Source: Tetramitus jugosus
Taxonomy: Eukaryota; Protista; Heterolobosea
DNA length: 64,000 bases
Assembly: GCA_937625935.1 (NCBI GenBank)
Contig: OW569389.1
Location: 1 to 64,000, forward strand
Direction: 5' to 3'
Positions within the stretch are counted from its first letter, which is position 1; each line of letters begins with the position of its first letter. The notes beneath the pieces were generated by a model, which was not told where the DNA came from, searched no databases, and worked only from the letters and a program-made list of their open reading frames with translations. Shown here in pieces: positions 1-64,000 of the stretch. The position numbers and the translations under genes were made by a program.

Positions 1-771
1 CCAAACCCAAACCCAAACCCAAACCCAAACCCAAACCCAACCCAAACCCAACCCCAACCCAAACCCCCAAACCCAAACCCAAACCCAAACCCAAACCCAA
101 ACCCAAACCCAAACCCAAACCCAAACCCAAACCCAAACCCAAACCCAAACCCAAACCCAAACCCAACCCAAACCCAAACCCAAACCCAAACCCAAACCCA
201 AACCCAAACCCAAACCCAAACCCAAACCCAAACCCAAACCCAAACCCAAACCCAAACCCAAACCCAAACCCAAACCCAAACCCAAACCCAAACCCAAACC
301 CAAACCCAAACCCAAACCCAAACCCAAACCCAAACCCAAACCCAAACCCAAACCCAAACCCAAACCCAAACCCAAACCCAAACCCAAACCCAAACCCAAA
401 CCCAAACCCAAACCCAAACCCAAACCCAAACCCAAACCCAAACCCAAACCCAAACCCAAACCCAAACCCAAACCCAAACCCAAACCCAAACCCAAACCCA
501 AACCCAAACCCAAACCCAAACCCAAACCCAAACCCAAACCCAAACCCAAACCCAAACCCAAACCCAAACCCAAACCCAAACCCAAACCCAAACCCAAACC
601 CAAACCCAAACCCAAACCCAAACCCAAACCCAAACCCAAACCCAAACCCAAACCCAAACCCAAACCCAAACCCAAACCCAAACCCAAACCCAAACCCAAA
701 CCCAAACCCAAACCCAAACCCAAACCCAAACCCAAACCCAAACCCAAACCCAAACCCAAACCCAAACCCAA
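1..771. repeat. Telomere, (CCCAAA)n / G-strand (TTTGGG)n, left chromosome end
   Basis: About 128 near-perfect CCCAAA units start at base 1, with the C-rich strand 5' as expected at a left end. A few variants (CCCAA, CCCCAA, CCCCCAAA) occur only distally (~36-71, ~162-166). Confidence 0.97.
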
Positions 772-1256
772 GTCAAAATCTATTTTCTCATCAAAATCTC
801 AAAATCATCTTAAAACCAATATTTATGCAGGAATACAATGACAGTCTTTGTAAAGCGATGTTATTCTCCTTCATATATCCTTTCATTACTTTCCAAACTC
901 CTTTCCTGTCTTTGTATCCTCTTTGTTTCACTTATTGTATTTATGTTTGCACTCCTTCATCCAAGTTGGACCTGCATCAAAGGAGTTTAAGCTCCTTCAT
1001 CATTCTTTGTTACAAAATATTTCATGTTGTGTCCTTTGCCTTCTCCTTGTCCCACGTTCCTGTTCATCGTCCATCGTCAATTTCATTCACTGCCGGGAAT
1101 GTATTCATTAGGATGTTGTATTCGCCCACAAAGTATTACAATCAAGTTATGAAGGAGTTCAATCTTGTCGTTCAACTGACCCTCTCACACAGCATCTTCC
1201 TTCAGAAGTTCGAAACTCCCTGACCTCAGTCCCAAGTTCCTCTGTCGATATCTTCT

Positions 1257-1478
1257 TAGGCGGAACTATCTGGTTCCTCTTAGACATGTGTGCATTTAGG
1301 CGGAACCAGCTGGTTCCACTGAAAATGTCATATTATAGGCGGAACCAGATAGTTCCACTGACAAAGTCAAGTTTTAGGCGGAACCAGCTGGTTCCTCTGT
1401 AAAGTCGAAAATTTAGGCGGAACCAGATAGTTCCTCTGTAAAAAAGCTTTTCTAGGCCGAAATGCCTGGTTCCGCCTA
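1257..1478. repeat. Subtelomeric array of 24-bp palindrome-containing repeats, period 39-40 bp, ending in an inverted half-copy
   Basis: TAGGC-GGAAC(N6)GTTCC-WCT units at 1257, 1297, 1336, 1375 and 1414, separated by 15-16-bp variable linkers. A degenerate unit at 1453 contains CTGGTTCCGCCTA (1466-1478), the reverse complement of TAGGCGGAACCAG. Confidence 0.93.
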
Positions 1479-1696
1479 TTTTTTCGACACTCATCAGTCA
1501 ATAGCTCCAAGAGATTTGGGTTTTCTGAGTTCAAAACCCAACTCCATATCACAGTTTGGGGGATAGTTCAGAATCTATAGTGAGTTGTTCCATACAAAGC
1601 TTAAGTTGAACATTCCAGACCATAAAGAATACAAAAACAACTTTTACAACGTACAGTTGACTGTATTCAGCCAGTCTTGGCTAGCCGATATGTGAC

Positions 1697-1720
1697 AACC
1701 CAAACCCAAACCCAAACCCA
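1697..1720. repeat. Internal telomeric tract (~3.5-4 CCCAAA units), same orientation as the terminal telomere
   Basis: AACCCAAACCCAAACCCAAACCCA at 1697-1720. Confidence 0.95.
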
Positions 1721-3693
1721 CCCGCATTTCTCTGCCCAATTACTTTCTTCATCTAACTCCATAGTATCCACATAGTCTTCATCATCAGATTCAGATTCAT
1801 CACCAGATTCATCAGGTTGACCATACATTATGTCAGATTAATTGACAAGTATTGATGCACATTCTGCTTCCAGTTCTTCGTCAGACTCGGGATAAATTGG
1901 AGCATCTGGATCATTTTCATCACTCTCAGTTCCAGAGATCACAGATTTATCCAGATCAGATTTGGCATATATTCTCTTGTTGTAGTCGCTCTGCTTCCCC
2001 AACCACTTCAGATCATTACTGCTGCACAGATACACTCGACGAAGAAGTAATAAGAATATCTGTAGATGAGAGTCCTTCTTCTTCCAACCACCACCCTTAC
2101 TTGAAGCATTATCTCGAATTTGAGTGTCGGTAGAATGGAAGGCTTCAGCACCTTGGTTTTGCAGTTGAGACCAAACAAGATCATTATCTGCTTCCTCTGG
2201 AACATGACGAACTATGTAGTGGTAGTAGTATGATCCTTTGACATTGGGGTATCTATAACGAAATACTATTCCAAACGCTTTGCAGCATGCTGAGGAATTG
2301 CTTGTCACGGAGCTTGAGAGTTTCAGAGTCAGCCTCTAGATACACTAAGTGTATATATCTATTCAAGCGTAAGAGAAGAAGTTCGCTGGGATCAGCAATA
2401 TCCTCGAAGGCATGTTCGATATTCATCATCATCTCAGTGATCTGGATACCCCTACTGAATAGAAATCGTTTGGAGGTCTGATCAAAGTTATCATCATCTT
2501 CATCACCTTTCTCCTCTCTCCATTTGAATTTCTTCAGACTTGCATATTGCTTAATCCTGGCTGCAAGCTTGTCATACAGAGTTTGATCTTTCCGACTGAT
2601 GAGTTCTGCATTTGCAATGGAGTATGCAGTATCTAGCAACTGCCCCATTTAATCCATTCTTGAAGACTAGAATTCGAGCATTATATGGAATGTAGTGGCC
2701 AGTGGTTGGATCTGGAGCATATGATCTGTGTCTCTCATGTAATGGACAGTCACAAATTCCACAGAACATGCCATTGTCAAACATGTTGGTGAAATATTCC
2801 AGTCATTGACAACATACAGCTGGCATTGGAGGAGTTTGTCCTTGTATTGCATGCCATTCAGGCTCACGTTCGTCAGTCCAGGAAGGACTTTATGGAAATG
2901 TGATTTGAACTCTTGCTCACCCTCATCACCAGAATACATGGAAAGCAGAATACAGGAGTCACGAGATTGTACAGCAAAAACTTTGCAGTTCAGATGAGAT
3001 ATAGTGAAGACGACAATCCCTTTTGATCCATCAACAGATGCTTTGATCTTCAATACGTCATCCAGATTCCCATGGTGATTCTCTTCTATCTGCAACAATG
3101 CCTTCAGAACAGGAAGGTAGAATGACCTTGGCCAGTTGCTCTGACTACATTGCATTTCTTCCTTCTGGAATTACCCTTTCGAGGTATTAGTTCGCCTGAT
3201 TAGAGCAGGAGAATTATCAGAGTTTGATAGTGGAATTGCATCACTTGAAGCAGTAGTCTGACTTGGAATCAGAAGACACTGGATCAAGGCTGGAGCTGAT
3301 CTGTTGTGCGTTGTTCTCAACTGGAGCTGCGGTGGCCTCAGATACCATTCGTGTAGGCTCATAGTGGAAAGCATTGATAACTTGTTGATTCAACTTTTGT
3401 CTGCGCTTGTCGATTGTATTCTGGTGCTTCAAGACGTTCACGAAGTTGAAGTACGTTCTCAGAGCTGCGTATTTCTGTAAACTAACGAGGTACCAATCTA
3501 AGAAGTAGATAGTACTATTAGTATCGAGATGAAGGAGAGTAGAATTTAGAGTGATGAGTGTGAACTTTCTCATTTCGATATGCTTTCTTGTAGATTTGGC
3601 CATTACTTTGCCCAGAATAGCTTTCAAATCATGGATATGATGAAGATAGTAGTATGCAATCAACTGGACTCTACTGTCCTTATCACGTACCAC
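1721..3693 (-). mobile_element. Frameshifted RAG1/Transib-like (RNase H-fold DDE) transposase pseudogene, 3'-truncated by the telomeric tract
   Basis: Consecutive minus-strand ORFs give, in order: IKASVDGS (D at 3030-3032), QSRDSCILLSMYSGDE, YVVNDW (D at 2802-2804), FCGICDC (2746-2763), FRYRYPNVKGSYYYHYIVRHVPE (H at 2219, 2204) and QNQGAE (E at 2144-2146), then an acidic tail. This is the RAG1 motif order. At least 4 frameshifts and 2 in-frame stops. Confidence 0.8.
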
Positions 3694-4113
3694 AGAATCA
3701 ATGAGGGTAGTATGAGCTTGCTCTCATTCAACAACGAAATCTCTCCATCATATCCAGATTATCTCTGTAACTGGTGAAAATCATCAAGTCAAGAGAATTT
3801 CAAGTCAATCAGAAATCATGTCCTGGAATGCAACTCAATCCGCTTAAAAAACAACAAAAAATGACTGAAATAACAGATTTAATGCTTCAAAAGAATGTAA
3901 AGGTCTAAAATCCCAGTCTATAATCTGAAAAAACTGTTCTCTTATCAGTCCAGTGTTAATCTCATTCTTTTCTGAAAAATCCTGTCATAAAGGTCTGTTG
4001 CTGTTTTAATCTTGTTGCAGTTAAAATCTGTTAATTACAGTAGAGATAGATCGTCTCTTAGAGACGATAATTCTCAATACCGCCACACTGTTCCGTACTG
4101 TCAGATGAAGCCG

Positions 4114-4630
4114 TCAGTGGGAAAGTGTAAATAATTCTGTTAGCAATCTTACTGAAAACCAGACTGGTTTGTCCTTCGTTGTTTCTGCCCATTCAGAGAA
4201 CTTTCCCGGTACAAGATTGTTTCCTCCAACACTAGTTACTTGGGTTGTGCTGACCTTTGACTTGAATTTCTCATACTTTTCCTTATCGTAAGAATGTTTT
4301 TTAGCAGCTTCAATGTCAAGCTGAGAAAGTAGATGAAAGTTAGCAGCAGCATCTATATCTACATGTGCTTGTTCCAAGTATTCTCTACTCTCTTTGTCGA
4401 TGGCAAAACTCTGTACAAAGAGTTCATATGCATCTGGGTCGTATCTATCGAAAGGTAGTTTTGAAACGGCGTTTGTAAATTGAGTTGACAGCTTCATTCC
4501 CGGAGCATAGGTGCCCAACTTCCACCAAGTAACCTCAGAGTAGGTATAAATCGTGGAAAACTCCTTCTCGATAGTCTGTTTGATCATATGTCTAACCTGT
4601 TTTGAGTATGAAAAGCCTCCAGTGAAGTCT
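4114..4630 (-). pseudogene. MACPF (perforin-like) domain fragment with the central signature deleted
   Basis: FTNAVSKLPFDRYDPDAYELFVQSF and VTSVGG...FSEWAETTKDKPVWFSVRL match the MACPF flanking motifs. The GTH(Y/F)-x6-GG segment that should follow FVQSF is missing, and there is no credible start. Confidence 0.72.
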
Positions 4631-5318
4631 TTTAAGAAATATTTACATTCAAGAATATGGAGTTGTTCTGAGTCAGAAAGGGACTCTAGAAGCACAAGTA
4701 TACCAACTTGGAACTCAGTTGAACCATGCACGTGCAACTCTTCAGTCTAATGTGGGAAATATTGATTCGGGCACAACTAAAATAGAGGGTGCATGTCTCA
4801 CAACAGATAACCGCAGCAGCAGGGACTGAAGTTCAGTTATCAAATAAGGATACCAACGGTTTTGATATTGGCGAAAGGATGAAGCAGATCTGTCAGGACT
4901 TCTTGTAAAATGTGCCAAAAAGGAGACTTTGACGTTGCTGTGAATGACTACAGATCCGTGCATGGAGTGTATGAATACAGATGAAGTATTCGTACTGGGT
5001 AAACCGTAGTCAGCGGAATTATTGACAGATATGAAGCTTCAATAAAGATTACTTTTTATTGGTGTTCATACTTGAGTAGTGCAATGGTACGTGCAATCGC
5101 GTCAGTTACTTTCTCATCTACTAGTTGTCGATCGATGTGCATATGGCTTCTTATCTTTCAGTACAACTCTGATGTACTTGCTTTGTTTTGTTGTCATTTG
5201 ATACTCAGTCAACAATTACACAACACATGGAATTTATAAGCATAGAGTTTACAACGAAAGTGTTGGACGAACTCCTGTTTGTAAGAAATCACGCAAAAAA
5301 ACAAACAAACTCATAGTT

Positions 5319-5738
5319 ATGCCACGTAACATATCAGAAGAATTGGTAATCACAGAAATCAAGGACCTTGGTAGAGCAATGTCTTGTAATGCCACGCGTC
5401 CAAGAGCCATACTTAGTGAACTAAGGAGTATGATAGGTCCAAGACCTGAACGTTTTAGCAAAGGGAACATATCAAGATATACCAATGTATTGACTCAGTT
5501 GAGAAATCACACACACTCTATACAGCGAGTTACTTATTCGTCTCAACAGAGGATGTGGGATGCTATTAATGATGCAATTACGTATTTGGAAACACGAGTG
5601 CAAGCAGCTACTGTTACTCAAACTACCACCATCACATACGCTCCAAAGAAAGAAATAACAGTCAAGAACAACACAACATGTGTGCATTGGGTTAGGTTTA
5701 TAAATCGTAGGGGCAATTTTTTTCTTCATCTACACTGA
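5319..5738 (+). pseudogene. Hypothetical protein or gene fragment
   Basis: 139-aa ATG ORF with protein-like composition. The frame continues past a TGA. No recognisable family. Confidence 0.3.
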
Positions 5739-6228
5739 GAAAACATGATAAAACTATACTCGGATCATTCAAATACAAAATCTCTGATAGAGAAGGTTGT
5801 TCACCAGACAAGGACACTTTTGAATGGTGGACGTCCAGAACAGTTACCAGTATATCAATCACATCTGGACAAAGGGTCGATCCATTGTTTGCAGCTAATC
5901 AAATGAGACATTTCATTCAAGATGCAAAGAGAATACAAGATGTCAAGTTTATGTTTGCATCAGATTAGTTTGGTGCTACAACAATACACAGGAAGAGTAA
6001 CCCATTAATCCATTGGGTTACTCTGCATTTGATATGTATTCATACGTGTCTGGTATGATGAAATGTTCCAGAATGGGTGCTTGTAAAGAGGTCAAAACTC
6101 TTGTTGATGAGATTGAATGAGGGTCTGCCATGGATCCCATTGCGATTTGGTACAACAGGCAGTTCGATGGCAACAAGTGTTGAAAATGAATGTGTATGGT
6201 ATCTATAAAAACGATGTAGTAATAAACA

Positions 6229-6390
6229 TTAATTATATTGATTCGCTCTATCCTGGTTGAAAACAACTCCTTGTCGTGCTTTGATTTCTGCTCGAAGCTG
6301 TTGCAGCTCTTGAGAAATTTGTTGATTTGCTTGCTGTACCATGTCTTGCACCATCTGACTAAGTGCATCATCATCAGTTGGTTGGTTCAT
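6229..6390 (-). CDS. Small Gln-rich helical/coiled-coil ORF (53 aa, below the ORF-track cutoff)
   Basis: Manual translation MNQPTDDDALSQMVQDMVQQANQQISQELQQLRAEIKARQGVVFNQDRANQYN*, flanked by AT-rich sequence. Confidence 0.4.
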   Translation of the reverse strand: MNQPTDDDALSQMVQDMVQQANQQISQELQQLRAEIKARQGVVFNQDRANQYN

Positions 6391-6675
6391 GTGCACCCTT
6401 TTCTAAATTTTGAAATCAAATAAATGAACAAGCATTGAAACCTTCTATAAAGCAGTTAGACTAGCTTTTAACAGCAAAGACTTTAGATTATTGAACAACG
6501 TACGTCATTGTCCATGCTATTACGAGCAAAGTCAATGGGCAAACGAGTATGTTGATGATAGAATAGCAGGCGATGAAGGAAGTGATGAATTGGAGCACTG
6601 GAAATTTATTAAACAGATGATTAATGAAGAGAGCTTCATAGATGGACCAAGACCATGTGAAACAAACAAATAAAT

Positions 6676-7763
6676 TTATAATGTCATAAAGTTGAGGTAT
6701 GGCTTAGCTGGTGTTTGATCAGTCTTTGCAACACATGATACAAATGCATCACTTTTCTTAAATCTGGCATATGTGTCATTCATTAGTAGCTCCATCTCCT
6801 TCTCTGTACCATCAAAGGTATACCTTTATCAATCTGAGTAATACCTGATCTAACTACTGCCCTCAATTTGTCATTGATATTGATCATATGAATAGATTCT
6901 TCAAGGAAATAGTCTTTCCAGATATATCTAGCATGTCGAATACGTTCTTGTACTGGTTCGAGAGTTCTATACTTCTGTATTTCCTTCCATAGATCAATAT
7001 TCTCTGGTGAACGCTCTGCTTCACAGTAACCATAGAAACCTTGGAAATATATAGGATCTCTCAATGCATCTCTTATACCAATTTCTCTTGACGATCCTTT
7101 ACATTGATCTGACAATTCCTTTGCTTTTTTTGCGTAGACATTGGTAAGTTTGTCATTGGGTATCTCCTTTAGCACACCAACCAGACTTGTACGAATGTAT
7201 GCTATGTGGATCTGCAAGTAACATCTCCTCTTCCTTTCCATTAATCAGTATTCTACCAACATCTCTGAGTTTAACTATATTCTTTTTGAGTTTGGTAGCT
7301 TTGTTGAATGCTGTCTTAGTAATCAGTAACACTGCATCAAATCTATTTGCTAACTCTTTGAGAGTGTCTAAACAACAGTGTTTCTACCAAGTACAGATCC
7401 CTTCATTCTCGTAGACGATCCCAATGTACCAACCAATGTCTTACCACTGTGGATACTTACAGCTAGTATTGGTGATCCAGTGAATGTTGCAGCAAGTGCA
7501 TGCATATCAAGTGCAGCTTTAATAGCTGGATCTGTTCTCTTAAAGTAAGCAATGAAACCAGATTGTGTAAAGTCATATATGAAGCCCTTGCATCTCAAAA
7601 CTGCCAATTCAAACGCATCTGTGAAGTCGTTGAGATAAGTTAATTTCTTTTCCTTGACAAGATTCATCTCATCGATATTCCTTATATCTACTGTAAGTAT
7701 GGCTGAAGTAAACACTCCTTGTCCTCCAATTCTTGCTTTTCCATGTTCTTCTATTACATTCAA
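6676..7763 (-). pseudogene. Class III nucleotide cyclase + RGS domain fusion, frameshifted 3' fragment
   Basis: Cyclase motifs AILTVDIRN, AIKAALDM, SIHSGKTLVGTLGS and (shifted frame) LLITK...RDVGRILINGKEE. RGS motifs FYGYCEAERSPENIDLW, IWKDYF...ININ and (shifted frame) DTYARFKKS. At least 3 frameshifts. Confidence 0.82.
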
Positions 7764-8264
7764 AAAGCTTTAATATCCAGTTGCTGATTTACTGCCTGAT
7801 TCCTGAGAAAAGATACCTCAACAGCAACCAAACAATGCAACATTGCCAAGAGGAGACATGACAACACCACTTTCATCAATACATGGGTATTAACAACAAC
7901 AACAACAACAACAATGGAAATCATCACAATTGTTGTTGCTTCCATTGCATCATGTCTCAATTGCATCACCAATCCATTCCTCCCAATCACAGTCTCCGGT
8001 GTGGATTGGCTCATGCCAGTTCGCAATGAACAACAAAAGCGTTTCACAGACTGCTGGAATAAATGACACTGTACAACTGATGACCCCGAATCCCAACACT
8101 CCCAACATTGACATTGCTTTGCTTGTGATTGATCGATTGGCAATGAATCCGGGGACTCTATGCTTCGACTCTGACTCGTCTACTAACTTGTATCCAGTGT
8201 CCATGAACTGCAACAATATCAAATAGGCAAATGATAAAATCACGAGAGTCACTAATTAAGTAGT

Positions 8265-8872
8265 GAGAGGAAAAGGAGCGAATGAAGCCCCATCCTTTGG
8301 CTGAGGGAGTGAATCTGTGATCAGCTGTGAAAACCATTTGTTGAGATATGAGTGCCACAATCTCCAATACACAAACTGTGACGCACACAACAACCGTGCT
8401 TCTGGAAGGCTACGCTAGGCACCAACACAGCAGAGTCGTAAGCATACACATCAGAGGGTGCATACTTGACTCTGATGCTTGTCTGTACGAACGGAATGGA
8501 GGCAGTTACCCGATTTGTTCTGCTTGCGTCGGTTGTAACAAACCTGCCCGAGTAGGATGACATTGCAAACGCGAGGTAAACAGGCTTGGATCGAACTGGG
8601 ACATCCAACCTGAAGTTCTTACCAGGACTGCATCCTGTAGGTGCAGTTGGATCTTTGCTCAGAAAATCGTACTGGAGTATCACAGTCTGGGCACGAGGCC
8701 CAGGGCAATCACCATAGGCAACAAATAACCAATAACAGTGAGGTATGGCGTGGCATGATTGTGTGTTTGTGTTTCTGTGGATTGCAAAATTCAAGTCTCG
8801 ATTCGGCTTTGCAATAAATGGATATCCTCCTGAAAAATCTGCCATATAGAATTCTATGCTGCCATTTGACAA
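8265..8872 (-). pseudogene. Mosaic of gene fragments, including a possible MATH/TRAF-like piece
   Basis: 183-aa ORF of unknown family, followed in another frame by HRFTPSAKGWGFIRSF, which resembles the MATH HRF-x4/5-(D)WGF motif. Confidence 0.3.
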
Positions 8873-8932
8873 TAGTGATGCTGGAGCTTTTGTCTCAACC
8901 TGGAAAGATCCAATTGTAAGGGTGATATTTCA

Positions 8933-9619
8933 GTGCTCCATATTCCTCCATTCACAGAAAGCCGTGACTTGGTCTCTGCTATAAGGGACAATAGCTTTGC
9001 CAAATTAATCACTACCATTGTAGTGAATGGCAATGAACCACTCTTGTACACGTCGACTGTTCTCTTTACCTTGAAAAAGAACCCTTGTGACACTAGTGCA
9101 GGTGAACCGACATACTCACTACAGTTCCATTTGGGTAAAGCCAATTCTCACTGTCAGTTGATGGCAAGTGGAGCAACAGGCACGATGAAACATCTTGTAT
9201 TTTTCAACGGACCACATGCATACACTTCTCCAAAAATCTACCCAGAAACCATTCAAAGCAAATCTGTTCCAACTTGGAACTATGTGCAGGTTCAAGTTGA
9301 ATCAAAATCATTGAACGAACAACAATTAATTTCTTCTGTTTATGACTTGACAGAAATTTATGAACCAGAAGCTTATGAATTATGGGATAACGAAAAGGTA
9401 GATCCTGCGTAAAAGAATGGCTTACTGAAGGGAATTATTGGATTTGAAATCAAATGTGATCATATTAAGGGCAAATTCAAGTTGTCTCAAAACAAGTCAC
9501 AAGAAGCTATCCAACAAGTGATTAAAGGATTGAAAGCAACAAATGAGTATGAAACTACAGCATCTATGAACGTGACAGAGTGGATGGAAAAGGTTTCTGT
9601 GAAAGATGTTAGCTCATAA
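8933..9619 (+). pseudogene. paiB: PaiB-family FMN-binding split-barrel (negative transcriptional regulator-like) pseudogene
   Basis: HIPPF, FHLGKAN, FNGPHAYTSP, VPTWNYVQV, then after an in-frame TAA (9410-9412) LLKGIIGFEI...GKFKLSQNK to TAA at 9617-9619. No ATG start. Confidence 0.85.
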
Positions 9620-9762
9620 AATATGCGTCAAGTGCAAGGTTATTGGACCTGTTGCTTGCTTGGTCTTGCTTCGGCATACTTCATGGTACTCTGTTCTCTT
9701 TTTGTGTGGTAGGCGGTAATACAGTCTGATTAAGAAAGGCTTGCAGTTTATAAATTCAATGT

Positions 9763-10464
9763 TTAACATTCAGATGGGCAATATGATGGAACAACATAGC
9801 TACTATCTTTTGCGTGAGGAGTAAAATCAAAGTATTCAATGGTCCTTGTGGCAACAGAGTCATAACTTCCAGAAGAACTGATGGTACGACTGGTAGTTTC
9901 TTGATGGATCATTGCACAAAGTGGTACTTGTGGACGCTTGTCAAATATTTGTGCAATGTTGTCAGTGTGGACTTGCACCGTTGATTTTCCAGCTCTTTTC
10001 TTTTTTCTTGCGTGATACAATTGAGCTTGGAGTCCAACACCAATTGATATCTCTCTATCGTACTTAAAATCATCAGACACACAAGTGATATATAAAATAT
10101 CAGATGGCTTAGTAGTTCTTCTGCATGAGCAATCTGTTGCATTAAAGACGTACTCGTATCCGAGCAGTGTGTACTTGTCTGTGATGAATCCAAGGGTCGT
10201 ACCCTCTGGGAATGGTCCTTGATTGGCTGGGTACTCTTGATGGAAGTCAATACGATACCTATAGTTATCGAAATCAGGGTAATGCGTGTACGTCATTACA
10301 GATGCACTGTTCTGAGCACAATAAACACCTGAGGAGCATTGAGACGCAGTCATGGAAGAGTCACGTACGGAGACCTTGTGACCTCTTGGCATACAACAGT
10401 AGTACTTTGAGTGAACAAGAGCGAATAGTGCCAAGAATAATGACAGTGTGAGGATGAGTTTCAT
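9763..10464 (-). CDS. Secreted ependymin-related (EPDR) protein
   Basis: Signal peptide, CCMP, YPDFDNYRYRI, CSCRR, CVSDDFKY..ISIG, CAMIHQE and YFDFTP..DSSYVVPSYC give the EPDR cysteine pattern. Intact 233 aa. Confidence 0.75.
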   Translation of the reverse strand: MKLILTLSLFLALFALVHSKYYCCMPRGHKVSVRDSSMTASQCSSGVYCAQNSASVMTYTHYPDFDNYRYRIDFHQEYPANQGPFPEGTTLGFITDKYTLLGYEYVFNATDCSCRRTTKPSDILYITCVSDDFKYDREISIGVGLQAQLYHARKKKRAGKSTVQVHTDNIAQIFDKRPQVPLCAMIHQETTSRTISSSGSYDSVATRTIEYFDFTPHAKDSSYVVPSYCPSEC

Positions 10465-10865
10465 TCTTCTTGTGTGTCTTAAGTTTTATTTCTTTGGAAA
10501 TTGTCAGGTTTGAGCTTCATAAAATGCAAATCCGCGAGTTGAAACTCCGGATGTCACCACAATCGAGGAGTTCAAGAACTCCGTTCATCTCCTGAACTTA
10601 ACACGCGAGCCCAGCGAGCGGAAATCTAGAAGTCTCGTATCCACCCCAGTTGACCAGAACCAACAAAAGTTCAATGAAAGTTTTGGAACCGGATTTTTAA
10701 CAGGGGTCTTGGTTTTGAATGAACGCAGATGGTCGTAGTTGAGCAACCATACTCATTCGTTTAAACCGAGAGGCAATAAAAGCTTTCATATTCTCCAGAG
10801 TAATACAAGCACGGATTAAGTCGTCCCAGTACACACAAAGCACGGAGCAGAATAAAAACACTCAT

Positions 10866-12060
10866 TCAGCACACTAATCCTCCATTTATTTGATTCATTG
10901 CTTTTCTGAACGGAGACTGTGACGGGGTTCTCACCGTGATCAGCATGCGTGCGTTTTCAACCATGGGCAAAAGGCCAATGTCTCTGTTCTTGAAGTCGCA
11001 ATAGTCTCCGTTGAAGCTCTCTCGTCCCACGACTCCTAGCAACGTAATGTGTTTACACTTTGCTACAGACACCGCAAGAAGGATGCCACTTGAGACACAG
11101 GCACCTAGTAAAACCACGATATCGGGGCGTACAATGAGTTTCTTGAGCTCTTGAACTTGATGATGCAGTCTTCCCCTCCATATGATTCTTGCTTCCAACT
11201 CATCTAACATCAACTTCCCTAGCACTGAAATCCACTTTTTGCTCTTGGTTGTCTCCGTGCTGACTAACGAGACGTTCTTTGCAATGTCAGTAGTGCCTGT
11301 GCATCGGGAGAACATAGCCCACAAATATCTTGGATTGACGACATCAAGGCATCTTGAGTAAGTCAACTCAAAGTTCACAAACTGCTTTTAGGCAGCTAAC
11401 CTCAACAATACGTCAGCAATGACTTGTTCTGTGGCAGTGATGTTCACCATCATATCAGCCACCAGTTCAATATCAAGACAAGTAACGGCTGGGTTATCAT
11501 CTCATGCACCCATGAATTCTACAGGCATGATTCCGTTTGTTTGTTAGTTTGTTTGTTGGTGAACAGGACATTATACAAGGCAAAAATTGGAGTTGTACCC
11601 GCGAACAATCAATACATAGGGTGGGCCTTTCTCATCGCACTGGAAAGAATACTGTACGATACATACAACAAACACAGGGTATTTTGGGCAAGAGATTCAG
11701 CGATTCTCGTGCCTGACGGACAGTTCAACTATGTTTCATAGATACCATACTCTCTAACCCAGTTCCGTGCTCTTTGCACGACTTGTTTGTGAGGTTTGAC
11801 GAGCAATACTGACATTCAGTTCCATGTTCTTCTTGTGATGTTTCTTCTGCGTCAATAGTACTTTGTTTTCTTCTTTTACATGGTCTCTTGTACTCGAGAG
11901 CCATGTCAATTTTTTCCAGAACATCTCTCCTTCTCTTCTTTGGAGTCAAGTTTTCATGAAGTTTAACAACAATGAACTTTTGATTTCCTCGGGTCACTAA
12001 TTTGGAACTCTCGATAGATTCGAAGAGATTGTCCTCTGACTCGCTCTTTGTCGACGACAT
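10866..12060 (-). pseudogene. Disrupted gene of unknown family (NLS-like and CxxC N-terminus; possible SLOG-like alpha/beta C-terminus)
   Basis: MSSTK... ORF with KKRRR and CQYC..C..H. A candidate intron (GTATGT..ACTAAC..TAG) lies at ~11520-11665. Coding-like frame DDNPAVTCLD...LRLAA*KQFVNF joins ORF 10866-11378 across stops. Confidence 0.4.
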
Positions 12061-12573
12061 CTTGTCTGTTTGTTTGTGCGTTATTACTGCGAACAAATTG
12101 CTGGCGCCAATAACAAGAGCGCGGACAAAATGAAAAACCGAGTGCCACTACAATGGCACGCAACTCCCACCACTGCCTTCCGCAATGGACGATACTGTTC
12201 ATTCGGAAGACTTTCTTCTAAATGAATTGGCTCAATCGTTTAACCTCAGGAAGCGAGTTTTTTTTTTTCTCTTGGAAGCTAGTCAAAATTTATTACCCAC
12301 AGGAATATTGATACAGTTATTCCTAAAATCTTAAAGGCATTACGTGATACAGAGTGACCATCACCTGGATATTCGAAGAAGTGCGAAGCAAATCTATTCA
12401 AGAAGTGATGCTTTGATCCAGAAAACAATTTAGTAAAGATTGGGTATTTCATACACTTGTATGCAGTTGTTTGTACTCCTACAAGAAGGCTCAAGTCAAT
12501 AACTGTAATCGTCAACATCAATTTTTTTCCTAAAACGGCCATCCCAAAACTAATTTTATTTTTCGAGTACGGG

Positions 12574-15500
12574 TTATTGAGAACTTTGTTCTGTTCTTGT
12601 AACCAACATCACAAGTTTCCTGATAGTCGAATTTCTAATCAATTGTTCAATTGTAATTCTTTTCCCAAACACTTTTTGGATAGTTTCGACAAATATTGGA
12701 TAAGTGAGCGAAGTGGCACCCAAATTGATAAAACTTTCGTCGATTGAAATCTTTTCAATATGAAGAATTGAAGTCCAAACATCACACATTTTCTTGTGGT
12801 CTGGTGTTTCTGGTGCCACGTATTCACCCAACAAATTTGATTTGTCAAATCTTTGATTTGGCATTGGTAGTTTGTTTACATCCACCTTTCCATTCAATGT
12901 TTCTGGAAACTTTTCCATGTGAATTATGAAACTTGGCATCATCCAGGATGGTAATGTTGATTCAATATGTGACCTCACATTTTGTTCTTCATCTGACATA
13001 TAGTATGCAATTAAATACTGTTGATCCAAAATCGTTCTGGTCATCACAACCGCCCTTTTCACACATGGGTGACTTTCGATGGTGCCTATTAATTCATTGA
13101 CTTCGATTCTGTGTCCACGAATTTTTACTTGAAAATCTGTTCTGCCCAAAAATTCGAACTCTCCATCAAAATTCAATTTCACTAAATCGCCTGTTCGATA
13201 CAATCTTCCATCAAGTGTATTCACAAATCTTTGTTTGGTTAATTCATTTTTCATCCAATATCCATCTGCAACACCAATTCCACCAATAAACAGTTCCCCA
13301 ACAGAACCACGTGGAACTAAATTCAAGGTTTCATCCATTACATAACAAACAGTATTTGAAATTGGTTTTCCAATGGTAATCGAATCACAACTTTCAATTT
13401 TCTTGCACAATGACCATATAGTTGTTTCTGATGGTCCATAAACATTGTAGACTTTTGATGTTATCATTAATAATTTTTCGCAAATCTTTGACGTCAATAC
13501 TTCACCACCAACAAGAATAGTCATGTCATTGTTGGGTTGAATATGTGTTCCAATCAAAGAAAATAAAGTGGGTGTTGCTTGCAGAACTGTTGGTTTTTCT
13601 GCATTGATCCAATCAACCAAGTCAACAGGGTTGGAGGCAACACATACTGGACAAACCATTAATTGACATCCAATTATCAGTGGCATAAAAACTTCAAGCG
13701 CCATAATGTCAAACGAAATACTTGTGAGATTCCACACTTTGTCACTCTTCCTCAAATTCAGTCTCTTAGAAAAATATTGGATGACATTCATAATCGAGTT
13801 GTGTCTGATGATACATGCCTTTGGAGCTCCAGTTGATCCAGATGTGTAAATAATGTATGCAATGTTATTGGGTGTCGAATGTTCGATATTTTCTCGCAAT
13901 GTTTTTTCAAGAAGAATATCATCGAGCACCAATATGTTTTGTGCATTTTCCAGTTTAAGAGATGATTTTCTTGTTGCAATTACCAGTACTGGGCATGAGT
14001 CTTCTATCATATAATTCAAACGGTTGATTGGATATGTTGGATCCATTGGTATGTAGCAAGCACCAACCTTGAGGATTGCCAGCATTACCACAATCATATC
14101 ACAACTTCTGTTCATGCATATTCCAACGCTATCACCACATTTTACACCAAATTGATTCATGATGATATGTGCTAGATGATTGGACATATTGTTTAACTCG
14201 AAATAAGTCAATGTTGCGTCCATATAACGTCCATCAGGTGTTGAATATCTAATAACGGCAAAATTTGGTGTTTCTTTTGCCCTTCGATCAATTTCTGCTG
14301 TGATTGACAAGGTTTCTGGCCCATTCAAAATTTCGCCATGTCCAATTTTTTTGATGCAACTCAATTCGTCTTTTGACAATGTTGAAATTTCACTCACTGG
14401 GGTGCAACGATTTAGTTTGTCCAAAAGTTGTTCCAGAATGTGCCCATAGTTCCGCAACATGGAATTAACGAACTTGTCAGAGTAGATACAAGAATGTTCA
14501 ACATCAATCAACAAGCTTCCGTTGTCCAAGTACACATTCCAGCACATAGGGAACATATTTGAATCATGGTGAATATCAATTCTTTCGACTTTCGTGTCTT
14601 TTAAAACCAGTTTAGAATCGCTCTCCATGTTTTGCATCACAAACATCAATGTTGCAGGGTGCATTTCTGAAAACTGCTTGCAAATTGAAAGAATGTCTCT
14701 AAACCCAATTCGTGTATGATCCATTGACTTATGAATGTTTGTGGTGACCAGTTCAATCAAATCACTCAATGTCATTTTAGGATTGATTTTGTTTCTGGCA
14801 ATCATTGGTAAAACTAGCAGTCCAACAGTATTCGATACATATGATTCACCTCTCAGTGCCACTTCGGTGCCAATAGAAATGTCACATTGTCCAGTGTATT
14901 TCAACAACATTAAATTCAAAGAACTTAATAGGACTGCATATGGCGTACAATGAAATAGTGCACAATAAGTTTGCAATTTAGTGCCTATGTTAAATGTCTT
15001 CTTTGTTCTCATACCACCATTCTGTTCCTTGTCACCTTTTAATACCAGTGGTACAAAACCATTCAAATAATTGTTCCAGTACTCAACATCTCTGTAACTG
15101 ATTGAGTTGTCCAAAACAAAATTGCGATAACTGGCAAAATCATTTTTGTTGCCAACAGAAATTTCAGTGCAATATAGATTCGAAATTTTTTCAATAAGGA
15201 GTCTCTCTGAGAATGAATCAATCACGATTCCATGTTTGACAATGATGAGTACATGATGTTTTTCATCCATGCTGTTCCTCAATATTTCAACTCTGACCAG
15301 TGGACCATCACTCAAACAAAATGGATACTGAATAATTTTTGTTGCCTCACTCAACATGAAATCTGGATCAACAATTTTTGGCTCCAACTTGAAACTGAAT
15401 TCGTGTTTTGGTGATTGTTGTAGTATTCCATCGTTCATTTCAATAACACACCTGAGAGCAAAGTGTTGATTAAAAACTGTACTCAATGTTGATTCAAGTG

Positions 15501-17337
15501 CACTCACATCCAATGTCCCCTTGATTGAAAATATTAATGGCAAGTTGTATAAAGGACTTTGAGGGTTCAGCTGTTGGTGATTCCAGACTTCTATTTGGGT
15601 GGATGTCAAGGGCAACGGTTCTAATGTTTCATTACTACTCAAATGTTTTGGGTTACATTCAGGTTTGATGTACTCTACAAATTCTGATACAACTGGATGA
15701 CGTAAAATATCAGAGACCGAAATATTGTATCCTGATTGTGACAGTAACGACGAAACCATTTGGGCAACCATTGAATGGCCACCCAACTCCAAAAAATTGG
15801 CATCACGACCAAGTCCATCCATCTGAAACACTTGTTCAAAAATCTCGACAACAATTTTTTCTAGAGGTGTTTTAGGAGGTTCGTATGAAGTGTTTTTGAT
15901 GCTTGGTGGTTCCAACTTCATTCTGTCTACCTTTCCATGTGCATTCATTGGGAGATGTGTCATACTGACATAATGACTTGGCACTACTGCTGGATGAAGA
16001 TGCTCCTGGAGATGCAAACGAATTTGTTGGCCTCGGTTCTTTCCATTTGAGCAATAATACACAACCAAATATTTTTGATTGTTGGCAGAATTTGTGAAAC
16101 ATCTAACTGCACACTGGCTGATGTTCGAAATCTTGCCCACCAAACTTTCAATTTCTTCAATTTCGATTCTCACTCCTCTAATTTTCACTTGGTTGTCCAC
16201 TCTCCCAATAAATTCCAAGTTTCCATCACAATTCATTCTTACCAAGTCTCCCGTTTTGTATAGTCTACCATACTTTGTCTCAACAAATTTTTGATTGGTA
16301 TAATCGGTCATGCCAAAGTAACCACGTGCAACACCCAATCCACCAATAAACAATTCACCCTCAGAGCATGTATTCATGGATTCGTCGAATATGTACAAAT
16401 CATAACCATCAAATGGTTTTCCAATAACCGATGGATCATCTCCATTCTTAAAAAAATGAAGAGTTGCACCAATTGTAGTTTCTGTTGGACCATATCCGTT
16501 TACCACAGTTCGATTTCCATCACACCAGAACTCCATATTTTTTGAATCAGCCATGTCTCCCATCACAACCAACATTGATAATGAAGGTAAATCCTCTTTG
16601 GGCATCAAAGACAGAAATGCAGGTGTCACACTTACCATGGTAATGTTGTTGTTCTTGATGCATTTATGGATGTCACCAGGTGACAAACAAATTTCATCAT
16701 CTGCAATGTACAAAGTGGCCCCATTGAAGATGGATAGATATATGTCCCAACCAGCTGCATCAAAACCCATGGAAATATAACTCAAAAGTCGCGAATTGGA
16801 GGTCACATGACACAATCTACTGGCACTTTTGATGAAATTTATGATTGAGTGTTGTTCGATCATAACACCTTTGGGTTTTCCCGATGACCCTGATGTGTAA
16901 ATAATGTACGCCAGGGTTGATGAATCATTTGGTTGAACAGATATTTTGGGTGCAGACTCATTCACCATAACGATGGATTTCTGTGCCAGTTTGTCCAAAA
17001 AAATTGCTGGTACAAAATCATCAATTATCATCAATGCTGGATTTACGTCAAGTAAAATATGTGTTAACCTTTCTATGGGATATGATGGATCAAATGGCAC
17101 ATAACATCCTCCAATTTTCATAATTGCCATCATCACTGAAATTAGTTTCCACCCTCTGCTCAAACAAAATCCAATCGGTGTCTCTTGGATTGGTGTTTCC
17201 ATCTTGTCGAGAATCAATGAACACATCCTTTCCGTGTGGTCATAAAGTTGCTGGTATGTTATATGTTCACCCTTGGAAACAATTGCAATCTTGTCAGGGT
17301 GTTGTTTGCATACGGAAGAAAAAAGGCTGTGTATCAT
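12574..17337 (-). CDS. Two-module non-ribosomal peptide synthetase, A-T-C-A-T, intronless, no TE/R domain
   Basis: Two full A-domain motif sets (YTSGSSGKPKG/YTSGSTGAPKA, YGPTE/YGPSE, YKTGDL/YRTGDL, GRxDxQVKIRG, GKVD), two carrier motifs (LGGHS, LGATS) and a C domain (LTSTQ..W, YNLP, HFALR, HGIVIDS). Confidence 0.97.
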   Translation of the reverse strand: MIHSLFSSVCKQHPDKIAIVSKGEHITYQQLYDHTERMCSLILDKMETPIQETPIGFCLSRGWKLISVMMAIMKIGGCYVPFDPSYPIERLTHILLDVNPALMIIDDFVPAIFLDKLAQKSIVMVNESAPKISVQPNDSSTLAYIIYTSGSSGKPKGVMIEQHSIINFIKSASRLCHVTSNSRLLSYISMGFDAAGWDIYLSIFNGATLYIADDEICLSPGDIHKCIKNNNITMVSVTPAFLSLMPKEDLPSLSMLVVMGDMADSKNMEFWCDGNRTVVNGYGPTETTIGATLHFFKNGDDPSVIGKPFDGYDLYIFDESMNTCSEGELFIGGLGVARGYFGMTDYTNQKFVETKYGRLYKTGDLVRMNCDGNLEFIGRVDNQVKIRGVRIEIEEIESLVGKISNISQCAVRCFTNSANNQKYLVVYYCSNGKNRGQQIRLHLQEHLHPAVVPSHYVSMTHLPMNAHGKVDRMKLEPPSIKNTSYEPPKTPLEKIVVEIFEQVFQMDGLGRDANFLELGGHSMVAQMVSSLLSQSGYNISVSDILRHPVVSEFVEYIKPECNPKHLSSNETLEPLPLTSTQIEVWNHQQLNPQSPLYNLPLIFSIKGTLDVSALESTLSTVFNQHFALRCVIEMNDGILQQSPKHEFSFKLEPKIVDPDFMLSEATKIIQYPFCLSDGPLVRVEILRNSMDEKHHVLIIVKHGIVIDSFSERLLIEKISNLYCTEISVGNKNDFASYRNFVLDNSISYRDVEYWNNYLNGFVPLVLKGDKEQNGGMRTKKTFNIGTKLQTYCALFHCTPYAVLLSSLNLMLLKYTGQCDISIGTEVALRGESYVSNTVGLLVLPMIARNKINPKMTLSDLIELVTTNIHKSMDHTRIGFRDILSICKQFSEMHPATLMFVMQNMESDSKLVLKDTKVERIDIHHDSNMFPMCWNVYLDNGSLLIDVEHSCIYSDKFVNSMLRNYGHILEQLLDKLNRCTPVSEISTLSKDELSCIKKIGHGEILNGPETLSITAEIDRRAKETPNFAVIRYSTPDGRYMDATLTYFELNNMSNHLAHIIMNQFGVKCGDSVGICMNRSCDMIVVMLAILKVGACYIPMDPTYPINRLNYMIEDSCPVLVIATRKSSLKLENAQNILVLDDILLEKTLRENIEHSTPNNIAYIIYTSGSTGAPKACIIRHNSIMNVIQYFSKRLNLRKSDKVWNLTSISFDIMALEVFMPLIIGCQLMVCPVCVASNPVDLVDWINAEKPTVLQATPTLFSLIGTHIQPNNDMTILVGGEVLTSKICEKLLMITSKVYNVYGPSETTIWSLCKKIESCDSITIGKPISNTVCYVMDETLNLVPRGSVGELFIGGIGVADGYWMKNELTKQRFVNTLDGRLYRTGDLVKLNFDGEFEFLGRTDFQVKIRGHRIEVNELIGTIESHPCVKRAVVMTRTILDQQYLIAYYMSDEEQNVRSHIESTLPSWMMPSFIIHMEKFPETLNGKVDVNKLPMPNQRFDKSNLLGEYVAPETPDHKKMCDVWTSILHIEKISIDESFINLGATSLTYPIFVETIQKVFGKRITIEQLIRNSTIRKLVMLVTRTEQSSQ

Positions 17338-18534
17338 TTTGATGTCGAATATTTTTGGGTGCGTTTCATTTAGTTGGCCTTTTTATGCTTCCAACATAGT
17401 TACTTTACAATTTTCTCTATTCAATGAAGTCAATGAAGCTCCAACTTACCGAGCAAGGTCACTTTTTGTTTTGTCCCACAAAAAATACTCCTCCTCAAAC
17501 AACCACTCCAACTACATACTGGTACCCTATTACTCAACACTATTGGTGTCTATAACTGCTCGCAGATTTGTGTTTATCAACTCCAGAGTCTCAGTGTATT
17601 TCACAACTTCGTTTGTACCACACCTGTTCCTCAAATCAACCAACAACAGATACAAATAAGATGATGAAGATCAGTATTATTATCAATACTACTATGGCAA
17701 AAGCAATAATAATACCTTGAAAAAAAAATAAACCACAACTGGAATAAGCTCATTGAATCTGTTTTACATCTGCTCTCTAGAAATGATAGCTACAGAAATA
17801 TCTTCCTCGCCTCGACGTGCGTATCGGCACCTTGAAATGTGAACTCTAAACTTGCCAGGCTGATGTCGGCCGTTTCGATCGGGATATCGAGGCACCAATA
17901 GAGGCAACTTATATTCTAATTCACTCTGTTTCCTTTTTTCAATTACGATCGTTCTAATGAAAAAGTGAGTGGGGATATACCCAATAACAATTGCAATGAT
18001 GATCAATGGAATCATAACAGAAAAGATAATAATAACTTCTTTCCGAATAGGATTTCTCTGATCTGATACTACATCCTTCGGCAGGCAAGATGGAGCATAA
18101 AATTCGTGAAAAGAATGCTTATGTTGTCTCTCCACAATGAGGTAATATGAGTATTGATGAACAGAGAAAGCTATAATTTTTCGAATGCTGATTTAATTTT
18201 CCTCTGTGCTCGCTCAAAACTCGCTGTCACTCAAGGTGTTAGATATCGATCGTCAACGTTTAGACATTATTGCGTCTCTTTGCTTCATGCCGTCAATCTG
18301 GAAGACCTTACGATACGGTGTGAGATTCCAGATTTTGGCCTATTCCAACATTTAACTCAATTCGTTCATTGAAGTTCTTGAAGATTGGAACTGTTAGAGA
18401 CGAAATTGATCAATCCAACTTCGTCTTCGAGATTGATTGTTGAACTAGCTCATTCGAACACGACACTTGACTCTTGTAGTTCAAAAAGTGCACACAAAAC
18501 AACAACACAACAGTCATCAAACAACAACAAGCAA

Positions 18535-19081
18535 ATGACTCACCCAAAACAACAACAAGCAAAAAAGAATATGAAAATGTCTCTTGGTGCATTCACACAA
18601 ACGATTGTACAAGAGATCGATAACGATGAACATTATAAAGTTTACGATTTACTTGAAGATCAAATGCATGAGGGTGCTGCTATCCATGTTGATTTGAACC
18701 AAATTGACGTTGAAGAACAAGTCCGTTCTGCTGCGACAGAAAATGTGGTGCAACTACAACAACAACAACAACAGCATGCAAATGCTAGCTATGACGTCGA
18801 TGAATCAACTTTGCATGACATGACAGACTCTGCCATTGCAAAGATTTTGCAAGAACAAGAAGACGCAAAGCTTGCAATACGACTCAGTCGGTCACAAGAC
18901 TCTCAATTGAAGGCTGCTGTTGCTTCTGCCAAGATAAAATATCAAAAATTCTCAGTGCTGTCCTCTGCTACGACCAACATACCTGTTCTCAGAGGTATGG
19001 ACGACGATGAAATTTCAAATAATTTCAATGAAGATGAAGATAAAGATGAAGAAGAAGATGAATATGATGATGATGATTCAA
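18535..19081 (+). pseudogene. 5' part of a gene with UIM-like helices and an acidic tract (RIO3-kinase N-terminus-like, tentative), truncated
   Basis: MTHPKQQQ...DSAIAKILQEQEDAKLAIRLS...DEDKDEEEDEYDDDDS. Beyond 19081 the ORF is just the antisense of EGF repeats. Confidence 0.45.
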
Positions 19082-19384
19082 GGTACATACATCTGCTCCC
19101 TCACAGCTGCCTCGACCATAACAAACTTGAGAATCGTTGGCAAGCAATCCAAAACAATCGTAAAAAGCGCCGCACTCTTCCCCGAGACTATGTGCATGAC
19201 AGGAGCATGTATTAGGAGCGATGCAATATCCTTGGTTGTTGCAAATCCTGTTATCAGTTCCATTTCTGTTGAAACAATCATACTGTGATGGAGTGACCAG
19301 ATAGGGTTCAATACGTGCTCCATCTGAAACATCAAAAATTCTGCCCTTAATACTCGACTGGTCGTGTTGCAGTAATAACGCCAA
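19082..19384 (-). pseudogene. EGF-like repeat fragment
   Basis: CFNRNGTDNRICNNQGYCIAPNTCSC..GEEC..DCFGLLANDSQVCYGRGSCEGADVC, the same EGF type as in 58980-62750. It stops mid-repeat at 19082. Confidence 0.8.
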
Positions 19385-19545
19385 TAATTTTCTCTCAAGT
19401 CGATTATGAGCCCAGTGCTATCTCCGTAAACTGTCAAGAATCCCAGGACGTCCATGTGTTTCTTATTGACCTTGAGTTGAAAAAGGCTAATTAAATGATC
19501 AAACAGGCTTCTTTGATGAAGTTCACAAAAATTGATACGACGAGT

Positions 19546-21570
19546 TTATTTCTTATCTTCTCGATTCTGGAGCTCCAGGATATCAATTTTTACCATACCC
19601 TCTTCTCCTTCATCATCCGAGCCGTCTGATGATTCTCCATCAGATGACTCTTGTGTGTTGGTGGTTGTGGATGGTCCACCTGGTAACAACATTTGCTTAG
19701 AAGCCAGTTTGCGATAATATCCATCTGGCATGTTCACTAACTCCAGATGAGTTCCCATCTCCTTGATCTCTCCCTTGTTCATCACAACAATCACATCTGA
19801 GTCAATAACCGTTGACAGACGATGAGCAATGATGATAGACGTCCTTCCCTCCATCAACTTGTTCAACGCTTCTTGCACAATGGATTCTGACTGTGTGTCC
19901 AATGCACTTGTTGCTTCATCAAGCAACAACAACTTTGGATCTTGAATCATTGCTCTTGCAATTGCAATTCTTTGCTTTTGACCACCAGACATTGAAACAC
20001 CTCTCTCTCCTAGCATAGTGTTATATCCATCAGGAAGTGACATGATAAAGTCATGTGCATTGGCTGCAATTGCTGCATCAATCACATCTTGTTCGGTCAC
20101 TTGCCTTCCAGATTGTTGCACGGCATACAATATATTATCTCTGATGGAAGAGGCAAACAGTGTTGGTTCCTGTGTCACAATTCCAATATTTCTGTGCAAC
20201 CACCGAGGATCAATTTCGTTCAAGTCATTGCCATCCAAGATAATTTGTCCAGAATCTGCTTGATAAAACTTCTCTAGCAGACCAACTATCGTCGATTTAC
20301 CTGAACCTGAAGCACCGACCAAGGCAACAGCTTGACCAGGATGAATGGTAAGGTTAAAGTTCTTCAAAACTTGAGTGTTTGGTCTTGTTGGATACGAGAA
20401 GGTGACATTCTTGAACTCAATGTGGCCCACTACTTTCTCTGGTTGAAGACCGCCACTAGGGTTCATCAGTGGATGTCTTCTGATCACCTTCAATAGATCT
20501 CTGATATTCTGGGAAGCTTTACCAAACTCGGGAAGAATCTTAAGACCATTCGCAATACCAATAGTACTCATCAGAATGTAACCGTACACTTGAAACATAA
20601 TACCAAGAGTTATCTCGCCCTTGACCACAAGTGTACCTCCAAACCAGAAACCAAGCGCAATATTACCATAATTGAAGAAAATGGCAAATGGAACTGTACC
20701 AGCAATCACAGCTGCTTTAAACAAGTAGACCTTGTGAATCTCCAACAACTTGTGGAAGAATCTCTTCTTTTCTCTCTCCTCTCCATCCATTGATCGAATG
20801 GTTCTCATGGCACTCACGACTTCATTGGAAATGTTGGCTGCTTGTCCGTTGATGCGATTAATCAATTTCTGAGCAATAGTGACTCCAACACCAGTAAACG
20901 CTAGAATGAGAACGAATAGAGGTATAATGGCCATCATCACGAGAGCCATCTTCCATCCAGCAACCAGGGCCATAATAAATCCGAACACAATTTGAGCACC
21001 GTGCGTGGCAAGTTCTCCGAGCTTGTTCGTGTATGTTTCTTGAATCAACTCCATTGCTTCTGTCATATCATTGATCAATTGACCAGTTCTCTTCATATCA
21101 AAGTATCCAATCTCTTGATCCATCAGTGAGTCAAAGTATGCCGTCTTGAGACGAGTTCCAACTCTTCCATGAGCAAAATTCATACAGAAGAAATGAATGA
21201 CTTGAGCAACAAAGGCACCCACTGCAACATAGGCCATCTTTGTAGCTAAATCACTCATGACAACACTCTGCTTTGTCACCGCCTTTAGACTCGTTGCTTG
21301 GGTCACAATCATTGACGTAGAAACACCAGTGGATGTCGACATGCTATCAATCATATCACCCAACAGCATGAACAACAGAATGGGTATACAACCAAAGCCC
21401 GCAGCTCCAAACATTCCAATTAATAGTAGAATATTCTCTGGTCCAAAGTACCACCAGACCATGATAGGACTGACAAACTTTGGATCGGCTGGATCTTCAA
21501 AATCCGCCATCTTGTGTGGTTTACTCTTCTTGAAAGCCTTTACACTCTTTTCTCTCTTATGTCGGGCCAT
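19546..21570 (-). CDS. ABCB (MDR/P-glycoprotein-type) half transporter, TMD-NBD
   Basis: 6-TM domain, Walker A GASGSGKST, Q-loop TQEP, signature MSGGQKQR, Walker B LLLLDE, H-loop IAH. Confidence 0.96.
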   Translation of the reverse strand: MARHKREKSVKAFKKSKPHKMADFEDPADPKFVSPIMVWWYFGPENILLLIGMFGAAGFGCIPILLFMLLGDMIDSMSTSTGVSTSMIVTQATSLKAVTKQSVVMSDLATKMAYVAVGAFVAQVIHFFCMNFAHGRVGTRLKTAYFDSLMDQEIGYFDMKRTGQLINDMTEAMELIQETYTNKLGELATHGAQIVFGFIMALVAGWKMALVMMAIIPLFVLILAFTGVGVTIAQKLINRINGQAANISNEVVSAMRTIRSMDGEEREKKRFFHKLLEIHKVYLFKAAVIAGTVPFAIFFNYGNIALGFWFGGTLVVKGEITLGIMFQVYGYILMSTIGIANGLKILPEFGKASQNIRDLLKVIRRHPLMNPSGGLQPEKVVGHIEFKNVTFSYPTRPNTQVLKNFNLTIHPGQAVALVGASGSGKSTIVGLLEKFYQADSGQIILDGNDLNEIDPRWLHRNIGIVTQEPTLFASSIRDNILYAVQQSGRQVTEQDVIDAAIAANAHDFIMSLPDGYNTMLGERGVSMSGGQKQRIAIARAMIQDPKLLLLDEATSALDTQSESIVQEALNKLMEGRTSIIIAHRLSTVIDSDVIVVMNKGEIKEMGTHLELVNMPDGYYRKLASKQMLLPGGPSTTTNTQESSDGESSDGSDDEGEEGMVKIDILELQNREDKK

Positions 21571-22069
21571 AGTTATGTGTTTATATACAAGGTAGCAATA
21601 GGTATGCTTATTAAGTGTTGGTCTTGTTTGTTTTGTATTGGTTTGTTATTGGCTGCTCAAGGACATAATCATCGCGCACCTTTTTAGTTCAAAATTTCCA
21701 AGGCGCGCCACCCGCATAACCTCCGGTAAAGTGCGAGCGTATCGCATTGGCGTTTCATGGAGAAAATCCAGGGGAATACTTTTCAAATTGGAAAGTACCT
21801 TCTAAGCATGGATTCTCACGCAACCAAAGTACATGTAAGGTTCATCAAACTTCCATGTCTCTCGCTTGATGGCATTGATCGGCACAAGTATTTTTTCATT
21901 GAACCAAAAAAGTCGGAGCAACGAACGGTTGAACTTCAGAATTGTCGTTGAAGTCTTCGCACCTCCGACAGTATTATTCCAATTGTCCAACGCTCAAATT
22001 GGTTGTCGATCTGGGACCATGGTCTCTCTCGCCCAACAACAGAACTGAACTAACCACCAACGCCAACTA

Positions 22070-24097
22070 ATGCAGCAACACTTTGAGTCACTGATGCATG
22101 CCATTGCTCCTCTCCATTCGGCTGCTTCTGCCTCCCCCAACACCACTCTCACCTTCCACCATGACTCACCAACAACAACAACAACATCCACTCCTTCTCC
22201 ACAACTGACTCAACCACCACAACAAAACTCCAATCTTCCACCTTCATCATCATCACAACAACAAGAACAACAACAACAACCACCACACTATCGAATCGCA
22301 TGTCAACCATGTCGTTCCGCTCACACAAAATGCGACAAAATTCTTCCCTGTTGTTCACAATGTCTCAAAAGTGGAAAAACTTGCGAATATGCACCACCAA
22401 AAAAACGTCGACCCAGAAGACGAACAAACACAGTAGCCACAGCAGTCGCAACCAACGAACTCAATGATGATGATAACCATAAGAAAAAAAAGAAGATGAA
22501 AATCGATCATCACACCTCTCATCACAACAACAATAATGATATGAGCAGTAGTAGTAGTAGTCATAGTCATGATAGTGATGGAGATGAAGATGGAGAAGAA
22601 GACGAAGAAGGAGACGAAGGAGATGATGATGATAGAGTTCCAATCGAACCAGAAGTACCATTCAGAACATCTGATTTAGTCAATTTTTATTATAGAGAGT
22701 GTAATGCACATTGGAATTTAGTGCCACAGAATTTGGTGAGTGAAGCTGTTCTTGCAGCAGAGAGTAAACAGACTCATCACAACATTGATCACAATAATAA
22801 TAACCAAAATCATCATCAGGCGACTAGTAGTAGTAGTAGTAATAGTAGTAATAGTGGTAATAGTGGTAGTAATAATAGTAGTAGTAGTGGTAATAGTGAA
22901 CATTATCAATTTGATTTGCATGTGAATAAGGCTGTTTGGTGCAGTGTACAAATGATGTCACTCAGTAGAATTTTAGCAGTGGAACGACATGAAGAAGAAT
23001 TGGAGAATCGGTTGCGAAACATTATTCGACAATTGAATCGAATGTGTCAGACATTGTTGTTGCGTGTAGATTTGTTTAAAGCGATACCCTATAATGAAAA
23101 ATTGGCTTGGGCAGCCATGAACATGTCCATTTATGAACGAGTGTATCATTTTGATAATAGAGGAGGGTATGAACAGTGGATGGGACTGGTGAAATCCTAT
23201 TTGAAATCAGCTCGATCACCCTCGGCACAATTAAAGGCATGTTATGGAACGTTCAAGTGGAGATCAGAGTGCAAACTAGCGGATCCAAATGATTTGAGAG
23301 GATATAAAATGATTGCAAAATCATTAAAGAAGAGAATTCGGTTGAATCGAATGTTGTTAAAGAGCAAGTTGTGGATTGATAACTCGGTCAAGAATCGCCT
23401 GTTGGAAGATTTGATTAATGTGATCAAGCAGAGAATTACAAGAGATGATCAATCTGTAGACTTGGCAGCACTGTCTACCATGTTAGACTTGTTGCAACAG
23501 ATTATTAATGATGTTCCTCAGAGCGCGACAGCAACGTTAGATTTACTCAGTTGCAAAATAGATTGTATATTGAATGAGGAGTCTAGAGTGGTTCAAAGTA
23601 CACCGAATGAGACGTTGAATCATCTCTATGCGTTCAAGAGAGAAGTCAGTGATCAAATATCACTGTTTCTCGCAAGTTTTCCAAAATTACCAATCGATAC
23701 TCTATGGAACGTAAGGCAAGTGTGCGTTGCTGTATCTGTTCACTTTCAATGCGCACTGCGGGGAGAGTCCGTGCTAGACATTCTTCGCATAGATGCTCGT
23801 ATATTAGAATTGTTGGATATTTCGCGGCGATTGCCAGAGAAGGGCATAACTCTGTTAAGGGAGGTCAATCAATGGATTGCATCAGTCGATCAATCACGTC
23901 AATCGATATCAAATATGAACACACAACACGCTGACCAACAATACTTGGGACTCAATACAAATGTCTCCTCTTTTGTAGATCTAGATCTGAACATGGAGGA
24001 TTTACTGCTCGATGACGCGACTGTTTTACAAATTCTTGCTGATTTGGCTCCAGCTAATTCAACCCAAGATTTCAATTTTACGAATTTATTTGATTGA
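22070..24097 (+). CDS. Zn(II)2Cys6 (GAL4-type) transcription factor
   Basis: ACQPCRSAHTKCDKILPCCSQCLKSGKTCEY (Cx2Cx6Cx6Cx2Cx6C), NLS KKRRPRRR, low-complexity tracts and an acidic/hydrophobic C-terminus. Confidence 0.93.
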   Translation: MQQHFESLMHAIAPLHSAASASPNTTLTFHHDSPTTTTTSTPSPQLTQPPQQNSNLPPSSSSQQQEQQQQPPHYRIACQPCRSAHTKCDKILPCCSQCLKSGKTCEYAPPKKRRPRRRTNTVATAVATNELNDDDNHKKKKKMKIDHHTSHHNNNNDMSSSSSSHSHDSDGDEDGEEDEEGDEGDDDDRVPIEPEVPFRTSDLVNFYYRECNAHWNLVPQNLVSEAVLAAESKQTHHNIDHNNNNQNHHQATSSSSSNSSNSGNSGSNNSSSSGNSEHYQFDLHVNKAVWCSVQMMSLSRILAVERHEEELENRLRNIIRQLNRMCQTLLLRVDLFKAIPYNEKLAWAAMNMSIYERVYHFDNRGGYEQWMGLVKSYLKSARSPSAQLKACYGTFKWRSECKLADPNDLRGYKMIAKSLKKRIRLNRMLLKSKLWIDNSVKNRLLEDLINVIKQRITRDDQSVDLAALSTMLDLLQQIINDVPQSATATLDLLSCKIDCILNEESRVVQSTPNETLNHLYAFKREVSDQISLFLASFPKLPIDTLWNVRQVCVAVSVHFQCALRGESVLDILRIDARILELLDISRRLPEKGITLLREVNQWIASVDQSRQSISNMNTQHADQQYLGLNTNVSSFVDLDLNMEDLLLDDATVLQILADLAPANSTQDFNFTNLFD

Positions 24098-24243
24098 AGT
24101 CACGCGAGGGTAACCTATTTATTGAGATGGAATAAAAGATAAGTCTTTCTCTGATTCGACGCATAGCTGGTGATGAATTGAGAACAACATTTGCACAAGA
24201 AATGACAATACTAGTTAGTTTACAAACGAGATTCTTTTATAGT

Positions 24244-25161
24244 TTACAATTGTTTGCACTGACCAGTGGTTTCACCCAAGATGAGCGGGAACTCAGCACC
24301 TTCCAAATAAGCATTGAAATGCTTCTTGAAGTAGGTCCAGGAAGACTCGTTTGGAACATTCAAATAGCATGGTGGAGCATGCTTGTAACCTGGGTTTCTG
24401 TTCAATTCAGCTCTCAAAACAGCAGGCAATTCATCAATGCTCTTAATCTTGGCAGCTTCAGCAGCTTGGATCAAGTATCCACGAGTTGCACCCATCTTCA
24501 TGAATGGCAAGAATGGAGAAACTCTGTTCCAAGCCATAGTGTATTCATCAACTTGCTTCTTGCTCTTCTTTCTCAAACCCTTGGTCTCAGTGAAGAACTT
24601 GAAATATTCAGCAGCCTTGTACATTCTGTCAGGGCTATATGGTACATAGGAAGCATTTCCGAATAGAGTGTTTGGATAGAAGAGATTCACAGTGGAAGAA
24701 AATTCAGTGATGCTGTCAGTCAAGCTGCTTGCAGGCATTGGATAACTTGCAGCGTACAATGGGAATTGTACTGGATCATTGGCAACGTGAACCACGGTGA
24801 CATTCTCATTGGTGAATGGATTCAACCAAGTGGTCAACTTTTTCTTGGTGACTGGGTCAAGGTACAATTGCATTTCACGCTGAGTAGTAACATAGTTGTC
24901 ACCCATCTTGATACATCTTGCAATATTGACACCGACGATGTCAAAGATTGGAGCAAATGGAGCACCGTCAATGCTGGCAGTCAAAGTTCCGTTCCAAGCG
25001 GTAATGACCTCGTCAGTGGACTTCAGAGAGCATCTCAATCTTACTTGTTCCTCAAGAGAGACTTGAGCGGCATGGAAAGGGGAGCTCTTCTTGCAAAGGA
25101 CAAGAGTCGCCACACTTGCCAGGATCAAAATGGTGAGCACGAAAAAGTTTGTATGGTACAT
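24244..25161 (-). CDS. Secreted DUF1838-family protein
   Basis: Signal peptide, then WNG..., REMQLYLDPVT...WLNPFTNENVTVVHVANDPV, LFYPN, AAEYF, WNRVSPFLPFMKMG and PNESSWTYFKKH. Confidence 0.8.
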   Translation of the reverse strand: MYHTNFFVLTILILASVATLVLCKKSSPFHAAQVSLEEQVRLRCSLKSTDEVITAWNGTLTASIDGAPFAPIFDIVGVNIARCIKMGDNYVTTQREMQLYLDPVTKKKLTTWLNPFTNENVTVVHVANDPVQFPLYAASYPMPASSLTDSITEFSSTVNLFYPNTLFGNASYVPYSPDRMYKAAEYFKFFTETKGLRKKSKKQVDEYTMAWNRVSPFLPFMKMGATRGYLIQAAEAAKIKSIDELPAVLRAELNRNPGYKHAPPCYLNVPNESSWTYFKKHFNAYLEGAEFPLILGETTGQCKQL

Positions 25162-25542
25162 GATTTGTTTTGTTATGGTGGTATGTTTGTGGTAGATTCG
25201 TTTCTAGGCAGAGGGAATAGAGATTTTATAGTTCTGTATGATCCCGGTTTTCCGATGACAAATGATACCCCTTCTTCTTTTTAAAGGTTGTTTTCATGCT
25301 CCTCTGGAACATGTTTTGACGTTAGTTGTCATCTGCGTCAAAATTTCAACTCAACGTCGCTTGTATCTTCCCAATGAGTTAAGCACATTAGATGACATCG
25401 ACATCGGCGACCCCTGGTATGGTGAACCTGGCGACACAAGGGATTGACAGTTGACTCCATTGTTTGTGAGAATCTTTAGGCTAAAGTAGTATTCCACATC
25501 TCTCTTTTCTCTCCGTTCCATGCAATTATACTACTGAAAAAC

Positions 25543-26760
25543 ATGTCTGAAGCTATTATCGACGTACTTCTCTGGGTAAATGCTTTGAACGGAACAGCTA
25601 CAGGAAACGGGACATATCCCGGAAGTGGAGCAACTGCTGCCAGTCTAAGGAAAGCAAGAACGGAGAAGGCTTCTACTCCAATTTTTCTCATCATTTATTC
25701 CATCGGATTGTTAGTTACTCTAGGAGTACTCATGCCTGTTGTATACAAGAGAAAGTGGAACAGATTACCTGTGTTTATATTGTGTATCATATTCAACATC
25801 TTGTGCATTGCTTCATCCGCTGTGCGTATTGCAAGAGTGTTCCAAACATTTAATTTCAGGGATCCGAAGCAGGCAAAGAAGTTCCTAGCTCTCCAGAACG
25901 CTTTTGTTTACATTCGGACGATCTCATACATTCTGCCAATTGCTCTCATTCTTTCTGTCTGTATCATATTCATCAAGGTTCTGGTTGGTATAGGACTAGT
26001 TGGAAGGAAAGTGTCATACTTGTTGTATGGTATTGCTTCAACAGTGATTCTGGCCACTGTGATAACAGATCTTGTTTTTCTGTTCCTGATCATATTCAAG
26101 CCCACTTTCTCGTCTGCTTCCTCCTACGTGTTCTTCTCACTGATGAGCTCGTACATTTTCTGCGCAGGACTCTTCTTCATTATTCTGGCTCTGAGGATTG
26201 GAATCTATACATTGTATATGGCATGTGCAAAGAAGGCTCTCAAGAGGGTGGTCATTCTCTTTTGTTGTGTCTTTCTTCTAATGGTGTTCCGTATTCCTGC
26301 ATATTTTGTGGCTATGACCGGCGTTTTGACTCGAGGACACATTAACTTTATCATCTCCCATTTATCTGAGTGTATGATATCGTTTGTAGTTTGCGCCGTG
26401 TTCCACGAAAAGATTACCAAGAAGAAGTCGAACATGGATGATAATAATGTTGTTCAAGTTGTGAACAGTAGTCACAAAGCTCAGGAGTCAGAGTGTGGAG
26501 AAGTCATTGAAATGACTGACAACAAAGAATTGTCACACCAAAAGGAAGAAAAGGCAAAGGTACAATCCACAACGCCAGTAGAGACCATTGGCAAACCCCT
26601 CGATGAATTAACCTGCAGTGAGATCCAGCAAGACGTTGTTTGCTATGAAGCCGTCCATCCTGAAGAGGATTCCTCCTCAATAGTGGATGAACCACCTGCA
26701 CCTCTAGAATTAACTGGAAGCCCACCTGCTCTAGAAGTACTAGTCATACAACAAGAATAA
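25543..26760 (+). CDS. Seven-transmembrane GPCR-like protein
   Basis: N-terminal NxT sequons, about 7 hydrophobic segments and an acidic cytoplasmic tail. Confidence 0.7.
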   Translation: MSEAIIDVLLWVNALNGTATGNGTYPGSGATAASLRKARTEKASTPIFLIIYSIGLLVTLGVLMPVVYKRKWNRLPVFILCIIFNILCIASSAVRIARVFQTFNFRDPKQAKKFLALQNAFVYIRTISYILPIALILSVCIIFIKVLVGIGLVGRKVSYLLYGIASTVILATVITDLVFLFLIIFKPTFSSASSYVFFSLMSSYIFCAGLFFIILALRIGIYTLYMACAKKALKRVVILFCCVFLLMVFRIPAYFVAMTGVLTRGHINFIISHLSECMISFVVCAVFHEKITKKKSNMDDNNVVQVVNSSHKAQESECGEVIEMTDNKELSHQKEEKAKVQSTTPVETIGKPLDELTCSEIQQDVVCYEAVHPEEDSSSIVDEPPAPLELTGSPPALEVLVIQQE

Positions 26761-26888
26761 ACCACACAAGCCCTTCAAGTGCAGAACCTGGCCAGTTTTT
26801 TCACTTCCAATTCACTATCCAACCCCTCCCAACATTTCTCCGAACATTCCATTCAAATTTGACAGCAGAAAATAGAAGAAGAACAACA

Positions 26889-28769
26889 ATGACGTTCCCT
26901 CATGGTCCCAGCAGTCACACTGGACTGAATTATCGGTTTGGGTGGAAACGACCCCTCGTACTCTTCATGATTTCATTGATTGTCTTCCATCTTCTCATGA
27001 AGTTCAAGCAAGATGTGCAGCGCGGGAGGGAAATTAATGAAACGGCGCCTTTTCTTTACAATAGCTCAGAAATTAGTCAAGCGTCGTCGTCGCTGGAGAC
27101 TGAAAAGCTCGATAGCTTTGCAGCTGTGTTCAGCAACAATGGGAATCAGCATTCAAGCCACAATCCAGTTCATGATCGCAATGAATATTGCTACAACATG
27201 ACTCATGTGACAATCTACAATCTAGGTCAAAGATTGAACTGCAAGGACAACTCTGAGAGCTTTTCAATAGGAATGGTCGTTGCTTTGATGTTTACGGTTG
27301 CTGCTGAGATCTTGGCTCATCACCTAGAGCACAAATTCAAGGACAATATCATTCATTTGACCATGCTCAACAAGATTTACAAGGAACTCATGTTCATGGG
27401 TCTCATTGGTTTGTTTATTAATATGCTCGAGAGTTTAAACATGTTTGAGAACTTGTTTGAACTGTCGAGCTATTTGGCCACCAAGATGGGATTTCCACCA
27501 GAGCACAACATTCATGAAACGGAGCATGAGAGAGTAGAGAGAAGAGTGTTGATTTTTGACTTTGTTCATGTTAGTTTATTCTTCCTGAGTGTGTTCTATG
27601 TGTCAATGGTTGCACTGTGGTATTACTTGATGAGAAGAACATGGAAGAGATGGAAGAGATATGAGGAGGGATCAGAGGACAGAGCAATCAGCTATTACAA
27701 GCACGTGAGGGACAAAGTCAATAGTTCAAACAAGATTGCTCTCATGTTTAAGTATCGATTGTGGTACAATTATACGTGTGCTTTAGATAGATTGAATTAT
27801 TTCACTGTGCGACAACGGTTCATACAGGTGAATGATTTGATGGGTCGATCATTTAGGTTCGATCATTACTTGAAGCAATGCGCATTACACATGTTTGTTC
27901 ACATTATTGAAATTGATTCCAAAACTTGGATTGGTTGTTGTGTAGTATTTGGTATCAATTATTTGCGTAATAAGCTGTTTGACTTTAGTACGACGAATTC
28001 TGGAGTTCCATTATTTGTGTCTCTATTCTCTGGAGGAAGTTTGTTTATATCTGCTATTGTGTATGTGTCTTTAAGAGCAGCTTACAGTAGATATATTTCT
28101 GCTCATGTGGATAGCTTTTGCAAGGACAAACAAACGAGTCATACAAGGGCACTACACGCTGAAGTGAATCCCTTCTCCTATCAAGAATCTGATGAAATAT
28201 CTCTCTTGTCTCAGCAGGAGAGCACTTCACCGCATCCACCCAGCAAGATAATATCGAATCATTTGGAACAAATTCGAGTTGTAGAGAGTGGTGTACATAA
28301 TGACACTAACGAGCGCCGAGATGGAAATCGAGACGTGTTGTACAATGATCAAGACGATCTATCCGTACCTTTGGACGATAAGAATGGCATTCATTTAGTC
28401 TCTATGAACAGGTACTTCTTTTTACGCATGCCTAAACTGACTTTCTCATTGGCGCAAATCTCGCTTCTCATTCAGTCGTTCTATATGAGTTTGTACATTC
28501 TGCATTTTATTTATGTGATCGTCATTGAGAACTCGTTTGGCATACGTCACGTCGCTCCTCGTTACATAATTGCCTTTGGATTTTTGATACCGAGTGTATT
28601 TGCAGTTTGCGTAATGTTTCCCTTGATTATGCCCCTGATGGTCATTATGTTGAGTGTGGACGATCATAGCAACCAAAAGGAGATCTCGCAACAGTTGAAG
28701 CGATGGGACAAGCGGACGATGAAGCAACTTGACACACATAGCGAGAATGTTGAAACTGATGGTTTATAA
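26889..28769 (+). CDS. MLO-like membrane protein
   Basis: E..AHHL, KIYKELMFMGLIGL, VHVSLFFL, WKRYE, RQRFI, FRFDHYL, IEID..TW and FFLRMP...LLIQSF follow the MLO motif order. ATG at 26889. Confidence 0.8.
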   Translation: MTFPHGPSSHTGLNYRFGWKRPLVLFMISLIVFHLLMKFKQDVQRGREINETAPFLYNSSEISQASSSLETEKLDSFAAVFSNNGNQHSSHNPVHDRNEYCYNMTHVTIYNLGQRLNCKDNSESFSIGMVVALMFTVAAEILAHHLEHKFKDNIIHLTMLNKIYKELMFMGLIGLFINMLESLNMFENLFELSSYLATKMGFPPEHNIHETEHERVERRVLIFDFVHVSLFFLSVFYVSMVALWYYLMRRTWKRWKRYEEGSEDRAISYYKHVRDKVNSSNKIALMFKYRLWYNYTCALDRLNYFTVRQRFIQVNDLMGRSFRFDHYLKQCALHMFVHIIEIDSKTWIGCCVVFGINYLRNKLFDFSTTNSGVPLFVSLFSGGSLFISAIVYVSLRAAYSRYISAHVDSFCKDKQTSHTRALHAEVNPFSYQESDEISLLSQQESTSPHPPSKIISNHLEQIRVVESGVHNDTNERRDGNRDVLYNDQDDLSVPLDDKNGIHLVSMNRYFFLRMPKLTFSLAQISLLIQSFYMSLYILHFIYVIVIENSFGIRHVAPRYIIAFGFLIPSVFAVCVMFPLIMPLMVIMLSVDDHSNQKEISQQLKRWDKRTMKQLDTHSENVETDGL

Positions 28770-28804
28770 AACAAATCGATTTTTGTATCTGGCTAGGGGA
28801 GTGT

Positions 28805-31800
28805 TTATTGTGATGGAGTCATCAATTGTTGGAAAGCAGATTGCTCCTCTGAATTCAGAGAAGAACCAATTTGTCTCATTGGATCTGGATATCTGTCTGC
28901 GAAAGCTTTGGCTGCAGAACCAAAGATGATGTTCTCATCCATAGTGTCCACACCAGAGCAGAATGCTTCCTCCTCATCCAATTCGTCATCATCGGCTTGC
29001 TCATCCCACTTTGTGTTAGACAATTGGGCAATCAAACTCTTGAAGGCCTTGCTGTGTTGCATTCCAGTAATGTCAATGCCACCAGCATCATCCTCATCAT
29101 CAGTAACTTGTCTTTGGAAATCTTCGTCCTCGTCATCATCTTCGTCATCTCCAGTGTATCCGTTCTGAATGCTGGACAATAGATCTTGTCTATCGCGCTC
29201 AGCTTCTTCGTCGGCCTGCTTCTCCTCGATTCTTTGCTGGCGCATTTCGATCAACATTCTGACACATGTTGTTATAATTTGACCAATATTCGATTGAATA
29301 GAAGAAGGTAGTGTCGTCATATCTCTTCCAATGAGAGTGGACAGTGCAAGAACAGTAACCTTCTTGTCATACAGTCTTTGGAACTTTGGAATTGAGGTCA
29401 ACCAGAGACCAAACACGCTCGTGGTGCATTGTGTCTTCTCCATGAATTGCAAAGTAAGGTCAGTGTTGTAAATAAGAGCATCACCAACGGCATCCAGCAA
29501 CAAAATCTTCAAAGCAGTGGTGGTTGCCTTTGATAAGCGACCAATAATTAATTCGAGTAGCTTTGGCATGACATTGTCGATTCTGCCTCTCAAGTATTGC
29601 AACAAAATACTGGCCATCTTGACAGCAGATTGTGATTCCTTTTCAACGGCTTCATCATCAGACAGGAAAATGTTAATCATGTACATGACAATTTCCATGT
29701 TTGTTGGATTGGCCAAAAAGTTGTCGGGATCCTTGCTCACATAGTTATCAATTGGAGCAACAAAGTCATACACGTAATCATAGGCATACTCCTTGAAAAT
29801 GTTGCCCATCATTGGGAACAATTGCCACAATTCTCTGCTAATGTGCGGACCTTGAGAATAGAAGGTTAAATTGGTCAAAATCTCCAATCCCTCAGAAATG
29901 TATTCCATTCCGTTGCTTGATTCCAAAATCTTAACAACAATTGGATAAACAGCTCTTTCAATCTGTGGGAACAAGTGAGTCTTATTGTGCAATGCACCCA
30001 TCAGTGTAATAATTGTTCTCAAGCAACCTGCCATGACAAACTCTGCTTCTTCTTCTTCATCGTCATCAAACAGACGCAAGAATGTCTCGGTCATCTTGCT
30101 GATAATAGCCATCGCGTAAGGTTCCATCTCATCATGGAATGCATCAATCAACAGCTCAATACTCTCCACAACCTTCTCGTGTTCCATATCGTTCATATTC
30201 TGCAAGAAAACTTGCAACAATTGTGGAAGAATGGGTTTCACTTCCTTCATTGCGTCAGGATTGTTCAAAAAGTCAGTCAATGCCAATCCAGCTTGAACCT
30301 TGACTGGCAATTCATTGTCGTTCAAGCAGTTCAACACCTTGCGCAATGCGGCAACCATATTCTCAGAATTGGACCATTTGATCATACTGAATTGACCCAA
30401 GAGCCAACATGCCTTTGCTCTCAAGAAACCATTTGGATTCTCAAACTCTGGGAACACGTGAGCCATGAGCATCATTTCCAAGCTGTCCTTGGTTTGCTTG
30501 GCCTTTCTCAATTGACTCCTCAGTGATCCAATACTGAACAAGATACCATCCTTCAATGGATAATTCTTGTGTTGTGCATCCATTTGATTGTATTGTGTTA
30601 GCTCTTGATTGATGAAGGCGAGATATGCTGGTAGAGCTTCATTCTTTCTCACCTTGACCAAATCAATAATGACACTGGCAGCTGCTGCCTTTGGACTGAA
30701 CATGTCTTCATCAACCGCAAAAGCAACTCGCTGATACTCTTGAGGATCAGACTCCCACAGTTCCTTGTCCTCTGCATTGAAGCACAAGAATGGGAACACA
30801 ATATGTGCAATCACATAGGGGAGCTTTGATTTCAGAGTAGCATCATAGAGCTTTTGATTCTGAATCACACCGTGAACAAATGTGAGTGCTAGAGCTAAAA
30901 TACGTTTTGGAATCTGTGATTTTTCACCCTTGTTGTACGCGTCGAGCATACCGACAAAAATGCTCAACCATGGCATTGCAAACTTGTCCAGGAAAAAGTT
31001 GGAAAACTTGGATGTTGCTTCAGCGTTTGCATCATTCACTTCCAACACTGTAGGATGCAAATACATGCTCAACAACCGATAGGCAACATGAGAGAGCCAC
31101 TTGATTGTTTTCCAGTGAGCAGATTGATCATCTGCCTGTTGAGGAATCGATATTTGAACAGATGACATAAACAATTGCATCCATCGCTCGAAATGAGCAG
31201 GATTTTGGAAAAAGAATTGTGGAGTGCCCATGTTCATCGCATTCCAGAAAATTTTGGCGAGAATGAGTCGCATTTGCGCAAAAAATTCGCCTCGTTCACC
31301 TTGATTGACACTCGTGTCTTGTTGTTGTTGCAACAGATATTGTTGCAAGTCAATGAGCACCTCAAAAGTTCTGCTCACCAAATTGTTCAGAATGGTCTTG
31401 TGTTCTTCTTCTATGGAGTACTTGTATGCCTTGAATAGCTCTGATAGACACAACAGAGCAGCATGGGTGCTGTTAATGTCATTTGACTTTAAAAGAGTCA
31501 AAATTTCATCAACTAGGGTGGGCCATGAGCTTGGATACTCTGCAACAATCATAGAGTGCAACGCACAACATAATTGTACCCTAAATCATATAGAAGAGTT
31601 TTGGAGAAAAAACAAGCACGTTAGCTTTCCATTTCTCTCATAAATTGCGCAATCCATCTCAAAATTGTAGTCTGACAGTTGGCGCCAGAAAGAGCTTTTT
31701 GGCGCCAAAATCAGACGCGTACTTTACAACCACACTAAAAAAAAACAAAGCTTCGAGGTGTCATCAACATACTTTAGTTGTTGTGGTGCATGCACAACTG

Positions 31801-32062
31801 CCTGCAGAATATTTTGCTTCAAAAATGGCTTGTCCTGTGCAATATGTGCATGCTTTTGCCAATACTTGTGAACATAGTTTTTCAAGTAAATGGAAGCAGC
31901 TTGTCGCACATGAATTTGAACTTGATTCATCATGATAATTTGAAGCAGGACTTGCATGAATCCGGCTTGAGAAGAAGCTTGCTTAAGCTCCAACTCTGAT
32001 TGCTTTTGAATTTGAGTGTTTGGGTTGAAGGTGTTGGCAAGTAAGTTGACGATTTGTTCCAT
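28805..32062 (-). CDS. IPO7: Importin-7/8 (Nmd5/Sxm1) family; exons 32062-31773 and 31580-28805
   Basis: IBN_N (VRQAASIYLKN..W), ELWESDPQEY, KDGIL..IGSL, HVFPEF..GFLRAKACW, ELPVKVQA and acidic loops. The GTATGT..GCTAAC..TAG intron at 31772-31581 restores the frame (QQLK|VQLCC). Confidence 0.93.
31665..31729. other. Long inverted repeat/hairpin inside the importin intron
   Basis: GTCTGA/TCAGAC, TTGGCGCCA/TGGCGCCAA, AAAG/CTTT and outer TTGTA/TACAA arms. Confidence 0.75.
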
Positions 32063-32326
32063 TTTTGAGTGGGGGGGAAGAGGATGGATGTTTCAACACA
32101 ATCACACACAATAAAGATGTTGTTTTCTCTGTTTTCTTGAAATTGATGTTGTTTTTCTTGTTTCGCCGACAACACTGTGAAAAAAGCCCGTCAACCTTCA
32201 CTCGCGCTTGAACATTCATGAGCGGAGTAATTTCAGCAAGTTAAGGGTTCTGTTTGACTGAGGAGCTTCAATGGGACATAGCATCGCCGTGAATTAAGTG
32301 AAAACTCAATTATTTAAAGTACCACC

Positions 32327-35300
32327 TCAAATAACATTCTGAAACTGCCCAAACTGTTGTAAATCCTTGAGAAGGGTTTCAATCTCTGCAAAAGAAGGAC
32401 GATTCTCTGGGTTGTCGTCCCAACATCTCGCGCACAACCTAAAATAGTTCTTCACAAGTAAACATATCGTATCTCTTAGCGGTTCGTAGTGAGTGTTGGG
32501 TAGTTCGTTCAAGTTACATTGGTGTGTCTTTGAGAAGTGATTCATGATTTGTTGCTGCTGCTCAAGCTCCTCGGACTCGAAGTCAAATGGCACGAAAGGT
32601 CTTTCACCACGAATAATCTTAGATCCTAGTGCGAATAGACTCATGGAAATGGACGATTCACCGCTCGAGGGCATGTCACTAAATGGTTTCTTCACCATGA
32701 GCAATTCATGCATAATAATACCAAAAGAATACACGTCTACCTTCTCATCATACTTTGACAACTGAAGTAACAGTTCGGGAGCCATGTATTCAAGCGTTCC
32801 AAAAGTTTTTGATGTCATTGTATTCGTGCTGGCAGCTTTGCTGACACCAAAGTCACAAATTCGAACTTCGTTCAACTCATGCAACAAAATATTCTGAGGT
32901 TTCAAATCTCTGTGAATAATCTTCTTAGGTTCCTTCTTGTGCAGGTAGGTGATGGCTTGAGCAATCTGAGAGAGAATGGCGATTTTTTGAGAGAATCTAA
33001 GTGTAATCTTCTTCTTGTACAGCACGTCATCCAAGCTACCAAACTGAGCAAATTGTGTAATGATGTAGTTGTGTCCATGATCATCGATAGATGCGCCATA
33101 CAGTGTCAGCAAATATGGGTGTCTTAATTGATAAAGGATGCTCACTTCCTTGATGAAGGCCTCTTCGTCATCAACTTTGAATCGCTTGATTGCAACAGCG
33201 GCTCCTTTCCAAGAACCGAGATAGACGACACCGCTCGCACCTTCATTAATTCGTTTCGTAAATTTAATCTCTTCTATCGGAACCATGACAGATGCCATGT
33301 CCCACTCTGATGACCGATTCGAACTCGAAGTAGTCATATCAAGCTCCATCTGATTGAGTAATCTCTCTTCTAACTCGTCTGCTAACCGTTTTCTCTTTCG
33401 TATGCGGTGACACTGATACATACAGAAGGCATACGGTATGGCGAAAATGATAATCACACCGAACGCACCGACCACAATGATCAATGGAATGTACCAAGTG
33501 CTCTTAGACTGGTTCTTCTTTGGAATTGAAACCGTGAGAGAAATGACCCTGGATCGATCTCCAACCAAGAATATTCGCCCATCCCTCAGTTGATGGACAG
33601 TACGAATATGTATTGGCAAGTTTTCAATCTTTCCAAATAATTCCATGTTTGTGTTGTAGAACCAAACAGTTGTAATCGGTACAACCTTTTCATCGTTGAA
33701 AACCATAATCAGTTGATGGTCCAGAACTCTATAATCCAGAACGGCACGTGACTCAGCCGAAAGAGTGTGCTTGGTCGTGTCAGATATCTTAAAATTGCCC
33801 AAATCACGGTAGGCATAGTTACCAATCTGAGTAATTTTCGTTTGAAATCCAGTTTCATCATACTGAAATAGCAGAAATCGAGAAAACACCGCAGAATAGT
33901 GCCAAAAGTTCACTTCAAGAACATTCGGAGGTTCAAACACGGTCTTGTTAACAAAATTGCCACTGGTGGTGATGTCCTGAAGGTTAATGTTGCAAATCGT
34001 CCACCCTAAACTCAAAAGAGTTCTATTGTCCACTGGGTGAAGAAAATTGAATGAACTTAGGCAATTACTCGACTTGAAATGGGTAACAGTGTTCCGTGCA
34101 GGGTCAAACTCCACTAAAGAGTGATCAGACTGATAGTAGACGAGGCCATTGTGAAACAGTCCATTCTTGGTGCGAATCAGAGATCCAGTTGTATAATTCA
34201 ACACTGTCTTGTTTGTAAGTGAGAATGTTAAAAATTTGGTTGCGTCATTCTTTTCACTGTCGTATGTCAGATAAATGTAGGGATAATCCTCTCTTTCATC
34301 AGCCACAATTGTTGCAAAGGTAGACTGGGAGCCGCCACGGGCTACTCGATAAATTTGAGTGTATGATTGACCATTCAATCCGACGAAAAACAAACAGTTG
34401 GTCAACATAACAGCAAGGGTATCGTTCTTGATCACAGAACCGTGCACAACATTCATAGTTGAAGCCTCCTGACTAAAATCATAAGTGCTGCTCCTCGTTT
34501 TCGCATCTTTGAACAGTCTAATAAGCGAGCCTTGCAGTGCAACAAAATAGTCGTGATCGTCCACCGTGAGCAACATAACTGGCGAAAACAGGTCAATATA
34601 TTTCTTATTGGGAAGATTAAAGGAATCACGGTCGTACACGCTTGCATGTGTTTCATTGTACGTCACTCGGTAGTAGACAAAACCAAAGTTAACCATTCGA
34701 TATATGACCAATTCGTCAATTACAAACGCATAACTGACAAAAGAACTGTCTAACCGAGCCGAATTCTCAATTGTGATCATGTTCAATTCCAATGGAGTTG
34801 TTTCAGAGTAGTATACTTGCACAATCTGTATCTCTTTGCTTACACTATTCTGGACCAAAAAGGACAATGTTGTGTTGGCGCCTCTCTCCCTCGTAATAAA
34901 CTCATGACTCTTCTCCGATGTCAGCAAATACACATTCGGTACACTCACTGACTCGACAACAGTCATTGTTTCCTTACTGACGACATCAATCGTGAGAGAA
35001 CCGTCCTTTGTTAATTCATAAATGATTGCCATGTGCGTGCTGGACAACTTGCTCAATAAGACATTCTTATTCCGAACAAATCTCATATCGAGTGTCTTGA
35101 TTCCATCATCCGACCAATCAAGAGGAATTCTGTACACTCTGGCCTTGCTCACCACCTCACCTGTTAGCTCTACAATGGCCAAAAAGGCATATCGCGTATC
35201 CAGAAACACATTTTTCGGATTCAGTGTCGCATGACTATCACCATACAGAGGAATGTGCTTTATACTCGCAGGATACTCTGCCAACATGTATGAATAAATG

Positions 35301-35818
35301 GACAAGTACTGCGAATAAAGAACAAAACAAGTAATGACATCCTTTTTCTGATAATGAGTCACACAGTGTCGATTCGTCGAAGGAATCGACTCTACCGTCA
35401 CAATCGACGTAAACAACAAATCACTGTCATCCATGTCTTCTTTCAACGGTATCTGAGCCAACACATTATCAATTTGTTTTTCCAAATCAAATTCAATAAA
35501 ACTCGTGTTACCACCCGAGTAAGAGCTACCGTCTGGCGCCAAAGAACTATACGTGTCGTACACGACAAAGAACCGATACGGATTCACAACATCACGCACC
35601 AATTGCCTTAATGTTCCTCTGCCTGGCATCACGGGAAACACATCCCAATCGTGGTCAATCTTGTGAAGACGTTTGGCAAGCGTCATTGACTTGTCCGTCA
35701 TCATCATCATCAACAACAATAGAGATGATGATATCCATAGTAACAACCACAACAATGATGACGATGAAAATGCCATGGAAGAGAGTATAGAGTGTCTTCT
35801 CATGGTCGCTATCGTCAT
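32327..35818 (-). CDS. Single-pass receptor kinase (TKL group) with a large beta-rich ectodomain
   Basis: Signal peptide, TM WYIPLIIVVGAFGVIIIFAIP, then EGASG, VAIK, HRDLKPQN, DFG, GTLEYMAPE and CW..RPSF. First ATG at 35818. Confidence 0.93.
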   Translation of the reverse strand: MTIATMRRHSILSSMAFSSSSLLWLLLWISSSLLLLMMMMTDKSMTLAKRLHKIDHDWDVFPVMPGRGTLRQLVRDVVNPYRFFVVYDTYSSLAPDGSSYSGGNTSFIEFDLEKQIDNVLAQIPLKEDMDDSDLLFTSIVTVESIPSTNRHCVTHYQKKDVITCFVLYSQYLSIYSYMLAEYPASIKHIPLYGDSHATLNPKNVFLDTRYAFLAIVELTGEVVSKARVYRIPLDWSDDGIKTLDMRFVRNKNVLLSKLSSTHMAIIYELTKDGSLTIDVVSKETMTVVESVSVPNVYLLTSEKSHEFITRERGANTTLSFLVQNSVSKEIQIVQVYYSETTPLELNMITIENSARLDSSFVSYAFVIDELVIYRMVNFGFVYYRVTYNETHASVYDRDSFNLPNKKYIDLFSPVMLLTVDDHDYFVALQGSLIRLFKDAKTRSSTYDFSQEASTMNVVHGSVIKNDTLAVMLTNCLFFVGLNGQSYTQIYRVARGGSQSTFATIVADEREDYPYIYLTYDSEKNDATKFLTFSLTNKTVLNYTTGSLIRTKNGLFHNGLVYYQSDHSLVEFDPARNTVTHFKSSNCLSSFNFLHPVDNRTLLSLGWTICNINLQDITTSGNFVNKTVFEPPNVLEVNFWHYSAVFSRFLLFQYDETGFQTKITQIGNYAYRDLGNFKISDTTKHTLSAESRAVLDYRVLDHQLIMVFNDEKVVPITTVWFYNTNMELFGKIENLPIHIRTVHQLRDGRIFLVGDRSRVISLTVSIPKKNQSKSTWYIPLIIVVGAFGVIIIFAIPYAFCMYQCHRIRKRKRLADELEERLLNQMELDMTTSSSNRSSEWDMASVMVPIEEIKFTKRINEGASGVVYLGSWKGAAVAIKRFKVDDEEAFIKEVSILYQLRHPYLLTLYGASIDDHGHNYIITQFAQFGSLDDVLYKKKITLRFSQKIAILSQIAQAITYLHKKEPKKIIHRDLKPQNILLHELNEVRICDFGVSKAASTNTMTSKTFGTLEYMAPELLLQLSKYDEKVDVYSFGIIMHELLMVKKPFSDMPSSGESSISMSLFALGSKIIRGERPFVPFDFESEELEQQQQIMNHFSKTHQCNLNELPNTHYEPLRDTICLLVKNYFRLCARCWDDNPENRPSFAEIETLLKDLQQFGQFQNVI

Positions 35819-35973
35819 TTGTTTGTGATAATCCTGACAATTGTGTGTGTCAAGTCGTTCAGAACAATTGTGAACTTGGTTTTTTTGGGTTGTTGCTTGT
35901 TGTTGAGTTTTGGGAGCTCCTTGCGGGTGGCGTGCGAGCGACAGGAGATGGTTGCACAAAAGAAGGAGTCCTC

Positions 35974-38900
35974 TCAATATCGTTTACTGACCAGCGAGAC
36001 AAGGTAGAGCCATACGCTGCAGACATTGTTGACATAGGGATGGATGTGGACGGCAAAGGCGAATTGAACACCTCTCTCGTCATTCTCGTGCAGCATCGTG
36101 TTGTACACTTCTCTCAAGATGGTTCGAATGTCTGTAAAGGTGAAATGAAGTGGGAATCCGACAAGAACAAAAGAATCCGTAATCTTCTTCAATATTCGAT
36201 CGTGTTCTGCTTGACTGACGGGCGTATTGGTTTGTTTGGCACCTTCGAAGACTTCGAGCAGTTCCTTCAAGTGGCGCGATACTTCATAATTCCAGTCAAC
36301 TCCTTGTCTCTCTCTCCATTTCAGGAAACTTGTTTTGATTGCTCGAGAGACATTCTCCCGGAGCCTTTCTTGATACAGCATTGTTGTTTCTGTGTACTTC
36401 AAATTGGTTGTCTGCAGGGATGGCAGCCGACCATTCTCTCGAATTAATTGACTGATAGGATTGTTGAGTCCGCGAATAAGAGAAATCCAAGAGGAGTTGT
36501 TGTCCAAATTGAAGTTAAATTGCTTGTGAGATGGTCTTGCTTCTGCTTGAATACAAGCCCAAACATTGTGTTCATTGAACACGACGCCCACTTCATGCAG
36601 TGGACATAGTGGGTCTGTTGAGTCATATCGTTGCCCGGTGTAACAATTCCATAACAAGTATCTTTTCAGGGTAGAATGTCTTTGGGGATTGTTCGATTGT
36701 TTCGATATCTCCTCAGTTAGTACATACGCAGTTTCTCCTTCAGGTACACCTTTGCCTAGGACAACATAGATGTTTGATTCATCTTTGCGCAAGTATTTTA
36801 GATAGTTGCACAATAAGATTGCATGTTCCTCTCGATCTCCTGCTTTTATATCGAGGAATTCTTGAGAGTCCATCCATGCATCCTCCTGATCCAATAAGTG
36901 GTAGTCATCAATGGACGGTATTAAAGTTACGAATCGGAAGGCTTTCTCTTCAGTATCGATATCATCTGGTGGTCGTTGTTCTTTGATGTATCTACAGATC
37001 AGAGCGGCTTTACCGCTTGTATTCGGTGCTAAAGCTCCAATTGTTCGGTTCTGACAGTTCTTTCTTCTCTTCGCCATTCTTGCCCACCAGGTACAATAAT
37101 GGTATATTTCTGAAGGTTCGTCAGAGGAGAGTAAACTTTCTTCTTTTTCTGGTGTTGGCAAAGGAGGATCAATGGTTATACAAATAGTTATGGCTGTGGG
37201 TTGTGATATCTGTTGTTTCGCATAACCGAGATAAATCAGTGGTGTATTAACACAAAATGTTCCAAGTAAAGATCCACCATTTAAGTAGAGAGTCTGGAAA
37301 GGTATGGATACTGACCCTAACCACCTAAATTCACTTCTTTGACTCAAAACATTAACAATTCTATCATCTTTCAAGTTATCTATCGTCAATTCATCAAATA
37401 TGTCAATATAAATATTGTCATCCGTATACTTGAGTGACTCTGAAGAGAAATCGTGATTCAATGGAATAAACGGAAGCTCTAACGATTGGTTGAATTGGGG
37501 ATTGGGTCCTTCGACAATCTTCGATCTTTTAGTATATTTTTGGAAGGATACTGCAATGTACGGTAGGACTCTATCGTTCTGGGCGCTATCTGGGACATCT
37601 ACTATTTCATGAGAGTAATAATTCTGATGATGATTTGTTGAACTCTCTTCTCCAAGAGTTTCTTGAGTGTTCGTGTCATCATCTTTTTCTTCTTTTTCCA
37701 CATCTGGTTCTTCATATCCTCCAAACATACTCTCGTTTCCTCGGCCAGTTTTAGTCGCTAGTGTGTTCTGTTCTTCTTGTCTCATTCTCTTGGTCCTATA
37801 GTTTCTGTATGCTTCTTTCTCTTCATCATTTCGTCTCACAGGAATGTTGTATGCTCGAATAATTTGAACAATGATCTTGCATTCATTCACCAAATGTTGG
37901 GACCTTGTTGTTCGATCGATTCGATTCGGTTTGAGAGGTCGTTTCTCTTCAAAGAATTTTGATAGCCAATCCAATGAGTTATCAAACTCGGGCAACTCGA
38001 CTTCATTCACATATCTTGAAACATGCACGTTCCGTTTAATCAATTTCTTGGCGTTGTTGCTGATGTAAATGCTGTCTCGAACCTTTTGCTTGTGAGTAGA
38101 GAGAGTTCGGTAATTCTTTTTCATTCTACGAATCTGACTTTCATACTGTCTAACTACTTTCTGAGATATATCCATTTCATCTATTGGCACTCGTAATGGT
38201 AGTTTATCTCCATACCTATGTCTCAGTTGAAGTAGGTGAATTCTACGATGATAGGCTTCGTTATCGTCCTTAAAAAATAATGAATCATCTTGTTCATTCA
38301 GATAAAATCCTTTGCTCTCTATACTCTTATTCTTGATCATCTCAATCATTGATAATAGTCCTGTATTTCTCGGGTCATTGGGATCTACATTGTTTTGATC
38401 CATCCACTTAGTAATTCTTTCTATGTTCAACAAATCTCGTGTCGTAGGCAAGTGTTCATTATCAAGACCATTCTCAACTCCTCGGGGAGGAGCCTCGGCA
38501 GTTCCATCCTTGTCCATGGCTGACCACCTTAACCGAGTTTTTAAACTCCCACTCGCGGTCATTTCTCCAATTCTTGCGGATCCTTGAAAGAGCTCAACCC
38601 AGCGGCTGGAAGAACTATCTGTAAAATTAATTCTCTGTGCAGCCTTTTCTATATTAACTTCTAAACCAGGAATCGCCGCATATATTGATGCTATCTCTTT
38701 GTTTACTATTCCCTTTTTGATGATTTTTAACATGACGGACTCTGGCCAATGGAGCACAAGAGCTGTCATCATCTCTCCAAAGCAAACAGAAAAATTTGGT
38801 CCCATCACTCTTGATTTCGTTTTCGAGAGGTATTCACCATTCACGTACACTTCGATTAAAAATATTTGATTAGACACAAGTCGATATCTCTCCCTCTCGT

Positions 38901-40854
38901 TGACAGCAGTTTCGTGAGCGATCTCCGTGCTATCCAGTTTTGGATCAATAATTGGCTCCCCTGGATACCTCCGCGATGTTAAAATTCGTTCTCTTATTTG
39001 ATGGGCAGTCTGTTGATGATCCAAAATTGTCTTCTCTGGTCTTGAAACGAGTATTACCTCTCGAGTTGAAGACTGAATATGTGCATTGTATCTTCTCATT
39101 TCTTGAATGTACTCCCACTCTGTTTCCTCTTCAAGCTCGAGAAGTTCCTGAACTATTTGATGTTCAAGCTCCTCCTCTTCTTTTTCTCTGTTGTTTTCAT
39201 GTCGAATGAAAGACACTTTGACATTGGATGTCGAATATCCATTCAGTTTTCTCACCTCCTTTACTCTTTTCCACATCTTCGCGATGAGGTTTACCAGCGA
39301 TATTCGATGAGCTTCTTCGTTCTCAAACTCTCTCCGACATTTTCTTAATTCACCTCTTATTTTGTGCATCTCGTTCAATTGATCATCGTTGGTGAGAGTA
39401 GAATAAAAGGATGACGCTCGATCGATGTAGTTTCTGTCTCGATACTTTCTCATTTGCACAAGTTCTTCTTCCAAAGCTCTTATTTTTGAAGCATGTGAAT
39501 TCAACGTCGCTGCAAGTTTTAATTTTTCGTATGTCTTGCACATCTGCTTCAACTTCATGCACAATATCTCTTCTTCTGACATCAGAGGATGATTTTCGAA
39601 GAACAATTTTTCAACTTCTATATCCAACTTGTATAGTTTCACATCTTTGGTGGTGTTCGATATTGTCAATGTGGGAATCGTTCGCTTCAACTCAATGGAC
39701 TCGCATTCTCCTATTTGATATTGATAATCCTCTTCCTTCATGAAGAAGTGCCTTGTAGGATCCGGTTCATGTATTAAATGACCGTCTTCGTTAAAGTAAG
39801 TATTTAGACCATCTTCTTCTCTCATTAGGCGATGTTCAACCATTCGGTCCAAGAAATTCAACATATATGGTTTCTTTTCCACAAATATTCCCTCTTCCCT
39901 TTTATCTACCTCTCGATACTTCTTTAACATTGACTCCTGCAGAGAATCAATTTGTTTGATAATTCTATCCACCTCTTCTGAACATTTCACTGCCATTTTT
40001 TCTCGTTGAGCAAAATCAGATCTGTCCTTCCTAATAGCTTTGTTCTGATTCTCTAAGTCTTCGTCATCTTTGGATGTTGTACGATTCACGGAATTCAAAA
40101 TGATTTGCTTCCTCTGTAATAGATTTCTCCTTCTTGTCATGTCCATTATAACGCCATTCATAACAGGTAGAGTTTCGTTCAAAAACCCAAGATACATTAA
40201 CTCTCCGGCTTCTGTAATCTCAGTATCACTATAGTGTATTTCGCGCTTTGTAAAAACTTCTTCTTGCGGTAATGACTCCACTTGACCTACCAGTCTATTA
40301 TGTTCTTCCTCTCCTTCTGCGTCACTTTGTTGATTGTTTTCTGCATCATCAATTTTGTTCAGAACGTCCATGACTTCACCATCTGTGCTCATCATCTCGT
40401 CCACAACGTTGTCAGTTGGATCCAGTGATTGAATGCGTTTCAATGAACTCATGCTGCTCTTACTACTATGACTACTAGTACCATCCTCTATGGACACAAC
40501 ATCATCCACCACCTCCATCTTTTCCATTGGAGTCGTTTCTTCACTCGTCAATGTTTGTTCACCAAGAAGTAACTTCTTCTTCCTCCTCCTCTTCACCTTA
40601 CCATCTGTACTCTTCTCCCTCCTCATCTTCTTTTCTTTCTTTTCTACGATAAACGAATCACTATCTACCACATTGGTGACTTCTTTATTGGAGCTCGAGA
40701 AAGAACGATTGGAATGTTCCGATGCACCATCACTAACCAATTCATTGTGAGGTTCTTCATCGTTTGTTCTAGTTACTTGATGAACAACAAATTCATCCTC
40801 ATTGAACTGATCATCCTCCACTGGTGTTTGTTCCAAATCTTCGAGCTGATCCAT
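35974..40854 (-). CDS. CC2D2A: CC2D2A/MKS6 ciliary transition-zone protein
   Basis: Coiled coils, LHWPES, VDPNDPRN, RPLKPNR, C2 domain (QIIRAYNIPVR, GPNPQFNQ, IFDE, RWLGS), GDREEHAILLCNY, PEGETAYVLT, CPL.EVG..NVW and C-terminal VWLYL. Confidence 0.92.
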   Translation of the reverse strand: MDQLEDLEQTPVEDDQFNEDEFVVHQVTRTNDEEPHNELVSDGASEHSNRSFSSSNKEVTNVVDSDSFIVEKKEKKMRREKSTDGKVKRRRKKKLLLGEQTLTSEETTPMEKMEVVDDVVSIEDGTSSHSSKSSMSSLKRIQSLDPTDNVVDEMMSTDGEVMDVLNKIDDAENNQQSDAEGEEEHNRLVGQVESLPQEEVFTKREIHYSDTEITEAGELMYLGFLNETLPVMNGVIMDMTRRRNLLQRKQIILNSVNRTTSKDDEDLENQNKAIRKDRSDFAQREKMAVKCSEEVDRIIKQIDSLQESMLKKYREVDKREEGIFVEKKPYMLNFLDRMVEHRLMREEDGLNTYFNEDGHLIHEPDPTRHFFMKEEDYQYQIGECESIELKRTIPTLTISNTTKDVKLYKLDIEVEKLFFENHPLMSEEEILCMKLKQMCKTYEKLKLAATLNSHASKIRALEEELVQMRKYRDRNYIDRASSFYSTLTNDDQLNEMHKIRGELRKCRREFENEEAHRISLVNLIAKMWKRVKEVRKLNGYSTSNVKVSFIRHENNREKEEEELEHQIVQELLELEEETEWEYIQEMRRYNAHIQSSTREVILVSRPEKTILDHQQTAHQIRERILTSRRYPGEPIIDPKLDSTEIAHETAVNERERYRLVSNQIFLIEVYVNGEYLSKTKSRVMGPNFSVCFGEMMTALVLHWPESVMLKIIKKGIVNKEIASIYAAIPGLEVNIEKAAQRINFTDSSSSRWVELFQGSARIGEMTASGSLKTRLRWSAMDKDGTAEAPPRGVENGLDNEHLPTTRDLLNIERITKWMDQNNVDPNDPRNTGLLSMIEMIKNKSIESKGFYLNEQDDSLFFKDDNEAYHRRIHLLQLRHRYGDKLPLRVPIDEMDISQKVVRQYESQIRRMKKNYRTLSTHKQKVRDSIYISNNAKKLIKRNVHVSRYVNEVELPEFDNSLDWLSKFFEEKRPLKPNRIDRTTRSQHLVNECKIIVQIIRAYNIPVRRNDEEKEAYRNYRTKRMRQEEQNTLATKTGRGNESMFGGYEEPDVEKEEKDDDTNTQETLGEESSTNHHQNYYSHEIVDVPDSAQNDRVLPYIAVSFQKYTKRSKIVEGPNPQFNQSLELPFIPLNHDFSSESLKYTDDNIYIDIFDELTIDNLKDDRIVNVLSQRSEFRWLGSVSIPFQTLYLNGGSLLGTFCVNTPLIYLGYAKQQISQPTAITICITIDPPLPTPEKEESLLSSDEPSEIYHYCTWWARMAKRRKNCQNRTIGALAPNTSGKAALICRYIKEQRPPDDIDTEEKAFRFVTLIPSIDDYHLLDQEDAWMDSQEFLDIKAGDREEHAILLCNYLKYLRKDESNIYVVLGKGVPEGETAYVLTEEISKQSNNPQRHSTLKRYLLWNCYTGQRYDSTDPLCPLHEVGVVFNEHNVWACIQAEARPSHKQFNFNLDNNSSWISLIRGLNNPISQLIRENGRLPSLQTTNLKYTETTMLYQERLRENVSRAIKTSFLKWRERQGVDWNYEVSRHLKELLEVFEGAKQTNTPVSQAEHDRILKKITDSFVLVGFPLHFTFTDIRTILREVYNTMLHENDERGVQFAFAVHIHPYVNNVCSVWLYLVSLVSKRY

Positions 40855-41157
40855 GTTCGTTGTTTTCAAGTCATGATTTTAATTGGCCGGATGAGCCGTA
40901 AACTTTTCTTCTCCGCCAAAAAAATATCCGACAAAACGGTGGAATCGTGTTCTTGAGATTTACCAGACGCATAGGGAGATGCTCTTCTTGCAACTGTTAG
41001 TGGTTTCGCTATTATGTCACATTGTTCGAAAAACACAAGATCTGATTCGATTTCACAATTCTTGCGGAGTGAGTATCTCCGATTAGGGATATTCCGAGTT
41101 TCTTTGGAAAGTAAAATTTGAACTAAAGCGAGAAAAACGAACAAGCTTGAAAGAAGG

Positions 41158-44100
41158 ATGTCACACAAAGAATACCAATGGTCCCAGCTGTTATTCAACT
41201 GCTGTTTCGTCATTGTCATCCTTTTGCTTGCTTGCATCGCAGTAACCGAACAACAAACCTCCATCGTCTCTACGACAACAGTGTTTGTCGATGGAGTTGA
41301 CGGTCAAGATGCTGACGACGATCGTTGCCTCTCTGTTCAAACACCTTGTCAATCCATCCAGTTTGCTCTCACTCATTTTTGCAATGGTGAGGCAACTGCT
41401 AAAGAACAAGAATGTTGGATTGTTTTGTTGGGAAATGACTACTACTTTTATGATCGTAATAGTAGTAGTAATGGTGGTAATAGCAGTCGACTGGAAATGC
41501 CGATAGTACCAGAAGAACTTTATCGGTTGCATTTGATGTCCTTGTCGAGTTACTATCGAAAGCACGAAAATAACACAAAGCTGAAGGACACACATGGTGG
41601 AGAAAAAGTAGTAGAGCAGAACAGCACGATTCGGTTGCATTTTGGCAATTCTCCCTACTTGCTTTATGTGCAAAAGGATAGTAAGATTGAAGAATTGTCA
41701 TTGATTGGTGTGAAAATAGAGAATGTGATAGGTTTGGCACTATTTCAGTTGGATCCTGATTTTGCAGGAGACAACAGGTTAACATTTGTTTTAGAAAATA
41801 ATATATTTGAGAATTGGACAAATTCGTTGATTGTTCTGTATGACAGTCCATTTGAAGATATCTCTATTCTTGAAATACCTTACTGGGTGCGTATCAATGA
41901 TTGTCACTTTCAAAATGTGAATACAGACAATCTACTAGTGTTGCAGAATCTCAAGTTAGAGCTGAGAAACACACAATTTGTGAACATGAGTGGGACGCAC
42001 GTATTCCTCATTGAGGATAATCAAGATGAAGTTGGATCGTCCGAAATTGTAATCGATAATATAACGCTATCAGATAGCTCAATCAGCTCTTTCCTAAAAC
42101 TTGTAGCTGAATCTCAGGTGGTTGTGAGGAATTCGGTGTTTGAAAACTCAAAAGAGACAACTGTGTTCGATTGCTTTGTGCATGTCCAAATTTCTATCGA
42201 TAATACTCGCTTTGATGGCATAAAGCATCCTCTATTTTCGACACATTTGGAAGAGGATAAACGAGGTTCTGAAATTTCAATATTCCGCACTCACATAGCT
42301 AATACGAAGGGATTGTATTTACATGAAACGATTGTAAAGATGGAGCACTGCAGTTTCTATATGAACAGTCCTGCCATCAACTGTACCAAATCCTCATCCG
42401 TACTACAACATACAATCTTTACGAGAAACAATCCTGCGTACTATGAGATTCGAACATTATCATCATTTATCAACTCCACATTTGTTGAAAATAGCAATCT
42501 TAAGTCAGGAGCAGCGGTATATAGTTATGAGAGTACTCTGGAAATATCTGGAAGCACATTCACAAGGAATCACGCTCCTGATGGAGGGGCCATCGCAGTT
42601 TACTATGGAGCCGCTCAGATTAGATCATCTACATTTGAGAACAATAATGCTCAAGGTTCCATTGCAAAGCAGAAGAAGGCACTACAAGCTGAGGGTGGAG
42701 CTCTATACATTTTTAATGCAGAAGTTAGCATATCAGACTCTCTTTTCGAACAAAACTCTTGTAATACCTCCCTCAATGACCAAAGTAGAGGAGGAGCCAT
42801 ATTTGCTCAGGACTCTTCCATCAGTTTACATGGAAACACATCATATGTACGCAATACCGCAGCACAAGGAGGTTCTATGTTTCTCTATTCTTCCTATGCT
42901 GCCGAAGAAGAAGCGATCACCTTCTTTGGTGCTTCATTCAGTTACAACAAGGCATTATACGGTGGAGCAATAGCATTTCAAGGATCAATTAATGTAGTAT
43001 ACAACGCTTCTGTGTTGTATTTTGTTGGAAATGAAGCTACTTATGGCGGCGCTATGTATTACTCTGATATGATCACAGATTTTGTTGCAGTGTCTGAATT
43101 TAATTACACATTTCAGGATAACAAGGCGGACCTGGCAGGAGGAGTGATCTATCTCGATTCTAATGATGCTAACGAGCACCTACCAACATTTGCCAAACTT
43201 TTTTCTAAAGTTGGCTCGAGCAACACTGCCCGAGGATATGGTCCTATACTTGCTTCGAAACCTGTTTCTATTCTGCTGAAAGATATCACTTTTGATGAAG
43301 GTGTTCCGTTCAATTATACATATAGCCACATTGACCAGAGTATCCAGTTTGCTACATTTCCAGATAATCAATTTATGATGACAGTTTCAATCTCTGATTG
43401 TTTCAATCAGACCGTAATAGGTATTTCCGGTATGTCCGTTTCTATACTTCGATCAAATGGTTCCCCTAAAGTTAGTGGAGATCAAAATGTGATTATATCT
43501 CCAGAAACTGGGGTTGCTGTGTTTACAAATACCAGAATATCTGGTTTGACCGGAGAAGTCATGAATCTGACTCTCAGAAGCGTACACGTCGAGGAATATG
43601 AAATATCTCTATCTGCTCTCATGCAAGTATGCACTCCTGGGTATGCTCTCCAACATTACAATGTGAATGGATCACAACCATATGAAAAATGCAAACCATG
43701 TGAGATGGGCAGTTACAATTTTGGTCACAATATGTCATTTTGTCACAGTTGTCCTTTGAACTCATACTGTGAAAGAAATAGTGTTGAATCGATGAGTGGA
43801 TACTGGGTCTCGGTTGCCAATGATGGAATTGCTCATAGTTATGCTTGTAACAACGATTTTTGCTCAGGTGGTAATGAATGTCAAGGGAATCGAGATCCCA
43901 AATACCCTGTTTGTCGCGCGTGTAAAGCTGGCTACTCAAATTGGGGAAACAAATGTCTGGAATGTAACAAGACAAACGTAGATGGCTTAGGAATATTCTT
44001 ATTCATGATTTATCTGGGTGGACTATTTCTATTTAATCATGTGTCTTGTCAGTCACCAGCCTCCAACAGTGCATCGAAGCTCTTATTCTTCTTTGCTCAA

Positions 44101-45480
44101 ACGCTGACACTAATGATTCCATCGGGTCAATTCCTCCAATGGACCAAATCCTTATTTGACTTTAACTTCTCAGCACTATTCGTTGGAAAATCCAAGAGTT
44201 CACCAACACTCAAGTGTCCTTTTGCCCGAGATGGATATCTTATCCTTTTAACGAATGTTATTGAGCAATTTAGTTTCTTTGCATTGCTGGGATTCAGTTT
44301 TCTCATTTGTTGCATCATCAAGATTTTAATTGCATGTATTCAATTAAAACGAGAGGGAGCAAACGTGGGGGCAGCCAGTAGACCTGAAGTTATATTGTCA
44401 TTCGACACAGATGAATCAAACGAAGATGATCAGTCTGAGCAAAATGAAGTGGAATCAAGTCAAAACGAATCATCTCGAAGTGGCGCCCTAAAAACAAAAA
44501 TTTTATATGTGAGTATCAAGGGATATGAGGCGTCCAAACAGAAACTATCAGAAATGTTTTTGAGACCCAACGCCTATGTATTATCGTTGATTCAAATCAT
44601 GATCATTACATATCAAGGTATCACCCAAACGGCAGTATCATTCTTCACCTGCAAATGGTATGGAAATTCGTATCATGCCGTGTTCTCTACTGATATAGTC
44701 TGCTATAGCTCAAAGTACAACAAATGGATGGGACTTTATATCATATTGCTTCTGTACAGTTTCATATTTCCATTCGCTCTCATAGCATTTATGGTTATGA
44801 ACAGAAAGAAGCTGTATCATGAGAGATTTGCCTCTCTGTTCGGTACTCTGTACTTGAACTATAAGCCTAACTATTATTGGTGGGAGGGTGTGGCTCTGTT
44901 GAGACGTACACTGATCATTATTGTATTTGCTGGCGTCGAAATGATATTGGACGGACAGTTCCAGCAGTTCGGAATCGATTCTGTTAGTAGCAAGATCAAT
45001 CATGTGGTTGTGGGTGCTGTTTTGTCAGTCCTGTTCCTCATTCATCGATTCACAAATCCCTATGCTAAAAAGTTTGATAACAGTCTGGAGGAGGTCTCTT
45101 ATGCGTCTCTGATAATGGTTTCTTGGATGGCATCCGTGAAAGGTTTGCTAGATACGTTGGACGTTAACAAGCTCAAGGATGCACAGGGTAAGAGTGGAAC
45201 CGAGAGCTTAGAGCGAACGATTGGAATATTCACAATTATCATTAGTATTCCACTGCTCGTGTTTCTCTCAATATACTTTGTCCTCTCTAATGGTATCGTG
45301 AAGAAGCTTCTACGAAAGCTGAAGTCTCTCTTCCTGTCACTCTGGTACAAGCTGTCCACCGTAAGCAGAAGCAGAGAAACATCTGTCCAAGCAATCAACA
45401 ACTCTGAATCAGCAATAGATGTGACAGAAAATGACAATTCAGAACTGTTGGCGACAGATTACGTTCGGGAGTTTCACTGA
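41158..45480 (+). CDS. Large surface protein: Pmp-like beta-helix repeats + Cys-rich (TNFR/ephrin-receptor-like) region + ~7 TM
   Basis: Signal peptide, repeated FxxN...GGA(I/L/M), CKPCEMGSY..CHSCP, GYW, C..GY, TM region with FGTLYLNYK..YWWE..LLRR and PY....N.LE. Confidence 0.88.
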   Translation: MSHKEYQWSQLLFNCCFVIVILLLACIAVTEQQTSIVSTTTVFVDGVDGQDADDDRCLSVQTPCQSIQFALTHFCNGEATAKEQECWIVLLGNDYYFYDRNSSSNGGNSSRLEMPIVPEELYRLHLMSLSSYYRKHENNTKLKDTHGGEKVVEQNSTIRLHFGNSPYLLYVQKDSKIEELSLIGVKIENVIGLALFQLDPDFAGDNRLTFVLENNIFENWTNSLIVLYDSPFEDISILEIPYWVRINDCHFQNVNTDNLLVLQNLKLELRNTQFVNMSGTHVFLIEDNQDEVGSSEIVIDNITLSDSSISSFLKLVAESQVVVRNSVFENSKETTVFDCFVHVQISIDNTRFDGIKHPLFSTHLEEDKRGSEISIFRTHIANTKGLYLHETIVKMEHCSFYMNSPAINCTKSSSVLQHTIFTRNNPAYYEIRTLSSFINSTFVENSNLKSGAAVYSYESTLEISGSTFTRNHAPDGGAIAVYYGAAQIRSSTFENNNAQGSIAKQKKALQAEGGALYIFNAEVSISDSLFEQNSCNTSLNDQSRGGAIFAQDSSISLHGNTSYVRNTAAQGGSMFLYSSYAAEEEAITFFGASFSYNKALYGGAIAFQGSINVVYNASVLYFVGNEATYGGAMYYSDMITDFVAVSEFNYTFQDNKADLAGGVIYLDSNDANEHLPTFAKLFSKVGSSNTARGYGPILASKPVSILLKDITFDEGVPFNYTYSHIDQSIQFATFPDNQFMMTVSISDCFNQTVIGISGMSVSILRSNGSPKVSGDQNVIISPETGVAVFTNTRISGLTGEVMNLTLRSVHVEEYEISLSALMQVCTPGYALQHYNVNGSQPYEKCKPCEMGSYNFGHNMSFCHSCPLNSYCERNSVESMSGYWVSVANDGIAHSYACNNDFCSGGNECQGNRDPKYPVCRACKAGYSNWGNKCLECNKTNVDGLGIFLFMIYLGGLFLFNHVSCQSPASNSASKLLFFFAQTLTLMIPSGQFLQWTKSLFDFNFSALFVGKSKSSPTLKCPFARDGYLILLTNVIEQFSFFALLGFSFLICCIIKILIACIQLKREGANVGAASRPEVILSFDTDESNEDDQSEQNEVESSQNESSRSGALKTKILYVSIKGYEASKQKLSEMFLRPNAYVLSLIQIMIITYQGITQTAVSFFTCKWYGNSYHAVFSTDIVCYSSKYNKWMGLYIILLLYSFIFPFALIAFMVMNRKKLYHERFASLFGTLYLNYKPNYYWWEGVALLRRTLIIIVFAGVEMILDGQFQQFGIDSVSSKINHVVVGAVLSVLFLIHRFTNPYAKKFDNSLEEVSYASLIMVSWMASVKGLLDTLDVNKLKDAQGKSGTESLERTIGIFTIIISIPLLVFLSIYFVLSNGIVKKLLRKLKSLFLSLWYKLSTVSRSRETSVQAINNSESAIDVTENDNSELLATDYVREFH

Positions 45481-45617
45481 TGACATACAACAGTTGTTCG
45501 TAAATTCAACACTCACCATATCCAGTTGACAATTCGCCGACTTGTCATTTTCGCACAACCGAGATTGCCCGAACATGAAAAAAAATCGCCATCTGCGCCA
45601 CACACAAACACAATCAA

Positions 45618-46946
45618 ATGTCATCCTCTGATCTGGTGAGTCACTTGACTGGTGCTGCAGCAAACGTCTTGCTCAGCAATCTCACCACCACCACCACCAC
45701 CACCAGCTCTCAACAAGTTCTCCCCAGTCTTCTCAGCCAATTTCTCTCCCTGTTTTTTACCTCTCAACAAACATCAACTACAACATCAAGCTTAGCTACT
45801 ACAACAAAAACCAATGATTTTTATTTTGGTTTGGAACCAGGTCCAGGTGGAATTCTAGGTAACTATGGTGACTATAGTATGGTTGGTGCTGCTGCTGCAA
45901 GCTACAATAGTACTTGTCCTAGACCTGCTATTCTTCACATTAATGATAAGCTACAACTGACAGAGGCAACATTGATACCAACATGTGTGTTGGCATTGAT
46001 GATTGGTCTCTACACGTCCAACCGTCTCAAAAAATCCTTTTTTTCAAGTGGTGCGAACAACAACACTGATCGCAAAAAGAAGGATGGAGATGAGGATTTG
46101 TTTCCTAGTCGTTGGATCTATCGTTTGGCCTTTTTCTTGTTTGGTATCATGATGACAAGTGCAATGGTGCTCCATTGCTTTATTGTCCCTGGGAGAACAC
46201 TGAGCTATTTGCTTGCTCTGTTGGTGGACGTTGGTCTCACGAGCTCCATTGCCGCCATTTTCATGTGGGCGGGTTTGGCTGATATTTTCGTAATTGACGC
46301 CAAATCGCGAACCGCGAAAATTTCAGTTTACGGTAGCATCGTCGCTCTTTTTGTCGCGTATTTCTATGGTATTGCGATTGCGAATCGACCAGAGGCCACT
46401 TTTATCATTTTGTACTCTGGAGTCGTTGGTGTCACATGCACCATTTACCTTGTGACTCAAATCATTCTTCTATGGAAGATGAAATCACTGAGAGGTGTTG
46501 GAAGCCTTGTCACGTGTGGTTGGTCCGGTGGTATCGGTTTTGCAGCTGTTGTCTTTATTAGCAACGATGTTTGCAATGTTTTGGGTCCCTATTGGTCCAG
46601 CTTGATCACACCAGAGTTCATTTGGTTCATCTTGAGTGATGTCAGCGTCTATTACATGTTTCTCTATGTTTACAAGTCAAGACACGAGAGAGCAAAACTC
46701 GCACAGTCGTTTTCTCTCCTGCGTGGTAACAAGGACAAGAAGAAGAGAGACAAGGGTGCTTATCAACAAGTGAACCAGATGGATGACGACGATCAACAAC
46801 CATTTGATTATGAAAATCAAATGAATCGTAATGTCAATGGCGGTAACAGAGAACTGGTCATTTACGGCCATGGAGAAGTGGTGCAACAGCAACATCAACC
46901 ACATCACTACCCCGTTTCCCACTTCAGACACTATCCAATGATCTAG
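45618..46946 (+). CDS. Multi-pass (7-8 TM) membrane protein, family unknown
   Basis: Intact 442-aa ORF with serial hydrophobic segments and GIMMTSAMVLHC / WFILSD motifs. Confidence 0.75.
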   Translation: MSSSDLVSHLTGAAANVLLSNLTTTTTTTSSQQVLPSLLSQFLSLFFTSQQTSTTTSSLATTTKTNDFYFGLEPGPGGILGNYGDYSMVGAAAASYNSTCPRPAILHINDKLQLTEATLIPTCVLALMIGLYTSNRLKKSFFSSGANNNTDRKKKDGDEDLFPSRWIYRLAFFLFGIMMTSAMVLHCFIVPGRTLSYLLALLVDVGLTSSIAAIFMWAGLADIFVIDAKSRTAKISVYGSIVALFVAYFYGIAIANRPEATFIILYSGVVGVTCTIYLVTQIILLWKMKSLRGVGSLVTCGWSGGIGFAAVVFISNDVCNVLGPYWSSLITPEFIWFILSDVSVYYMFLYVYKSRHERAKLAQSFSLLRGNKDKKKRDKGAYQQVNQMDDDDQQPFDYENQMNRNVNGGNRELVIYGHGEVVQQQHQPHHYPVSHFRHYPMI

Positions 46947-47740
46947 ATGTGATAAGATGACTGGATAATTTGGCGACAATCAGGCTCGTGATTGGTAGCT
47001 TGTGTACAATAAATAACGCTGATATCTATCACACACAAACTCGCTGGTATCACGGACGTTGTCTACAGATACACACATCTGTTGACAACGTCAACAAATG
47101 TTTGTGTGATGTAGGTAATACCACATCGTCAACAATCAACTCAAATATCAGAGAAACTGGACATTCTGGTTTGTGCACAAAAATCTTTCTCCCAGAAGAG
47201 CGAGCAGGTGATGCCTCGTATGGTGACTCTTCTACTGAATTCACACACTAATAATCCCAGGTTATAATAATCAGATTGAACTCCTTCTTGGAAGCAAGAT
47301 TGGAGGTAACCTTTCAAGGAAAAGGGCGTAACTACCATCGCCATACTCCCATCACCCTGATGGTCCTGATTGCTTTTCTCATACGCTAATTTTCGCCACG
47401 GTCCCTAAAAAAAGATTTCCTAACGAGGGATTAGGAGCTGTGGAGAAACATCCCTTTTATTGCGGCAATTGGCCTGGGTGAAAATATCATTCACCTCTGC
47501 TACTACCACACACCAAGTAACAAAAACAAACACAACAACATCAGTTTTGTGCTGCACCAAGAAGCTATACCTAACACACTCCTTGGTATTTCAACAGAGT
47601 TCTATTGCCTGCCTCTCCTGAGCCATCGTACGATCCCTTTTCAGAACACTTCCTGCCTATTCTGATCTCACCCAAGTAACAAGAACTTAGGTCCTGCTCT
47701 ATTAACTCTATAACAACAACCTCAAGAAGAAAGAACAAGC

Positions 47741-49165
47741 ATGGGTGCGTCCAATAGCAAAAGCCATGATAGCAATAACAATAGCTACAGCCGTAGCAAT
47801 AGTAATTCTGGCTCTCTTGTGATACGGCCAACTGCAGCTGCTGAAACCAGTGGTGAAAGCACAGGCAGAAAATCACATTCTACATCCTCATCATCCTCAT
47901 CTCCCTCTCTGCTGCACAGGAGGCGAATGAGCAAGATCATCCGGCTCAAAATTGGAAGCATTTCCAATGCGAGGAGCAAAGTTATCTCTGCAGCAAGCAG
48001 CGGAAGTGGTAGCGGCAGTCCTGTTCAAGCTCTCGTTAGAACACCGATCAAGAGGCTATTCGGATCTTCCGTCGCATCATACGGTGCCGGCTCACCTTTA
48101 TCTGCTTCCCAACAGGCCAAAAATTGCGGATTCGTCTGTAGCCTCGAAGATGAAATTCCGAACGAAGTACTGCTCCATATTTTGCAATTTTGTCCGCTCT
48201 CCGACGTATTACGATTCTCTGGTGTTAGCCGCCATTGCCACTCGTTGATCATTTCTGACCAAGAGTCGTTGCTCTGGTTATCCTTTTTCATGTGCTGTCA
48301 GAGAAATTTGTCATCAGATGCCGTGGTCCTTCATTCTTCCGCTTCCAACACCTCGAGTGTTGAAGAGGCCAATGAAGAGTCCACTGAACTAATACGCAAA
48401 AATGCGGGTCAATTATCTCTCGTATCCGATTCGAAGCTAAGCATGATGGATTCGGTGGAGCGAAGCGAGCGAATACTGCAAGAGGCACAAAGAATACTGT
48501 GTCGTATACGGTCGACTCAACCAGAGGAGACCTACATGTCTCAGGTTCAACAGTTTATGATGACCATGCGATTTGATACAAAGGTGCCAGTTGATCACCA
48601 GGAATTGCACTTTTCAGAGACGAAGCTCATGGTGCGAAGTCAACGTGGTGCACATTCGACCAATTCATGGGAAACTGTGCCCATGAACACTACTCTCTCA
48701 ATCAACAAGAAGAGAGTATTCTCATGGAAAGTTCGATGTGACTACATTGAGAAGAAGATGGGCAATTCTTGGTGGATTATCATCGGAGTCGAGAGTACAT
48801 TGTTCCCATGGACAAAACAAAACCATAGAACAGATGTCATTGGTTATGACACGAAGAGAGGACATCACGGATGTGGACTCATTGTAGGAACGGGAGAGAT
48901 TAGTCAAGGAGGAACCCGGACACCTACATACAATCAAACCGATCCAGACAATGAGATTAAGCAAGGTGATTGGATCGGAATGACTGTCAGATGTGGAAAG
49001 TACTCCACTCAGTCCATTTCCTTTTATCATCGTGGCAGAGAGATTTGCACTAGGACACTGAAGGGAAGTCATTCTCACAGTGACAAATTTAGGCCTTGTG
49101 TCAGTCTTACGAAGCGATCTCAAGTAACCATTGGATACTGGGATGGTGATCTGTCACAGTTGTAA
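47741..49165 (+). CDS. F-box + SPRY-domain protein with an N-myristoylation motif
   Basis: MGASNSK; IPNEVLLHILQF..DVLRFSGVSR (F-box); FSWKVR..WIIIGV..QGDWIGM..ISFYHRG..FRPCVSL (SPRY). Confidence 0.88.
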   Translation: MGASNSKSHDSNNNSYSRSNSNSGSLVIRPTAAAETSGESTGRKSHSTSSSSSSPSLLHRRRMSKIIRLKIGSISNARSKVISAASSGSGSGSPVQALVRTPIKRLFGSSVASYGAGSPLSASQQAKNCGFVCSLEDEIPNEVLLHILQFCPLSDVLRFSGVSRHCHSLIISDQESLLWLSFFMCCQRNLSSDAVVLHSSASNTSSVEEANEESTELIRKNAGQLSLVSDSKLSMMDSVERSERILQEAQRILCRIRSTQPEETYMSQVQQFMMTMRFDTKVPVDHQELHFSETKLMVRSQRGAHSTNSWETVPMNTTLSINKKRVFSWKVRCDYIEKKMGNSWWIIIGVESTLFPWTKQNHRTDVIGYDTKRGHHGCGLIVGTGEISQGGTRTPTYNQTDPDNEIKQGDWIGMTVRCGKYSTQSISFYHRGREICTRTLKGSHSHSDKFRPCVSLTKRSQVTIGYWDGDLSQL

Positions 49166-49282
49166 ATAGTGGAAAATACAAATGCGGTCGGGATATACAT
49201 GTAAGAATTGTATATTCTTATTATCGACTATAATTTTTGCTTTTTATAAAAGAATGTTAGGAACCTTAAGACGTGTTTTCCT

Positions 49283-52261
49283 TTAGTTGTAAGAATTCTG
49301 GTGGGATGCAGGAGGAGAATGTTTTCCGCTCGTTAAAAATGTTGTTTGTTTCAATTTCGAATGAGCTCTGCCCAACAACACTTGAAGCTGTCGCAGAGAA
49401 GCCTCATCGACTGAGATATCACCAACACTCGCTTCTGAGCGATCATCTGGGATCGAGTCACGATAATAGTCGTGTTGTTGACTGCTTTGGAAAGATGAGC
49501 TTGTTCGATTCATTCTCGATTCCTCTTCTCGTTGAGCAAACGAGTTATGATCCGTTCGTGTGCTATTGTTTCCAAAATTTAAACTCTTCACGCTTTCACT
49601 AATGCTAATGTTCATTGGTGGATCAGAACTCTCCCCAGCTCTACTTTTCATCAACATACTGTTGGAAATCAGACGCGATGGAGGAGAGTTTGGTACAGTG
49701 GATCTTCCTAAGTATGACGATTGATTCATTGTCGTGTTTCGGAAGTCGGGCTCTGTCTTCCTATACCTGTTGGCTGCTTCTGATCCCAATAAGTGTTTCT
49801 CTAGGAACTCGACGCGATCAGTGAGAGATGAGATCACCTGTTGAGATCGAATCAGCTTCGTGTTCAATTCTGTTGATGTTGAATCTAGAGTGTGTATGCT
49901 CTGTTCTTGCTGTGAAATTTGAGAATTCAAACCATTCTTAAATCTCTCTTCAATTGTTTTCATTTGGTCTGTTAACTCGATCCGAAGTGCTTTCATTTGC
50001 TCTTGAATCCGTGCTTCATGTTCCACCCTCAACTGTATTCCTTCTTCTTCCACCCATCTTTGCTCCTCTGCCATCTTGGCGATGACTTTTTGTTGTTGAT
50101 CTAATCGATCTTCTAACATGCGATGCATTGAATTGATCTCTCGTCCAGTATTGAAATCTACTTCGGATATCTTAAGATTTAACCTCTCTTCCAGATTAAG
50201 CATTTCTTGGCGCAATTTGGATTCAATCTCAACTTTTGCAAGCTCGATTGCAGAAGATGACTCCCTTATTATGGCGCTGGGTGGATTCAACTGACTAGGA
50301 CCGTCATAGTAAAGATGGCTATGTGAATTAGATTGATAGTTCATGCTGTTGTTCATGGATTGGTGATCGTGAATTGATACCAGTCTCATACTCTCTTCAA
50401 CAAGACCTTTGGCATACACTCTAACATTATCAATTTCATATTGCATATCTAAACCCAGTTTTGCAATTTGATGACTCAATCTCGCCTCTACCCCCGATAA
50501 ATCTATATGATTGTTGACGGAGTATGACACATCTCTTTTGGTTTCTTCGATGCTGTCCCGAAGTTGGTTCTGGTGTAGTTGAGGTGATGAGGGTTGAGAC
50601 TTGGGTTGTTTTACTGCTTGATGTTGTGAAACATTGACTTTGACTGACGGTTCTTCTGCCACTACTCTCTGCTTCTCTAATCGATCTGCAATTATTCTCT
50701 GGTACTCTATATCGTTAGCTAAGTCATTGTTGGGAATTAACCCTGAACTATACAAACTTTTAAGATCTCTCGTTATGTTTTCATATTCCCTAACTTCGGA
50801 ATCAGAATTGAAATAAGGCGGCTGTCCAGGTGATGTTCTGGAGTGATACCTACTAGGACTATCGCTATAGAGTTTGTAAGTAAAATGATCCTTTGAATAT
50901 TCGCGAGAATTATCCGTGTCGTTTTCTGTTTCTGTTGTGACACTCTTGGACTTCTGCTCGACAGTAGGTGGAGCTCCATCTATTTCTAGCAATATTCCTT
51001 GCATATCAAACTTTGTTAGCGATGTATTCTTCTTCAACATATCTGCGAGAGCCATGGCTCCCTGAACTCGAATCAAATTAGATCCTAGATACAGCTCCTG
51101 TACGTTGTTTCGATTCAAACTGAACTCTCTCGCAATTTCTTTCGCTCCCTCATCGTCGATTCTGTTGTTCCTTAAGTTCAATTTTAAGAGAAAGTTGTTG
51201 GTTCGTAATCCATGGACAATGCGAATTGCTCCCTTGGATGAAATTTTGTTACGACTCAAATCCAAATCTTTCATTGCAACATTGCGAGTCAACATGTCTC
51301 CAATAGCAGCTGCTCCATCATCGGCGATTCGGTTTTCTTTCAGATTCAAGTAACTACAATAGTAATTATCCTTTAATCCCTCCACCAGTAACTGAATACA
51401 CGCATCATCCAAATAATTGTGAGAAAGATCGAGAACCTTGATACGAGTGGAGGACAAGATATCGATCAACCGGCTCATTGCCAATTGAGAACGACTACCA
51501 GATGATTTGCCAATCTCATTCTCGAACAAGAACAGTTGAGTCAGGGCAGTTTTCGATGGGCTGCTCAATAGATTTTTACAAAGCTCTGATAGTATCTCGT
51601 CATCCAAACCAGAATCACCCAACGATAACTTTGTCAGTGTCGTGTTCACAGAAAAGAATGAAACAAACTCCAATGCAGCTTGTTTCTCAATAATACTGTG
51701 TGTCAAATCTAATTCTGTTATTGTTCTATTCTTTTTCATTGCATCACCAATTGCAACTAAATCATTACTCTCCTGTTCATGATGTTGTTAGAATCTTTGT
51801 TTGAACGAATGGACAAGATAAACCATATTCCTACTAAAACTACATACTAGAGGATTCTTTCTATTTGATAAAATGCATGACCTAGTGGAGCTGTTGCTCA
51901 ATGCTAACAAGAATTCTAAAACGGGTTCGACACCTAGATCGGAACACTTTTGAATATAGGACTCTCGTTCCTCGCTGTGCAATGAGGATGCAGGTGCAGA
52001 TGACTTACTTGGAGAAGGACTCTTGTTGGATAGTTTAGAGCTATTGACTGAGGAAGTCGTCGTATCTTCGTCATAGACATTGGGTTCAAAAGAAGGAGAG
52101 CAACCTACGGCGAATGAAATGGTAAGATCCTTGTTCTCCAAATGATAAATCATTAATAGCAATAACATACTAATCACATAATTGGGAGGAACATTGCCTC
52201 CTGGTGTTCTGGGCGATCTTGGAGAGGAAATTGCTGCAGAATTGGATCTCTTTCTGATCAT
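49283..52261 (-). CDS. RNI-like leucine-rich-repeat + coiled-coil protein; predicted introns 52170-52105 and 51847-51773
   Basis: LxxLxLxxNxI 28-residue repeats and a coiled-coil C-terminal half. Two GTATGT...YAG introns (66 and 75 nt; the second has CTAAC) join ORF 51788-52261 in frame to 49283-51739. Confidence 0.85.
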
Positions 52262-52500
52262 TTGGATACAAACTTCAATTGTTCACAATAGAATCAAAAC
52301 GTTCTGGCAATGAAAATCGTTCTTGTTCTCCGCTTTTGATGAGAATTATAGACGTTAGCCGTTATATTTAAGTTTGACATGCCTGTCGAAGAAAATGTAA
52401 GAAATGTAAGAAAACATCTATTGTTATATACAATCGAACCCATACATTGCAGTTCTTATTTAATACACAGTGCGAGCTTACGATTAGTTAAAACAGTGTT

Positions 52501-53874
52501 CTATTCCTTCATTGGCTCCGTCTTTCTCTTAGAATCATCATCATCATCACCATCATCAGCAGCATCTTCATCATCTTGAAGGAACACCTTTGCAATGTTC
52601 ATTGAAAATGCTGATGGTGGAGAAGCAACACTATTGACCGAAGGAGATTGCTTCATCTTCTTTGCAATGACATCACCAATCGTCAAAAGCACATAGTTTA
52701 AACACTTTTTGACAAAGTAAAAAATGGGCAACGGTTTCGTATCGGGTGCCACAGGAGGCGGATTGGCCATCATTGCCAACACGATAAAAATCGGAAACAA
52801 CATTGCCCAGACACCAGCATTAATAAAGAATGGGAAAAAGTAACTTGTGAGAGCGTTGGGTGCTCCAAATCCCAACATGTACGCCCAATGTCTCTCAAAA
52901 TAGTTTAATCTCTGTTGCGTGTTATAATTCTTGTATGTCCACACATAGTCGAACGCATAGAACGCATAGAGCCAACTCGTTAGACACAATGATACAATTG
53001 GTCCAATAAAACTAGGCAAACTGCCCAATAAATTCATTTGCAACAAAAATACGAGCAACAATATGCTTCGATAGATGCCATCGGACACTTTATCCACAAT
53101 CACTGTCCTCGTTCTCGTCACATCATCCATTCCACTACTACTACTATTACTACTACTACTATTACTACTACTATTACTATTACCACTATTATTGTTACTC
53201 TTCAATGATGATGAAAAATCATCACTATTATTATTGAAACTATTTCTTGTGGAAGCTCTGTGATTTCGAAGATGAGCCACTTTTTGTGAATAACGATATG
53301 CCAAATCAGCCACATGATTGTACCATGATGTACACAGAGCTAAACTAATCGTGTACATTGGCCACATCCAAAACATGTTTTTTATAGAGAGATACAGTAT
53401 GGATAATAGTCCACTTCCTGTTGTTCTTGTTCTCGTCATTTCATCATTATGAGATGATGATGATGATGATGATGAAGAAGCAGTGATGGCTGAACCAATC
53501 AAGTGAAAAAAAAGTGGTGAAAAAATGTAGTCTAGGACGAGGATACTACCTACAAAGATGAGTCCATTCAATAGGAAACAACTCCTGAAAATGACTTGAA
53601 ATTTGGGTGATTTAGCAAATAGCTTCAACAAGTGAGTAATGTTGGAGGCGTCACTCCATCCCTTTGATAATTGATACCATGTGTCATTCATCATCTTCAT
53701 GTTGTTTTTCTTGTTGTTGTTGTTGTTATTGTAGCTTACACGTTTTTTCGTGATGGTGGATTTGTTGTTGTTACTATTGGTGTCATTTGTGGGAGAATCT
53801 GATGATGGGAGAACAACAACAGTTTTTTTTCGAGTTGTTGTTGTTGTTGGTGTGGTGATAGCATCATCAGACAT
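52501..53874 (-). CDS. EI24: EI24/PIG8 autophagy-associated membrane protein
   Basis: CFLLNGLIFVGSI, WMWPMY.IS....WY..VA, SWLYAFYAFDYVW, RLNYFERHWAYMLGFG.P and AMLFPIFI. Confidence 0.9.
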   Translation of the reverse strand: MSDDAITTPTTTTTRKKTVVVLPSSDSPTNDTNSNNNKSTITKKRVSYNNNNNNKKNNMKMMNDTWYQLSKGWSDASNITHLLKLFAKSPKFQVIFRSCFLLNGLIFVGSILVLDYIFSPLFFHLIGSAITASSSSSSSSSHNDEMTRTRTTGSGLLSILYLSIKNMFWMWPMYTISLALCTSWYNHVADLAYRYSQKVAHLRNHRASTRNSFNNNSDDFSSSLKSNNNSGNSNSSSNSSSSNSSSSGMDDVTRTRTVIVDKVSDGIYRSILLLVFLLQMNLLGSLPSFIGPIVSLCLTSWLYAFYAFDYVWTYKNYNTQQRLNYFERHWAYMLGFGAPNALTSYFFPFFINAGVWAMLFPIFIVLAMMANPPPVAPDTKPLPIFYFVKKCLNYVLLTIGDVIAKKMKQSPSVNSVASPPSAFSMNIAKVFLQDDEDAADDGDDDDDSKRKTEPMKE

Positions 53875-54302
53875 TGTGTGACAGCTCAAGTTGTGTGTTG
53901 GTGGTTGTTGGCGAAATGAAACCAAAAAGCTTTTTTTTCGAGTCGCCAGGAAGGAGGTGATACAACTTCATGTGATGAAGAGTTTTCTGAGGAACGGAGA
54001 TTGACCTATTCAGCCGTGTCACTGAATCAGATGTTCAACTAGACAATCTTCAGTGGATAGTTTTACTCCCAGGTCAAGTTCGTCCATGGAACCGATCGGT
54101 TTCCTGTAGTCATGATTGTAAAAACCATCCTGCTTCCTTCTTTTGATTGAAGTTCGGAAAGTTGGCGCCAACAAGAAAAAATCGTTCTTTTACGCTAATC
54201 ACCAACCGATTCTCACCCAAACCAAGAGACAAAAAAAACCAACAACAACGTGAGAAACAACACCCATCAACAACCAACAACCAATATATACAAAAACCAA
54301 CA

Positions 54303-55691
54303 ATGGAACAAAAACTAAGTCAAAATGGATGGAAAATGATCAAAAATTCTTCTCAAAACGATGTAGGTGTAACCGTACATGATATTGATTTCAGTTATCA
54401 TACCAGAACTGATGATCCTTGTAGTGTCATTCCTGATAAATTTTATAGCTCTCTTAAATATCAAGTAAAGGTATCGTTTACGTGTTCTTGTAAGGAACCA
54501 TTGGACATGGTCATGTGCCATGCTCAAGTCGTTGATGAAGACGGTGAAGAAGTGATCAAAAATGGAGAAACAATTTTGGCTGGTAAGTCTTCTCTTGCTC
54601 TTCAACCTAATCCAACTACAAAAACTTCAAAAAATGTGAAGAAAATTCAATTGAAGAGAAATTCTTCCTCCTTTAATAGTAGTAGCGTGAATCAACTCGG
54701 TGGAGATGCCAGTGGTCAAGTGCTGCCCAAACTACTCACTACCACAACCAAGATGCAGATTACGGATGTGTCCTATCATCACTCCAAGAAGAGCTTTTGT
54801 CTTCAATTGTCATTTGCTGCTCCATTGAACAATTTTGCAAGCCCTATTGTCATTCTTCGGAGTAGACCATTCCAAGTCTATGCCAGAAGAAACAATTACA
54901 AGCCAAAAAAGGAGAACAAGGTTGCTCTTGCTGCTCCCGTCTGTGCACCTGCTTCTTCCTCTCCACTGCTGAGTGAATCAAGTGTTTTCCACATGATGAA
55001 CACACCTGCACCCATCACATTATCCAAGAGAGTGAGATCATCTCAAGCAGATGATGAACAAGCAGTCAACAAGAGAATCAAATTGTCATCACCTCTCACA
55101 GATGACAATCATCCTACTATTACTCATGATACGAATAATGATTCATGGCTCATGAACAGTGGAAATGAACATTCAATTGATCACATCATGTTGGGCAATC
55201 ATCAACTCAGTCTAGATCAATACATGAAGGCACTCGTGGATTTCTCCAAAACGATTCAACTCAATGACAATCATCATGATGTGCCTCTTGCGTCCACATT
55301 TGAGCAGGATTGTCTCGATTTTAGTGATGACTTGCCTGCGTCATCGATACCTCATTCATCACACGAATACTACACTTCAACATCAGATGAAGCATCATTG
55401 AAAAAATACATGATTGGTGAAGACCATCAACAATCATCAGAAGACTACCAGAGCATGGTACCAAAAGGTACTTGTTATTTTGAAGATTTTTTTTCAGATG
55501 ATTTCACAAACCATTATACTAACAATGATACAGCTATTGTGTTTCATGAAGAACCAACAGTAGAAAGCAGTCAATCAGAAGAAGAAGATGAGATTGATAT
55601 CCTGTCCAACAACAACATGGACAAGAATGATTCATTGTTTAGTCACACTCCAAGTCATAGCCATTACCTATTGGCTCAAGATCTGTGGTAA
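54303..55691 (+). CDS. Putative transcription factor with an N-terminal beta-sandwich DNA-binding-like domain
   Basis: Compact beta-rich domain (WKMIKNS, FYSSLKY, ILAG, KMQITDVSYHH, SRPFQVYARR), bipartite NLS (KRVR...KRIK) and a long acidic disordered tail. Confidence 0.6.
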   Translation: MEQKLSQNGWKMIKNSSQNDVGVTVHDIDFSYHTRTDDPCSVIPDKFYSSLKYQVKVSFTCSCKEPLDMVMCHAQVVDEDGEEVIKNGETILAGKSSLALQPNPTTKTSKNVKKIQLKRNSSSFNSSSVNQLGGDASGQVLPKLLTTTTKMQITDVSYHHSKKSFCLQLSFAAPLNNFASPIVILRSRPFQVYARRNNYKPKKENKVALAAPVCAPASSSPLLSESSVFHMMNTPAPITLSKRVRSSQADDEQAVNKRIKLSSPLTDDNHPTITHDTNNDSWLMNSGNEHSIDHIMLGNHQLSLDQYMKALVDFSKTIQLNDNHHDVPLASTFEQDCLDFSDDLPASSIPHSSHEYYTSTSDEASLKKYMIGEDHQQSSEDYQSMVPKGTCYFEDFFSDDFTNHYTNNDTAIVFHEEPTVESSQSEEEDEIDILSNNNMDKNDSLFSHTPSHSHYLLAQDLW

Positions 55692-56505
55692 TCATTCATA
55701 AGAGATGTGTGTTATTTTGTAGTGTTATTGTGGTTGCAACAACCAGATACCTCTAACTCTCTTTGTGCAAGATTCTTTTTGCAATTTACATGTTTCTCGA
55801 GAATGCTTCAAACAAATTCTCAACAGAACAGACAGACTTGATGAACAAACAGGTGTGAACGAGTGTGTGGACAAAAACTCCTCCAGTTTACGATTGACAA
55901 CTGTGTGTAAATATCAACCTTCTTTTTCATATGTTATAGCTCTTGCATCTCTTCTTTACTGACCTTTTTCTATCTCAGAATGTCTTTGTAAGTACTTTCG
56001 CGTTTTGGCGTGTCTTTTGTTCCTTTTTGTTTTGTGTGGTGGTCTCTGGTTGGGCCTTTTCTTTGGGTCCTTGTTTCTTCTGTGGTCGTAGTGCGTCTTA
56101 TCGGAATAAAAAACTGTTATTTGATCTGAAGTATGAGGTTTTATTTTATAAATGGACTTGGGAATGTCCCAGGATGGAAACAAAGTTACCAATATGCAAA
56201 AACGAGCATTACCACTACCCAGCATGACAGTATTGTCCAATGGAGTTTGGATTCCAATGCGCAAAAGGCATGGTGTGCACACAGTTCAAAAGCGTGAATT
56301 CACCACAACCAAAACATTGGTCACTACAACAGCTGCACCGAACCATCATATCATCATGCCAAGTAGTAGTAGCTCACGAAATTCCACAACAGTTCAAACA
56401 ACGATCTATCGGGCAGGAAGCATCTATTCGATCGAAAAGATCAAAAAATCCACCACCCAAAAATCAAAAAACAATTATTGGTTCAATCATTATACTCTGA
56501 CAAGA

Positions 56506-58641
56506 ATGAACAATTCTTTACCAACAACAACAACAACAACATCATCATCATCACAACTGCAAGAACAACAAAAACTGCATGTGAGCACAGAAGATGCCCT
56601 ATTGCATCACACACTCATGTACTCCAAATCTTCTCTCGTTTGTCATTACACGAATCAACTAGAGAATGAGATGACGTGTCTCACAGAGTACCTTGATCAT
56701 CATGAGAATGGTGGTGATGATCATCGCACAACAAGAACAACAATCAGTCATCATACTGCTAGTAGTAGTAGTAGTAGTAGTGATGTTCTCTTTAATCAAA
56801 ATGTGAATCTATTGTTTAGATATCACTGTATTCTTGTTGGTGTTCACTTGTTGAATGGCAATTTGGACAAGGCTCATTATCATGCATCAGAGCTCGAGAG
56901 GATGCTCACAAGAGATCAAGATGAAAATCATGATCATAACAACAAGAACAAGAACAAGAACAAGAATAGTAGTAACGGAAGGGAGGAAGACGTGTTAGCT
57001 TCCAACGCACAAAACGGTAGTTGGAAGCTCTCAGAAGAGAACAAATTATTTAGCGGTTGTTTGTTCGGTTGGTTGTACGGTGATTTGGAGCGCGCCATTT
57101 GTATTCACGAAACGCTCATTCAGAAATTTCCCCGAAATTTGTTTTGCTTGTTTTTTGTGTATCAGCATGCGATTGTATTGTATCGCTTGCGTTGGTTGTG
57201 CGACATGTTTGATCAATACATTGCGCCAGCTTTTTCGTTGGATGCTCCGAGCTCGAAAAATTGGACGCGACAATCCATGGAGGACAACCAGAAAAATTGG
57301 ATTGATTTTCAGTTTGGCTATTATGTCAAGGGCATGTACTGTTTCGTTCTCGAAGAAATGAACCAAATGGAGAAGGCGGAGAAAACAGGATGGGACGCGT
57401 TGGAACATTACAATGACTTTACAAAGTTTGTATCGGGGAACAAGGAAGCGGTTTCTGGAGTAGACAGTGATCATTTGGAGTTTATTCAACCATGGGCTCA
57501 CCATAGCTTGTGTCACGTGTTTCATACCAATGGTCGCTTCACCGAGGGAATCGACTTTATGGAGTTGCATCGCAACGATTGGAACACGTGCAATGCATTC
57601 TTGCAGACGCACAACAATTGGCACTTGGCACTGTTGTATTTGGATCGAAATCATGCCGGAGACTTGGACAAGTGCATGCAATTGTACAAGCAACACATTT
57701 GGATTGATCAGAGCTTTGATGAACGAGAGGATGCTGATCAATCAGGAGAAAACAGTTGGAAGGATGATGCTGGAGTGCAGTGCGGTGCAGTGAATTTGCT
57801 GTGGAAGATGGATTTTTGTCAGATTGCCAATCAGATGAACAACAATTCTTCTCAAAAGGGTTCGTTGATTGATCATTCAATGGATATCTTGTGGGACGAT
57901 TTGTCAAGTTACTGCGAACAATTGATTGACAAGCATTTGAGTGGTTATATCGATTTTCATTATGCGTACTTGTTGGCCAGAAATTATCTGAGAGGCTTGT
58001 GCAGCAAAGAGGACATTCACGATTTTGATGAAGCGCTGGTGAATCAGACTATTCCTGATTCCAATGACAATCTATACATGAAGAACAAGAGAAATGTGAC
58101 GAGAGATATGGTCATACCTATTGCTCGAGGAATTATTTACTACTTGTCTCAGCAATTCGAAGAGTCGTATCAACAAATGAGACATTTGTTTGAGCAGAAT
58201 TTGGATACTGGTTTTCTTGGAAATCCAAACTATAAACACAATGGATTAGGTGGATCACAGGCTCAGAGAGAAGTATTAGGGGACTTGTGGGTTCAAGTGC
58301 TGATCGAGAGTGGCAGGAATAAGCAAGCAGTGCAGGAGTTAAAGACGAGACATGACTATCAAGCAAGTACAAAGGATGACGATCGATATGAAATGGCTTC
58401 TATATCGAAGAATCAATTCCAATTGGCATCTCGAAATGAACACCTAAAGCAAGAACAAGTCGAAAAGATCAACTTGGAACGCGCGTTTACTTTCAAGCAA
58501 CCAATGACTGCTTCGTTAGAATCAACAAGAGCAACATCATTGCCAAAGTCACCCAGAGAGCACAAACACAAAGGTCCAATTACATCACAAATATCAGGTG
58601 AAAGTGAAGATACAGTATCGTCCATGGCTGCTAACTCTTAG
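56506..58641 (+). CDS. TTC38: TTC38-like TPR protein (start uncertain; ORF open from 56152)
   Basis: GMYCFVLEE, PWAHHSLCHV..GRF.EG..FM, THNNWHLAL, NLLWK, DFH and GGSQAQREV. Confidence 0.85.
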   Translation: MNNSLPTTTTTTSSSSQLQEQQKLHVSTEDALLHHTLMYSKSSLVCHYTNQLENEMTCLTEYLDHHENGGDDHRTTRTTISHHTASSSSSSSDVLFNQNVNLLFRYHCILVGVHLLNGNLDKAHYHASELERMLTRDQDENHDHNNKNKNKNKNSSNGREEDVLASNAQNGSWKLSEENKLFSGCLFGWLYGDLERAICIHETLIQKFPRNLFCLFFVYQHAIVLYRLRWLCDMFDQYIAPAFSLDAPSSKNWTRQSMEDNQKNWIDFQFGYYVKGMYCFVLEEMNQMEKAEKTGWDALEHYNDFTKFVSGNKEAVSGVDSDHLEFIQPWAHHSLCHVFHTNGRFTEGIDFMELHRNDWNTCNAFLQTHNNWHLALLYLDRNHAGDLDKCMQLYKQHIWIDQSFDEREDADQSGENSWKDDAGVQCGAVNLLWKMDFCQIANQMNNNSSQKGSLIDHSMDILWDDLSSYCEQLIDKHLSGYIDFHYAYLLARNYLRGLCSKEDIHDFDEALVNQTIPDSNDNLYMKNKRNVTRDMVIPIARGIIYYLSQQFEESYQQMRHLFEQNLDTGFLGNPNYKHNGLGGSQAQREVLGDLWVQVLIESGRNKQAVQELKTRHDYQASTKDDDRYEMASISKNQFQLASRNEHLKQEQVEKINLERAFTFKQPMTASLESTRATSLPKSPREHKHKGPITSQISGESEDTVSSMAANS

Positions 58642-58979
58642 AACATGCGAGAATCATTGTAAATATTTATGCACTTAACACATTGTTTGTTGTAAGTAAT
58701 CGTACATTAGTTTGTGATTGATCTTTAGAATGGAATAGTTACCTTACAACCTTCTCGTAAAGAACAATAGGTGGTTGTTTGAGGATTCTTTGTTCGAATG
58801 GTCACTCGATGACGACCAATGACTGAAATGGATATTCTGTTTTCTCTTTGGCCAGGAAAATCTACGAAACTCAGAGTTCTCTTGTAGTCTCCGACCTCGA
58901 GGTTTCCACTTGAGCTGCTCGGAGTTTTTGGTTTTATGCAAGAAATCACGGAAAATCGGGTCAGCAGAAAAGTGAACTA

Positions 58980-61900
58980 ATGAGGATTGTGACAACGCGT
59001 GTGTCATTTTTTGAGATACTTTTTCTCACAATATTCTTCTTGTCAATAGTGACAATAATCTCTGTTGAATCCTCCAGTAGAAGGAGAAGAATTGCATCTT
59101 CTGTTGTTTACTCATGTAAGCCATCGGTAGATTACGGCTTGTATGGGAGTAACATTACCATGACAGCTCCTGAAGTCAAGGCCGTGGATTTGGTGAGTTC
59201 ATTCTTTCGAGAGGTCAATTTAACAATGATCACTGCAGGAAAGTCACATTCTGCAGCAGTGGATCCTCAAGATGAGTTAAGCACAGTGTACACTTGGGGA
59301 GCCAACGATGTTGGCCAATTGGGCGATGGTAGTTCCATAGGTCGAGCAGTACCCACTCCCATTTATTTCTTCAAGGATGAACATCCTTCATCTGTTGTGC
59401 AATTGGTGTCTGGTCACAACCACATGTTGATGTTGAGAAGCGATGGAAAGATGTATGCTTGGGGTGTGAACGAGGAAGGACAGCTTGGTGATGCATCAAA
59501 AATCGATAAGAGTACTCCCGTACGGGTGTATATGGATGGTGTGTTGAATGGCAAAGTGATTACCCAGATGGCAGCAAGTGAAGCTCATTCACTTGCATTG
59601 GCAAGCGATGGCAGGATCTTTGCATGGGGAAAGAATCTCCAAGGGCAACTGGGAGATGGAACCCAAAGAGTGGAAGCAACGGTTCCTGTTGCTGTCAATA
59701 TGAGTGCATTTAATGATAAAGTGGTTACTCAAATTGTTGCCACTGCTTCTCTCTCACTGGCTCTCACGAGTGACGGCACAGTATTTTTTTGGGGAGTGAG
59801 CCACCACGTGGGAGCCGCCATAAGTTCATATGTTCCAGTTGCTATCGATTTCGGCAATGTACTGCAGGGAAACTTCGTCACTCAAATTGCTGTTGGATAC
59901 TCGCACACGGTGGTGCTTTCAAATGACTCCAAGATGTACGCTTGGGGTAGCGGCGGGTATGGACAACTGGGCCATTTGGACTCAAAAAAGAGCCAGGTTC
60001 CAGCTGCAGTGGACATGAGTGGTCAAATATCTGGAAAGATAGTGATTCAAATTGCAGCTGGAGGATATCACAGTCTGGCTTTGACGAGTGATGGTCTGTT
60101 GTTTGGTTGGGGTAAAAATCAGGAAGGTCAACTTGATAGTACATTGAAGAATCACTTCACTCCTGCTCTTCTTGAGATTAATACATTGATCAATGCTTTG
60201 AATGACTCAATTATTCAAGTCGTAGCTGGTGAAGATCACACATTGATATTGACAAGGAAGGGCAAGAGTTATTCGTGGGGAAAGAATGAAGAAGGTCAGT
60301 TGGGAAATGGAAGGAAAGAATTTAGCTCTAATTCTGTGGCAGTTGGTATGACTGGTGTATTGAACAATAAGACGATAACCAACATTGTTGCAAGAGCGGG
60401 AGTACAGGGGATAACTGCAACAGAACACTTCGTTGCTTTGACGGGCGATGGAAATGTATATTCTTGGGGAACAAATGTAATGGGGGAGGTTGGAGATGGA
60501 ACAGTGATCACAAAACGATTTCCTGTGAGTGTTGACATGAGTGGCGTTTTGAAAGACAGGATCATCACACAAATCACTCTCGGAAATTTCTTTACTGTTG
60601 CAGCAGCAGATGATGGAACTTTGTATGCTTGGGGAATTAATAATGATGGGCAGTTGGGAGATGGAACGTATCGGGCCAGGCGTCAACCTGTGGCAGTTTT
60701 CATGAATGGCGCGTTGAGTGGTAGGAATGTTACTAAAGTCGTCGCAGGGAAATGGCATGTTATGTCAATTGCGAATGATGGTAACATGTACTCTTGGGGA
60801 TTCAATGACGGTGGCCAACTAGGAGATGGAACAATTCTAATCAGAAAGCTCCCGGTTGCTGTCGTCATGAAGGGAGGGTTGAAAGATAAGAGAGTAGTTC
60901 AACTTACAGCAGGTAGTTCATACACGGTTGCATTAACGAGCGATGGGGCACTGTATTTCTGGGGTAGTAATACGTGTGGCATGCTTAAGAATAGCATGTT
61001 TGAATTTAGAACGTTTCCGACCGAAGTAGATAAGAATGACATTTTGCAAGATAAAAACATTACGTATATGACAGCAGGAAAAACTCACACAACGATACTG
61101 ACAAGTGACAATCAGATATACTCTTGGGGTTTGAGTGATTTTGGTGTTTATATACCGTTTGAGAATCGACCTGTGAGATTGAGCATGAATGGATTGTTGA
61201 ATGGGAAAGCAGTATCTCAGTTCATTGTGAATGATGAGTGTATGATCGCTCTCACCAAAGATGGCAAGGTTGGTTATTGGGACATTGAAGGAAACTATTC
61301 AACTTGGATCAGAACGAGTAACGTAAATCCAGATCATGGAATATCGAGTCTATTCCTTGGTGCGGGCACAATGGGATTCCTTGGAGTGACATGTGAGCAA
61401 GGATACCACGGTCAAGATTGCGAACTTTTCGAATGTTATGGCATTGAACCCAAGGATGAGAAAAGAGTTTGTTCTGGAAAGGGATCATGTGTTGATTTGG
61501 ATACTTGTGAATGCATTTCAGGATACTCTGGATTGAACTGTTCCTATCCAATTTGCAATGGATATTCGAGCAATGACCAGAATGTTTGTTCATCCAATGG
61601 AGTATGTCACAGTCCAAACAAGTGTATTTGTAACCACGGATATCATGGTGAAACGTGTGCTTCAAACTTGAGACCCCTTTGGACATTGCCAATTTTAGGA
61701 ATGCTTTTGTTCATTGCATTCATCATTGTTTTTATCGTGCTTGGATTACATGTCAGAAGGAGAAGAAGAGAAGAACAAATGAAATCCGAGCTGAAAGCAT
61801 GTTTATTGGAGGAAATGGGTGAACATGATGTTGACAACGATTTTGAAAGAGGAGACTTTTACATTGACATGAAAGAGATCAAACTGATCAATCGTATTTC

Positions 61901-62750
61901 AGAAGGAGCATTCGGAGTTGTATTCAAAGGAGAGTGGAAGAGTAACATGGTTGCTGTGAAGAAGATGAAAGTATCAGATGATGAATCATTCATCAGGGAA
62001 GTTTCCATTCTCCAGAGTTTACGACATCCCAATATTCTTTACTTGTATGGATATTCTTCAAATGACAGTGGAGACAAATTCTTGATCACTGAATATGCTG
62101 TGAATGGAAGTTTGGACAAATTGATTCACAAGGGAAATCAATCTCTCAAAGACTTTGATCAAAAGATGAACGTGCTATGTCAGATTGCTGATACAATGGC
62201 TTATTTGCATGGAAGGAATCCTCGAATTGTTCACAGAGACTTGAAACCTCAGAATATTTTGCTGGGTGAGAATAATCATGTCAGAATATGTGACTTTGGT
62301 CTCAGCAAGATCACTGATTCTTCGTTTACAATGGGAAGATCTTATGGAACAATTGAGTATTGTGCCCCAGAGTTGTTGGCACATCAAGGGCATGATGAAA
62401 GTGTTGATATTTTCAGTTTTGGCATCATCATGCACGAAATGTTCATCTTGGCACCTCCGTATTCTCAACATGAATACTCATCAGTGTTCACATTGGGAGT
62501 GGATATCGTGAGAGGATCGAGACCTCCTCTGCAGTTCGATCCATTCAATTCTGAATCAAATGATTCTAAAGTTCTTGTGGATTTCTTTTTGCAGAGCAAC
62601 ACAACCAATATGCTTCCTTCTGATATTCCTCTTGTTGTCCAAGACTTTTACAGTCTTGTCACACGATGTTGGGATGCAGATGTCAGCAAGAGACCATCGT
62701 TTGAAGAAATAACAACAGAGTTGGACGCAATCAAAAGGAGGGATGCATGA
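58980..62750 (+). CDS. Receptor kinase: RCC1/BLIP-II repeats - EGF repeats - TM - TKL kinase
   Basis: Signal peptide, about 13 'YAWG.N..GQLGDG' repeats, EGF repeats, TM, then EGAFG, VAVK, HRDLKPQN, DFG, APE and CW..RPSF. Confidence 0.95.
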   Translation: MRIVTTRVSFFEILFLTIFFLSIVTIISVESSSRRRRIASSVVYSCKPSVDYGLYGSNITMTAPEVKAVDLVSSFFREVNLTMITAGKSHSAAVDPQDELSTVYTWGANDVGQLGDGSSIGRAVPTPIYFFKDEHPSSVVQLVSGHNHMLMLRSDGKMYAWGVNEEGQLGDASKIDKSTPVRVYMDGVLNGKVITQMAASEAHSLALASDGRIFAWGKNLQGQLGDGTQRVEATVPVAVNMSAFNDKVVTQIVATASLSLALTSDGTVFFWGVSHHVGAAISSYVPVAIDFGNVLQGNFVTQIAVGYSHTVVLSNDSKMYAWGSGGYGQLGHLDSKKSQVPAAVDMSGQISGKIVIQIAAGGYHSLALTSDGLLFGWGKNQEGQLDSTLKNHFTPALLEINTLINALNDSIIQVVAGEDHTLILTRKGKSYSWGKNEEGQLGNGRKEFSSNSVAVGMTGVLNNKTITNIVARAGVQGITATEHFVALTGDGNVYSWGTNVMGEVGDGTVITKRFPVSVDMSGVLKDRIITQITLGNFFTVAAADDGTLYAWGINNDGQLGDGTYRARRQPVAVFMNGALSGRNVTKVVAGKWHVMSIANDGNMYSWGFNDGGQLGDGTILIRKLPVAVVMKGGLKDKRVVQLTAGSSYTVALTSDGALYFWGSNTCGMLKNSMFEFRTFPTEVDKNDILQDKNITYMTAGKTHTTILTSDNQIYSWGLSDFGVYIPFENRPVRLSMNGLLNGKAVSQFIVNDECMIALTKDGKVGYWDIEGNYSTWIRTSNVNPDHGISSLFLGAGTMGFLGVTCEQGYHGQDCELFECYGIEPKDEKRVCSGKGSCVDLDTCECISGYSGLNCSYPICNGYSSNDQNVCSSNGVCHSPNKCICNHGYHGETCASNLRPLWTLPILGMLLFIAFIIVFIVLGLHVRRRRREEQMKSELKACLLEEMGEHDVDNDFERGDFYIDMKEIKLINRISEGAFGVVFKGEWKSNMVAVKKMKVSDDESFIREVSILQSLRHPNILYLYGYSSNDSGDKFLITEYAVNGSLDKLIHKGNQSLKDFDQKMNVLCQIADTMAYLHGRNPRIVHRDLKPQNILLGENNHVRICDFGLSKITDSSFTMGRSYGTIEYCAPELLAHQGHDESVDIFSFGIIMHEMFILAPPYSQHEYSSVFTLGVDIVRGSRPPLQFDPFNSESNDSKVLVDFFLQSNTTNMLPSDIPLVVQDFYSLVTRCWDADVSKRPSFEEITTELDAIKRRDA

Positions 62751-63052
62751 TGTTGTAAGTACCAGTGTTATTGAGTGTTTGGAGAGAAATACAATTAGAG
62801 TAAAAGAATTGTAAGAAGCTTTGATGGATCTAGCAGTTTTCTATCCTTGTTTCATCATTCTATTCTGTCATTTTGGATACACTCATTGAAGAATGCATAG
62901 TACATCTTTTTTATCATTTTGGATAGAAGTCATTCCTTTTCCCTCAAACAATTGGTCACTATGAGCGACGGAAAGTTCGAGACATACAACATTGAGGAGT
63001 GTATCACATGAGCGAGTGTGATGGTGTGAGTGTCTTCAAGTCCTCTCCCTTT

Positions 63053-63963
63053 TCAATTTGACCTTGTTTGACAATGATCAATGAACTTCCTTACGAAGAA
63101 AGAGTGAAACCTTCTAACATTCTGTTGTGTCTTGCAAAAACTTTGGATTATGAGTGCTAAACTGATTGTTGCAATGTTGTTCGTCAGGCTGAAGCTGCGA
63201 TTCTGTTGTATGGCAGTATCGTGTTCTTCCAGTATACCTGATATCCCTTGCCCAAGCAAATAAATTCATCATCATCGAGGTTATCTCCAATTCAATTTTC
63301 AGGAAAAGACATCGATTGACTATCAGTTTTGTTTCCAGTATAGCTAGGCGACAAGTTGTATAAAAATCCATTGGAACTGCAGAAAGCAAGTTTTGTAAAA
63401 GTATGACTACATTTCTTACCTGAAAATGTTCAATTAGTTTGACAGAACATTTCCTCACACGCTGTTCAACTCCATCGCCAATGATATTAATTTGAATTCC
63501 TCTCCAATGTACTCCATGCGAGTCTCTAACATCACGCTTGAGAATGAATATGAATTGCTTCATCACCGACAAGTGAAGAATAGTTGTATCGATATATTTG
63601 TGATGCATCTACTCCAGTAATCCAAGACACTGTCTGATCCAAATCATGAACATCAACCTGCTGTAGTTGTGAATCTTCGATTCGTCGCCTTTCGTTGCTT
63701 CAGTTTGGATATATCAGGGTTCTTCACACTCACTCTCCAAAAAATTCTCAACCAAACTGAACAAGTATTAAAATTGGATCGATTTCACACCAATAAGAGT
63801 TTGCGATCGCATATTGTCTTCTAACGAAGTATCCATAAAACCAACGAAGTATCCATAAAACCAATAGAGTAAAATCAATTGCTTGTGTTTTTGCATTGTG
63901 AAAACGAACACCTGTGTGGATTGTCACAATGCCAATTCTTAGGATCCTCAATGAGCTTAACAA
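63053..63963 (-). pseudogene. Possible degraded coding sequence
   Basis: Overlapping short minus-strand ORFs with coding-like stretches that switch frame. No family recognised. Confidence 0.25.
63823..63864. repeat. Perfect 20-bp tandem duplication
   Basis: AACGAAGTATCCATAAAACC at 63823-63842 and 63843-63862, plus AA. Confidence 0.95.
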
Positions 63964-64000
63964 TGGTTGACCGACTGAAATGCATGACGCGGCAGAAGTT

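Follow-up and report, generated by a model that had tools for sequence, protein, structure and literature searches.

Chapaev elements, as described in Repbase, duplicate 3-4 bp of their target. The CACTA/Mirage/Chapaev/Transib (CMCT) clade as a whole has target site duplications (TSDs) of 2-5 bp, and the C(2)C and H(3-4)H motifs are common to all of its transposases (PMC12730594); for Transib the length of the duplication varies from 2 to 5 bp (bioRxiv 10.64898/2026.08.26.747230). Insertion that leaves no duplication has a precedent in Spy, which belongs to an unrelated group (PMC4122938). RAG1-like genes are already known outside animals, as a complete RAG1L/Transib element has been published from Aureococcus together with fragments from other protists, and Transib from fungi, plants and bacteria (PMC9435367). 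An earlier sequence-only reading of the locus described here had placed a RAG1-like transposase in a probable discoban, far from the animals in which such transposons are mostly described. The host is indeed a discoban, Tetramitus jugosus, but the surprise was overstated, given the published occurrences in a stramenopile, fungi, plants and bacteria. The searchable supplements of PMC9435367 contain no discoban name, and a Discoba family of RAG1-fold transposons, including any mention of Naegleria with Transib, was not found in the literature searched.

The window, a stretch of 64,000 nucleotides, forms the left end of contig 46 in the T. jugosus assembly (paTetJugo1.1, 26,350,207 bp; PMC11106597) and contains a decayed transposase fragment in five pieces at 1724-3675 on the minus strand (Table 1). 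We propose that this is, in all likelihood short of certainty, an internal remnant of a cut-and-paste DNA transposon that carries two genes, is found in Heterolobosea and belongs on the RAG1/Transib/Chapaev side of the CMCT clade. The reference for the pieces was an intact 1020-aa open reading frame (ORF) on contig 26; the pieces were searched separately, with the intact ORF as a proxy. By tblastn the pieces are colinear with this ORF (E 1e-125), tiling residues 308-906 in order with 61% identity over 541 codons. The differences at the three codon positions number 184/109/313, and as they are mostly at third positions, the frame of the window copy was under selection before it was broken.

The fragment had been described as six frameshifted ORFs, whereas we find five to be homologous and the ORF at 3171-3374 to have no match to the intact protein. 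Likewise, the lesion that seemed to call for a single restored nucleotide at about 2797 is a 10-nt deletion (~2800) relative to the intact copy, and it is joined by deletions of 26 nt (~2600) and 2 nt (~2291) and by stops within the linker at 3111-3300 and at 1838-1840. Nor does the element end at 1838, since the match to a copy on contig 38 extends to 1724. As the deletions measure 10, 26 and 2 nt in an assembly of QV 56.7, we reject the explanation that the frameshifts are artefactual. The motifs quoted in the sequence-only reading are all found on the minus strand in the order given, with the H-x4-H-x19-E spacing intact and with none of the three acidic residues or the four zinc ligands missing. 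In a family alignment of 95 rows they are nearly invariant (first D 58/60, second D 69/69, cysteines 70/72 and 71/71, histidines 78/80 and 82/83, E 72/74). The colinear alignment to the intact ORF, together with the near-invariance of these residues in the family, indicates that the motifs of the window did not arise by chance.

Table 1. Features of the transposase fragment and its subtelomeric surroundings in the window
Feature	Position	Strand	Remarks
Piece 1	3301..3675	-	aa ~308-432 of intact copy; helical region N-terminal of catalytic core; 44% identity to contig-26 ORF
Linker	3111..3300	-	between pieces 1 and 2; not alignable, stops and frame change
Piece 2	2802..3110	-	aa 459-564; RNase H strands, first and second D; ends at 10-nt deletion
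First D (SVDGS)	codon 3032-3030	-	
Second D (VNDW)	codon 2804-2802	-	
Piece 3	2602..2799	-	aa 569-634; CxxC and conserved His of C-x-L-H-x-K-x-R; ends at 26-nt deletion
CxxC cysteines	2763 / 2754	-	
His of C-x-L-H-x-K-x-R	codon 2619-2617	-	
Piece 4	2292..2597	-	aa 645-746; helical zinc-binding insertion; 71% identity; ends at 2-nt deletion
Piece 5	1841..2290	-	aa 748-~906; H, H, catalytic E, start of acidic tail; gapless against RAG1 H/H/E segment
H / H / E of H-x4-H-x19-E	2221-2219 / 2206-2204 / 2146-2144	-	
Remainder of acidic tail	1724..1840	-	after in-frame stop; last bases of the element; 83% DNA match to contig-38 copy
Junction	1694..1723		short telomere-like repeat tract replacing the 3' part of the element; tail end, second gene and right TIR lost
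Distal subtelomeric module	772..1720		outside element; common to ends of contigs 51 (95%) and 32 (82%)
39-bp tandem array	about 1256-1476		near-palindromic units, in distal module, core of the array at 1295-1443; also at contig 32 end
Telomere, (CCCAAA)n	1..771		
Subtelomeric repeat	3722..4118		replaces the 5' part of the element; near ends of ~20 contigs; N-terminal ~300 codons and left TIR lost

That the copy is dead and its 3' side lost, as previously suggested, is confirmed by the deletions and stops and by the match to the contig-38 copy, which ends at 1723 where the telomere-like repeats start, while the contig-38 copy itself continues. No terminal inverted repeat (TIR) or partner gene is left in the window copy. 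As the module at 772-1720 is common to other chromosome ends, the 3' junction is either a break that healed and was lengthened afterwards by recombination, or the product of a direct exchange with such a subtelomeric module. The repeat at 3722-4118 was considered as an end of the element and rejected. Having lost both TIRs, its N-terminus and its partner by replacement of both ends with subtelomeric modules and telomere-like repeats, the window copy is immobile. On the far side of the repeat at 3722-4118, and broken at it, lies a fragment of a MACPF/perforin-domain gene (4114-4737, minus strand; Pfam E 2e-9), and an intronless NRPS-like gene of 1587 aa with the domains A-T-C-A-T is found at 12574-17337 on the minus strand.

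Single-sequence Pfam and PDB searches with the window pieces and the intact protein gave no match, and word-indexed homolog searches returned nothing or close fragments only. A two-sequence profile matched only RAG1 in the PDB (E 0.06) and recovered 203 relatives from a 1.8-billion library. With the 95-row profile the PDB matches were RAG1 (E 6.5e-7) and BbRAG1L (8e-4) and no others, the second D, the CxxC and the H/H/E segment being aligned. Fold prediction from a single sequence reached a pLDDT of 34; the AlphaFold2 model of the intact core reached 89.6. When this predicted core was compared to solved structures, RAG1 ranked first (Z 22.1, 422 residues, 4.0 A), followed by BbRAG1L (20.9), HzTransib (15.7), the P element (13.0) and Hermes (8.5), and Foldseek gave E 6e-11. 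The predicted core thus has a RAG1-type fold, and the earlier assignment to a RAG1/Transib/Chapaev-type transposase is borne out.

The likeness to RAG1 could nevertheless reflect the choice of available structures, RAG1 and Transib being the only ones solved for the clade, in which case the family would be an ordinary lineage related to Chapaev or CACTA. No CACTA or Chapaev structure was among the PDB matches to the core model, and we know of none that has been solved. Models in the Atlas fit the core equally well or better than a RAG1 fragment (TM 0.65), namely those of a rotifer protein (0.79), a Mucoromycota DUF1280 protein (0.72) and a plant CACTA Transposase_21 (0.72), and as the CACTA and DUF1280 models fit about equally well, any placement of the family within the CMCT clade is provisional, the more so as the tree, built by a quick method, contains no named RAG1L, Transib or Chapaev sequence. 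Moreover, the DDE triad with C(2)C and H(3-4)H between the second D and E is found here as in all CMCT transposases (PMC12730594), and distant matches extend to Glomeromycota proteins. Against such a lineage, the Pfam matches among family members lean to RAG1 (six members, best 6e-6) over DUF1280 (two) and Transposase_21 (one), there is neither a Chapa domain nor a 2-4-bp TSD, and the partner is not TnpA-like by any search; we regard an ordinary Chapaev- or CACTA-related origin as possible but rather unlikely. Of the Chapa zinc finger, judged by Cys/His content rather than with a Chapa profile, only a lone CxxC was seen in the N-terminal alignments. A CxxC and basic helix preceding the core resemble, by eye, a nonamer-binding-like domain, with no profile match in the PDB. 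Two of 16 members matched KilA-N at E 0.005, which is only suggestive that the N-terminus may be KilA-N-like. Some relatives carry additional C-terminal domains, a Zn2Cys6 and, by eye, an Ulp1-like protease stretch.

When the genome was searched with two of the pieces, the intact contig-26 ORF and other relatives were recovered. Named relatives occur in Naegleria gruberi, N. lovaniensis, Willaertia magna and the amoebozoan Planoprotostelium; none was detected in pattern-based scans, of low sensitivity, of viral, metagenome and prokaryotic contigs, nor among viral structures. Intact elements measure 3.5-4.2 kb and are composed of a 12-14-bp TIR (5'-CAA..), the transposase, a tail-to-tail partner gene of ~220-290 aa and the second TIR. 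The contig 26 element is 4,167 bp long with a 14-bp TIR, and its boundaries are demonstrated by the copy on contig 32, which breaks off exactly at the same ends, and by a groundwater run, in which contigs end exactly at these ends and an element-free form begins at the exact left junction. The termini read 5'-CA..TG-3', intact relatives beginning with CAA or CAC; the window copy lacks both ends. The CAC-starting, RSS-like TIRs about which the sequence-only reading had asked were not found, as the main clade begins with CAA and no RSS-like CAC heptamer is present at the termini, a CACAGT string occurring only inside the contig-26 TIR.

A second Tetramitus family includes five copies on five contigs, identical over the compared DNA, and a sixth left end, and N. 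lovaniensis harbors three copies at >98% identity. These five to six identical Tetramitus copies and the three of N. lovaniensis demonstrate recent spread. In all five copies of the second family an in-frame TAA (2305-2307 in the locus of one copy) separates a 184-codon N-terminal frame from a 742-codon frame, and the surrounding sequence can be aligned to intact relatives; movement despite the stop might be explained by mobilisation in trans, by splicing or by a downstream start. The 15-nt left end of this family matches the host genome at 182 places with up to two mismatches, compared to 21 for a control, and the excess may reflect a motif that is common in the host or else old solo ends. 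On contig 4 (469552-475422) two related elements lie back to back, and both are accompanied by a partner gene of their own. It could be argued that the contig-26 ORF, which is single and may be transcribed, is a domesticated host gene. TIRs, multiple insertion sites and element-free alleles speak against domestication, and polymorphic insertion contradicts it; together with the assembly artefact dealt with above, we find this explanation scarcely credible.

Five elements with both ends (contig 26, three of N. lovaniensis and one Logan contig) and a single-copy candidate were inspected for target duplications, and none of the six has one of at least 2 bp; a 1-bp match of the flanks in two elements is within chance. 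Hence the 2-5 bp typical of CMCT elements, the 3-4 bp of Chapaev and the 5 bp of RAGL and Transib are all absent. The empty site of one N. lovaniensis copy, a paralogous locus, continues through the joined flanks without an extra or missing base; it is the one site compared base by base and comes from a Naegleria relative outside the subfamily of the window. The 5-bp duplication raised as a check in the sequence-only reading is therefore rejected on the flanks of the elements and on this exact join. The sole ambiguous case is contig 26, where three of four flanking bases match, as a 4-bp duplication that has since mutated might do; the groundwater run would be consistent with a simple join at this site. 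At the contig-3 copy no match was found to a pattern of a 4- or 5-bp duplication with a CAATAC right end, a weak result as the sequence of the right TIR is not known.

As to the mechanism, by analogy with RAG and HzTransib a transposase dimer would probably bind both TIRs and free blunt ends by nicking and flank-hairpin cleavage. From the footprints we lean toward a model in which both 3'-OH ends attack phosphates that lie directly across from each other, at zero stagger rather than 5 bp apart, such that host repair would only have to ligate. The duplications might be missing for another reason, namely either a normal staggered attack whose products are trimmed afterwards, whether by the partner or by the repair machinery of the host, or integration from a circular intermediate, and the invariant His, Tyr, Arg and Glu residues of the partner could conceivably be catalytic. 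Yet trimming is expected to vary, whereas no base is gained or lost at the empty site and the ends are exact in all copies, and we consider such a route improbable.

The partner is encoded by a convergent ORF that follows the transposase in the contig 26, identical-family, Naegleria and Logan loci, and in the T. jugosus genome it lies tail-to-tail beside the transposase at 11 places. Its copies are homologous at 27-32% with a conserved core of ~130 aa, and it has no Pfam, PDB or Atlas match and no sign of kelch repeats. A small local search recovered a homolog of the partner in a sister clade (E 2e-5) and in Planoprotostelium (E 2e-7), in both cases as a tandem gene upstream. In a run that looks like RNA and is not recorded as such, contigs cover both genes, with gaps between them. 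On an ENA metagenome contig a 339-aa gene resembling 2OG-Fe(II) oxygenases (9266-10285, minus strand) is convergent to a sister-clade transposase; with a weak Pfam match, an HxD..H..R motif and, by eye, a TET/JBP-like appearance, it is at most a candidate for inclusion in the element, and it recalls the TET-carrying CMCT elements of fungi (PMC12730594).

The gene on the lost side of the window copy had been thought to be RAG2-like. As a convergent orphan gene is conserved in the intact relatives, it is this orphan, and not RAG2, that the window copy has lost; a RAG2 partner is rejected on the Pfam, PDB and Atlas searches. The possibility that the family is a true RAG-like (ProtoRAG) transposon, its second gene a remnant of RAG2 and hence directly informative on the origin of V(D)J recombination, draws on the tail-to-tail layout of the two genes, on RAG1 being the best match in solved structures and profiles, and on the upstream tandem partner of the sister clade, as reported for AanRAGL (PMC9435367). 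However, the small orphan partner, the 12% identity to RAG1, TIRs that begin with CAA, the lack of a 5-bp TSD and the lack of a RING or Chapa zinc finger make it very improbable, and the direct bearing on the V(D)J recombinase that had been suggested is not supported. Instead, the most likely role of the partner, which we hold at about even confidence, would be that of an accessory subunit or regulator that came to occupy the position of RAG2 by independent capture.

The window copy is thus a fossil fragment of an undescribed CMCT-clade variant, and the family, which falls outside RAGL, Transib and Chapaev by their defining features, would yet work like a RAG1/Transib-type transposon. Tentatively, and at somewhat less than even odds, we suggest an undescribed protist lineage of RAG1-fold transposons, in Heterolobosea with an amoebozoan relative, that integrates at zero stagger and depends on a non-kelch partner protein of its own, making it a second, independent two-subunit transpososome of the RAG1 type, one that moves cargo and leaves no footprint. 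If the footprint holds, the RAG1/Transib scaffold can integrate without target duplication, extending the known range of 2-5 bp to zero, and the structural control of target stagger becomes testable against the strand-transfer structures of RAG and HzTransib. The conserved partner would be evidence that capture of a second gene by RAG1-type enzymes happened on more than one occasion. Apart from being truncated at telomere-like repeats, the fossil itself contributes little; the significance is carried by its intact relatives, recently active in culturable amoebae and all annotated as hypothetical proteins.

Compared to RAG1 and RAG1L (ProtoRAG BbRAGL, AanRAGL), the family has the same core fold in the predicted model (Z 21-22 over ~420 residues), the DDE, CxxC and H-x4-H-x19-E, and a two-gene organization that is mostly tail-to-tail and tandem in one clade; it differs in its low identity, non-kelch partner, 12-14-bp CAA TIRs and missing 5-bp TSD, and in having no NZD/RING and possibly a KilA-N-like N-terminus. 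With Transib (HzTransib, subgroups I/II, the Nozomi group) it shares the fold (Z 15.7), the motifs and short TIRs, but Transib elements have a single gene, whereas the family has a conserved second gene, no duplication and no terminal heptamer of the CACAATG type. Chapaev/Chapaev3, DUF1280 and EnSpm/CACTA elements have the same 5'-CA..TG-3' termini and zinc motifs and Atlas models at TM ~0.7, but make 2-5-bp TSDs (PMC12730594), and the Chapa domain is absent from the family. Spy is likewise a TIR/DDE element without TSD (PMC4122938); unlike Spy, which is related to PIF/Harbinger-IS5 and targets AAATTT, the family has neither a PHIS-type transposase nor that target, combining a RAG1-type fold with no evident target motif in five junctions.

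Follow-up and report, generated by a model that had tools for sequence, protein, structure and literature searches.

Dimodular proteins of about 1,600 residues with the order adenylation-carrier-condensation-adenylation-carrier (A-T-C-A-T) form a family that is present in Tupanvirus, Yasminevirus and virus-like metagenome contigs, and its named members, the Tupanvirus 'NcpA' proteins (1589 and 1593 amino acids) and a Yasminevirus homologue (1619 amino acids), are annotated but uncharacterised. To our knowledge, no NRPS product has been described from any giant virus or from Heterolobosea. AusA-type synthetases (A-T-C-A-T-R) are also dimodular and produce a cyclising product derived from a dipeptide (dipeptide aldehyde/pyrazinone). 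Among individual A domains, those of AB3403 (PDB identifiers 4ZXH and 4ZXI) and DhbF (5U89) reportedly activate glycine and reside in C-A-T-(C/TE) modules of bacterial pathways that are siderophore-type or unknown. In the giant-virus literature that we searched, one survey (10.1101/2025.09.26.678796) lists 'NRPS-like' antiSMASH hits, the sole mention of NRPSs, and a metabolism review says nothing about them. The heterolobosean Naegleria is infected by a klosneuvirus (PMC11043551).

Here we analysed a window comprising the first 64,000 nucleotides of contig OW569389.1 of the heterolobosean soil amoeba Tetramitus jugosus. A single open reading frame on the reverse strand (12574-17337, stop codon included) starts with ATG, has no internal stop and encodes 1587 amino acids, to which Pfam assigns two AMP-binding, two PP-binding, one Condensation and one AMP-binding_C domain in the order A-T-C-A-T, supported by NCBIfam matches. 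The frame and the domain order agree with the uninterrupted dimodular NRPS described in the initial annotation, which is hereby confirmed. On the same strand, the protein consists of A1 (residues 1-480, positions 15898-17337), T1 (residues 496-557, 15667-15852), a condensation domain with an altered active-site motif, C* (residues 575-991, 14365-15615), A2 (residues 1017-1484, 12886-14289) and T2 (residues ~1512-1580, 12598-12804), the last being the second PP-binding stretch in Pfam. Both A domains are recognised with high significance (Pfam AMP-binding, E = 2e-139; TIGR01733, 708 bits against a cut-off of 317 bits) and retain the core motifs A3 (TSGxTGxPK), A5 (NxYGPTE), A7 (YxTGD), A8 (GRxDxQVKIRGxRIE) and the A10 lysine, all invariant in the family. 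Likewise invariant are the phosphopantetheine serines Ser522 of T1 (LGGHS) and Ser1543 of T2 (LGATS), the latter together with Gly1540.

The amoeba protein aligns with its family at 36-40% identity and 98-100% coverage (37-40% over 99% of the protein for Tupanvirus and Yasminevirus), and the same-length members range from 1483 to 1677 amino acids, whereas bacterial matches reach only 27-31% identity and are longer. The gene is subtelomeric as proposed, with CCCAAA repeats occupying positions 1-770 of the window. In the flanks, described as pseudogene debris, the small reading frames have no Pfam match, but an intact ABCB half-transporter of 674 amino acids lies 2.2 kb upstream. Just upstream of the start codon, a 34-bp fragment (17359-17392) of a high-copy 625-bp tandem repeat, which forms arrays on contigs C53 and C55, is present; it marks the exact end of homology with the contig of a sibling lineage.

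The Stachelhaus positions, read from anchor motifs in an alignment of 23 sequences, give DAWSVMGIGK for A1 and DILQLGVIWK for A2, codes identical to those proposed earlier. The pocket region of A2 is nearest to the A domains of AB3403 and DhbF, whose codes we derived as DILQLGVVWK (4ZXH) and DILQLGLIWK (5U89), each one residue away from that of A2. Glycine is thus the predicted substrate of A2. For A1, the best pocket match is 8G97, followed by the Phe domains of TycA and GrsA, and we know of no named code that corresponds to it. Its DAW-type beginning is that of domains for aromatic or hydrophobic amino acids, and the substrate is probably a large hydrophobic or aromatic L-amino acid. In Tupanvirus and Yasminevirus the A2 code is identical to that of the amoeba and the A1 code reads DAWTVMGIGK in place of DAWSVMGIGK. 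Both codes are common to the family in the alignment, and the X-Gly product predicted at first stands as a sequence-based prediction.

The C* domain resembles LCL domains in sequence, with the C domain of TycC (2JGP) as its best PDB match. The HHxxxDG motif is not found in it, although the fold and family are those of condensation domains (Pfam Condensation, E = 6e-51). Instead, the C3 motif reads HGIVIDS (His702, Gly703, Asp707 and Ser708; 15214-15234, reverse strand), which aligns without gaps to MHHSISDG in 2JGP and has Gly703 where the second His of the catalytic motif would stand, a feature that the initial annotation does not mention. This His is absent from all 23 family members, Tupanvirus and Yasminevirus included, which share the consensus K-H-N/G-I-I-x-D-A/S-x-S-E, while HH is present in 84 of the 85 ordinary bacterial matches. 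Both His residues are missing from three viral members. Given this, and the absence of the second His throughout the family, canonical condensation cannot be taken for granted.

The role of the second His in C domains has been debated, and two precedents exist for its replacement within a C-type fold (PMC11546977): the active C domain of streptothricin ORF18, with HQxxxDM, and the glycopeptide X domain, with HRxxxDD, which recruits P450s. Like the latter, C* might form no peptide bond and serve instead as a scaffold or recruitment domain, each A-T unit being loaded on its own and offering its amino acid to enzymes that act in trans. Such a role would fit the loss of one His throughout the family and of both in three members, and also the conserved P450 or AurF neighbours of the relatives, the P450 in particular recalling the X domain. 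We nevertheless consider it unlikely. The X domain is inactive and follows the last T domain, whereas C* occupies the canonical position between T1 and A2 and is closest in sequence to ordinary LCL domains, not to X domains. X domains are defined by HRxxxDD, by their place after the last T domain and by their binding of Oxy P450s; C* differs in motif and position, and no X-domain structure is among its PDB sequence matches at E <= 1e-10. C* evolves under the same constraint as the A domains (dN/dS 0.28), is retained in an amoeba that has no partner P450, and can be compared with ORF18, which is catalytically active with HQxxxDM (PMC11546977), though there the acceptor is a soluble amine.

The protein ends 44 residues after Ser1543, a tail too short to hold a TE or R domain or a terminal C domain; Pfam detects none of these in the amoeba NRPS, nor is one present in any family member. 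The absence of a release domain noted at the outset is therefore a family trait and, since every member ends after T2, the gene is not a 3'-truncated copy of a longer NRPS. The best NCBIfam alignment is to the AusA-type dipeptide aldehyde synthetase model, from A1 to T2, but this assignment was rejected because the score is 807 bits against a cut-off of 2500 bits and the alignment (model positions 415-1995 of 2373) stops before the R domain; the amoeba NRPS also differs from AusA-type enzymes in its C3 motif and specificities.

RNA libraries from three studies yielded contigs across the gene (positions 12584-17228 and 12540-16093), in which it forms a discrete unspliced unit with empty adjacent flanks, the contigs carrying no information on strand or transcript ends. 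Because these contigs follow the genome sequence from one position to the next, without joints, the gene can be read as intronless, and transcription, which the initial annotation wanted checked, is supported by the same coverage. One of the libraries is oligo-dT-primed and 3'-biased, with 79x coverage of the NRPS. The genome also contains the Sfp-type PPTase that had been sought, a reading frame of 391 amino acids with AASDHPPT_N and ACPS domains on contig C18, besides an AcpS-type frame on contig C47. Relative to a sibling that is 97% identical, dN/dS is 0.28, uniform over A1, C and A2, and the gene is under purifying selection. One could regard it as a recently acquired, functionless relic, its frame still open but decaying like the subtelomeric surroundings, given that it lies amid reading frames without recognisable domains, lacks a partner oxygenase and shows a weak metagenome joint that might reflect a gene-less allele. 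This is very improbable, as 4.76 kb has stayed free of stops in two lineages separated by a dS of 0.07 under the constraint just described, every catalytic A and T motif is intact, and the RNA-library contigs come from several soils.

An assembly artefact, in which a giant-virus or bacterial contig was misjoined to the end of an amoeba chromosome, might be suspected for an intronless gene of bacterial style, the more so as an independent DNA run fails to bridge the 3' junction, at which several alternative sequences are seen. The upstream junction, on the other hand, was confirmed in a groundwater metagenome of independent origin, where a contig of 4.4 kb reaches from within the NRPS to 166 bp beyond its start codon and so into the upstream flank seen here. 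The check for a chimeric assembly thus succeeded for the 5' side and not for the 3' side. The flanks are covered by a DNA metagenome, DNA depth is similar for gene and flanks, the stretch is contained in 20 sequencing runs from 13 studies, its GC3 is host-like rather than virus-like, and the oligo-dT coverage fits a polyadenylated mRNA. We regard contamination or misassembly as exceedingly improbable. A truncated, silent or contaminant gene was likewise rejected, considering the family-wide end after T2, the RNA-library coverage and the independent DNA joint to the upstream flank.

A maximum-likelihood tree unites the family in one clade, with 100% support, that leaves out ordinary bacterial NRPSs. 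Its sister clade consists of bacterial AurF-linked NRPSs (the metagenome proteins P0043 and P0096 and the high-GC contigs L026, L028 and L029), which have the C3 motif KHN(M/I)I-x-DA-x-SE, an A1 code of DAWTIMG type and a glycine A2 code in P0043 and P0096, A2 being outside the DNA analysed for the high-GC contigs. No release domain was seen in P0096 or P0043. These proteins differ from the amoeba NRPS in an N-terminal extension of about 290-335 amino acids without a Pfam match. The amoeba NRPS falls inside bacterial-type NRPS diversity and is closely related over its full length only to proteins of giant viruses, equal to it in length and architecture, which fits the lateral acquisition by a bacterial or giant-virus route suggested initially. 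The sequence relationships thus point to a bacterial-derived gene family found otherwise in giant viruses of Mimiviridae (Tupanvirus, Yasminevirus and klosneuvirus-like contigs). GC3 is 0.345 in the amoeba gene, near the lower, AT-rich limit of the host range (0.335-0.49); most viral copies have 0.14-0.22 and that of Yasminevirus 0.49.

The topology is (bacteria,(amoeba,(viruses))), which fits either direction of transfer, and we lean only slightly towards transfer from virus to amoeba. An older acquisition from bacteria by a cell, either this amoeba lineage or another protist, followed by capture by giant viruses, or else separate acquisitions by amoeba and viruses from related unsampled bacteria, is a tenable if less probable course of events. 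The amoeba pair, on a long branch (0.66), is sister to the 18 viral-like members and not nested among them, the viral clade having 100% support; the amoeba gene is host-like in nearly all of its codon composition, viral genes are absent from its flanks, and the P450 partner of the viral copies is of eukaryotic type. Against such a course, the gene was found among eukaryotes only in this one species complex (a single 96% cluster) as opposed to very divergent viral lineages, stands alone in the subtelomere, its flanks varying from strain to strain, and has a GC3 at the AT-rich end of the host range.

In four of the five viral contexts with a visible upstream side (L010, L012, L015 and L030), the NRPS is divergently adjacent to a conserved P450, and these P450s are mutually orthologous (49-50% identity). 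In the bacterial sister clade, the NRPS shares an operon with transporters and a diiron oxygenase of AurF type (AurF in L020 and L028). The amoeba copy differs from the viral ones in being chromosomal, subtelomeric and without a partner P450: no P450 or remnant was found beside it, no orthologue of the viral P450 was found in the genome (best match 30% over 180 amino acids), and no AurF-like partner was found for it. Nor were other virus-like genes found near it, the contig carrying a telomere and host-type genes with no recognisable viral insertion.

Based on these observations, we think it fairly probable that the locus encodes a functional and expressed dimodular NRPS, acquired horizontally and now part of a soil amoeba's chromosome, which operates by an X-Gly mechanism. 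The Sfp-type PPTase would prime T1 and T2, A1 would load T1 with probably a large hydrophobic or aromatic L-amino acid and A2 would load T2 with glycine, and C*, if competent despite Asn or Gly in place of the second His, would join the two into X-Gly-S-T2. Since TE, R and CT domains are missing from every member, release would proceed by intramolecular aminolysis, giving cyclo(X-Gly), or through a hydrolase or acceptor acting in trans; neither a release domain nor a release partner was found for the amoeba NRPS, and hence diketopiperazine release is something we infer. Tailoring of substrate or product would presumably fall to the neighbouring P450 in viruses and to the AurF-like oxygenase in the bacterial sister clade, a partner that the amoeba copy either lost or never had.

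A more far-reaching scenario, which we put forward as quite unlikely, is that giant viruses of amoebae spread a small pathway composed of a dimodular synthetase with a His-less C domain, making and self-releasing an X-Gly diketopiperazine, and a tailoring oxygenase (P450 in viruses, AurF-like in the bacterial ancestors), from which a soil amoeba domesticated only the synthetase, which it expresses in the wild. The conserved residues Asp707, Ser710 and Glu711 would then constitute a new C-domain route to condensation, or to condensation with cyclorelease. By likeness to pulcherriminic and aspergillic acid, N-oxidised, metal-binding or signalling products are conceivable.

The locus offers a tractable entry point to this family, being one intronless gene of 4.8 kb with RNA-library coverage and a predicted glycine module, and heterologous expression of the amoeba NRPS could show the product of the viral family. 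With the 'catalytic' His lost across the family and purifying selection at work, these proteins amount to a natural experiment on how C domains work, a matter of long debate. The distribution of the family over bacteria, viruses and an amoeba documents traffic of secondary-metabolite genes via the interface between giant viruses and amoebae.

The NRPS gene occupies positions 12574-17337 of the minus strand as one ORF of 1587 codons with an ATG start. Pfam finds in its product two AMP-binding, two PP-binding, one Condensation and one AMP-binding_C domain, in the order A1 (AMP-binding, residues 1-480), T1 (PP-binding, residues 496-557), C (Condensation, residues 575-991), A2 (AMP-binding, residues 1017-1484) and T2 (PP-binding, residues about 1512-1580), which confirms the intact, uninterrupted dimodular A-T-C-A-T gene of the initial annotation. 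With the NCBIfam adenylation-domain model the score is 708 bits, the cut-off being 317 bits. The top whole-protein NCBIfam model is that of AusA (A-T-C-A-T-R), but the match falls far under the AusA cut-off and the alignment stops short of the reductase. Only 44 residues lie between the T2 serine and the C-terminus and thus, as read earlier from the sequence, the NRPS lacks a release domain. Since CCCAAA repeats fill the first ~770 bp of the window, the gene lies ~12 kb from the telomere. Just inside the telomere (1257-1478), a near-palindromic motif of ~24 nt (ggcggaacc-agctgg-ttcc type) recurs several times at intervals of about 40-60 bp. The assembly comprises 26.35 Mb in 56 contigs, and the published genome of T. 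jugosus CCAP 1588/3C comprises 26.3 Mb in 52 chromosomes (PMC11106597).

The ten Stachelhaus positions, taken from the anchor motifs FDxxxW/L, TP, GGE/MGD and NxYGP(T/S)E after aligning the NRPS to 22 relatives, read DAWSVMGIGK for A1 and DILQLGVIWK for A2, identical to the two codes previously read by eye. As literature searches on specificity codes yielded nothing useful (those on His-less C3 motifs fared likewise), the glycine code was re-derived from PDB alignments, and the glycine call was tested with the A2 pocket segment alone. The top two matches of this segment are AB3403 (PDB identifier 4ZXH) and DhbF (PDB identifier 5U89), whose domains we take to activate glycine. Their codes in the printed alignments, DILQLGVVWK and DILQLGLIWK respectively, each differ from that of A2 by one residue, which supports the predicted X-Gly product. 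Module 2 of LgrA was set aside as a glycine reference, its alignment having shown an unrelated glycine pocket. For the A1 pocket, the nearest PDB matches after 8G97 are the Phe domains of TycA and GrsA, and its glycines at 322 and 331 would make for a roomy, hydrophobic pocket.

Searching 5.8 billion protein clusters with the NRPS retrieved one partial protein with 96% identity to the NRPS (P0001), followed by a tier of proteins of 1483-1677 residues that are 36-40% identical over 98-100% of the length and include those of Tupanvirus deep ocean, Tupanvirus soda lake and Yasminevirus. Ordinary bacterial matches are longer than the NRPS, with an identity of just 27-31%. The contigs around the unnamed members of the family are AT-rich with dense intronless genes (ankyrin, F-box, RNA_pol_N, YqaJ, thymidylate kinase) and look like giant-virus DNA. 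Both codes are common to nearly all members, A1 being mostly DAWTVMGIGK. Every full-length member stops after T2, and therefore the amoebal protein is not a 3'-truncated copy of a longer NRPS. FastTree and IQ-TREE agree on the topology (bacterial clade,(amoeba pair,(18 viral-like))) with a support of 99-100%; this tree and the giant-virus relatives of the same length support the earlier proposal of lateral acquisition by a bacterial or giant-virus route. Contact between virus and amoeba is plausible, since one heterolobosean is a known klosneuvirus host (PMC11043551). The GC3 of the gene, 0.345, lies close to the minimum of the host values in the window (0.335-0.49) and far from the 0.14-0.22 of most viral copies. 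Searching representative proteins with C-A2-T2 returned only mega-synthetases of 5,000-8,000 residues, through summed scores, and P0001, and was useless for enumerating the family. No member was found in IMG/VR, a collection that may contain few giant viruses, with the family alignment and a back-translated KHNII-x-DA-x-SE pattern, nor did a genome-contig scan with P0096, a protein of the bacterial sister clade, find a relative.

The condensation domain of the family carries an altered C3 motif (hence C*). In the amoebal protein, H702-G703-I-V-I-D707-S708 aligns at HHSISDG of the TycC C domain. The second C3 His is absent in 23 of 23 family members, where the residue pairs at this site are HN (13), HG (3), DG (3), HD (2), HA (1) and HQ (1); HH is present in 84 of 85 ordinary bacterial sequences (C domains, all hits). 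In the family motif D-A/S replaces D-G and is followed by a conserved x-S-E, with D707 and S710 invariant. One viral-like subclade (P0052, P0063 and P0104) has K-D-G for K-H-N and so neither C3 histidine, and at least one of these members (on the environmental contig L030) retains a P450 neighbor. By domain, dN/dS is 0.28 for C, 0.22 for A1 and 0.27 for A2. The His-less C3 motif is a family synapomorphy and not decay in the amoeba. According to a review, opinions differ on the role of the second His of C domains, some mutants of this His retain activity, and ORF18, whose C domain has HQxxxDM, is active; the X domain, with HRxxxDD, only recruits P450s (PMC11546977). That C* does not condense amino acids appears less likely to us. 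The NRPS most likely yields an X-Gly dipeptidyl product, whose release would take place through cyclisation or with the help of a trans factor.

Five viral contexts show the upstream side of the NRPS, and four of them have a divergently oriented P450 gene there, viz., Tupanvirus deep ocean (L015:6380-7882), L010 (8493-9848), L012 (8447-9856) and L030 (6439-7818), the exception being Yasminevirus. The Tupanvirus P450 shares 49-50% identity with those of L010 and L012, the three compared being mutual orthologues, and it resembles eukaryotic microsomal or mitochondrial types in its PDB matches. No mention of an NRPS-P450 two-gene module was found in the giant-virus literature examined. The P450s of the amoeba genome are generic, the best match to the viral partner being 30% identical over 180 residues; tblastn and tblastx found no remnant of a P450 or other viral neighbor beside the amoebal NRPS, and tblastx of the window flanks against viral and bacterial neighbor genes revealed no similarity. 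The bacterial sister clade, which has the C3 motif of the family and a DAWTIMG-type A1 code, includes members in operon-like contexts, where the gene directly upstream of the NRPS encodes an AurF-like diiron oxygenase. The bacterial cluster (L020:601-13211, L028:1-5689) encodes an MFS transporter, two unannotated proteins of ~565 residues, the AurF-like oxygenase, the NRPS and a LysE exporter, and the AurF-NRPS pair is seen again on high-GC contigs. Neither these unannotated proteins nor the unannotated N-terminal extension of the bacterial NRPS (~290-335 residues, with ~335 in this cluster) could be assigned with NCBIfam, Pfam or the PDB. Near the amoebal gene, the region 19546-25161 encodes an intact ABCB half-transporter (674 residues, on the NRPS strand), a Zn2Cys6 protein (675 residues) and a DUF1838 protein (304 residues), and only this adjacency suggests a possible gene cluster. 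Elsewhere in the genome, a C-A-T-KS hybrid (C36:417002-420046) and three carboxylate-reductase-like A-T-R genes (C20:511259, C49:69593 and C45:60032) are 27-33% identical to the NRPS; given this low identity they are acquisitions or families separate from it, and their presence indicates that carrier-protein chemistry is not alien to the amoeba. The genome also encodes the Sfp-type PPTase sought for the NRPS (Sfp/AASDHPPT-type), along with one of AcpS type.

The NRPS stretch is contained in 20 public runs, which belong to 13 studies. In two soil metatranscriptomes, contigs span 12626-17228 and 12584-17187; in an oligo-dT library, coverage extends over 12540-16093 at 79x and declines toward the 5' end. 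The flanks 12197-12583 and 17393-17659 are empty in all three RNA libraries, except for a 3'-UTR from 12540 in the oligo-dT run, and are covered in a groundwater DNA metagenome. These RNA contigs, which cover the ORF and show no splice joints across it, rule out non-transcription and bear out the intronless reading; they are consistent with a transcript that is discrete, unspliced and probably polyadenylated, but give neither its strand nor its exact ends. The sibling-lineage contig L009 is 97.0% identical to the gene over 4401 nt with no gaps or stops (dS 0.071, dN/dS 0.28). The homology stops 20 nt before the ATG, and the 254 nt that L009 has upstream of this point were not found in the amoeba genome. 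Exactly at this breakpoint (17359-17392) lies a 34-bp piece of a 625-bp tandem repeat, from which it differs at two positions. Contigs C53 and C55 contain long arrays of the repeat in both orientations, C11 has one copy, and in metagenome DNA the repeat reaches a depth of about 5,000. The 34-bp piece resembles filler left at the junction of a rearrangement. A chimeric assembly is countered at the 5' junction, which a 4.4-kb metagenome DNA contig confirms, but not at the 3' side (about 12434-12551), where several alternative sequences abut the gene end and no contig bridges it. In one contig of the groundwater metagenome, 12600 is followed directly by 17428, which skips the whole NRPS; this weak joint, with a side of 29 nt, may reflect noise or an allele without the gene. 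Together with the alternative 3' sequences it suggests that environmental strains differ in the presence of the gene or in its flanks. No target-site duplications or terminal repeats were found around the gene, only the internal similarity of A1 and A2.

Thus, the analysis supports placing the NRPS, as an amoebal representative, in an uncharacterised NRPS family borne by giant viruses, whose proteins have a His-less C domain and a glycine module but lack a release domain; this placement is the major addition to the initial annotation.
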